A model generated the notes under the pieces. The model saw only the letters and a program-made list of their open reading frames with translations, ran no database searches and was not told the origin of the DNA. A stretch of 31,817 bases of DNA from contig JAMWCK010000001.1 of NCBI GenBank assembly GCA_023819625.1, forward strand, positions 1 to 31,817. The letters are read 5' to 3'. The stretch comes from Candidatus Omnitrophota bacterium. GTDB taxonomy: Bacteria > Omnitrophota > Gorgyraeia > Gygaellales > Profunditerraquicolaceae. Of this stretch, positions 1 to 31,817 are shown in pieces. Numbering within the stretch: position 1 is the stretch's first letter; each line of letters opens with the position of its first letter. Position numbers and translations under genes: made by a program.

Positions 1-3000
1 AGTAGGCTATCCGCATTGTTAGATATGAATTTGAGGGATTTAGAGAAGGTCATTTACTATGAAGAATATGTCGTCGTTGATCCTGGTAGCACGCCCTTAA
101 AGAAAAAAGAATTACTTAGCGAAGAAGAATATCAAGAGGCACTGAATAAATATGGAGCGAATTTTAAGGCAAAGATTGGCGGCGAGGCAATTTTAGATTT
201 ATTAAAGGAATTAGACTTAGATACTTATTGTCGGAAATTGCGTCGTGATTTAGAAAGGTCAAAGGAAACTTTGACCAACCGTCGCTCCTTAAAGATATTA
301 AAGATTGTAGAAGATTTTAAGAAATCAGGTAATAAGCCTGAATGGATGGTCTTGCAGGTACTGCCGGTAATTCCACCGGATTTAAGGCCACTCGTTCCTT
401 TAGACGGAGGAAGATTTGCCACTTCAGATTTGAATGATTTATACCGCCGGGTAATTAACCGAAATAATCGCTTAAAAAAGCTTGTTGAATTAAATGCGCC
501 AGAAATTATCATCCGTAACGAAAAACGGATGTTACAGGAAGCAGTGGACGCGCTTTTGGATAATGGTCGGCACGGTCGTCCGGTAATGGGCGCGAATAAT
601 CGTCCCCTAAAATCTCTTTCCGATATGCTTAAGGGAAAACAGGGTAGATTTCGCCAGAATCTTTTAGGCAAACGCGTAGACTATTCCGGTCGCTCGGTGA
701 TTGTGGTTGGTCCAGAGTTGAAGCTCCATGAGTGCGGGCTACCTAAACAAATGGCCCTAGAATTATTTGAGCCATTTATCATCAAGAAATTGCGGGAAAA
801 AGGGTTTGTGCATACGATTAAAGGTGCCCGCCGAATGGTTGAACGCGGCAAAATCGAGGTCTGGGATATTTTAGATGAGGTAATTAAGGATCATCCGGTT
901 TTGTTAAACCGTGCACCCACCTTGCATAGATTAGGGATTCAGGCGTTTCAACCCGTTTTAATTGAAGGTAAATCTATAAAGATTCATCCTTTGGTCTGTA
1001 CCGCCTTTAATGCCGATTTTGATGGTGACCAGATGGCCGTCCATGTACCTTTATCTTTAGAGTCACAACTTGAGGCGAAGATTTTAATGCTTTCTGTAAA
1101 TAATATCTTTTCTCCGGCTAATGGCCGGCCGATTGTTACTCCTACCCAGGACATTGTCTTAGGTCTTTCCTATATTTCTAAAGAAAGGCCGGGGGCAAAA
1201 GGAGAAAATATGCTCTTTGCTAATTCCGAAGAGGTCCTGGTGGCTTATGAGGATAAGGTTGTAGATTTGCATACACGGATTAGATTAAGGATAGATTCTT
1301 TGTTTGATCTTGAAGAGAAAAGGGTAATTAATGAGAAAAAAATTATTTCTACTACCGTTGGCCGCGTTATCTTTAATCAGGTTTTACCTAAAGATTTTGG
1401 CTTTGTGAATAAAGAGTTGAATAAAAATATAGTTGGCGATATCGTTACCGAATGTTATAAGCGCTTTGGTCATAGCCGGACCATTCAGTTATTAGATGAC
1501 ATTAAAAAAATGGGATTTGAATTGGCTACCCAAGGGGGGATCTCCATCGCCGTTGATGATTTAACCATCCCCAAAGAGAAAGAAGAGGTTTTAAGTGAGG
1601 CCAGACGAGAAGTGAATAAGGTTGAAGAACAGTATCGCCGGGGAATTATTACAGATTCAGAACGGAAATCCAAAGTTATTGATATCTGGACACACGCGAC
1701 AGATAAAATCTCGGATTTATTGTTTAAGAGTATGTCGCCTTTTAACCCAATCTTTATGATGGCCGATTCCGGAGCACGGGGCTCTCGACTTCAAGTTAGG
1801 CAGTTAGCCGGGATGCGCGGTTTGATGGCCAAGCCATCAGGGGAAATTATTGAAAGCCCAATTACCGCTAATTTTAGAGAAGGTTTGACCGTTTTGGAAT
1901 ACTTTATTTCTACTCACGGCGCACGGAAGGGTTTGGCAGATACGGCCTTAAAAACTGCAGATGCCGGATATTTAACCCGCCGACTGGTGGATGTAGCACA
2001 AGAGGTAATTATTACAGAAGAGGACTGCGGTACACTTAATGGGATTACGGTTTCGGCAATTATTGAGGGCGATGAGGTAGTGGTTTCACTGAAGGACCGT
2101 ATTGTCGGTCGTGTGGCCCTGGATAATATTGTTGATATTATTACTGATGAAGTAGTGGTTCAACAGGGTGAGGAAATTACTGCCCAGAAGGCGGATATGA
2201 TTGAGCGTTTAGGGATTGAGAAGATTCGTATTCGTAGTGTCCTAACCTGCGAGTCTAGCCGCGGGGTTTGTAGTAAGTGTTATGGCCGGAACCTCGCTAC
2301 AGGAAGAATGGTAGAAGTGGGTGAGGCAGTAGGGGTAATTGCCGCACAGAGTATTGGTGAGCCCGGAACGCAATTAACCATGCGCACCTTTCACATTGGT
2401 GGCACAGCGTTTAGAAGAGTAGAACAGTCTTTCTTAAAATCAAAGAACAAAGGAATAATTAAGTATCATAATTTAAGGGTGGTAGAAAGAAGGAAGGAAT
2501 TTATCGTCCTGAACCGTAATGGTTCAATTAGCATTAACGACAAGCAGGGAAGAGAACTTGAGCGGTATCCGGTTTCACAAGGGGCAACCATCAGTTTTGC
2601 CGATGGAAGCCAGATAGATAAAGACGTAGTTTTTGTCCGCTGGGATCCTTACACCTCACCGATTCTTACCGAAGTTTCTGGTCAGGTAAAGTATGAAGAC
2701 CTAAGGGAGGGCATTACCGTAAAAGAAGAAATGAATGCCGTTACCAAGCTTGTTGAGCGCGTGGTGGTGGAGCATAAACAGGAATATCATCCCCAGATAA
2801 TTATTTTGGATGAAAATAAAGAGGTTCTAGGAATCTATCCTATTCCTGTTGGGGCACACATTTTGGTTAAGGATGGAGATACGGTAGGTGCAGGAGAACT
2901 GCTGGCTAAAATTCCCCGTTTGGTGATTAAGACCAGGGATATTACCGGCGGTCTTCCACGGGTTGCAGAATTATTTGAGGCCCGCAGGCCCAAGGAACCG

Positions 3001-3675
3001 GCAATTATCAGTGAGATTGATGGTTATGTAGAGTTTGGTGAGACCAAGAAGGGTCAGCGCGTAATTATCGTTAGGTCACCGACGGGTATGCAAAGAGAAT
3101 ATGTTATACCCCACGGTAAACACCCTAATGTCTATAAAGGTGATAAGGTATTTGCCGGCCAACAGTTAACTGATGGACCGGTAGTTTTACAGGATATCTT
3201 AAGGGTTTGCGGTGACAAGGCGTTACAGGAATATTTAGTAAATGAAATTCAGGAGGTTTATCGTCTCCAAGGCGTAGATATTAATGATAAACACATTGAG
3301 TTAATTATCCGGCAGATGTTAAGAAAGGTTCGTGTGGAAGATCCGGGAGATACAGATTTTCTGGTGATGCAGCAGGTGGATAAATGGAAGTTTCAAAAGG
3401 AAAATGCGCGGGTAATTAAGAAAGGTGGAAGACCTGCGCAGGCTGCACCTTTGTTGTTGGGGATCACCCGGGCCTCCCTGGCCACTGAGAGTTTCATTTC
3501 TGCGGCAAGCTTTCAGGAGACGACGCGGGTGCTTACTGAGGCTGCAGCTTCGGGTAAGCGCGATGAATTATTTGGATTAAAAGAAAATGTAATTGTCGGA
3601 CACCTTATTCCCGCAGGAACAGGTTTTCGCGGCCATCGGGAAATCGAGGTGCTAAAGGTAGAAGAAAATAAATAA
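1..3675 (+). CDS. rpoC: DNA-directed RNA polymerase beta' subunit (5'-truncated by window edge)
   Basis: NADFDGD catalytic motif, [52 protein letters not shown]. The frame is open from base 1 ([11 protein letters not shown]...), so the track's start at 16 is not the real start. Confidence 0.99.
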
Positions 3676-4047
3676 ATGCCTACAATTGCACAGTTAATCA
3701 GATTAGGCAGGGTTTCAAAGAGAAAAAAGAGTAAATCTCCGGCATTAAAGGGCTGTCCGCAGAGAAGAGGAGTGTGTCTACAGGTAAGGACAATGACTCC
3801 CAAAAAGCCAAACTCCGCATTAAGAAAGATTGCTCGGGTGAGGCTTACTACGGGAATTGAAGTTACTGCCTATATTCCGGGGGAGGGTCACAACTTACAG
3901 GAACATTCTATAGTTTTAGTTAGGGGTGGACGTGTAAAAGATTTACCCGGCGTAAGATATCATATTATCCGAGGGACACTGGATGCCGCCGGAGTAAATC
4001 AGCGTAAAAAATCACGTTCTAAATATGGGGCAAAGAGACCAAAATAA
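3676..4047 (+). CDS. rpsL: 30S ribosomal protein S12
   Basis: MPTIxQL start, [32 protein letters not shown]. Confidence 0.99.
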
Positions 4048-4082
4048 GACTTCTTTAGGTAAGCTTAAAGAAGCAAACTAAA

Positions 4083-4553
4083 ATGAGAAGAAGAAGGGCA
4101 CAACCTAGAGAAATTTTACCCGATCCAAAATTTAACAACAAGTTGGTTGCTAAATTTATTAATATGGTTATGCGCGAAGGCAAGAAATCTATTGCGGAAA
4201 AAATTGTTTATGGCGCATTTGATATAGTTAAGAAGCAGTTAAATGAGCCGGATGTCTTAAAGGTCTTTCATAAGGCAATAGATAATGCCCGACCACGCCT
4301 TGAACTTAAGCCGCGTCGCGTTGGCGGTGCTACTTATCAGATTCCTGTGGAGGTCAAGCAGGAGCGCGGGACTTCGATTGCCCTTCGCTGGATACGGGAT
4401 TTTGCCCGAAATAAAAAAGGAAAGCCTATGCAGGTAAAATTAGCCGAAGAAATTATTGCGGCCTATAAAGCTGAAGGGTTAGCAATTAAGAAGCGTGACG
4501 ATACACATAAGATGGCAGAGGCAAACCGGGCATTTGCGCATTTGCGGTGGTAA
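4083..4553 (+). CDS. rpsG: 30S ribosomal protein S7
   Basis: [37 protein letters not shown]; str operon position. Confidence 0.99.
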
Positions 4554-4554
4554 A

Positions 4555-6630
4555 ATGAGAAATATTCGTTTAGATAAAATCAGAAATATTGGAATTATTG
4601 CCCATATTGATGCGGGAAAGACCACAACCACTGAACGTATACTCTACTATACAGGTAAGACCTATAAAATGGGTGAAGTGGATGAGGGGACCGCTACGAT
4701 GGATTGGATGATCCAAGAGCAGGAAAGGGGGATTACGATTACTGCTGCCTGTACTACCTGTCGTTGGCGCGATTTTAATATTAACATTATTGATACGCCG
4801 GGTCATGTAGATTTTACCGTAGAGGTGGAGAGGTCACTAAAGGTTTTAGATGGGGCGGTGGTTATTTTTTGCGGAGTAGGTGGGGTGGAGTCGCAGTCAG
4901 AAACGGTCTGGCGACAGGCAGAACGTTATAATGTTCCCCGTATTGCCTTTGTGAATAAATTAGACCGCATAGGTAGCGATTTTCTGGATGTGGTAAAGCA
5001 GATGCAGGAAAAACTTGGGGCAAATGCCACTCCTCTACAGTTACCCTTTGGCCGGGAAGAAAATTTTAAGGGAATCATTGATTTAATTGAAGAAAAGTTA
5101 ATTTTATATAAAGATGATTTAGGGAAAGAATTAGAGCTAAATAAAGTACCTGCGGAATATCAAGTAGAAGTCAATAAATATCGCAATTATCTTCTGGAAA
5201 GATTAGCCGATGTAGACGAAAAGATAATGGAGAAATTCTTGGGGGCAAAGGAAATTACCGGCGAGGAAGTAAAGAAGGCGATAAGAAGAACAACTATTGC
5301 CAATCGTTTTGTCCCGGTACTCTGTGGTTCGGCATTGCGCAATAAGGGAATCCAGTTATTATTGGATGCGATCTGTGATTATCTGCCGTCTCCTGAGGAT
5401 TTGCCTCCTATAAAAGGCAGCAATCCTCAAAGCGGAGAATATGAAGAGATTTTGCCTAGAGATGAGGCGCCCTTTTGTGCCCTTTGTTTTAAGGTGGCAG
5501 GCGATCCTTATGTAGGGAAATTGAATTATATCCGGGTTTATTGCGGAACTTTAAGAACAGGCAGCTATGTTTATAATTCCCGAAAAAGAGAAAAAGAGCG
5601 CGTCATAAAACTCCTTAAGATGCACGCCAATCACCAGGAGATTATTGACGAGGTCTCTACTGGTGATATTGCTGCCGTCGTCGGCCTAAAAGAAACGCGA
5701 ACTGGCGATACACTCTGCGAAGAGTCTTATCCTATTTTAATCGAAGAAATTCATTTCCCTGAACCCGTAATTCAACAGGCAATTGAACCTTTGACTAAAC
5801 AGGACCAGGAAAAATTAAGTCTGGCCTTGCATAAATTAGAAGAAGAGGATCCAACTTTTAAGGTAAGCTACAACCAGGATACAGGTCAAACAATAATTTC
5901 GGGAATGGGACAACTTCACTTAGAGATAGCCATTGACCGAATTATGCGCGAGTTTAAGGTGGCCGCTAGAATTGGTTTACCCCAGGTGGCTTACCGCGAG
6001 ACAATTACTAAAAAAGTTATTTCTACAGGAAAATTCATCCAACAGACCGGTGGCCATGGTCAATATGGTCATGTGGTATTGGAGATGGAGCCACAGGAAG
6101 TTCCGGGAACAGGAATTACTTTCAGGGAAAAGATTAAAGGTGGAGTTATTCCCCGGGAATTTATTCCCGCAGTAAAAGAGGGAGTTTTTGGCGCAGCTAA
6201 AAGCGGATGTTTGGCAGGCTATCCAGTTACGGACGTCAAGGTAACTTTAATTGACGGCTCATTTCATGAGGTAGATTCTTCTGAGATGAGCTTTCAGATG
6301 GCAGCAGCGATTGCCTTTAATGATGGCTTAAAGAAGGCCCAGCCAATTTTATTAGAGCCGATTATGGATATAGAGATTGTTGTTCCGCAAGAATATCTTG
6401 GACAGATTGTTGGTGATTTAAATGTCCGGCGTGCCAAGATTACCGCTATTGGTCAAAGGGGGAATGTGCGCACGGTTAGAGCCTATGTGCCCTTGGCGGA
6501 GGTTTTTAATTATGCCACCACATTGCGTTCTTTAACCCAGGGCCGGGCATCCTATACAATGGAGCCCTCGTATTATCAAGAGGTGCCTTTAAATATAGCG
6601 CAGAATATTATCTTGGTTAAAGTTACCTAA
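4555..6630 (+). CDS. fusA: Elongation factor G (691 aa from ATG 4555)
   Basis: [37 protein letters not shown]. The likely start is ATG 4555, one base after the rpsG stop; the track's start at 4495 lies inside rpsG. Confidence 0.98.
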
Positions 6631-6678
6631 AGGTTATGCACATTAGAATTATTAACCTTTGAAAGGGAGGTGGCTTAA

Positions 6679-7893
6679 ATGGCAAAAGAAAAATTTGTAA
6701 GAAGTAAACCACACGTAAACATCGGAACCATTGGCCATATTGACCACGGAAAGACACTACTTACCTCTGCGATTACCCATGTTTTAGCGAAGATGGGTAA
6801 GGCTCAACCCCGTGAATATGCAGATATTGCTAAAGGCGGTGCAGTAAGGGATGAATCAAAGATTTTAACCATTTCTGTGGCGCATGTGGAATACGAAACC
6901 GATAATCGGCATTACGCCCATATTGACTGCCCAGGGCATGCCGACTATATCAAAAACATGATTACGGGTGCCGCGCAGATGGATGGGGCAATATTGGTAG
7001 TTTCTGCTGCGGATGGCCCTATGCCCCAGACGCGTGAGCATATTCTCTTGGCCAAACAGGTGAATGTTCCCGCAATGGTTGTGTTTTTAAACAAGATTGA
7101 TGTTGTCTCGGATAAAGAGCTCATTGACCTCGTTGAGATGGAAGTTAGAGAATTGTTGAGTAAATATGATTTTCCCGCAGATAAGACTCCGGTTATCCGG
7201 GGGAGCGCCTTAAAGGCCCTGCAGGCAATTCAATCTTCAGGTGATCCGAAGCATCCGGATTGTCAGCCGATTCATGATTTGATGAAGGCAGTAGATGAGT
7301 TTATACCTATTCCCATAAGAGATTTAGATAAACCGTTTCTTATGGCCGTAGAAGATGTCTTTAGCATTGAAGGAAGGGGAACTGTAGGGACAGGAAGAAT
7401 AGAGCGGGGAAGGGTAAAACTTAATGACGAGGTAGAATTAGTGGGTTTAAGGCCTGAGCCAAAGAAGACGGTTGTTACCGGTATCGAGATGTTCCGTAAG
7501 ACCCTTGACGAAGGCCAGGCAGGTGATAACGTGGGTCTTCTTTTGCGTGGTGTGGAGAAGGATGAAATTGAACGCGGGATGGTTATTGCCGCGCCAAAGA
7601 CCATTACTCCCCATACCAAATTTAAGGCTCAGGTTTATATTTTGACCAAAGAGGAGGGTGGTCGACATACGCCTTTCTTTACGGGTTATCGACCACAATT
7701 TTATTTCCGCACCACGGATGTTACCGGGTCAGTAAAATTACCCCAGGCAGTAGAAATGGTTATGCCCGGAGATAATGTTAATCTGGAAATAGAATTAATT
7801 ACACCGATTGCGATGGAAAAGGAATCACGCTTTGCCATTCGTGAAGGTGGACATACCGTTGGCGCAGGAGTGGTTACGGAAATAATCGCCTAA
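6679..7893 (+). CDS. tuf: Elongation factor Tu (atypical switch I region)
   Basis: [36 protein letters not shown]; strong SD GGAGGTG at 6666-6672. Confidence 0.99.
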
Positions 7894-7984
7894 GCGTTAA
7901 TTTCGTTAGTCTCGTTCGGGGTCTGTTATTTTCGTTGCCGTGCGGTAATTGCGAACAAGACGAACAAAACGAACTTTAGCGAAC
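7894..7984. repeat. Intergenic 9-nt-period repeat element (CGTT units then CGAAC units), foldable as a long imperfect hairpin
   Basis: CGTT at 7895, 7904, 7913, 7933 (TGTT at 7924); CGAAC at 7952, 7961, 7970, 7980. Confidence 0.8.
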
Positions 7985-8284
7985 ATGCAGAAAATAAGAA
8001 TTAGATTAAAGGCCTATGAGCATCGTTTATTAGATCAGGTAGTAGCCGAGATTGTAGAGACGGTGAGGCGCACGGGGGCAGTAATTTCCGGCCCCGTGCC
8101 ACTTCCTACAAAGCGCGAGATTTATACTGTCCTGCGTTCTCCGGTGATTGACAAAAAGTCACGTGAACAGTTTGAATTAGCAACACACAAACGCTTGATT
8201 GATATTATTGAACCAACATCTAAAACTATTGATGCCTTGCGGAAATTAAATTTACCTGCAGGCGTAGATGTAGAGATAAAGTAA
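7985..8284 (+). CDS. rpsJ: 30S ribosomal protein S10
   Basis: [38 protein letters not shown]. Start taken at ATG 7985; the track's upstream extension is just the repeat element read in frame. Confidence 0.98.
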
Positions 8285-8301
8285 GGTAAGGCGCATTAAA
8301 A

Positions 8302-8913
8302 ATGGCAGCGATTTTAGGTAAGAAGATAGGGATGATGCAAGTCTTTGGCGATGATGGAGAATTATTACCGGTAACGGTAATTGAAGCCGGACCGTGCTGG
8401 GTTTTGGCAGTAAAGGAAAAAAGTATACAGCTTGGTTTTGATCCTCAACCGCAAAAGAAGACCAAACGTCCCTTAGCCGGTTATTTTAAAAAAATAAACC
8501 TTGCGCCGGTAAAATTTATCCGTGAGGTAAAAAGAGATCCGGATAAGGAAATTAAGGTGGGCGACCAGATCGCGGTAGATATTTTTAAATCCGGTGATTT
8601 CGTAGATGTAACAGGTATCTCCAAAGGTAAAGGTTTTCAGGGTGGAATGAAACGTTGGGGTTGGCATGGAGGACCAAAGACGCACGGTTCAATGTCACAT
8701 CGGCGTATTGGTTCAGTTGGTTCAACTACTACCCCGGGTAGGGTCTTAAAAGGCCATCACTTACCAGGACATATGGGTGTAGAGCGGATTACACTGCAGA
8801 ACCTAAAGGTGGTAAAGGTAAATCCAGAGCATAATCTTATCTTAATAAAAGGTGCGGTTCCGGGACATAAGAATAGTTATCTGGTGATTAGTAAGGCAAA
8901 AAAGAAGGGATAA
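8302..8913 (+). CDS. rplC: 50S ribosomal protein L3
   Basis: ILGKKIGMMQVF, PVTVIEAGP, SKGKGFQG, GHMG, KGAVPG. Confidence 0.99.
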   Translation: MAAILGKKIGMMQVFGDDGELLPVTVIEAGPCWVLAVKEKSIQLGFDPQPQKKTKRPLAGYFKKINLAPVKFIREVKRDPDKEIKVGDQIAVDIFKSGDFVDVTGISKGKGFQGGMKRWGWHGGPKTHGSMSHRRIGSVGSTTTPGRVLKGHHLPGHMGVERITLQNLKVVKVNPEHNLILIKGAVPGHKNSYLVISKAKKKG

Positions 8914-8916
8914 TAA

Positions 8917-9549
8917 ATGGAAGTTTTCAGTTTACCCGTATATAATCTCGACGGTAAAGAAATAGATACATTAAAGTTAGACTCTACAGTCTTTGATGGT
9001 ACAATTAACCATCCATCACTATATCAGGCAGTTTGTGCATTTTTGGCTAATCAGAGAAGGGGTCTTGCTTCTTGTAAGACGCGGGGAGAGGTTTCCGGTG
9101 GCGGCCGTAAGCCATGGCGACAAAAGGGAACAGGACGCGCACGCGTAGGCTCGATCCGTTCACCCTTGTGGCGGCATGGAGGAGTAATTTTTGGACCGCA
9201 CCCGAGAGATTTTTCTTTTCGTTTACCCGAGAAGATAAAAAGACTGGCTTTGAAATCTAGTCTTAATGCTAAGGTAAAAGAAAATAATTTCCTCGTTTTG
9301 GATAAATTCGTAATAGAAAAATCAAAGACGAAAGAGGCAGTAGGGATTTTTAATCGCTTAAAGATTAACGCAAAGACACTTTTATTGTTAGACAAGATAG
9401 ATGAAAACATAAAGCGGGCATTGCGCAATATTTCCTTTTTAGATTTTAACCTTGCTTATAATACACATGCCTATGAGATTTTAGCGCATAAAAAAATCAT
9501 AATTACGAAATTAGGTTTAGACCAGCTAGTTGGAAGATTGAAAAAATGA
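8917..9549 (+). CDS. rplD: 50S ribosomal protein L4
   Basis: KTRGEVSGGGRKPWRQKGTGRAR, GGVIFGP. Confidence 0.99.
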   Translation: MEVFSLPVYNLDGKEIDTLKLDSTVFDGTINHPSLYQAVCAFLANQRRGLASCKTRGEVSGGGRKPWRQKGTGRARVGSIRSPLWRHGGVIFGPHPRDFSFRLPEKIKRLALKSSLNAKVKENNFLVLDKFVIEKSKTKEAVGIFNRLKINAKTLLLLDKIDENIKRALRNISFLDFNLAYNTHAYEILAHKKIIITKLGLDQLVGRLKK

Positions 9550-9824
9550 TTACTTCTTATGATATAATTAAGGCCTTAATAAAAACTGAAAAGTCAACCC
9601 GAGGTGAACCTCAGGGTAAGTATTTATTTCTCGTTAACCCTGAGGCAAATAAATTACAAATAAAGCAGGCGGTAGAAGAGATCTATAAGGTAAAGGTAAA
9701 GGAGGTAAATACCTTTATTGCCTTAGGAAAATTGAAGCGCGTCAGGTATCAGTTAGGTATGACCCCAAAGACAAAGAAGGCAATTGTGACCCTTAAGGAA
9801 GGTAATAAAATAGAAACAAAATAA
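9546..9824 (+). CDS. rplW: 50S ribosomal protein L23
   Basis: TEKS, ANKLQIKQAVEEIYKVKV, KKAIVTL; ATGA overlap with rplD. Confidence 0.97.
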   Translation: MITSYDIIKALIKTEKSTRGEPQGKYLFLVNPEANKLQIKQAVEEIYKVKVKEVNTFIALGKLKRVRYQLGMTPKTKKAIVTLKEGNKIETK

Positions 9825-9870
9825 GCGTTAATCGCGTTATGCGCGTTTGGCGCGTTATAACGAACTGAAC
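9825..9870. repeat. Second 9-nt-period GCGTT repeat/hairpin element
   Basis: GCGTT at 9825, 9834, 9843, 9852 (exact period 9), then CGAAC/TGAAC. Shares the 11-mer TAAGCGTTAAT (stop codon included) with the tuf-rpsJ element. Confidence 0.8.
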
Positions 9871-9881
9871 AGGTTAAAAAA

Positions 9882-10715
9882 ATGGGTATTAAGAAATTTA
9901 AACCTACTACACCTTCACGGCGCTGGATGAGTGTGGCGGATTTTTCCGATCTGACTAAGAAAGAGCCGGAAAAATCACTTATTATTCCTCTAAAAAAGAC
10001 CGGCGGTAGGAATGTTTATGGTCGGATTACCGTGCGGCATATTGGTGGCGGGCATAAGCGACAGCTTCGCATCATTGATTTTAAGCGGGATTTGTTTGAA
10101 ATTCCGGCAGAGGTAAAGGCAATTGAATACGACCCCAATCGTTCTGCACGCATTGCCCTGGTTGAATATCCGGATAAACAAAAAAGATATATCTTAGCCC
10201 CCTTGGGTTTAAAAGTAGCTGATAAGGTAATTTCTTCTAATCAAAAGGATGTTGAAATAAAGCCGGGAAATAATTTACTTTTAAGGTATATTCCTCAAGG
10301 AACCTTAATCCATAATATTGAATTAAATAAAGGCAAGGGTGGACAGATTGTGCGTGCGGCAGGTAGTTCTGCACAGATTATGGCCAAGGAAGGGGAATTT
10401 GCTCATGTACGTCTTCCTTCAGGTGAAGTAAGATTAATAAGTTTAGATTGCCATGCCACAATAGGTCAGGTTGGCAATGTTGACCATGAGGCGATAAGTA
10501 TAGGAAAGGCAGGCAGGATGCGCTGGTTAGGCATAAGACCGACAGTGAGAGGTCTGGCAATGAATCCTGTGGATCATCCTCATGGTGGTGGTGAAGGGAA
10601 ATCCGGACAAGGCAATCCACATCCGGTTTCGCCCTGGGGAAAGCCAACTAAGGGTTATAAAACGCGTAGGCGTGGCAAATATTCAGATAAGTTTATTGTC
10701 AAACGAAGAAGGTAG
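9882..10715 (+). CDS. rplB: 50S ribosomal protein L2
   Basis: [36 protein letters not shown]. Confidence 0.99.
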
Positions 10716-10720
10716 TTATT

Positions 10721-11008
10721 ATGGCACGCTCATTAAAGAAAGGTCCATTTGTAGACGAAAAATTAATAAAGAAGGCAGAAGCAGCCCGCAGGTCGGGATC
10801 ACGACAGGCAATTAAAACCTGGTGTCGTGCCTGTACAATTATTCCGGATTTCGTTGGTCTAACCTTTGCAGTATATGACGGAAGAAAACATATCCCCGTT
10901 TTTATTACCGAAAATATGGTGGGGCATAAATTAGGGGAGTTTGCTCCTACGCGGATCTTTAAGAAACACGGCGGAGTAAGGGCAAAAAAGGCCCCGGAAT
11001 TAACCTAA
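10721..11008 (+). CDS. rpsS: 30S ribosomal protein S19
   Basis: [23 protein letters not shown]. Confidence 0.99.
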
Positions 11009-11027
11009 ACAAAATAGGATTTTTCAT

Positions 11028-11366
11028 ATGCTCGTAAAGGCAGAAGGAAGATTTTTAAGAATTTCACCCCGTAAGGCAAGACAAGTTTTGGATTTAATTC
11101 GCCAGAAGGATGTTTCTCAGGCAAAGGCAATTCTCTTAAACTTAAATAAGCGTCCAAAGGAATTTTTAATTAAAATATTAGAACAGGCTTTAGCCAATGC
11201 CAAGCTAAAGGGTTTTAGGCAAGAAGATTTGTATATTTCCCGGGCGATATGTAATTCCGGGCCGATGTGGAAAAGGTATAAGGCTGCGGCTTTTGGTCGG
11301 GCAGTGCCAATTCTAAAAAGAACCTCACATATCAAAATCGAATTAGATTTGAAAAGAACATTATAA
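11028..11366 (+). CDS. rplV: 50S ribosomal protein L22 (divergent beta-hairpin tip)
   Basis: RISPRKARQVLDLIR, GRA..ILKRTSHI; position between rpsS and rpsC. Confidence 0.97.
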   Translation: MLVKAEGRFLRISPRKARQVLDLIRQKDVSQAKAILLNLNKRPKEFLIKILEQALANAKLKGFRQEDLYISRAICNSGPMWKRYKAAAFGRAVPILKRTSHIKIELDLKRTL

Positions 11367-11395
11367 AAATATTTCATGATAATTACACAGATTAG

Positions 11396-12025
11396 ATGGG
11401 ACAGAAAGTACATCCTCTAATTCAGAGAATTGGATTTACCAAAACCTGGCTTAGTCTTTGGTTTGCCAAACCTAAGGATTATGTCCGTTTTATTGAAGAG
11501 GATGTTAAAATCCGCAAATATATTAAGGAGAAATTCAAACACGCCGCTATCTCTAAAATTATTATTGAACGCGTTGCCGATCGGCTTAAAATCAGGATCC
11601 AGGCGGCGCGGCCAGGGATTATTTTTGGTCGTCGCGGGGCAGAGATTGAAAGATTACGTGAAGACCTAAATATTTTGCTAAAGAAAGAGGTTTCCATTGA
11701 TGATATAGAGGAGGTTAAGGATCCGGCATTGGAAGCGCAACTTGTGGCAGAAAATATTGCCCTACAGATAGAAAAAAGGGTTGCCTATCGTCGGGCAATA
11801 AAACGGGCAATTGAACAAACGATGTCCTCTAATGCAAAGGGGATCAAGGTAACCTGTGCGGGAAGGTTGGGCGGCGCAGAGATGTCACGTGAAGAAACTT
11901 ACAAACAGGGAAAAATTCCCTTAGCTACTTTGCGTGCAGACATTGATTATGGATTTGCTGAGAGTTTCACTACCTATGGCCTCATTGGAATTAAGGTCTG
12001 GATTTATAAGGGAGATATTTTATAA
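11396..12025 (+). CDS. rpsC: 30S ribosomal protein S3
   Basis: MGQKVHP, ARPGIIFGRRGAEIE (KH domain), GRLGGAEMSR, LRADIDY. Confidence 0.99.
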   Translation: MGQKVHPLIQRIGFTKTWLSLWFAKPKDYVRFIEEDVKIRKYIKEKFKHAAISKIIIERVADRLKIRIQAARPGIIFGRRGAEIERLREDLNILLKKEVSIDDIEEVKDPALEAQLVAENIALQIEKRVAYRRAIKRAIEQTMSSNAKGIKVTCAGRLGGAEMSREETYKQGKIPLATLRADIDYGFAESFTTYGLIGIKVWIYKGDIL

Positions 12026-12036
12026 GGAAGTTAACC

Positions 12037-12453
12037 ATGGTGATGATGCCTAAGAGAGTAAAATATCGTAAGTTACAGAAAGGCACAAGGCGCGGTATTG
12101 CCACTTGCACAGCAGAAGTAAGTTTTGGTGAATTTGGTTTAAAGGCATTAGAAAACGGCTGGTTGAAAAATAACCAGATAGAGGCCGTGCGCGTAATTTT
12201 AGCTCGACACTTGCATAAAGGAGGAAAACTCTGGATGCGTATTTTTCCTCATAAATCCGTTACAAAGAAACCCGCAGAGGTGCGCATGGGAAAAGGTAAG
12301 GGTGAGCTTGACCATTGGGTGGCAGTGATAAAGCGCGGACAGATTCTTTTTGAATTAGGGGGCGTCCCGGAGGAATATGCGCGTAGATGCTTTCGGCTCT
12401 GTGCTTATAAGTTACCCCTGAAGACAAAATTTGTCAGTCGAATACATAGATAA
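12037..12453 (+). CDS. rplP: 50S ribosomal protein L16
   Basis: PKRVKYRK, RIFPHK, RMGKGKG, AYKLP. Confidence 0.99.
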   Translation: MVMMPKRVKYRKLQKGTRRGIATCTAEVSFGEFGLKALENGWLKNNQIEAVRVILARHLHKGGKLWMRIFPHKSVTKKPAEVRMGKGKGELDHWVAVIKRGQILFELGGVPEEYARRCFRLCAYKLPLKTKFVSRIHR

Positions 12454-12468
12454 AGTTACTTAAAGACG

Positions 12469-12684
12469 ATGAAGATTCAAGAATTAAGAAGTCTCTCAAG
12501 AGAAGAGCTTATTGCTAAAGAGAAGACCCTAAAGGAAGAATTATTTAAGCTAAACCTAGAACGTTATGAGGGTAGGCTGCAGAGGCCTCATTTATTTAGA
12601 CAGGTTAAAAAAGACATTGCACGTATCGAGACCATCTTACACGAAAAGAAAAATAATAAACAAAAATCTTCTATAACCTCTTAA
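12469..12684 (+). CDS. rpmC: 50S ribosomal protein L29
   Basis: ELRSLS, ELFKL, PHLFRQVKKDIARIET; position between rplP and rpsQ. Confidence 0.95.
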   Translation: MKIQELRSLSREELIAKEKTLKEELFKLNLERYEGRLQRPHLFRQVKKDIARIETILHEKKNNKQKSSITS

Positions 12685-12689
12685 ATACG

Positions 12690-12932
12690 ATGGGTAAACG
12701 TAAAGAATTTGTGGGAACAGTTTTAAGTAACCGGATGAAAAAAACCATTGTGGTCAGGGTTTTACGGATGAAGATGCATCCTAAATATCGTCGGATTATT
12801 CGTTGCTCCAGTAAATTTAAGGCGCATGATGAAAAGAATATTGCTAAAGTCGGTGATCGGGTTTTAATTCAAGAGACCCGACCTCTTTCTAAAGAAAAAC
12901 ATTTTCGCTTGGTAAAAATTTTAGAACAATGA
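12690..12932 (+). CDS. rpsQ: 30S ribosomal protein S17
   Basis: [24 protein letters not shown]. Confidence 0.98.
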
Positions 12933-13297
12933 TTCAAATTCGCAGTATTTTAGATGTAGCCGATAATACCGGTGCCAAAAAGGTTTCCTTCATTGGTGTA
13001 ATCGGTAGGAAAAACGCAAGATTTGCCCAGTTGGGAGATATTATTAATGTTAGCGTAAAAGAGTCTTCTGCAGATGCACTGATCAAAAAGGGTGAAGTCG
13101 CCAAGGCAGTAGTGGTAAGGACTAGGAGTCCGATTAAGCGATCAGATGGTTCAATTTTAAGATTTGACCGCAATGCCGTGGTTTTTATTGATAACCAACT
13201 CAATCCCAAAGGGACGCGTGTCTTTGGACCGGTAGCAAGGGAATTAAGGGAGAAGAATTTTACTAAGATTATCTCCTTGGCGCCGGAGGTAATTTAA
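12929..13297 (+). CDS. rplN: 50S ribosomal protein L14
   Basis: [29 protein letters not shown]. Confidence 0.99.
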
Positions 13298-13306
13298 CAA
13301 AACGAG

Positions 13307-13618
13307 ATGTATAAGATAAGAAAGACGGATACGGTTAAGGTAATTAAAGGTAAAGATGTGGGGAAGGTGGGTAGGGTTCTTGCAGTTTTTCCAAAGCTAG
13401 GCAAGGCGATTGTGGAAGGAGTAAATCTTGTAAAAAAACATCGACGCCCCAGAAGACAAGATGAACAGGCAGGCATAATTTCCCTTGAGGCACCAATAAG
13501 CATCTCTAATCTTATGTTTTTATGCAAACACTGCAATCGGCCGACACGGGTAGGTTTTAGATTGTTGTCTGATGGCACAAAGGTAAGATTCTGCAAGTTA
13601 TGTAACGAGGTAATATAA
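13307..13618 (+). CDS. rplX: 50S ribosomal protein L24
   Basis: KOW motif [29 protein letters not shown]-terminal CKHC...CKLC. Confidence 0.98.
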
Positions 13619-13619
13619 A

Positions 13620-14183
13620 ATGACTCCGAGACTGTTAGAACGCTACCGTAATGAAATTGTTCCCAAGATGATGCAGACCTTTAACTTAAAAAATAGATAT
13701 GCAGTTCCCCGATTGGAAAAAATAGTGGTGAATATGGGAATAGGAGAGGCACTCGCGGATATTAAGATTTTAGAAAAATCAATGGAAGAGCTCGCCTTGA
13801 TTACGGGGCAGAAGCCAATTATGTTACGGGCAAAGAAGGCCATTGCCAACTTTAAGATCAAAAAGGGAAATCCCATTGGCTGTAAGGTTACCCTAAGAAG
13901 GGCAGTGATGTATGAATTCATGGATAGATTGATAAACGTTGCTTTACCGCGTATCCGTGATTTTAGAGGTGTACCGGGAAATTCCTTCGATCAAAAAGGA
14001 AACTACACCTTAGGAATAAGCGAGCAGACTATTTTTCCTGAAGTCGAATACGATAAAGTAACACGGATTCAAGGTATGGATATTACCTTTGTGATAAAAA
14101 ATGCAAAATCAACTGAAGAGGCGAAAGAATTATTAAGGTTATTTGGAATGCCTTTTAGTGACACAAAAGAGGGGCAAAGGTAA
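13620..14183 (+). CDS. rplE: 50S ribosomal protein L5
   Basis: [37 protein letters not shown]. Confidence 0.99.
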
Positions 14184-14369
14184 ATGGCCAAGAAATCACA
14201 GTTAGCCCGTTGGAAGAGGCCGCCAAAATTTTCCAGTCGTAAGTATAACCGCTGTAATATCTGTGGTAGGTCAGGCGGATATTTAAGGAGATTTGGTCTG
14301 TGTCGAATCTGCTTTCGTGAATTAGCCTGGCAGGGTTTGATTCCCGGTGTAAAAAAGGCAAGTTGGTAA
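14184..14369 (+). CDS. rpsN: 30S ribosomal protein S14, zinc-binding type Z (61 aa)
   Basis: RCNICGR...[18 protein letters not shown]. Confidence 0.98.
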
Positions 14370-14381
14370 AGGAAAGAAAAT

Positions 14382-14777
14382 ATGTCTAGAACAGATTTAA
14401 TTGCCGATACATTTACAATGATACGGAATGCAATTATGGCAAAAAAAGAGAATCTTGATGTACCGGCATCAAAAATTATCCAGTCCATATTAGAGATCTT
14501 TAAGAAGGAAAACTATATTGATAATTTTAAGCGTATCGAGGATGGAAGACAGGGAATCTTACGCATTTACTTAAAATATATTAGAGGAAAACCTAGAATT
14601 ACTAATTTGCAGCGGATATCAAGGCCAGGCCTACGGGTATATGTAAAACGCGATGAAATTCCTTATGTATTAAGGGGAAGGGGAATAGCAATTATTTCTA
14701 CTTCTGAAGGGATTATTACCGACCGAGAAGCAAGAGAGAAACGTTTAGGCGGAGAGGTGATTGCCTACGTATGGTAG
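14382..14777 (+). CDS. rpsH: 30S ribosomal protein S8
   Basis: DLIADTFTMIRNA, ISRPGLRVY, ISTSEG, GGEVIAYVW. Confidence 0.99.
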   Translation: MSRTDLIADTFTMIRNAIMAKKENLDVPASKIIQSILEIFKKENYIDNFKRIEDGRQGILRIYLKYIRGKPRITNLQRISRPGLRVYVKRDEIPYVLRGRGIAIISTSEGIITDREAREKRLGGEVIAYVW

Positions 14778-14836
14778 AACCCATCGCACCACTTGGAATA
14801 TATTCAAAATAAAGAAGTTATAGAAAAGAAGAGGCA

Positions 14837-15388
14837 ATGTCTAGAATTGGCAAAAAACCCTTGGCTTTACCTAAGGATGTAAAAATTGAGATAAAAGACA
14901 ACCAGGTTTTTATTGAGGGCCCGAAAGGGAAATTGAGCCGACGGTTGTCTACCGCGATAACTGTAGAGATAAGGGATAACCAGATTTTTTTAAAGCGTAA
15001 TAGTGACACAAAATCCGCTAAGGCTTTACACGGACTTTATCGTGCGCTAATCGCAAATATGCTCAAGGGGGTAACTGAAGGATACACAAGGGAGTTAGAG
15101 ATTGTGGGGGTGGGTTATAAGGCCCAGGTTCAGGCAAATACCTTAAATATGCAGTTAGGATTTTCTCATCCGGTAAATTTTCCCATCCCTGAAGGGATAA
15201 AAATAGAGACTCCCAAGCAGACCCAGATTATTATCCGGGGTATTGATAAAGAAAAAGTAGGAGAAGTTGCGGCAGAAATCCGTAGGATTTGTCCCCCTGA
15301 ACCGTATAAAGGAAAGGGCATTCGCTATGTCGGAGAATATATAAAAAGAAAGGTAGGCAAGGCTGCTCAGACTACAGGGGCAAAATAA
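14837..15388 (+). CDS. rplF: 50S ribosomal protein L6
   Basis: MSRIGKKP, GPKG, GVGYKA, LGFSHP, PEPYKGKGIRY. Confidence 0.99.
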   Translation: MSRIGKKPLALPKDVKIEIKDNQVFIEGPKGKLSRRLSTAITVEIRDNQIFLKRNSDTKSAKALHGLYRALIANMLKGVTEGYTRELEIVGVGYKAQVQANTLNMQLGFSHPVNFPIPEGIKIETPKQTQIIIRGIDKEKVGEVAAEIRRICPPEPYKGKGIRYVGEYIKRKVGKAAQTTGAK

Positions 15389-15392
15389 CAGG

Positions 15393-15749
15393 ATGAAAAA
15401 AATAAAACCAAGAATTAAAAGATATAAACGCGTTCGTTTACGGTTAAAGGGTGATGCCAGTCGACCGCGCTTGGTAGTGTATCGTAGTTTACGCAATCTT
15501 TCCGCGCAGGTAATCAATGATACGCAAGGCAAAACGCTTTTTTCTTTATCTACCAATAACCCCGAAGTGCGTAAAATCATACCTTACGGCGGAAATATCA
15601 AGGCGGCAGAATTATTTGGCGAAATTTTTTTTCAGCGATTAAAAGAAAAAGGAATCCAAAAAATTGTCTTTGATCGTGCCGGATATCTATACCATGGAAG
15701 AATTAAGGCCTTTGCAGAAGCGCTACGTAAAAGAGGGGTAGAGTTTTGA
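15393..15749 (+). CDS. rplR: 50S ribosomal protein L18
   Basis: [29 protein letters not shown]. Confidence 0.99.
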
Positions 15750-16231
15750 TGCGAGAATTAAATATTGAACAACAGCCAGAGTTTATTGAGAAGGTAATTG
15801 CGATTAATCGTGTGGCCAAGGTAACCAAAGGGGGCAAGAAATTACATTTCCGCGCCTTGGTAGTTGTTGGGGATACTAAGGGCCATGTGGGTTTTGCCTT
15901 AGAAAAGGCAAACGAAGTTGCCGATGCCATTCGTAAATCTTTAACCAAGGCAAAAAAACAACTTATTCGTGTGCCCTTAGAAGGCTCAACTATTCCCCAT
16001 GAGATTATCGGTGAATTTGGCGCGGCAAAGGTGCTACTTAAGCCGGCTTCAGAAGGAACAGGAGTTATCGCTGCCGGTCCGGTAAGGGCAATCTGTGAGG
16101 CTGCGGGTATAAAAGATATCTTAACTAAGTCCCTTAAATCCAATAACCCTATTAATGTGATTAAGGCCACCATTGATGGATTAATGAGATTGAAGGTAAC
16201 ACCTAATGAAAGAGAAGAAGATAATTCCTAA
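15749..16231 (+). CDS. rpsE: 30S ribosomal protein S5
   Basis: [39 protein letters not shown]. Start taken at ATG 15749 (TGATG overlap with rplR stop). Confidence 0.98.
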
Positions 16232-16259
16232 GAAAAGACTGTCACCTAAAAAACCGGCT

Positions 16260-16757
16260 ATGGCTAAACATAATGTTAGTATGCCAAGGACAGAAGACAA
16301 GATATTTTCAACGATAGGAATCCATAATTTAAAGCCCCCTGTCGGTAGTCGTAAAAAAAAGAAAATTCTCGGTCGAGGACCGAGTTCCGGTCATGGTAAA
16401 ACCTCTACCCGCGGCAGCAAGGGGCAGACCTCGCGGGCAGGGCGCGATTTTTATTTAGGGTTTGAAGGTGGGCAGATGCCATTAATCCGTAAAATCCCTA
16501 AACGCGGTTTTACCCGTAGATTCAAAAAAGAATACCAAATTATTAACTTACGCGATTTAACGCAAGTCAAAGAGACAAATTTAACGTTAGAATTATTAGA
16601 GGCCAAGGGTCTAATAAAAGATAAATCCAAATTGGTAAAGATTTTAGGTGATGGCGAGCTTAAAAACCCAATTACTATCTACGCCCATGCCGTCTCTAAA
16701 AACGCCTTAAACAAGATTACCCAGGCAGGGGGGAAGGTAGAGATACTTAATGTTTAG
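16260..16757 (+). CDS. rplO: 50S ribosomal protein L15 (start uncertain)
   Basis: GRGPSSGHGKTSTRGSKGQ, GFEGGQMPL, KILGDGEL. The conserved region begins near 16314 (IGIHNLKP) where there is no ATG. In-frame candidates are ATG 16206, 16260, 16281 and ACG 16311. Confidence 0.95.
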   Translation: MAKHNVSMPRTEDKIFSTIGIHNLKPPVGSRKKKKILGRGPSSGHGKTSTRGSKGQTSRAGRDFYLGFEGGQMPLIRKIPKRGFTRRFKKEYQIINLRDLTQVKETNLTLELLEAKGLIKDKSKLVKILGDGELKNPITIYAHAVSKNALNKITQAGGKVEILNV

Positions 16758-18096
16758 CGCACTGGTTAATTCCTTTAAGATTCCGGATCTAAAAAGACGC
16801 CTTTTGATTACCGGGGCATTATTGGCAATTTATCGTATTGGTTGTTATGTGCCCACGCCGGGAATTAATGGTCAGGCATTAGCCGAATTTTTTGCGCGGT
16901 TAGCAAGGACCCCTGGCGGGACCCTTTTGGGAATTATTAATATGTTTTCGGGTGGGGCAATGGAAAGGTTAACCATTTTTGCCCTGGGAATTATGCCTTA
17001 TATCTCAGCATCGATTATCTTACAACTTCTTACCGCGGTAATTCCTGCTTTAGAAAAATTAGCCAAAGAAGGAAGATCCGGTTATGAAAAAATAAATCAA
17101 TACACACGCTATGTAACAGTTGTACTCTCTATAATTCAATCCTTTTTTATTGCGTTGTGGCTGGAGAACCCTGCGCGCTTTGAAGGCTTAAGGGTGGTTA
17201 TGCATCCGGGTTGGGGATTTCGTCTGCTTACTCTGCTTACCTTAACCACGGGCACAATATTTATTATGTGGTTAGGCGAACAGATTCAAGAAAGAGGAAT
17301 TGGTAATGGTATCTCGCTAGTGATTACTGCCGGGATTATCTCGCGTATTCCTGCGGCAATAAGCCAGTTATTTGTTTTAATCTCACCATTTTCTCCCACG
17401 CGTCGGCAGATTCAACCTTTTGTTTTATTGATCATGGCAGTTCTTCTGGTGGGAGTGGTCTTGGCGGTAATTTTTGTAACGCAAGGACAAAGAAAGATTC
17501 CGGTGCAGTATGCCCGTCGGATTGTTGGCAGAAAAATTTACGGCGGACAGTCCACGTATATCCCCTTAAAAGTGGATACCGCAGGTGTGATTGCAATTAT
17601 CTTTGCTCAATCTATAATTTTATTTCCTGCCACCCTGGCTTCATTTATTCCTAATCCCACATTTCAAAGATTGGCACAGGGTTTGGTGAGGGGGCATCTT
17701 ATTTATACATTTATCTATGCGATCTTAATTATTTTCTTTTGCTATTTTTATACTGCGATTGTTTTTAATCCTATTGACTTGGCAGAAAATATGAAAAAAT
17801 ATGGTGGATTTATTCCTGGTATCCGGCCGGGCACACCTACAGCCGAATACTTAGATTTTATAATGACCCGGATCACCTTAGCCGGAGCAATTTTTATTGC
17901 CTTTATTGCGATTTTTCCTGATTTTATTATGGCCTGGCTTAAGGTTCCCTATTTAGTGGCTTCCTTTTTTGGGGGAACGGGAATTTTGATTGTGGTGGGC
18001 GTAATGCTGGATACACTAAAACAGATTGAATCGCATCTTTTAATGCATCATTACGATGGATTCTTAAAGACCGGTACGATAAAAGGAAGAAGATAA
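16750..18096 (+). CDS. secY: Preprotein translocase subunit SecY
   Basis: IFALGIMPYISASII, WLGEQI, GNGISL, RKIPVQY, FIPGIRPG, about 10 hydrophobic segments. Confidence 0.99.
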   Translation: MFSALVNSFKIPDLKRRLLITGALLAIYRIGCYVPTPGINGQALAEFFARLARTPGGTLLGIINMFSGGAMERLTIFALGIMPYISASIILQLLTAVIPALEKLAKEGRSGYEKINQYTRYVTVVLSIIQSFFIALWLENPARFEGLRVVMHPGWGFRLLTLLTLTTGTIFIMWLGEQIQERGIGNGISLVITAGIISRIPAAISQLFVLISPFSPTRRQIQPFVLLIMAVLLVGVVLAVIFVTQGQRKIPVQYARRIVGRKIYGGQSTYIPLKVDTAGVIAIIFAQSIILFPATLASFIPNPTFQRLAQGLVRGHLIYTFIYAILIIFFCYFYTAIVFNPIDLAENMKKYGGFIPGIRPGTPTAEYLDFIMTRITLAGAIFIAFIAIFPDFIMAWLKVPYLVASFFGGTGILIVVGVMLDTLKQIESHLLMHHYDGFLKTGTIKGRR

Positions 18097-18104
18097 TTTT
18101 CAAG

Positions 18105-18770
18105 ATGAGAATTATATTATTAGGGCCACCTGGGGCAGGAAAGGGAACACAGGCAAAACAGATTGCCTCACGGCTTAATTTAGTCCACATTTCTACTGGT
18201 GATCTCTTAAGAGAAAATGTTGCCTTGAAAACGAAATTAGGAATTAAGGCCAAAAGTTTTATGGAGAAAGGCGTATTAGTTCCTGATAATTTAGTTTCAA
18301 AGATGCTTGAAGCAAGGTTAAATCATGCGGATATAAAAAGGGGATTTATTTTGGATGGATATCCGCGAAACTTAAATCAGGCTAAATCCTTAGATGAGAT
18401 GCTCAAGGAAAAGGGTATGGATATTGATTTAGTCTTATATCTAGAGGCAAGTCCGCAAGTAATTATCCAGCGATTGAGTGGACGTCTGGTCTGCAAATCC
18501 TGTGGGGCAATTTTTCATATTAAGAATATGCCGCCAAAGGTTGAGGGAATTTGTGATTATTGTGGAAGTAAGCTTTATCAGAGGCCAGATGATAAAGAAG
18601 AGACCATAAGCGCGCGACTCGAGGTCTACAAAAGACAATCCGCACCTTTAATTACATATTATCAAGAAAAAGAAAAATTAGTGCGGATAATTTCCGATGA
18701 AGATAAGGATACGGTTTTAGAAAGAATGATTCAAGTTATAGAACAATACCATGATTCCCCTAAAGTCTGA
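18105..18770 (+). CDS. adk: Adenylate kinase with Cys4 zinc-type LID
   Basis: GPPGAGKGTQA, HISTGD, DGYPRN, CKSC...CDYC, QRPDD. Confidence 0.99.
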   Translation: MRIILLGPPGAGKGTQAKQIASRLNLVHISTGDLLRENVALKTKLGIKAKSFMEKGVLVPDNLVSKMLEARLNHADIKRGFILDGYPRNLNQAKSLDEMLKEKGMDIDLVLYLEASPQVIIQRLSGRLVCKSCGAIFHIKNMPPKVEGICDYCGSKLYQRPDDKEETISARLEVYKRQSAPLITYYQEKEKLVRIISDEDKDTVLERMIQVIEQYHDSPKV

Positions 18771-19503
18771 AAGAGATTTAGCGATGATGCGACAGGCGGG
18801 AAGGATTATTGCCAAGATAATGCAAAAAATCGCAAGATTTATCCGCGAGGGGATATCCACAGAAGAGATCAATCGTCTTGCCGAAGAATTGGTTTATAAA
18901 GAAAATGCCCTTCCGGCATTTAAGGGCTACAAAGGTTTCCCGACGGTAATCTGCACCTCTGTTAATGAAGAGATTGTGCATGGTATTCCTGATAAAAGAT
19001 TATTAAAAGATGGAGATATTCTGAGTCTGGATTTAGGAATAAACTACCAGGGTTATTTTGTAGATGTTGCGGTTACCTTACCAATAGGTGAAATTGAGTC
19101 AGGAAAAAAGAAATTACTCTCGGTAACCCGCAGGGCATTATCGGAAGGAATTAAACAGATGCGAGAGAATAATTACTTATCTAATATCTCTTATGCCATC
19201 CAAAATTATGTTGAACGGCAGGGATTTTCTGTGGTGCGGCAGTTTGTAGGACACGGGATTGGACGTGCACTGCATGAGGAACCGCAGATTCCTAACTTTG
19301 GTCGCCCCAATGAAGGTCCGTTATTAAAAAGAGGGATGGTTTTTGCTATTGAACCTATGGTGAATATGGGGACCTGGGAATTGGAGATTTTAGACAATGG
19401 CTGGACCGCAGTAACCAAGGATAGGCTTCCTTCTTGTCACTTTGAACATACAGTGGCATTAACAGAAAAAGGTCCTGAGATCTTGACTCAGTTTTTTTTA
19501 TAA
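18751..19503 (+). CDS. map: Methionine aminopeptidase type I
   Basis: SVNEEIVHGIP, SLDLG, DVA, GHGIG, AIEPM, HFEHT; overlaps adk by 20 nt. Confidence 0.99.
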   Translation: MIPLKSERDLAMMRQAGRIIAKIMQKIARFIREGISTEEINRLAEELVYKENALPAFKGYKGFPTVICTSVNEEIVHGIPDKRLLKDGDILSLDLGINYQGYFVDVAVTLPIGEIESGKKKLLSVTRRALSEGIKQMRENNYLSNISYAIQNYVERQGFSVVRQFVGHGIGRALHEEPQIPNFGRPNEGPLLKRGMVFAIEPMVNMGTWELEILDNGWTAVTKDRLPSCHFEHTVALTEKGPEILTQFFL

Positions 19504-19535
19504 GAACAATTATAAAGTTGGATCAATAACTGCAG

Positions 19536-19754
19536 ATGACAAAAGAGGAACTTATTGAAACCGAAGGAATAGTAATCGAGGCCCTTCCTAATGCAATGTT
19601 TCGTGTGCAACTGGACAATGGCCATTTGGTTCAGGCACACGTTTGCGGAAGGATGCGGATGAATTTTATTCGAATACTACCTGGAGATAGGGTAAAGGTA
19701 GAATTATCTCCCTATGATTTAAGTCGGGGGAGGATTACGTTTAGGATAAAATGA
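19536..19754 (+). CDS. infA: Translation initiation factor IF-1
   Basis: [36 protein letters not shown]. Confidence 0.99.
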
Positions 19755-19799
19755 GCCTTATTCTTTCTTGTGGGGATAAAGGCTTGGAGGAAGACAAAG

Positions 19800-19913
19800 T
19801 TGAAAGTTAAATCATCAGTAAGAAAAATCTGCGAGAGATGTAAGATTATCAGACGTAGGGGAATAGTGCGGGTTATCTGCTCTAACCCCAAACACAAACA
19901 AAGACAAGGATAA
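19800..19913 (+). CDS. rpmJ: 50S ribosomal protein L36, zinc-binding type (37 aa, TTG start; absent from ORF track)
   Basis: Manual translation gives [37 protein letters not shown]; SD GGAGG at 19786-19790. Confidence 0.98.
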
Positions 19914-19915
19914 AT

Positions 19916-20347
19916 ATGCCAAGAATATTAGGTGTAGACATACCGAAAGAAAAGAGGATTGAGATTGCGCTTACTTACCTCTACGGCGTAGGGAGATTTC
20001 TTTCCAACAAAATTTTAAATGATGCGGGAATCGACCCTAATAAACGCGCTAAGGATTTAAGCGAAGAAGAAATTTCGCGGATCACCGCTGCCATTCAACA
20101 AGGTGGATACAAATTAGAAGGTGATTTAAGAAGGGAGATTTCTCAGAATATCAAGCGGTTAATTGATATTGGTTCATGGCGGGGTCTGCGTCACAAAAAG
20201 GGGCTTCCGGTAAGAGGTCAGCGCACACGTACTAATGCCCGTACCCGTAAAGGTCCACGCAAGGGTGGGATGGCAATTATCATTAAAAAGGAAGAGTCCA
20301 AGAAGTCATCTGCAGCGGCTGCTTCTAAAGGACAGGTAAAAAAATAA
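19916..20347 (+). CDS. rpsM: 30S ribosomal protein S13 (extended C-tail)
   Basis: [34 protein letters not shown]. Confidence 0.99.
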
Positions 20348-20359
20348 AGGGAGGCAAAA

Positions 20360-20749
20360 GTGGCAACCAAAGATAAGGCAAAAAAGAAAAAGCTTGCCAA
20401 GGGCATAACTCATGGTATTGCCCATATTCAGGCAAGTTTCAACAATACAATCATTACCATTACCGACAAAGAGGGTAATTGTTTAGTTTGGTCTACGCCG
20501 GGTTGTGTGGGTTACAGCGGTTCCAAAAAAGCCACACCCTTTGCCGCGCAGGTAGCCGCAGCAGATGCCGCCCGCAAGGCCAAGGAAATTGGGATAAAGC
20601 AAATAGATATCTATGTCAAGGGTCCAGGTTATGGTCGGGAATCGGCTATTCGCGCACTTCAGGCATCGGGCTTGACGATAAATTCGATTAAAGATGTAAC
20701 CCCTGTTCCCCACAACGGTTGTCGACCAAAAAAGAAGAGGAGAGTGTAA
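20360..20749 (+). CDS. rpsK: 30S ribosomal protein S11 (GTG start)
   Basis: [39 protein letters not shown]; SD GGAGG upstream. Confidence 0.99.
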
Positions 20750-20754
20750 TATAA

Positions 20755-21381
20755 ATGGCGCGTTATATCAATGCGGTTTGCAGACTCTGCCGCCGCGAAG
20801 GGCAAAAGTTATTCTTAAAAGGCAATAAATGTGTATCGGAAAAATGTCCCCTCGCCAGAAGGGCCTATGCCCCTGGTCAGCACGGTCAGAATAAACCAAA
20901 GCTTTCTAATTATGGTTTACAATTGAGAGAAAAGCAAAAGGTAAAAAGGATGTATGGGGTTTTAGAGCGGCAATTCCGTAGATATTTTGCTACTGCTTCC
21001 AAGTCTAAGGGCGTCACGGGGAAGGTTCTATTACAATTACTAGAGCGAAGACTTGATAATACAATATTTCGTTTAGGTATGGGTGTTTCCCGCTCACAGG
21101 CGCGGCAGATTGTCCGCCATAACTTTATTATCGTTAATAAAAGACGGGTGAATATCCCTTCTTATTTAGTAAACACGGCTGATATTATTGAAGTAGTGCC
21201 TAAAGAAAGGGCACAAAAGAGAATCAGGGAGAATTTAGAATTAACCAAAGATAGAAGCATTCCTTCCTGGCTTGAGTTTGATCAAGCAGCATTAAAGGCT
21301 AAGGTGTTAAGACTTCCTGAAAAAGAAGATATTCAGCAACCGATTCATGAACAGTTAATTGTAGAGTTGTATTCAAAATAA
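20755..21381 (+). CDS. rpsD: 30S ribosomal protein S4 (N-terminal Cys4 zinc type)
   Basis: CRLCRREG...KC...KC, PGQHG, LREKQK, LERRLDN, EQLIVELYSK. Confidence 0.99.
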   Translation: MARYINAVCRLCRREGQKLFLKGNKCVSEKCPLARRAYAPGQHGQNKPKLSNYGLQLREKQKVKRMYGVLERQFRRYFATASKSKGVTGKVLLQLLERRLDNTIFRLGMGVSRSQARQIVRHNFIIVNKRRVNIPSYLVNTADIIEVVPKERAQKRIRENLELTKDRSIPSWLEFDQAALKAKVLRLPEKEDIQQPIHEQLIVELYSK

Positions 21382-21466
21382 TAATGGATTCCAATTTTTA
21401 TAACGAATAAATTCTAAATTTTAATTTAAACTTCTATAATAATCTATAATAATTAAGGGGGGAAGG

Positions 21467-22459
21467 ATGGGGATAAAATGGAGTGATTTTCAATTACCCA
21501 AGCGCCTGGAGTGCGATGAATCCAGTTACACCAATACCTACGGTAAATTTTTTGCTAGTCCTTTTGAACGTGGCTATGGAGTGACCTTGGGTAATAGTTT
21601 GCGTCGGGTTCTGCTTTCTTCTATAGAAGGCAGTGCCGTAACTTCAATAAGAATCCAAGGGGTACAACATGAATTTTCTGCCATTCCTGGCGTACTGGAA
21701 GATGTGCCAGAGATAATCTTAAACATTAAAAATCTGATTATTAGATCACATTCCAGGATTCCCAAGACCATTGTTCTTAGACGCGATACCAAAGGCGAGG
21801 TGAAGGCAGGCGATATTGAAACAGATGCAACTATTGAAATAATCAATCCCGACCTGCACATCGCTACCTTAACCAAAGATACTAAATTTCACCTAGAAAT
21901 GGAGGTTGCCCGGGGTAGGGGCTATGTCCCTTCAGAACTTAACAAAAAGGAGGATTCACCGATTGGGGTAATTCCCATTGATTCTATATTTAGCCCGGTA
22001 AAAAAGGTGAATTTCTATGTAGAGAATACCCGTGTGGGCCAGCGCACAGATTACGATAAATTGATTTTAGAAATTTGGACAAATGGGGCAATAACCCCTA
22101 AGGATGCACTCCTTTATGCCTCTAATATCCTGCAGCGTCATTTAGATATCTTTGTTAATTTTGGGCAATTACCTGAAGAGCCCGAGGAAGAAGAACTGGA
22201 GATAAGCAAAGAAGAAATCGCCCTTTATGAAAAATTGCGTTTACCCATTTCCGAATTAGAGCTCTCTGTAAGAAGTTCTAATTGCCTCAGGGAAGCCAAC
22301 ATTAAAATTATTGCCGATTTGGTAAAAAAGACAGAACAAGAATTGCTCAGTTTCAAAAATTTTGGCAAGAAGTCCTTAAATGAAATAAAAGAACTCCTTG
22401 CCGGTATGGGCTTAAGCTTAGGGATGCAAGTTGATTCTAAGAAATTTAAAAAGATATAA
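21467..22459 (+). CDS. rpoA: DNA-directed RNA polymerase alpha subunit
   Basis: PFERGYGVTLGNSLRRVLLSS, HEFSAIPGV, RVGQRTDYDKL, alpha-CTD LELSVRSSNCL, NFGKKSL. Confidence 0.99.
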   Translation: MGIKWSDFQLPKRLECDESSYTNTYGKFFASPFERGYGVTLGNSLRRVLLSSIEGSAVTSIRIQGVQHEFSAIPGVLEDVPEIILNIKNLIIRSHSRIPKTIVLRRDTKGEVKAGDIETDATIEIINPDLHIATLTKDTKFHLEMEVARGRGYVPSELNKKEDSPIGVIPIDSIFSPVKKVNFYVENTRVGQRTDYDKLILEIWTNGAITPKDALLYASNILQRHLDIFVNFGQLPEEPEEEELEISKEEIALYEKLRLPISELELSVRSSNCLREANIKIIADLVKKTEQELLSFKNFGKKSLNEIKELLAGMGLSLGMQVDSKKFKKI

Positions 22460-22490
22460 TTTATATAGCTATAGGTAAAAACTAACTAAA

Positions 22491-23030
22491 ATGCGACACG
22501 CAAAAAAAAGGCATCAATTAAATCGGTTTACAAGTTGGCGAAAGGCTACTTTGACAAGTTTAGCCAGAAACCTTTTAATTCACCAACGGATTAAAACTAC
22601 ACGTAGTAAAGCCAAGGCAGCACAACCCTTAATTGAAAGATTGATTGCCATAGCTAAAAAAGGCACCCTTTCTGGCCGAAGGCGAGCCTTTAGTATTCTT
22701 TGTGACCATAAACTTGTGAAATTACTTTTTGATGATATCAGCAAGCGTTTTGAAAATAGAAGTAGTGGTTTTACACGGATAATCAATCTCAATAGACGTA
22801 GAGGGGATTATGCGCAGTTAGCCATTCTTGAGCTTACAGAAATCAAGAAAAAGGAAAGAAAAACACCTAAAAAGGTAGAAGAAAAAAAGCCAGAAGAAAA
22901 ACCAGAAATTAAACCGCATGTACCTGAAAGACCCGCGGAAATAAAGCCTAAGCCAACCAGGACATTCCTGAGAGGAATTAAGAGTATTTTTAAAAAAGAA
23001 AGAGATTCGCTTAAAGGAAAAAGAGACTAG
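22491..23030 (+). CDS. rplQ: 50S ribosomal protein L17 with ~63-aa C-terminal extension
   Basis: MRH, RIKTT..KAK, GFTRI, RRGD.A.LAILEL; follows rpoA. Confidence 0.97.
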   Translation: MRHAKKRHQLNRFTSWRKATLTSLARNLLIHQRIKTTRSKAKAAQPLIERLIAIAKKGTLSGRRRAFSILCDHKLVKLLFDDISKRFENRSSGFTRIINLNRRRGDYAQLAILELTEIKKKERKTPKKVEEKKPEEKPEIKPHVPERPAEIKPKPTRTFLRGIKSIFKKERDSLKGKRD

Positions 23031-23046
23031 TGGATAAACAATATAG

Positions 23047-24222
23047 ATGCGCATAGAGACACGGATTGCTGAACGAATAAAAAAGATCAATCCTTCCTCA
23101 ACGCTTGTCATCACCTCTCAGGCCAAAAAACTAAAATCTGAAGGTAAAGACATTGTAAATTTTGCTGCGGGTGAACCTGACTTTGATACACCCGAATTTA
23201 TCAAAGACGCCTGCCGTAAGGCATTAGATTTGGGTTTTACCAAATATACACCTAGCAGCGGAATTCCCGAATTAAAAGAACTCATCGCCAAAAAATTTAA
23301 AAAAGATAATGGGTTAGATTACAGCCCCAAGCAGATTATAGTCTCCTGCGGGGCAAAACACAGTATTTTTAATGCCCTTATGGTTTTGTTAAATCCACAG
23401 GATGAGGTCTTGATACCTTCTCCTTACTGGGTAAGTTATCCGCAAATGGTGCATCTGTGTCAAGGAAAGGTTCGTTTTATTAAGACATCTGCCCAAAATA
23501 ATTTTAAGTTAGATCCGCAAGAGTTAAAAAAATACATCACCCCCAAAACAAAACTACTTATTTTAAATAGCCCCGCTAATCCTACAGGATGTGTGTATAC
23601 GCATGATGAGTTAAAAGAAATTGCCAAGATTTGCGTGGAAAAGAAACTCTTTGTCTTAAGCGATGAGATTTACGAAAAACTCATTTACGATGGTGTCAAA
23701 CATATCTCAATTGCTTCTTTGGGTAAAGATATCTATAATCTTACCCTGACCGTAAATGGAGTATCTAAGAGTTATGCCATGACCGGTTGGCGGATTGGTT
23801 ATTTGGGTGCACCACAAGATTTAGCAGAGGCAATTGCGAAGGTACAGGACCATACTACTTCTAATCCAACCTCAATTGCCCAAAAGGCGGCTGTGGCTGC
23901 TTTGGCTATGTCTGATGATTTTTCTAAGAGAATTTGCCAAGAATTTCAGAAAAGAAGAGATTATATGGTCCTACGTTTAAGGGAATTAAAGGAATTAAGT
24001 TTTGTCTTGCCCCAAGGTGCTTTTTACATCTTTTGTAACATCGCCAAGACTGGTTTAGATAGTTCAACCTTTGCCCAACGCCTTCTTAACGAGGCGTTCG
24101 TTGCACTTATTCCCGGTGATGGATTCGGCAGAGACGACTATGTGCGTTTAAGTTTTGCTACCGGTATAGAGGAAATTGAAAAGGGAATGAATAGAATAAA
24201 AGATTGGCTAAACAAGTTATAA
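23047..24222 (+). CDS. aspC: PLP-dependent class I aminotransferase (aspartate aminotransferase-like)
   Basis: GEPDFDTP, YTPSSG, GAKHS, NSPANPTG, SDEIYE, SKSYAMTGWRIGY (PLP lysine), PQGAFY, YVRLSFA. Confidence 0.9.
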   Translation: MRIETRIAERIKKINPSSTLVITSQAKKLKSEGKDIVNFAAGEPDFDTPEFIKDACRKALDLGFTKYTPSSGIPELKELIAKKFKKDNGLDYSPKQIIVSCGAKHSIFNALMVLLNPQDEVLIPSPYWVSYPQMVHLCQGKVRFIKTSAQNNFKLDPQELKKYITPKTKLLILNSPANPTGCVYTHDELKEIAKICVEKKLFVLSDEIYEKLIYDGVKHISIASLGKDIYNLTLTVNGVSKSYAMTGWRIGYLGAPQDLAEAIAKVQDHTTSNPTSIAQKAAVAALAMSDDFSKRICQEFQKRRDYMVLRLRELKELSFVLPQGAFYIFCNIAKTGLDSSTFAQRLLNEAFVALIPGDGFGRDDYVRLSFATGIEEIEKGMNRIKDWLNKL

Positions 24223-24226
24223 TAAT

Positions 24227-25480
24227 ATGGGAAAAACAATTGCCGAGAAAATCTTAAGTAGACATGCCGGGCGAGATTTAAGGGCTGGAGATTTTGCCAT
24301 TTGTAAGGTAGATTTTACCTTTGGGCAAGATGGAACCTCAGCGATTATTATTGACCGCATAAAAGAACTTAAATTAAAACAACTAAAAACTAATTTCTGT
24401 ATGGTAATTGACCATAGTGCCCCTTCGCCTAACGAAGGTATATCAAGGGTACATAAAAAAATGCGCCAGTTTGCGAGAGAATTTAATACCTTACTTTATG
24501 ATATCGGCTGTGGAATTTGCCATCAGGTAATTCCTGAATCAGGAAAAATTCTGCCTGGAGATTTAGTATTAGGGGCGGATTCGCATACCTCTACTTATGG
24601 GGCATTAGGTATTTTCTCTTGTGGCGTGGGCTCAACAGATTTAGCCATTACTTTGGCTACGGGCAAAAACTGGTTTAAGGTACCCAGTACCTTCAAGATA
24701 ATTCTAAAAGGAGAAATCCCCAAAGGGGTATTTGCCAAAGATATTATTCTTTATCTCATCCGCGAACTCAAGGCCGATGGGGCAACTTATAAAGCAATAG
24801 AGTTTTATGGACCAGTAATTAATGCCTTGGATATGGATGGTCGCTTTACTATCTGTAATATGGTAGTAGAAATGGGGGCAAAGGTTGGTTTTATGCCCCA
24901 AGATAGAAAAACATTTACCTGGTTAAAATCCCACGGAGTAGATCTTAAAAGGATAAGACCTCAGGTGGCTGATAGAAATGCAGTTTATGAGCGCGTTTTG
25001 GAGTTTGATATCTCTAAATTAAAACCGCAAGTAAGTCAACCACACAGCGTAGATAATGTTACAGATATTGATAGATTAAAAAAGGTTAAAATAAATGAGG
25101 CATTTTTAGGCACCTGCACGAATGGAAGATTATCAGACCTAAGAGTGGCAGCGAAAATATTAAAATCTAAAAAAATTGCGCCGGGAATAAAATTTATTCT
25201 TGCTCCTGCCTCAAAAAGGGTCTTTTTAGAAGCCCTAGAATCGGGTATAATAAACATATTTATTAAGGCGGGAGCGGTGGTGATAAGCCCGGGTTGTGGT
25301 CCTTGTGTAGGCACGCATGCAGGGATTCCGGCAGATGAAGAAGTAGTTATTTCATCAGCCAACCGCAATTTTAAGGGGCGCATGGGTAATCCAAAGGCTG
25401 ATATTTATTTAGCCTCACCGGCAACAGTAGCGGCCTCTGCTATTACCGGTTATATTACTGACCCAAGAAGATATTTATAG
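24227..25480 (+). CDS. Aconitase-family [4Fe-4S] hydratase large subunit (LeuC/HacA type, 417 aa)
   Basis: DH, GICHQV, GADSHT, GTCTNGR and PGCGPCVG (three Fe-S Cys), NRNFKGRMG, LASP. Substrate cannot be fixed from sequence alone. Confidence 0.93.
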   Translation: MGKTIAEKILSRHAGRDLRAGDFAICKVDFTFGQDGTSAIIIDRIKELKLKQLKTNFCMVIDHSAPSPNEGISRVHKKMRQFAREFNTLLYDIGCGICHQVIPESGKILPGDLVLGADSHTSTYGALGIFSCGVGSTDLAITLATGKNWFKVPSTFKIILKGEIPKGVFAKDIILYLIRELKADGATYKAIEFYGPVINALDMDGRFTICNMVVEMGAKVGFMPQDRKTFTWLKSHGVDLKRIRPQVADRNAVYERVLEFDISKLKPQVSQPHSVDNVTDIDRLKKVKINEAFLGTCTNGRLSDLRVAAKILKSKKIAPGIKFILAPASKRVFLEALESGIINIFIKAGAVVISPGCGPCVGTHAGIPADEEVVISSANRNFKGRMGNPKADIYLASPATVAASAITGYITDPRRYL

Positions 25481-25501
25481 CAATGCAATAGGGAGGAAGA
25501 A

Positions 25502-26548
25502 ATGGAAATCAGAGACCTACTTTTGTTGTGTATTGAAAAAAAGGCTTCTGACTTACACATCACTGAGAATGAGCCGCCGATATTACGCATCGATGGGAAA
25601 TTATATCGCACTAATTTAGAGGTTTTAAGTAAGGAAACACTAAAACGCATGATTTATAGTATCTTAACTAATCCTCAGAAAGAGATATTTGAGCGGGATT
25701 TAGAATTGGATTTTTCTCTGGCACTTCCAGGTATGGATAGGTTCAGGGTGAATATTCATTTACAGAAAGGAAGTGTTGAGGCAGCCTTTCGTCGTATTCC
25801 CTTAGTAATTCCAAGTATGGAGGAATTGGGTTTACCGCCAATAGTGCAAGAATTGGCGCGCAAACCTAACGGTTTAGTTTTAGTTACCGGACCAACAGGT
25901 ATGGGTAAGACTACTACACTAGCAGCAATGATTGATTTGATTAATAACGAAAGAGAGTGTCTGGTTATCTGTATTGAAGACCCGATTGAGTTTATCCATA
26001 AGAATAAAAAGAGCATTATTAAGCAAAGAGAGGTTTATTCGGATACCCACAGCTTTGCTGAGGCCTTAAGACATGCCCTTCGCCAAGACCCCAATGTCAT
26101 TGTGGTCGGTGAAATGCGAGATTTAGAAACAATTTCTACTACGCTTACGGCAGCAGAGACCGGACATTTAGTCTTGGCAACCTTGCATACACCCGATGCG
26201 CCACAGACAGTGCAAAGAATTATCGATGTCTTTGCTCCACATCAACAACAACAGATAAGGTTACAATTAGCCGATTCATTACAGGGGGTAATTTCGCAAT
26301 TGCTCCTTCCCAAGGCCTCGGGTAGGGGGCGGGTTCTGGCTACGGAAATTATGATTGGTACCGCGGGTATTAGAAATTTAATCCGTGAACAGGAAATTGA
26401 GCAGATTCCCACTTTAATACAAACCGGCGGGCAATACGGAATGAAGACTATGGATAAATCCTTAAAAGAACTCTATCAGGCGGGGCTGGTGGCTTTAGAT
26501 GTGGTGCTTTCTAAGGCCAAAAATATCGACGAATTTAAACGGCTATGA
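25502..26548 (+). CDS. pilT: Type IV pilus retraction ATPase PilT
   Basis: ASDLH, Walker A GPTGMGKTTT, Asp box IEDPIE, Walker B DPNVIVVGEMRD, His box TGHLVLATLHT, GIRNLIRE (AIRNLIRE motif); SD GGAGG 25492-25496. Confidence 0.93.
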   Translation: MEIRDLLLLCIEKKASDLHITENEPPILRIDGKLYRTNLEVLSKETLKRMIYSILTNPQKEIFERDLELDFSLALPGMDRFRVNIHLQKGSVEAAFRRIPLVIPSMEELGLPPIVQELARKPNGLVLVTGPTGMGKTTTLAAMIDLINNERECLVICIEDPIEFIHKNKKSIIKQREVYSDTHSFAEALRHALRQDPNVIVVGEMRDLETISTTLTAAETGHLVLATLHTPDAPQTVQRIIDVFAPHQQQQIRLQLADSLQGVISQLLLPKASGRGRVLATEIMIGTAGIRNLIREQEIEQIPTLIQTGGQYGMKTMDKSLKELYQAGLVALDVVLSKAKNIDEFKRL

Positions 26549-27048
26549 TTCTAGAAGGCAAGGTTATAAAATTAGGCGATAATATCAACACCGACCTCAT
26601 TATTTCCGGACGCTATAAATTTGCCATTACCGATATCAAAGAACTCTCCAGACATATAATGGAAGATATCGATCCTGATTTCGTGCAGAAGATTATTCCA
26701 AGAAAGTCTATTATTGTCGCAGGAAAAAACTTCGGTTTAGGCTCATCACGAGAACAGGCTCCCCTGGTAATAAAAGAGGCAGGAATTGTGGCGGTTTTGG
26801 CAAAGACATTTGCGCGCATATTTTACCGTAATGCCTTTAATATCGGCTTACCCTTGGTAGAAACGGATACAGATAAAATTGAAGAAAGGGATTTCTTGGT
26901 TATAGATTTAAATAAGGGTTTAATCAGGAATTTGACTAAGAATATAGAGCTTACGATTAAACCATTACCTAAATTTATGCAAAGACTCCTTAAAGCCAAA
27001 GGAATAGTAAATTATTATAATAAATACAAGAGATTACCCGAATTATAA
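26545..27048 (+). CDS. Aconitase-family hydratase small subunit (LeuD/HacB type)
   Basis: NINTDLII, NFGLGSSREQAP, FARIFYRNAFNIGLP; ATGA overlap with pilT stop. Confidence 0.93.
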   Translation: MILEGKVIKLGDNINTDLIISGRYKFAITDIKELSRHIMEDIDPDFVQKIIPRKSIIVAGKNFGLGSSREQAPLVIKEAGIVAVLAKTFARIFYRNAFNIGLPLVETDTDKIEERDFLVIDLNKGLIRNLTKNIELTIKPLPKFMQRLLKAKGIVNYYNKYKRLPEL

Positions 27049-27071
27049 TCTGATTAAGAATCCCTTAAAAT

Positions 27072-28154
27072 ATGAAGCATAGGATTACCTTAATTCCTGG
27101 TGACGGTATTGGTCCGGAAGTAACCGCGGCGGCAAGGCGCTGCATTGAGGCAACGGGTGTTAAGATTGAATGGGAAGAGGCGATTGCCGGAGAAGTTGCC
27201 TTAGAAAAAACCGGCAATTTGTTGCCTAAACAGACACTCGAGTCAATTAAAAAAAATAAAGTCGCCTTAAAGGGTCCAATCATTACGCCCATCGGCGAAG
27301 GTTTTCGTTCGGTAAACGTAGCCTTAAGACAGGCCTTAGACTTATACGCCTGTGTGCGTCCGGCGAAGTCCTACAACGGAGTAAAGAGTTTTTATAAGGA
27401 TATAGACTTAGTAGTCATCAGGGAAAATACCGAAGATTTATACGCAGGCATTGAGTTTGAAAGAGGAAAACCAGAAACAAAAAGGTTAATTAAAGAAATT
27501 AAAATGCTTACAGAAAAAAGAATCCGTGCGGATTCAGGAATTTCTCTTAAGCTGATTTCTGAATTTGCCTCGCGACGGATTATCAAATTTGCCTTTGAAT
27601 ACGCCATAAGAGATAAGCGGAAAAAATTAACCGCAGTGCATAAGGCAAATATTATGAAATTTACTGATGGACTCTTCTTAAAGACAGCGCGGGAAGTCGC
27701 CAAAGAATATGAGGGTAAAATAATTTTTGAAGAAATAATTGTAGATAATCTGGCAATGCAACTTGTAAAGGCACCGAGAAATTTTGATGTTTTGGTCTTG
27801 CCGAATTTATATGGTGATATTATCTCAGATTTATGTGCGGGATTAATTGGTGGTCTAGGTATTGCTCCGGGGGCAAATATCGGTGATGAGATAGCGGTAT
27901 TTGAAGCCGTTCACGGCGCTGCACCCAAATATAAGGGGAGCAATCGGGTTAACCCTTCAGCAATGATTTTATCAGGGGTGCTGATGCTAAGATTTATTAA
28001 AGAAGATAGGGCGGCAGATAAATTAGAAAATGCACTAAAACAAGTGATTGCCGAAGGAAAATCCGTAACCTACGATTTAAAGGATGACCGCAATGATCCC
28101 AGTGCCGTAGGAACACAAGAGATGGCAGAGGCAATTATTACTAAAATCAAATGA
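27072..28154 (+). CDS. icd: Isocitrate dehydrogenase (IDH/IPMDH family), probably NADP-dependent
   Basis: IPGDGIGPEV, RSVNVALRQ (Ser/Asn isocitrate determinants), IRENTEDLY, VHKANI, NLYGDIISD, EAVHGAAPKY (Lys-Tyr as in NADP-type enzymes). Confidence 0.85.
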   Translation: MKHRITLIPGDGIGPEVTAAARRCIEATGVKIEWEEAIAGEVALEKTGNLLPKQTLESIKKNKVALKGPIITPIGEGFRSVNVALRQALDLYACVRPAKSYNGVKSFYKDIDLVVIRENTEDLYAGIEFERGKPETKRLIKEIKMLTEKRIRADSGISLKLISEFASRRIIKFAFEYAIRDKRKKLTAVHKANIMKFTDGLFLKTAREVAKEYEGKIIFEEIIVDNLAMQLVKAPRNFDVLVLPNLYGDIISDLCAGLIGGLGIAPGANIGDEIAVFEAVHGAAPKYKGSNRVNPSAMILSGVLMLRFIKEDRAADKLENALKQVIAEGKSVTYDLKDDRNDPSAVGTQEMAEAIITKIK

Positions 28155-28208
28155 ACTTTATTCTTCCAAAACAAATAAGTAAGCACTAACACTCAAAGGA
28201 AAAAGAAA

Positions 28209-29129
28209 TTGAAAATTTCTATTATTGGCGCCGGTAATGTCGGCAGTACCACAGCGCTACGGTTATGTAGCGAAAATTTAGGTGAGGTAATCCTTGTAGA
28301 TAAACTCCCTGGATTAGCCCAGGGCAAGGCCTTAGATTTAGAGGATGCGCAGGCAATACTAAAATACACTTACAATATTCAGGGAACAGATGATATAAAA
28401 AAAATAAAGCATTCAGATATCGTGGTAATTACTGCTGGCTTTCCCCGCAGACCGGGTCAGAGGCGCGAAGAGTTATTCAGTAAAAATGCTGAGATCATAA
28501 AAGAGGTCTCTTTGCAGATTAAAGAGTTGGCACCTGAGGCGATTGTTATCGTAGTTACCAATCCTTTAGATTTAATGACCTACCTTGCCTTAAAAATCAC
28601 TGCTTTTAGTCCTAAGAGGGTATTGGGTATGGGTATTAGTTTAGATGCAGCAAGATTCGCTAACCTTATTGCCAAAGAGTTAGATATTTCTCCCACAGAG
28701 ATTGAGGCTACGGTTATCGGAAGTCATGGTGAATGGATGCTTCCACTTGCCCGATTTACATATATTAAGGGCATAGCTTTAGATAAATTTCTCGGTGAAG
28801 AAAAAATAAGAAAGCTTATCAAAAAGACCATAAATCGCGGTGCAGAAATTGTATTTTTATTGGGTTCTGGCAGTGCCTGCCTTGCTCCTTCGGCAGCAAT
28901 TGTAGAGTTGATTAAAGCCATTGCCAAAGACCAAAAACGCATTCTGGGTGTCTCGGCATACCTTAAGGGTGAATACGGGGTAAATGATGTCTGTATTGGT
29001 GTTTATTGCCAACTGGGTAGAGAAGGAATTGAAAAAATTATTGAACTCAACTTAAATAAAGAAGAAAAACAGGCATTTGTCAACTCCGCCAATAAACTTA
29101 AAGAACAATACCACATGCTAGCCGTATAA
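28209..29129 (+). CDS. mdh: Malate dehydrogenase (LDH-like family), TTG start
   Basis: GAGNVG, GKALD, TAGFPRRPG (Arg at the MDH/LDH discriminating site), NPLD, LDAARF, GSHG; SD AAAGGA 28195-28200. Confidence 0.9.
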   Translation: MKISIIGAGNVGSTTALRLCSENLGEVILVDKLPGLAQGKALDLEDAQAILKYTYNIQGTDDIKKIKHSDIVVITAGFPRRPGQRREELFSKNAEIIKEVSLQIKELAPEAIVIVVTNPLDLMTYLALKITAFSPKRVLGMGISLDAARFANLIAKELDISPTEIEATVIGSHGEWMLPLARFTYIKGIALDKFLGEEKIRKLIKKTINRGAEIVFLLGSGSACLAPSAAIVELIKAIAKDQKRILGVSAYLKGEYGVNDVCIGVYCQLGREGIEKIIELNLNKEEKQAFVNSANKLKEQYHMLAV

Positions 29130-29131
29130 AA

Positions 29132-30388
29132 ATGACTGAATATGACCTTGTAATTATCGGTAGCGGTTGGGCAGGTTTTAATGCGGCATTAAGGGCCAAA
29201 GAATTTGGCCTTAAGGTTTGTTTGCTTGAAAAAAGTCAAATTGGCGGTGTATGTTTAAATCTTGGCTGCATCCCTACTAAGACCTTAATCCAAGCGGCAA
29301 AAGTATTTAATCTTACCCGTAAGTCCACAAATTTTGGAATTGAAAGCGTAAATCCACAAATAAATTGGAGTAAAATTCAGGAGAGGAAGGATAAAATCAT
29401 CCAACAACTGCGTTTGGGTATGCAGTTGATGCTTAAGGGAATTGATTTCTTTCCTGCCGAAGCCGAAGTTTTGTCAAATCAAGAAATAAGGTCAGGGGAT
29501 AAAATCCTCAAAACAAAATTTATTTTGCTTGCTGTAGGCTCAAAACCCCTAGAGCTTCCTAATCTAAAATTTGATGGCAAAAAGATTGTCTCAAGCGACG
29601 AAATCATAAACTTAAAAGAAATTCCTAAATCCCTGTTAATCATCGGCGGTGGGGTAATTGGTTGTGAATTTGCGAGTTTATTTTCCATGTTTGGTAGTCG
29701 GGTTTCAATCGTAGAGAAGATGCCACAACTTTTGCCGGGTGAAGACGCAGAAGTTGCCCGAAGGCTACAGGCAATCTTTAAAAAGCGTGGGATAAATGTT
29801 AGCACAAATACAGATGCAACTAATTTAGATATAAAAAATTACGATTTAGTTTTACTGTCTATAGGCAGGGTATCGCAGGCCCCCCAAATTCAGGTAGATG
29901 AATACCTGAGGACAAAGATACCGAACATTTATGCTGCAGGGGACTGTACTAAAAAGATAATGCTGGCACATTTTGCTGCTTATCAGGGAAGAATTGCGGC
30001 AGAAAATATTGCCCATCCGCAAAATCCCAAAAAGGCCGATAATCCCCATATTCCTAACTGTATTTTTACTCTTCCTGAGATTGCTAGCGTTGGCTTAAGT
30101 GAAGAAAAGGCAAAGACCATGGGTTTAGAAATAAAGATAAAAAAATTTGATTTTATGGCCTCGGGCATGGCACATATTCTAGATGAGACAGAAGGGTTTA
30201 TTAAGATAGTTTCCGACGGTAAAACCGGTGAAATCAAAGGCGCCTCAATTATTGGACCTTATGCCACTGAACTTATCGGGATTTTGACTTTAGCCATAAC
30301 TCAGCATCTTACACTTTCGTCTCTTAAGGATACCCTCTTTGCCCATCCTACCTTATCTGAATCTATTATTGAGGCCCTAAAAGACTAA
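29132..30388 (+). CDS. lpdA: Dihydrolipoamide dehydrogenase (compact, 418 aa)
   Basis: IIGSGWAG FAD motif, GGVCLNLGCIPTK disulfide, GGGVIGCE NAD motif, IYAAGD, HPTLSE His-Glu pair. Confidence 0.9.
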   Translation: MTEYDLVIIGSGWAGFNAALRAKEFGLKVCLLEKSQIGGVCLNLGCIPTKTLIQAAKVFNLTRKSTNFGIESVNPQINWSKIQERKDKIIQQLRLGMQLMLKGIDFFPAEAEVLSNQEIRSGDKILKTKFILLAVGSKPLELPNLKFDGKKIVSSDEIINLKEIPKSLLIIGGGVIGCEFASLFSMFGSRVSIVEKMPQLLPGEDAEVARRLQAIFKKRGINVSTNTDATNLDIKNYDLVLLSIGRVSQAPQIQVDEYLRTKIPNIYAAGDCTKKIMLAHFAAYQGRIAAENIAHPQNPKKADNPHIPNCIFTLPEIASVGLSEEKAKTMGLEIKIKKFDFMASGMAHILDETEGFIKIVSDGKTGEIKGASIIGPYATELIGILTLAITQHLTLSSLKDTLFAHPTLSESIIEALKD

Positions 30389-30390
30389 AT

Positions 30391-31089
30391 ATGAAACTAA
30401 ATGTCTTTGATTTAGGCCTGGTTGATTTTAGACTTGCCCAACAGTTTCAAGAAAGGATATTCTACGAGGTAAAAAAGGAAATAATTGCCTTTGGGCTAAT
30501 TCTTTGTCAACACTATCCGGTAATTACTTTAGGAAGAACCGCAAAAAAAGAAAATATTTTAATTTCTGAAGAGGAATTAAAAAATAAGGGGATTGCGGTC
30601 TATGTGACACAACGGGGTGGAGATGTTACTTATCACGGCCCCGGACAACTGTTGGTCTATCCGATATTTAATTTAAGTTATCTAAAAAAAGATATACACT
30701 GGTTTTTAAGAAGATTGGAAGGGTTACTGATAAATCTATTCTTTGATTTCGGTTTAAATACGCAACGGCGTAGGGGCTTAACCGGGGTTTGGGTGGGCGA
30801 GAAAAAAATCGCCTCCATCGGCATTGCGATCAAAAACTGGATTACCTTCTACGGATTAAGTATAAATATCAAGAAAAATGACCTGGATAATTTTCGATTC
30901 ATTAGACCTTGTGGTATGGATATAGAAATGACGACCTTGGAAGAGTCCTTAAATAAAGAGGTTGAGGTGGAGGTTCTAAAAGAAAAAATCGTCCCTAAAT
31001 TTCAAGATATCTTCATTATACCTAAACGATTATACCAAGGAGGTATCCATGACCAAAGTATACTTACCGGAATTGGGCGAGGGGATTGA
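30391..31089 (+). CDS. lipB: Octanoyltransferase LipB
   Basis: HYPVITLG, RGGDVTYHGPGQ, KIASIG, catalytic PCG. Confidence 0.93.
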   Translation: MKLNVFDLGLVDFRLAQQFQERIFYEVKKEIIAFGLILCQHYPVITLGRTAKKENILISEEELKNKGIAVYVTQRGGDVTYHGPGQLLVYPIFNLSYLKKDIHWFLRRLEGLLINLFFDFGLNTQRRRGLTGVWVGEKKIASIGIAIKNWITFYGLSINIKKNDLDNFRFIRPCGMDIEMTTLEESLNKEVEVEVLKEKIVPKFQDIFIIPKRLYQGGIHDQSILTGIGRGD

Positions 31090-31285
31090 TAAGGCCACAG
31101 TTTCCTACTGGTATTTTAATGAAGGTGAAAAAGTGAATGAAAAAGATGACCTTGTAGAACTTACCACAGACAAGGCAACCTTTAATCTTCCCAGCCCTTG
31201 CTCAGGGATACTTTCTGCGATTTTGGTTCATGAAGGCGATACAGTTAATATCGGCGAGGTCCTGGCAATAATTGATGAGGGGTAA
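31049..31285 (+). CDS. Stand-alone E2-type lipoyl-carrier domain protein (78 aa)
   Basis: LPELGEG, lipoyl-lysine motif TDKAT, PSPCSGIL, EGDTVNIG; SD AAGGAGGT 31037-31044; ends at TAA with no linker or catalytic domain. Confidence 0.9.
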   Translation: MTKVYLPELGEGIDKATVSYWYFNEGEKVNEKDDLVELTTDKATFNLPSPCSGILSAILVHEGDTVNIGEVLAIIDEG

Positions 31286-31294
31286 TAATCTTCG

Positions 31295-31325
31295 TTCTTT
31301 CCAGAGGATAAGGAATTAGTTTTTT
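31295..31325 (+). terminator. Possible weak intrinsic terminator after the lipoyl-carrier gene
   Basis: TTCTTTCC-AGA-GGATAAGGAA imperfect stem followed by TTAGTTTTTT; the stem is short and bulged. Confidence 0.3.
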
Positions 31326-31383
31326 GTTCCTGCCTCGAGTAAGCAAGGGGAAATAACGCGTATTTCGCTACACTAAATAATCA

Positions 31384-31435
31384 TTGACAATACTTAGTTT
31401 TATTAGTATATATATGATTATTGTAGATATGTCAA
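31384..31435. promoter_or_regulatory. Sigma70-like promoter with symmetric architecture
   Basis: TTGACA 31384-31389, 17 nt, TATATA 31407-31412, 17 nt, TGTCAA 31430-31435. The -35 is perfect; the -10 lacks the conserved final T. Confidence 0.55.
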
Positions 31436-31450
31436 AGAATGAGGATGATT

Positions 31451-31675
31451 ATGACTAAATACAAAGAGATTATGACTGCTAAAGAAGTGGCTGATTACTT
31501 AAAGCTTCATCCGCTCACTGTACACCGTCTGGCACGAGAAGGCAAGATTCCCGCGTTTAAAATTGGCACAGATTGGAGATTTCATAAGAAACATATTGAG
31601 CGCTGGATTCTGGAGAAATCAGCCCATTACTTTGCGAAAAAAGGACAGAAGGAAGGTATCCTTAACGAAGTTTAA
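31451..31675 (+). CDS. Excisionase-family (HTH_17 / MerR-like) small DNA-binding protein
   Basis: MTAKEVADYLKLHPLTVHRLAREGKIPAFKIGTDWRF. Start taken at ATG 31451 after GAGG 31441-31444; ATG 31439 and 31445 are alternatives. Confidence 0.88.
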   Translation: MTKYKEIMTAKEVADYLKLHPLTVHRLAREGKIPAFKIGTDWRFHKKHIERWILEKSAHYFAKKGQKEGILNEV

Positions 31676-31698
31676 ACCGGGCAAAGACCTAAAAGAAA

Positions 31699-31817
31699 AT
31701 GGAAAATGATTTTGCTTTCATTATTTGTCCGAAGACGATTAAGGAATTAAGAATAATTTGGCCACCGGCCAAATTCCTTCCAGCGTTTTTTATTGATCTT
31801 CGTTTTAAGACCGCGCC
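31699..31817 (+). CDS. 3'-truncated ORF, N-terminus resembling the acyl-ACP-reductase / 'shikimate dehydrogenase'-like oxidoreductase family
   Basis: Manual translation MENDFAFIICPKTIKELRIIWPPAKFLPAFFIDLRFKTA..., open to the window end. FAFIIxP recalls the FAFIIHP start of that family; only 39 codons are visible. Confidence 0.45.
   Translation, partial: MENDFAFIICPKTIKELRIIWPPAKFLPAFFIDLRFKTA

Follow-up and report, generated by a model that had tools for sequence, protein, structure and literature searches.

A 9-nt CGTT tandem repeat between rplW and rplB in an Omnitrophota bacterium belongs to a dispersed family of short-period repeats

Why should the junction between rplW and rplB, which encode ribosomal proteins L23 and L2, be occupied by a periodic repeat in one Candidatus Omnitrophota bacterium? 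In the 31,817-nt stretch of its genome analysed here (the window), the str/S10 ribosomal genes run in the order fusA, tuf, rpsJ, rplC, rplD, rplW, rplB onward, and 57 nt separate the rplW stop codon TAA (9822-9824) from the rplB ATG (9882). An earlier note, made from the sequence alone, described this spacer as homologous to that between tuf and rpsJ, and proposed either a dispersed element with a preference for TAA or gene ends, or a shared protein-binding or RNase site within one transcript. The TAA, the four GCGTT units at 9-nt spacing, the CGAAC and the TGAAC all lie where the note placed them (Table 1).

Table 1. Coordinates of the junction, its sister element and related features (window positions unless a contig, C, is named; G000 is the genome under study)
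Feature	Position	Strand	Basis or remark
rplW (L23) CDS	9546..9824	+	ORF list; TAA stop adjoins repeat element
Forward arm, four GCGTT cores (9825, 9834, 9843, 9852)	9825..9856	+	Exact 9-nt period, linkers variable
Perfect 10-nt palindrome CGTTATAACG	9853..9862	.	Axis is the orientation switch of the array; read from sequence
Short inverted arm, AACGAAC then degenerate TGAAC	9859..9870	+	Read from sequence; CGAAC 9861-9865, TGAAC 9866-9870
A-rich 11-nt remainder, AGG + TTAAAAAA, upstream of rplB start	9871..9881	+	Read from sequence
rplB (L2) CDS	9882..10715	+	Products 65-83% identical in 34 relatives
Sister element between tuf and rpsJ	7891..7984	+	TAA, CGTT cores, loop, then CGAAC cores
Y1_Tnp genes, G000	C61:4325-4891; C38:638-1123; C1:12289-13197(-); C78:4167-4823; C26:1449-2138		
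Array loci shared by G000 and G251	G000 C52:28-1126 and C97:1-90; G251 C41:175-1273 and C42:592-680		
Signal-peptide arrays, G000	C42:1525; C20:6554; C99:989; C134:16818(-); C16:10900; C113:16451(-)		
S10-operon mirror inserts, G252	L189 (G252:C7) 659-790 and 3279-3387		

The 9-nt periodicity of GCGTT at this junction is beyond chance. The spaced pattern GCGTT-N4-GCGTT occurs three times in the window, always between rplW and rplB, against 0.02 expected, and none of 100 shuffles reached three. The palindrome CGTTATAACG, on which the array changes orientation, has three sites in the whole genome and is also the axis of a copy that follows a ribonucleotide reductase (RNR) gene (contigs C52/C97), while the AACGAAC of the inverted arm is the reverse complement of the GTTCGTT unit of other copies. 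The A-rich remainder before rplB probably contains a weak ribosome-binding site.

A sister element fills the spacer between tuf and rpsJ. Its forward cores (CGTT at 7895, 7904, 7913 and 7933, with TGTT at 7924) are followed by inverted CGAAC cores at 7952, 7961, 7970 and 7980, in 9-nt steps and in the opposite sense, and the rpsJ ATG (7985) comes directly after. Both window spacers open with the 11-mer TAAGCGTTAAT, which has exactly two sites in the 1.1-Mb genome, at the rplW and tuf stops. Allowing up to one mismatch, TAAGCGTTAAT finds at least two matches in 31 of 100 window shuffles, and on its own it is thus weak evidence. Of the first 23 nt of the tuf-rpsJ array, 21 match an array within the MiaB gene. 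Relatives have a tuf-rpsJ spacer of 7-13 nt, and one of them (G264) an unrelated spacer of 92 nt. No Shine-Dalgarno sequence is recognisable in the 15 nt upstream of rpsJ, where the last CGAAC unit directly precedes the start; the copy on C124 ends 8 nt short of the next ATG, also without one.

The source assembly is a metagenome-assembled genome of 136 contigs (39% G+C, 89% complete), whose EF-Tu groups with that of Candidatus Omnitrophota. Both spacers are reproduced in Logan contigs of the source run, made by an independent assembler, with one SNP at 7950, where C replaces T in the loop of the tuf-rpsJ element; at 7869, within tuf, these contigs read C where the assembly has A. These two differences are low-level strain variation. 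A single sequencing run, from a hot-spring metagenome, carries the locus, no RNA run does, and metagenome scans found no population variants of the element.

Genome-wide, 14 arrays of at least three CGTT copies at 8-10-nt spacing were counted where 0.13 would be expected. No other 4-mer with more than two arrays has so large an excess, and loosening the core to (C/G)GTT raises the number to at least 25. The 4-unit, 9-nt pattern has seven matches in the genome and its reversed control none. Two unit types can be told apart, a 9-nt KCGTTNNNN and an 8-nt (C/G)GTTAT(A/T)G. The logo of the 9-nt unit is (G/T)(T/C)(G/T)-CGTT-(A/T/G)(A/T/G); across these units the core CGTT never varies and is held in exact phase, and the linkers vary and are almost without C. 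Unlinked loci of the 8-nt type have identical runs of 16-31 nt in common, which shows that they spread by copying and not just by slippage in place. Neighbouring units within an array are also more alike than units of other arrays, as seen in an 18-nt super-repeat upstream of a tRNA (contig C108) and in the GCGCGTT units at rplW-rplB, so that local expansion is indicated too. The usual build is a direct array followed by an inverted one. Full mirror copies are found between tuf and rpsJ, on C81, C25 and C97, and in relatives; single-orientation arrays lacking a partner arm are found on C82, C124 and C108.

The placing of the two window spacers in one dispersed family is borne out by these counts. 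The periodicity stands above background and the 11-mer does sit at both stops, although it is not significant alone. That last point is what a local accident would predict, that is, a one-off slippage microsatellite that resembles the tuf-rpsJ element by chance. Such an origin is scarcely credible given at least 25 loci with a common core, the long identities between loci and the agreement of unit 3 in the two window elements at seven of nine positions, and it is contradicted by the genome-wide counts.

The junction was compared with that of 34 further genera from the same family and order, in all of which tblastn with the rplW product places rplW next to rplB; the genus itself is represented by this genome alone. 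The spacer measures -4 to 25 nt in 28 of the 34, in agreement with the earlier statement that this junction is usually short and featureless. The remaining six have long spacers of unrelated sequence, several of them periodic or hairpin-forming, such as a TAGTAGG mirror (G007) and four GTCACAA units (G004). Because the spacer is short in most relatives and the inserts in the other six are unrelated, the element was gained in this lineage; it is a lineage-specific insertion relative to an ancestral junction of 0-25 nt.

Inserts are also seen at other junctions of relatives. Between rpsJ and rplC, G287 carries a 9-nt CGTT array (L188, G287:C15, 5874-5942) and G252 an 8-nt GTTCGTGN mirror, and between rplB and rpsS G252 has a 7-nt GTTGTCA mirror; all three begin at a stop codon. 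Repeat types of 7, 8 and 9 nt are present in the single genome G252, and G264 has several long S10-operon spacers. At the junction of RNR and apgM the ancestral gap is 0-15 nt, and about 9 of 31 genera have differing periodic inserts, often starting from the stop. Of 401 Omnitrophota genomes sampled, 15 have the CGTT-N5 pattern, and every one of these belongs to the class of this genome. In a separate pattern scan of public contigs, the matches listed are mostly unrelated 9-nt coding repeats, and one useful match among them is a contig of Omnitrophica UBA1562 with a 5+5 mirror CGTT array. Compared with the 7-nt mirrors of relatives (TAGTAGG, GTCACAA and GTTGTCA in G007, G004 and G252), the repeat described here has units of 9 or 8 nt, a 4-nt invariant core and degenerate linkers. 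On the available genome comparisons, the rplW-rplB element is a derived gain of a kind that recurs throughout the clade.

When the flanks of the copies are read by eye, about 14 are found to fill spacers between co-directional genes. These include the spacers between two subunit genes of 2-oxoacid:ferredoxin oxidoreductase, between a FabF-like and a LeuC-like gene, between a DAHP-synthase-like gene and tyrA, between dnaJ and the gene upstream of it, and between the RNR gene and apgM. Intergenic copies begin 0-5 nt past a TAA, TAG or TGA, or include the stop, and leave 0-12 nt before the next start. The copy on contig C124 takes up a whole spacer in the AACG orientation, and one copy lies upstream of a tRNA. 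However, the layout of the genome has to be considered. Co-directional gene pairs make up 93% of the total and the median spacer is 5 nt, so nearly every intergenic insert must adjoin a stop. That all of the roughly 14 intergenic copies lie in co-directional spacers has a probability of 0.83^14 = 0.07, given that 83% of intergenic bases lie in such spacers, and the enrichment is not significant against this layout. The link of the copies to gene ends is real as a description, and it is inseparable from genome compaction.

Of the two proposals of the earlier note, the dispersed element is supported, but its preference for TAA or gene ends is not established. Copies do start within 5 nt of TAA, TAG or TGA stops, as the layout of the genome would lead one to expect, and further copies lie inside coding sequence and upstream of a tRNA. 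The shared site within one transcript is not supported as stated, since most copies are in operons other than S10 and in both orientations relative to transcription, and the folds are no better than those of shuffles (see below). Two of about 25 copies fall in the ten S10-operon junctions, and the S10 operon has been hit in three other genera too, which hints at a bias towards highly expressed operons.

Copies of the repeat are not confined to spacers. DapF contains a perfect (CGTTATTG) x3.8 array directly past its GNDF motif (C121:3222-3251, L242), and its alignment with solved DapF structures reveals no change in length; a five-unit, 9-nt CGTT array lies within MiaB (C113:16895-16934, L241). 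Elsewhere in the genome, outside the window, six predicted signal peptides have a hydrophobic core encoded by 8- or 9-nt arrays (Table 1), and in these VIALL, encoded as GTT-ATT-GCG-TTA-TTG, is the 8-nt repeat itself. Four of these six repeat-encoded N-terminal signal peptides have a lipobox (LTAC, LWGC, FWGC and LAGC). Such tolerance in coding DNA is easier to reconcile with a sequence that spreads than with a dedicated site.

The copy that follows the RNR gene might be taken as a case of constraint, as its identity between this genome and G251 is 99%, against 77% for the gene body. Among 204 family genomes, however, the full element is present in these two only, and closer relatives are without it. 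Each of the two genomes carries the element at the same two loci, the second within a 1.1-kb block that is 95.5% identical and includes an N6/N4 DNA methylase gene. Identity at these loci is 95-99%, compared with about 77% for housekeeping genes of the two genera. The restricted occurrence, the same two loci and the methylase-bearing block mean that lateral transfer explains the identity better than constraint, and purifying selection was rejected on these grounds. In the single orthologous pair of arrays, which lies within the 95.5% block, the array has changed at about the rate of the block, one core change included. Two loci of G251 have a 43-nt segment in common, a further sign of dispersal by copying. 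In G251 a Dam-type methylase stands in place of apgM after the array, and the arrays border laterally moved restriction-modification DNA and lie where contigs break.

Whether the repeat acts as a structured RNA was addressed by folding. The ViennaRNA fold of the rplW-rplB spacer has -17.8 kcal/mol (z = -1.55 against shuffles). For the tuf-rpsJ element the energy is -25.5 kcal/mol and z is -0.05; pairing in this longer element is between cores only, and the linkers of the two arms stay unpaired. A stable RNA rod was rejected, as neither fold is better than shuffles. The hairpin complementarity pointed out earlier does exist (9835-9840 with 9857-9862, and 9842-9845 with 9851-9854, around a TTTGG loop), and ViennaRNA prefers a different, overlapping hairpin. 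An Rfam 15 covariance-model search gave no family match, its only hit being a chance tmRNA fragment (E = 0.84) elsewhere in the stretch searched, and neither a terminator (GC-rich stem plus T-run) nor a promoter was found at 9822-9881 or 7891-7984. The mirror copies do have a strict polarity: on whichever strand they lie, the CGTT arm comes first and the AACG arm second, in 10 cases to 0 (about six independent elements). The reverse order would be expected to place the U-rich arm after the stem and thus a terminator inside operons. The polarity would also be explained if copying were directional or if a protein left its footprint here.

An alternative possibility is that an intercistronic stem-loop, REP/BIME-like, has been selected here. 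Placed just past the rplW stop, such a loop would hold up 3'-5' decay or the terminating ribosome; in this way it would fix the L23:L2 ratio or flag a site for processing by RNase III/E. The spacer can form its hairpin from 1 nt before the stop, many mirror copies in this genome and in relatives begin at a stop, and the CGTT-first order would keep the U-rich arm 5', avoiding a terminator-like 3' U-tract. In E. coli, REPs within 15 nt of a stop are reported, in 2015 work by Liang, Rudd and Deutscher, to affect translation of the upstream gene, which counts for this reading. Against it are the two z values, arm linkers that do not pair, the single-orientation arrays on C82, C124 and C108, and relatives that manage with a junction of 0-10 nt, so a selected stem-loop of this kind appears unlikely.

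Known mobile and repetitive elements were considered as sources. Like REP and BIME sequences (REPINs), the arrays are short, genome-specific and capable of forming hairpins, and they lie at gene 3' ends within operons; unlike the arrays, REPs are without phased short units and flank their RAYT gene. Five Y1_Tnp genes (PF01797; RAYT/IS200-like) are present in the 1.1-Mb genome (Table 1), and their flanks carry other palindromes, of the GAAACAGTTTC, GGTCTCACC and AACCCCGGGGTT types. CGTT arrays were found beside none of the five, which indicates that the arrays are not REPs of these genes, and a REP/RAYT link was rejected. At least three Y1_Tnp genes are flanked by a palindromic repeat family of their own (GAAACAGTTTC; AACCCCGGGGTTGGAA; GGAGGTCTCACCTCC), and two of the flanking palindromes account for over-represented 8-mers. 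A single motif of the DNA-uptake type was likewise rejected: no over-represented 8-mer of the genome is related to the unit, and GTTCGTT has just 52 occurrences on both strands. The attC sites of integrons have the core order AAC...GTT and are not periodic. They too were discarded as a match, their polarity being opposite to that of the CGTT-first arrays and periodicity being absent. TAA- or TAG-like triplets stand at both edges of several copies, yet the units themselves contain TAA or TAG, and a target-site duplication, which together with terminal inverted repeats would mark a MITE or foldback transposable element, therefore cannot be called. No copying machinery for the arrays was identified.

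Three features of a short-period (6-9 nt) intergenic repeat family are present here, namely at least three head-to-tail units, many unlinked loci and frequent pairing with an inverted array. The rplW-rplB repeat is real, and it belongs to a repeat type already reported in other bacteria and is not a new kind; no paper on such short-period repeats in Omnitrophota was found. The closest parallel is in Geobacter metallireducens, for which paired "global regulator binding sites" of classes 1-3 have been described (Aklujkar et al., 2009; PMC2700814). They comprise 24 pairs with four tandem octanucleotides per site, 21 pairs of three 8-9-nt repeats and eight pairs of five heptanucleotides, with the units GTTGCTYN, TCTCCGTS[Y] and MTYCTGA (PMC2700814). 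The sites of a pair lie on opposite strands at variable distance, for example between proB and proA, and they are absent from G. sulfurreducens; the authors proposed, without a test, that global regulators of the IHF/HU type bind them, and noted IS elements at a fixed distance (PMC2700814). The arrays described here resemble these sites in having three to five tandem units of 7-9 nt, mostly opposite-strand pairs and tens of copies within operons. They differ in unit sequence, in phylum, in having no adjacent IS and in occurring in coding sequence as well. A second parallel is provided by the GGGNATC heptamers of Xanthomonas and Nostoc and the cyanobacterial STRR (Rehm et al., 2015; PMC4692102). 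These heptamers are enriched between aligned ORFs, within 50 bp of stop codons or overlapping them, are transcribed, prefer about four units and are not tied to phase-variable genes (PMC4692102). Copies here also lie between aligned ORFs and near stops, and the rplW-rplB array has four units, whereas the heptamers are 7 nt long, G-rich and G-quadruplex-forming and CGTT units are 8 or 9 nt without G-tracts. Membership in that class requires four phased G-tracts and was rejected, as no run of three or more G occurs in the rplW-rplB repeat units.

Phased binding sites for an oligomeric nucleic-acid-binding protein have also to be weighed. One protomer would contact each core, on double-stranded DNA or RNA, at one core per 9 nt (8 nt in the sister type), and the bound protein would serve to organise or regulate operon junctions. 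By analogy, models may be found in the iteron operators of ribbon-helix-helix proteins and in the TRAP triplet array. Iteron operators (omega, ParR, MetJ) and the (G/U)AG array of TRAP consist of contiguous phased units, in each of which the core is conserved and the spacer free. A replicon has few such arrays, they are placed at promoters or leaders, and their cognate protein is established. The CGTT arrays are like them in their short phased units, direct or convergent, with conserved core and free spacer. An invariant core in exact phase with variable linkers, an exclusively convergent polarity, both orientations relative to genes (which fits a double-stranded DNA site) and the recurrence of CGTT-N5 within one class all speak for such a protein, and the G. 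metallireducens authors proposed global regulators (IHF/HU), which they left unidentified, for their paired sites (PMC2700814). However, no candidate protein was found, the sites lie within transcription units and not at promoters, unit sequence and period vary between loci and genomes, even within G252, copies exist in coding sequence, and the sole orthologous comparison contains a core mutation. We therefore consider a protein array of this sort possible but doubtful. A more specific version, in which the 9-nt CGTT-N5 and 8-nt arrays serve as a phased code recognised by an oligomeric protein of one Omnitrophota class, one that binds DNA or RNA and loads on operon junctions, is improbable; core, phase, C-free linkers and CGTT-first polarity would then be its footprint, and lineage-specific units would reflect co-evolution of protein and site.

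The reading towards which we lean, if only somewhat, is that of a copied and locally expanded short-period element that is a passive part of the S10 mRNA and has a mild REP-like effect at most. The element would have been copied or converted into the stop-start junction of rplW and rplB and would then have grown or decayed through slippage. It would now be part of the S10-operon mRNA, where only a modest stem-loop could form just 3' of the rplW stop, and it may have uncoupled rplB from a junction at which the two genes ancestrally overlapped or abutted. An effect, if there is one, is probably mild and REP-like, on mRNA decay or translation coupling, and would involve no dedicated regulatory site. 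The published analogues behave alike, which counts for a copied element (PMC2700814; PMC4692102). Counted against it are the strict CGTT-first polarity, the hint of a bias to the S10 operon and the failure to identify copying machinery. The invariant core, exact phase and C-avoiding linkers, moreover, look like selection on a phased motif and are not predicted by simple slippage.

Short-period tandem or mirror repeats at operon junctions have already been reported in cyanobacteria, Xanthomonas and Geobacter. The rplW-rplB copy is a clean natural experiment on such repeats, being a recent insertion into the highly conserved and tightly coupled L23-L2 junction with an empty site in dozens of relatives. 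The signal-peptide cores that consist of the same repeats suggest that recruitment into proteins is possible, and the dispersed repeat may be a source of ready-made signal-peptide modules. Ribosomal-protein stoichiometry would reveal an effect of the elements on mRNA decay or translational coupling; should they be neutral, they are a measure of the junk that even a 1-Mb genome tolerates within its ribosomal operons.

Follow-up and report, generated by a model that had tools for sequence, protein, structure and literature searches.

A LeuCD-type gene pair in an Omnitrophota genome as a putative two-subunit aconitase

RESULTS

Gene content and order at the locus

The window, meaning the whole 31,817-nucleotide stretch analyzed here, belongs to the metagenome-assembled genome of a small, uncultivated member of the Omnitrophota. 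Positions 23047 to 29129 carry, all on the forward strand, the five genes that an earlier note had described as clustered there: an aminotransferase, a large and a small hydro-lyase subunit, a dehydrogenase, and a malate dehydrogenase (Table 1). Each of the motifs quoted in that note (GRYKFAI, GSSREQA, and RSVNVALRQ) was found in the translations, and, as it had also stated, no isopropylmalate synthase was found in the window. What it overlooked is a complete pilT gene between the two subunit genes, with a 4-nt overlap between its stop codon and the small-subunit ATG. Of 56 Omnitrophota loci, 29 have pilT between the subunit genes and 27 lack it; the PilT ATPase is outside the pathway discussed below.

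Table 1. Genes and motifs of the locus, with positions in the window
Feature	Position	Strand	Basis
Aminotransferase, class I PLP, aspartate-aminotransferase-like, 391 aa	23047..24222	+	PF00155, 266 bits
LeuC/HacA-type large subunit, 417 aa	24227..25480	+	PF00330
GQDGTS motif, large subunit	24323..24340	+	Gln34 equivalent to mitochondrial aconitase Gln72 (alignment)
PilT-family type IV pilus retraction ATPase, 348 aa	25502..26548	+	TIGR01420, 462 bits (cut-off 319)
LeuD-type small subunit, 167 aa	26545..27048	+	PF00694
Substrate-specificity loop GRYKFAI, small-subunit residues 22-28	26608..26628	+	Clade alignment
GSSREQA, small-subunit residues 66-72	26740..26760	+	
Predicted isocitrate dehydrogenase (ICDH), Iso_dh family, 360 aa	27072..28154	+	PDB matches, R-S-x-N helix
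RSVNVALRQ substrate helix, ICDH residues 79-87	27306..27332	+	
Malate dehydrogenase (MDH), NAD-dependent, LDH-like family, 306 aa, TTG start	28209..29129	+	PRK06223, 389 bits (cut-off 283)

The order rpoA-L17-AAT-large-(pilT)-small-ICDH-MDH-Lpd-LipB is repeated in dozens of Omnitrophota loci, with the aminotransferase directly 5' of the large subunit in most of them, and the order large-small-ICDH(-MDH) also occurs in Syntrophomonas, Peptococcaceae, Desulfotomaculum, and Coriobacteriaceae. The gene cluster is not a chance arrangement, and the module may be co-transcribed with the ribosomal/rpoA operon. The best NCBIfam match of the aminotransferase was asp_aminotase_Arch (458 bits, below the 550 cut-off), and MDH also matched TIGR01763 at 331 bits.

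By sequence, we assign the dehydrogenase as an ICDH of the homodimeric type, given its best PDB matches (6LKY, 362 bits; Archaeoglobus fulgidus IDH 2IV0, 328 bits) and its R-S-x-N motif; the match does not fix its subtype or cofactor. Homoisocitrate dehydrogenase scored 246 bits and isopropylmalate dehydrogenases at most 234, and no NCBIfam equivalog cut-off for ICDH was reached (397 against 510 bits). The R-S-x-N-V motif is kept in the dehydrogenase orthologues adjoining the pair, and LeuB of the same genome has EKGVLLKIR at this position. The earlier note had named Ser-x-Asn in this helix as a mark of ICDHs.

Family assignment and diagnostic residues of the pair

On profile matches, the two subunits belong to the aconitase superfamily, with an archaeal-type LeuC/HacA large subunit and a LeuD small subunit. 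The large subunit has three [4Fe-4S] cysteines, in GTCTNGR and GCGPCVG, and passes the subfamily models NF001614 (547 bits, cut-off 385), TIGR02086 (532, cut-off 410), and TIGR01343 (524, cut-off 386). It falls below the LEU2 equivalog TIGR02083 (469 against 610.65), the HacA_Meth equivalog NF040615 (460 against 550), and the aconitase equivalogs PRK07229 (347 against 612), AcnA (122 against 686), and AcnB (119 against 1287). Similarly, the small subunit passes the subfamily model TIGR02087 (178 bits, cut-off 109) and falls below the leud equivalog TIGR02084 (184.5 against 245.85) and the HacB equivalogs NF040604 (180 against 230) and NF040625 (145 against 230). In our tree, the large subunit grouped with archaeal-type LeuC and not with fused or large aconitases, which counts against an aconitase reading and means that aconitase function would be a neofunctionalization.

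Among 90 aligned large subunits of the clade to which the pair belongs (window-type), 98% have Gln at the position equivalent to mitochondrial Gln72, as do all aligned aconitases of the fused, AcnA-like, and mitochondrial-like types; the LeuC paralogues have Asn there (23/23), and both HacA and LeuC of Methanocaldococcus jannaschii have His. In the pig-heart enzyme, Gln72 is a substrate-binding residue of domain 1. This residue is a stronger marker than the one on which the earlier note had built its argument, and it was absent from that note.

The earlier argument concerned a basic residue in the small-subunit loop that reportedly sets specificity in the M. jannaschii system (Jeyakanthan et al. 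2010). Across 97 window-type sequences from several phyla, the loop consensus is IISG[RK][YH]KF[ASKQHR][IT], in which Lys25-Phe26 is invariant and one residue is inserted. The corresponding loops read A[RK]Y-L[VN]x in LeuD paralogues, ARYL-VYT and GPYL-RTT in the M. jannaschii isopropylmalate isomerase (IPMI) and homoaconitase (HACN), and AGAKILPLRSN in fused aconitases. A basic residue is present, as Lys at Tyr+1, but its position matches neither that of the homoaconitase Arg (YLRT) nor that of aconitase Arg580. Where aconitase has Arg580 and homoaconitase has Arg26, the aligned residue of the small subunit is Thr or Ile and not Arg; the conserved Lys lies 1 to 4 positions before this site in the longer loop, which counts against an aconitase reading. 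We infer that Gln34 of the large subunit and Lys25 of the small-subunit loop may bind the additional carboxylate group that a tricarboxylate carries.

Among PDB entries, the large subunit matched the M. jannaschii homoaconitase best (368 bits), as would be expected if the pair were a homoaconitase acting with a NifV-like homocitrate synthase, a homoisocitrate dehydrogenase, and an aminoadipate aminotransferase in lysine synthesis via 2-aminoadipate. A class I aminotransferase is indeed adjacent, and a NifV-like synthase is encoded separately. We nevertheless regard this reading as extremely improbable. The pair scores below the equivalog cut-offs for HacA and HacB, GRYKFAI stands in place of the YLRT loop, and the adjoining dehydrogenase is far nearer to ICDHs than to homoisocitrate dehydrogenase. 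In addition, the genome encodes the diaminopimelate-route enzyme LysA (503 bits, cut-off 298), LysX was not found in this genome or four relatives, and the distribution of the pair is complementary to that of aconitase (see below).

Leucine genes, aconitases, and citrate synthases in the genome

The earlier note had proposed looking elsewhere in the genome for acnA or acnB, for a separate leucine set, and for a citrate synthase, and the outcomes favored its interpretation. The genome encodes only two PF00330 proteins, that of the pair and a LeuC on contig C124, and neither acnA nor acnB was found in it. Its completeness of 89% counts against claims of absence. In the closed Omnitrophota genomes V. 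archaeovorus LiM and CP070837, however, there are likewise exactly two aconitase-family genes of ~420 aa each and no Si-citrate synthase was found, and this identical inventory removes the incompleteness caveat.

Contig C124 carries a canonical leuC-leuD-leuB set, in which LeuC (654 bits, LEU2 cut-off 611) and LeuB (521, cut-off 393) pass and LeuD, at 243.9 bits, is barely below the leud cut-off of 245.85; leuA and cimA are also present. In this genome the paralogue sits in leuC-leuD-leuB, as it does in the majority of 20 additional Omnitrophota genomes, with an incomplete trio at five of the loci. The window pair adjoins ICDH and MDH, not leuB or leuA.

A Si-citrate synthase (PF00285) was not found in this genome. 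A third synthase, NifV-like and of 413 aa with the motif DVTNRDGVQT, is encoded on contig C34; it has an HMGL-like catalytic domain (PF00682, 178 bits) without a LeuA-type regulatory domain and scores below the nifV, leuA, and cimA cut-offs. This protein is a candidate Re-citrate synthase and putative partner of the pair. In loci outside Omnitrophota, an HMGL-like gene with greatest similarity to the C34 synthase lies immediately upstream of large-small-ICDH, with 61-65% identity to it in loci L069 and L074 and ~36% elsewhere. Glutamate dehydrogenase and ATP-PEPCK were not found in this genome and the glutamate-synthase match was weak, all of which counts against the proposal developed below as regards its 2-oxoglutarate sink and its oxaloacetate source.

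Distribution relative to canonical aconitases

The sample comprised 121 Omnitrophota genomes, each at least 85% complete. A large aconitase, either AcnA-like (~900 aa) or of ~760 aa, occurred in 64, with a Si-citrate synthase in 63 of these, and neither the window-type small subunit nor the C34-type synthase was found in any of the 64. The pair, together with a second LeuCD and without a large aconitase, occurred in 52 of the 121. A C34-type synthase was present in 41 of these 52 genomes, and four had a Si-citrate synthase and no other aconitase; in seven, neither citrate synthase type was found at the thresholds used, which counts against the proposal. In Bacillota, 8 of 61 genomes carried the pair and had only two family members of ~420 aa, and a fused PRK07229 aconitase was present in 30 others. 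This complementary distribution in two phyla supports the suggestion that the pair stands in place of AcnA/AcnB, although it tracks taxonomy and thus represents few independent events.

The same counts bear on whether the pair could be a second isopropylmalate/citramalate isomerase, serving for example a CimA route to isoleucine, with its position beside ICDH being coincidental. CimA is encoded in the genome (771 bits), archaeal-type LeuCD is known to isomerize citramalate (PDB 4KP1/3VBA, named "isopropylmalate/citramalate isomerase"), and the large subunit is phylogenetically nearest to LeuC. We consider this reading quite unlikely. CimA occurs in 118 of the 121 Omnitrophota genomes, including the 64 with a single LeuCD and a canonical aconitase, and therefore needs no second isomerase; in Bacillota, cimA adjoins the canonical leuDC and not the window-type pair (loci L186 and L198). 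Moreover, the pair keeps its place beside ICDH in different phyla, is excluded by canonical aconitases, and misses both the LeuC and LeuD equivalog cut-offs.

The name of TIGR02087, LeuD/DmdB, covers dimethylmaleate hydratase, and the pair could accordingly be a hydro-lyase for another di- or tricarboxylate (2-methylcitrate, maleate/dimethylmaleate, or a tartrate-like compound) or a promiscuous enzyme with a physiological substrate other than citrate. We judge this very unlikely, given that no methylcitrate or nicotinate-fermentation genes were found in the conserved neighborhood and that such a substrate would leave ICDH without a source of isocitrate in the closed genomes.

DISCUSSION

We propose that the 417-aa and 167-aa proteins probably form a heterodimeric [4Fe-4S] hydro-lyase that serves as the only aconitase of this organism, interconverting citrate, cis-aconitate, and isocitrate. 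The earlier claim that the pair is an aconitase and not a leucine enzyme is supported by comparative genomics, from which we also infer its substrate. We know of no enzyme of the window-type clade that has been characterized by assay. The NifV-like synthase, probably Re-specific, would form citrate from acetyl-CoA and oxaloacetate, the LeuCD-type pair would isomerize it, and the adjacent ICDH would yield 2-oxoglutarate. The adjacent MDH and aspartate-type aminotransferase could carry out the oxaloacetate/malate/aspartate and 2-oxoglutarate/glutamate exchanges. Such a route would amount to the oxidative arm in a "horseshoe" TCA pathway that serves biosynthesis only, and the canonical leuCDB operon on contig C124 would serve leucine and isoleucine.

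More broadly, the pair likely represents a distinct putative aconitase lineage, which would have emerged within the LeuCD/HacAB branch when the large subunit gained an aconitase-like Gln and the small-subunit loop a Lys-Phe insertion. This lineage would have taken the place of AcnA and of fused aconitases in many strict anaerobes, among them Omnitrophota, Syntrophomonadaceae, and Peptococcaceae, and would always be accompanied by a citrate synthase of the Re type or, in rare cases, of the Si type. In that event, KEGG-style "broken TCA cycle" calls would be systematically wrong for the citrate-to-2-oxoglutarate arm in these groups. As the earlier note had anticipated, automated pipelines label the orthologues leuC and leuD (both JGI and NCBI do), and metabolic surveys of anaerobes, Omnitrophota among them, consequently record a fragmentary TCA cycle and rare citrate synthases. 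One such survey, a 2026 preprint covering 176 complete Omnitrophota genomes, leaves aconitase unmentioned. Our analysis would correct the leucine-pathway label on this gene pair to that of a most likely aconitase. Read as the steps from citrate synthesis to isocitrate, the pair and the NifV-like synthase would close the biosynthetic route to 2-oxoglutarate and glutamate in these reduced genomes. Two markers offer annotators a simple rule for telling the clade from true LeuCD: the large subunit has Gln in G-Q-D-G-T, and the small subunit has G-[RK]-[YH]-K-F with one residue inserted.

Among characterized enzymes, the M. jannaschii homoaconitase (MJ1003/MJ1271; PDB 4KP2, 2PKP) and isopropylmalate/citramalate isomerase (MJ0499/MJ1277; PDB 4KP1, 3VBA) have the two-subunit architecture, size, and fold family of the window pair, which matches them at 347-368 bits (large subunit) and 131-143 bits (small subunit). 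They differ from it in having His in place of Gln in both large subunits, and their small-subunit loop is shorter by one residue, with YLV (IPMI) or YLR (HACN) where the window type has YKF. The fused ~645-aa aconitase of Clostridia (PRK07229/TIGR01342) shares the Gln72 equivalent (TQDATG) with the window type and is found in the same type of anaerobe, the two being mutually exclusive in the 61 Bacillota genomes sampled. Unlike the pair, it is a single chain, its AGAKILPLRSN loop keeps the Arg580 equivalent, and it groups apart in a clade of its own (support 0.99).

The idea of a LeuCD-type aconitase is not conceptually new, having been published before as a putative assignment. In Dehalococcoides, such a pair is annotated as putative aconitase subunits, and the large-small-ICDH-MDH order is that of the window, a comparison that covers gene order and description (PMC4720418). 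Dehalococcoides also relies on a Re-citrate synthase and on a branched TCA pathway for biosynthesis, as proposed here, and biochemical work showed its IDH to be an NADP-IDH (PMC4720418). Its locus lacks the pilT insertion and the fusion to the rpoA/L17 operon, and it includes a fumarase, which is not part of the locus described here. For Ace Lake Omnitrophota, Williams et al. (2021) inferred the same oxidative branch in a "horseshoe" TCA pathway and found Si- or Re-citrate synthase but never both (PMC8542988). A footnote to their Supplementary Table S6 states that an aconitase-family enzyme may act as aconitase, since 9 of 11 MAGs without AcnA had two "3-isopropylmalate/(R)-2-methylmalate dehydratases." That study raised this as a possibility only; the synteny, the diagnostic residues, and the phylum-wide counts come from the present analysis.

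Gene organization of the cluster

The earlier note had read an aminotransferase, a LeuC/HacA-type large subunit, a LeuD-type small subunit, an isocitrate dehydrogenase (ICDH)-like enzyme and a malate dehydrogenase (MDH) as one module in which the two subunits form an aconitase. The ORF listing and family scans that defined the gene content, together with a motif check, recovered all of these genes and every quoted motif in the window, which confirms the observation. The cluster is as described, except that an intact pilT between the two subunit genes had been left out. All cluster genes are tightly packed on one strand, with intergenic gaps of 2-54 nt in the ORF listing.

Positions of the cluster genes in the window and of the NifV-like synthase on contig C34 of the same genome
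Feature	Position	Strand	Remark
rpoA	21467-22459	+	
L17	22491-23030	+	
Class I aminotransferase, aspartate-aminotransferase-like	23047-24222	+	
LeuC/HacA-type large subunit, 417 aa	24227-25480	+	
PilT ATPase	25502-26548	+	
LeuD-type small subunit, 167 aa	26545-27048	+	4-nt overlap with pilT stop
Iso_dh-family dehydrogenase	27072-28154	+	
LDH-like MDH	28209-29129	+	
Dihydrolipoyl dehydrogenase (Lpd)	29132-30388	+	TIGR01350, 434 bits
LipB	30391-31089	+	
NifV-like synthase	C34:4637-5875 (L008:1480-2718)		Flanked by purA and a 602-aa ORF of unknown function; serA close by

The order rpoA-L17-aminotransferase-large-(pilT)-small-ICDH-MDH-Lpd-LipB was conserved in the Omnitrophota loci fetched. The pilT gene, which shares an ATGA stop/start with the small subunit, separates the subunits in 29 of the 56 Omnitrophota loci with both and is missing in 27; where present, it is better conserved (mean identity, 77%) than the flanking subunits (68-69%), and no other pilus genes lie near the pair. 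MDH is followed at 2-nt spacing by Lpd and LipB, a downstream position kept in many Omnitrophota loci, and the window contains no E1/E2 or glycine-cleavage genes. Gaps from rpoA/L17 into the metabolic cluster measure 16-31 nt, and a promoter/terminator scan gave no signal above chance separating the two. The short gaps, the lack of a terminator-like site above chance and the phylum-wide order rpoA-L17-aminotransferase-large subunit suggest transcriptional read-through from the alpha ribosomal operon into the metabolic cluster. The public sequencing runs containing this stretch are DNA only, from a hot-spring metagenome.

Aconitase-family and leucine genes of the genome

The window corresponds to contig C65 of a 1.11-Mb genome (136 contigs, 89% complete) whose aconitase-family genes number just two, one in the window and the other on contig C124. 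As the proposed reading would predict, neither AcnA nor AcnB was found in this 89% complete genome, and a separate leucine set was present, with leuC-leuD-leuB on C124 adjoining asd and truA, and leuA also present. The C124 LeuC and LeuB passed their equivalog cut-offs (654 against 611 for LEU2; 521 against 393), and LeuD scored slightly below its own (243.9; cut-off, 245.85). The window pair fell below both the LEU2 and leud cut-offs (469 and 184.5) and also below those of the equivalogs for methanogen homoaconitase and for the PRK07229 aconitase. Given that the genome is incomplete, the key searches were also run on two closed Omnitrophota genomes, each of which had exactly two ~420-aa aconitase-family members and no Si-citrate synthase. 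All of the loci closest to the window came from Candidatus Omnitrophota, among them that of the closed Candidatus Velamenicoccus archaeovorus LiM genome. Small-subunit homologue searches returned only close Omnitrophota orthologues, labelled leuD and including no characterised anchors, and Protein Atlas names for these genes were the automatic 'leuD' only.

Diagnostic residues

The residue comparison covered large subunits of the window type (90) and LeuC paralogues (23), together with fused aconitases (14) and large aconitases from Omnitrophota (6); Methanocaldococcus jannaschii and Thermus enzymes were compared via printed PDB alignments and NCBIfam scores. The best discriminating column was window residue 34, which is Gln in the window type (GQDGT), fused aconitases (TQDAT), AcnA-like aconitases (LQDFT) and mitochondrial-like aconitases (MQDATAQ, the Gln72 position), Asn in LeuC paralogues and His in M. 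jannaschii HacA and LeuC. The basic residue that the earlier note had singled out in the small-subunit loop proved real and clade-wide, but its position is neither that of the homoaconitase (HACN) Arg nor that of aconitase Arg580. In window-type small subunits the loop is one residue longer and contains an invariant Lys-Phe (IISG[RK][YH]KF[ASKQHR][IT]), where LeuD paralogues have A[RK]Y-L[VN]x. It also differs from both M. jannaschii loops, ARYL-VYT in the isopropylmalate isomerase and GPYL-RTT in HACN. The loop Lys could bind the third carboxylate. In many members outside Omnitrophota, the HACN Arg aligns with an additional basic residue (KFK or KFR). A homoaconitase serving lysine synthesis via aminoadipate is disfavoured, given that the window's genome encodes LysA of the diaminopimelate route and that LysX is absent from it and from four relatives.

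Putative pathway partners

The adjoining dehydrogenase held up as an ICDH: among solved structures it scores highest against isocitrate dehydrogenases (6LKY, 362 bits; Archaeoglobus fulgidus enzyme, 328; human IDH3 alpha, 297), ahead of Thermus homoisocitrate dehydrogenase (246) and isopropylmalate dehydrogenases (at most 234), and its R-S-x-N motif is conserved. R-S-x-N-V-x-[LI]-R is kept in orthologues adjoining the pair; LeuB of the same genome has the hydrophobic EKGVLLKIR at that position. No NCBIfam equivalog cut-off was reached by the dehydrogenase. Searches of the 89% complete genome found no glutamate dehydrogenase, no ATP-dependent PEP carboxykinase and only a weak domain match to glutamate synthase. 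Most 2-oxoglutarate may be consumed by the aminotransferase adjoining the pair.

No citrate synthase of the classical type was found: the genome has no PF00285 member, and its candidate is a 413-aa NifV-like protein on contig C34. This is one of three HMGL-like synthases, the others being leuA, the last gene of an ilv operon, and cimA (771 bits). The C34 protein is above no equivalog cut-off, and its N-terminus reads IDVTNRDGVQT against DTTLRDG[EA]Q in LeuA and CimA. It is a candidate Re-citrate synthase. Homologues with 67-84% identity occur in 40 further Omnitrophota genomes, and each of these has the pair.

Outside the phylum, the large-small(-ICDH) core is retained in Syntrophomonas, Peptococcaceae, Desulfotomaculum, Coriobacteriaceae and Dictyoglomus, with an HMGL-like gene directly upstream of the large subunit that matches the C34 protein (61-65% identity in two loci, about 36% in others) more closely than LeuA or CimA. 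Thus, four functions that form one operon in other phyla occupy two places in the window's genome.

Distribution and phylogeny

Among 121 Omnitrophota genomes with completeness of at least 85%, 64 had a ~900-aa AcnA-like or ~760-aa mitochondrial-like aconitase with one bacterial LeuC, and none of these had a window-type small subunit; the citrate synthase was Si-type in 63 of the 64 and C34-type in none. Another 52 had the window-type small subunit and no large aconitase; large subunits (~420 aa) and small subunits (~165 aa) were present in two copies each, with a C34-type synthase (at least 67% identity) in 41 and a Si-type in 4; neither type was found in 7 at the thresholds used. The remaining group, unresolved, comprised 5 genomes. 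This distribution tracks families and classes, so independent events are far fewer than genomes. Especially telling are four genomes that combine a classical citrate synthase and an ICDH with the pair as sole aconitase candidate.

Four pair-bearing genomes of one family (G089, G091, G111 and G167) had neither synthase type at the thresholds used and may have a more divergent citrate synthase. The ~760-aa aconitases of G097, G109, G084, G130, G171, G149, G125 and G155 carry the motifs MQDATAQ and WLKYRGH, which are of mitochondrial, not bacterial AcnA, type. In 20 other Omnitrophota genomes, the second copy of the small subunit lay mostly in a leuC-leuD-leuB operon, with part of the trio only at 5 loci.

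An independent sample of 61 Bacillota genomes, with the pair recognised by loop motif and ICDH linkage, gave the same picture: 8 had the pair, each with only two ~420-aa family members, a fused PRK07229 aconitase occurred in 30 (none of the 8 pair carriers), and AcnA occurred in 3. A dedicated citramalate isomerase is disfavoured as the role of the pair, given that CimA is present in 118 of the 121 Omnitrophota genomes, including all with a single LeuCD, and that cimA in Bacillota adjoins canonical leuDC.

The LeuC/HacA phylogeny was run as a FastTree of large subunits, and the window type, itself only weakly monophyletic (support, 0.47, with one outlier), grouped with archaeal-type LeuC (1.0). 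Both stood apart from fused aconitases (0.99) and large aconitases, and we therefore rejected the reading of the pair as a split clostridial fused aconitase; its PRK07229 score (347 bits) is also close to that of true LeuC (328-345). If the pair is an aconitase, the function would have arisen or persisted within the LeuCD/HacAB branch. Another two-subunit form, at Bacillota loci L190 (G008) and L204 (G022), has the small-subunit loop STDHIAPGR[LY]FHLRSN, like that of the fused clostridial enzyme with the Arg retained, and is probably a true split of it; the L204 form adjoins an MDH. We set aside the Methanocella 'Putative aconitase subunit 1/2', which we take to be probably AcnX-type.

Discussion

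Collectively, our findings support the earlier interpretation of the pair as a two-subunit aconitase, which we consider likely. A horseshoe TCA pathway with Si- or Re-citrate synthase was inferred in Omnitrophota by Williams et al. 2021 (PMC8542988), and a supplementary footnote there proposed that AcnA is possibly replaced by an aconitase-family enzyme, based on two '3-isopropylmalate dehydratases' in most AcnA-less MAGs. The TCA cycle is still described as 'fragmentary', on the basis of KEGG calls, in a 2026 preprint covering 176 complete Omnitrophota genomes. In Dehalococcoides, where annotations name such a pair putative aconitase subunits, the isocitrate dehydrogenase was shown biochemically to be NADP-dependent (Islam et al., PMC4720418). 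The literature searched contained little on 'heterodimeric aconitase' or the Dehalococcoides locus tags. Our result is a well-supported reannotation and not a discovery, placing the pair as a further member of the putative LeuCD-type aconitase group, our additions being diagnostic residues and, for two phyla, counts that quantify the complementarity.
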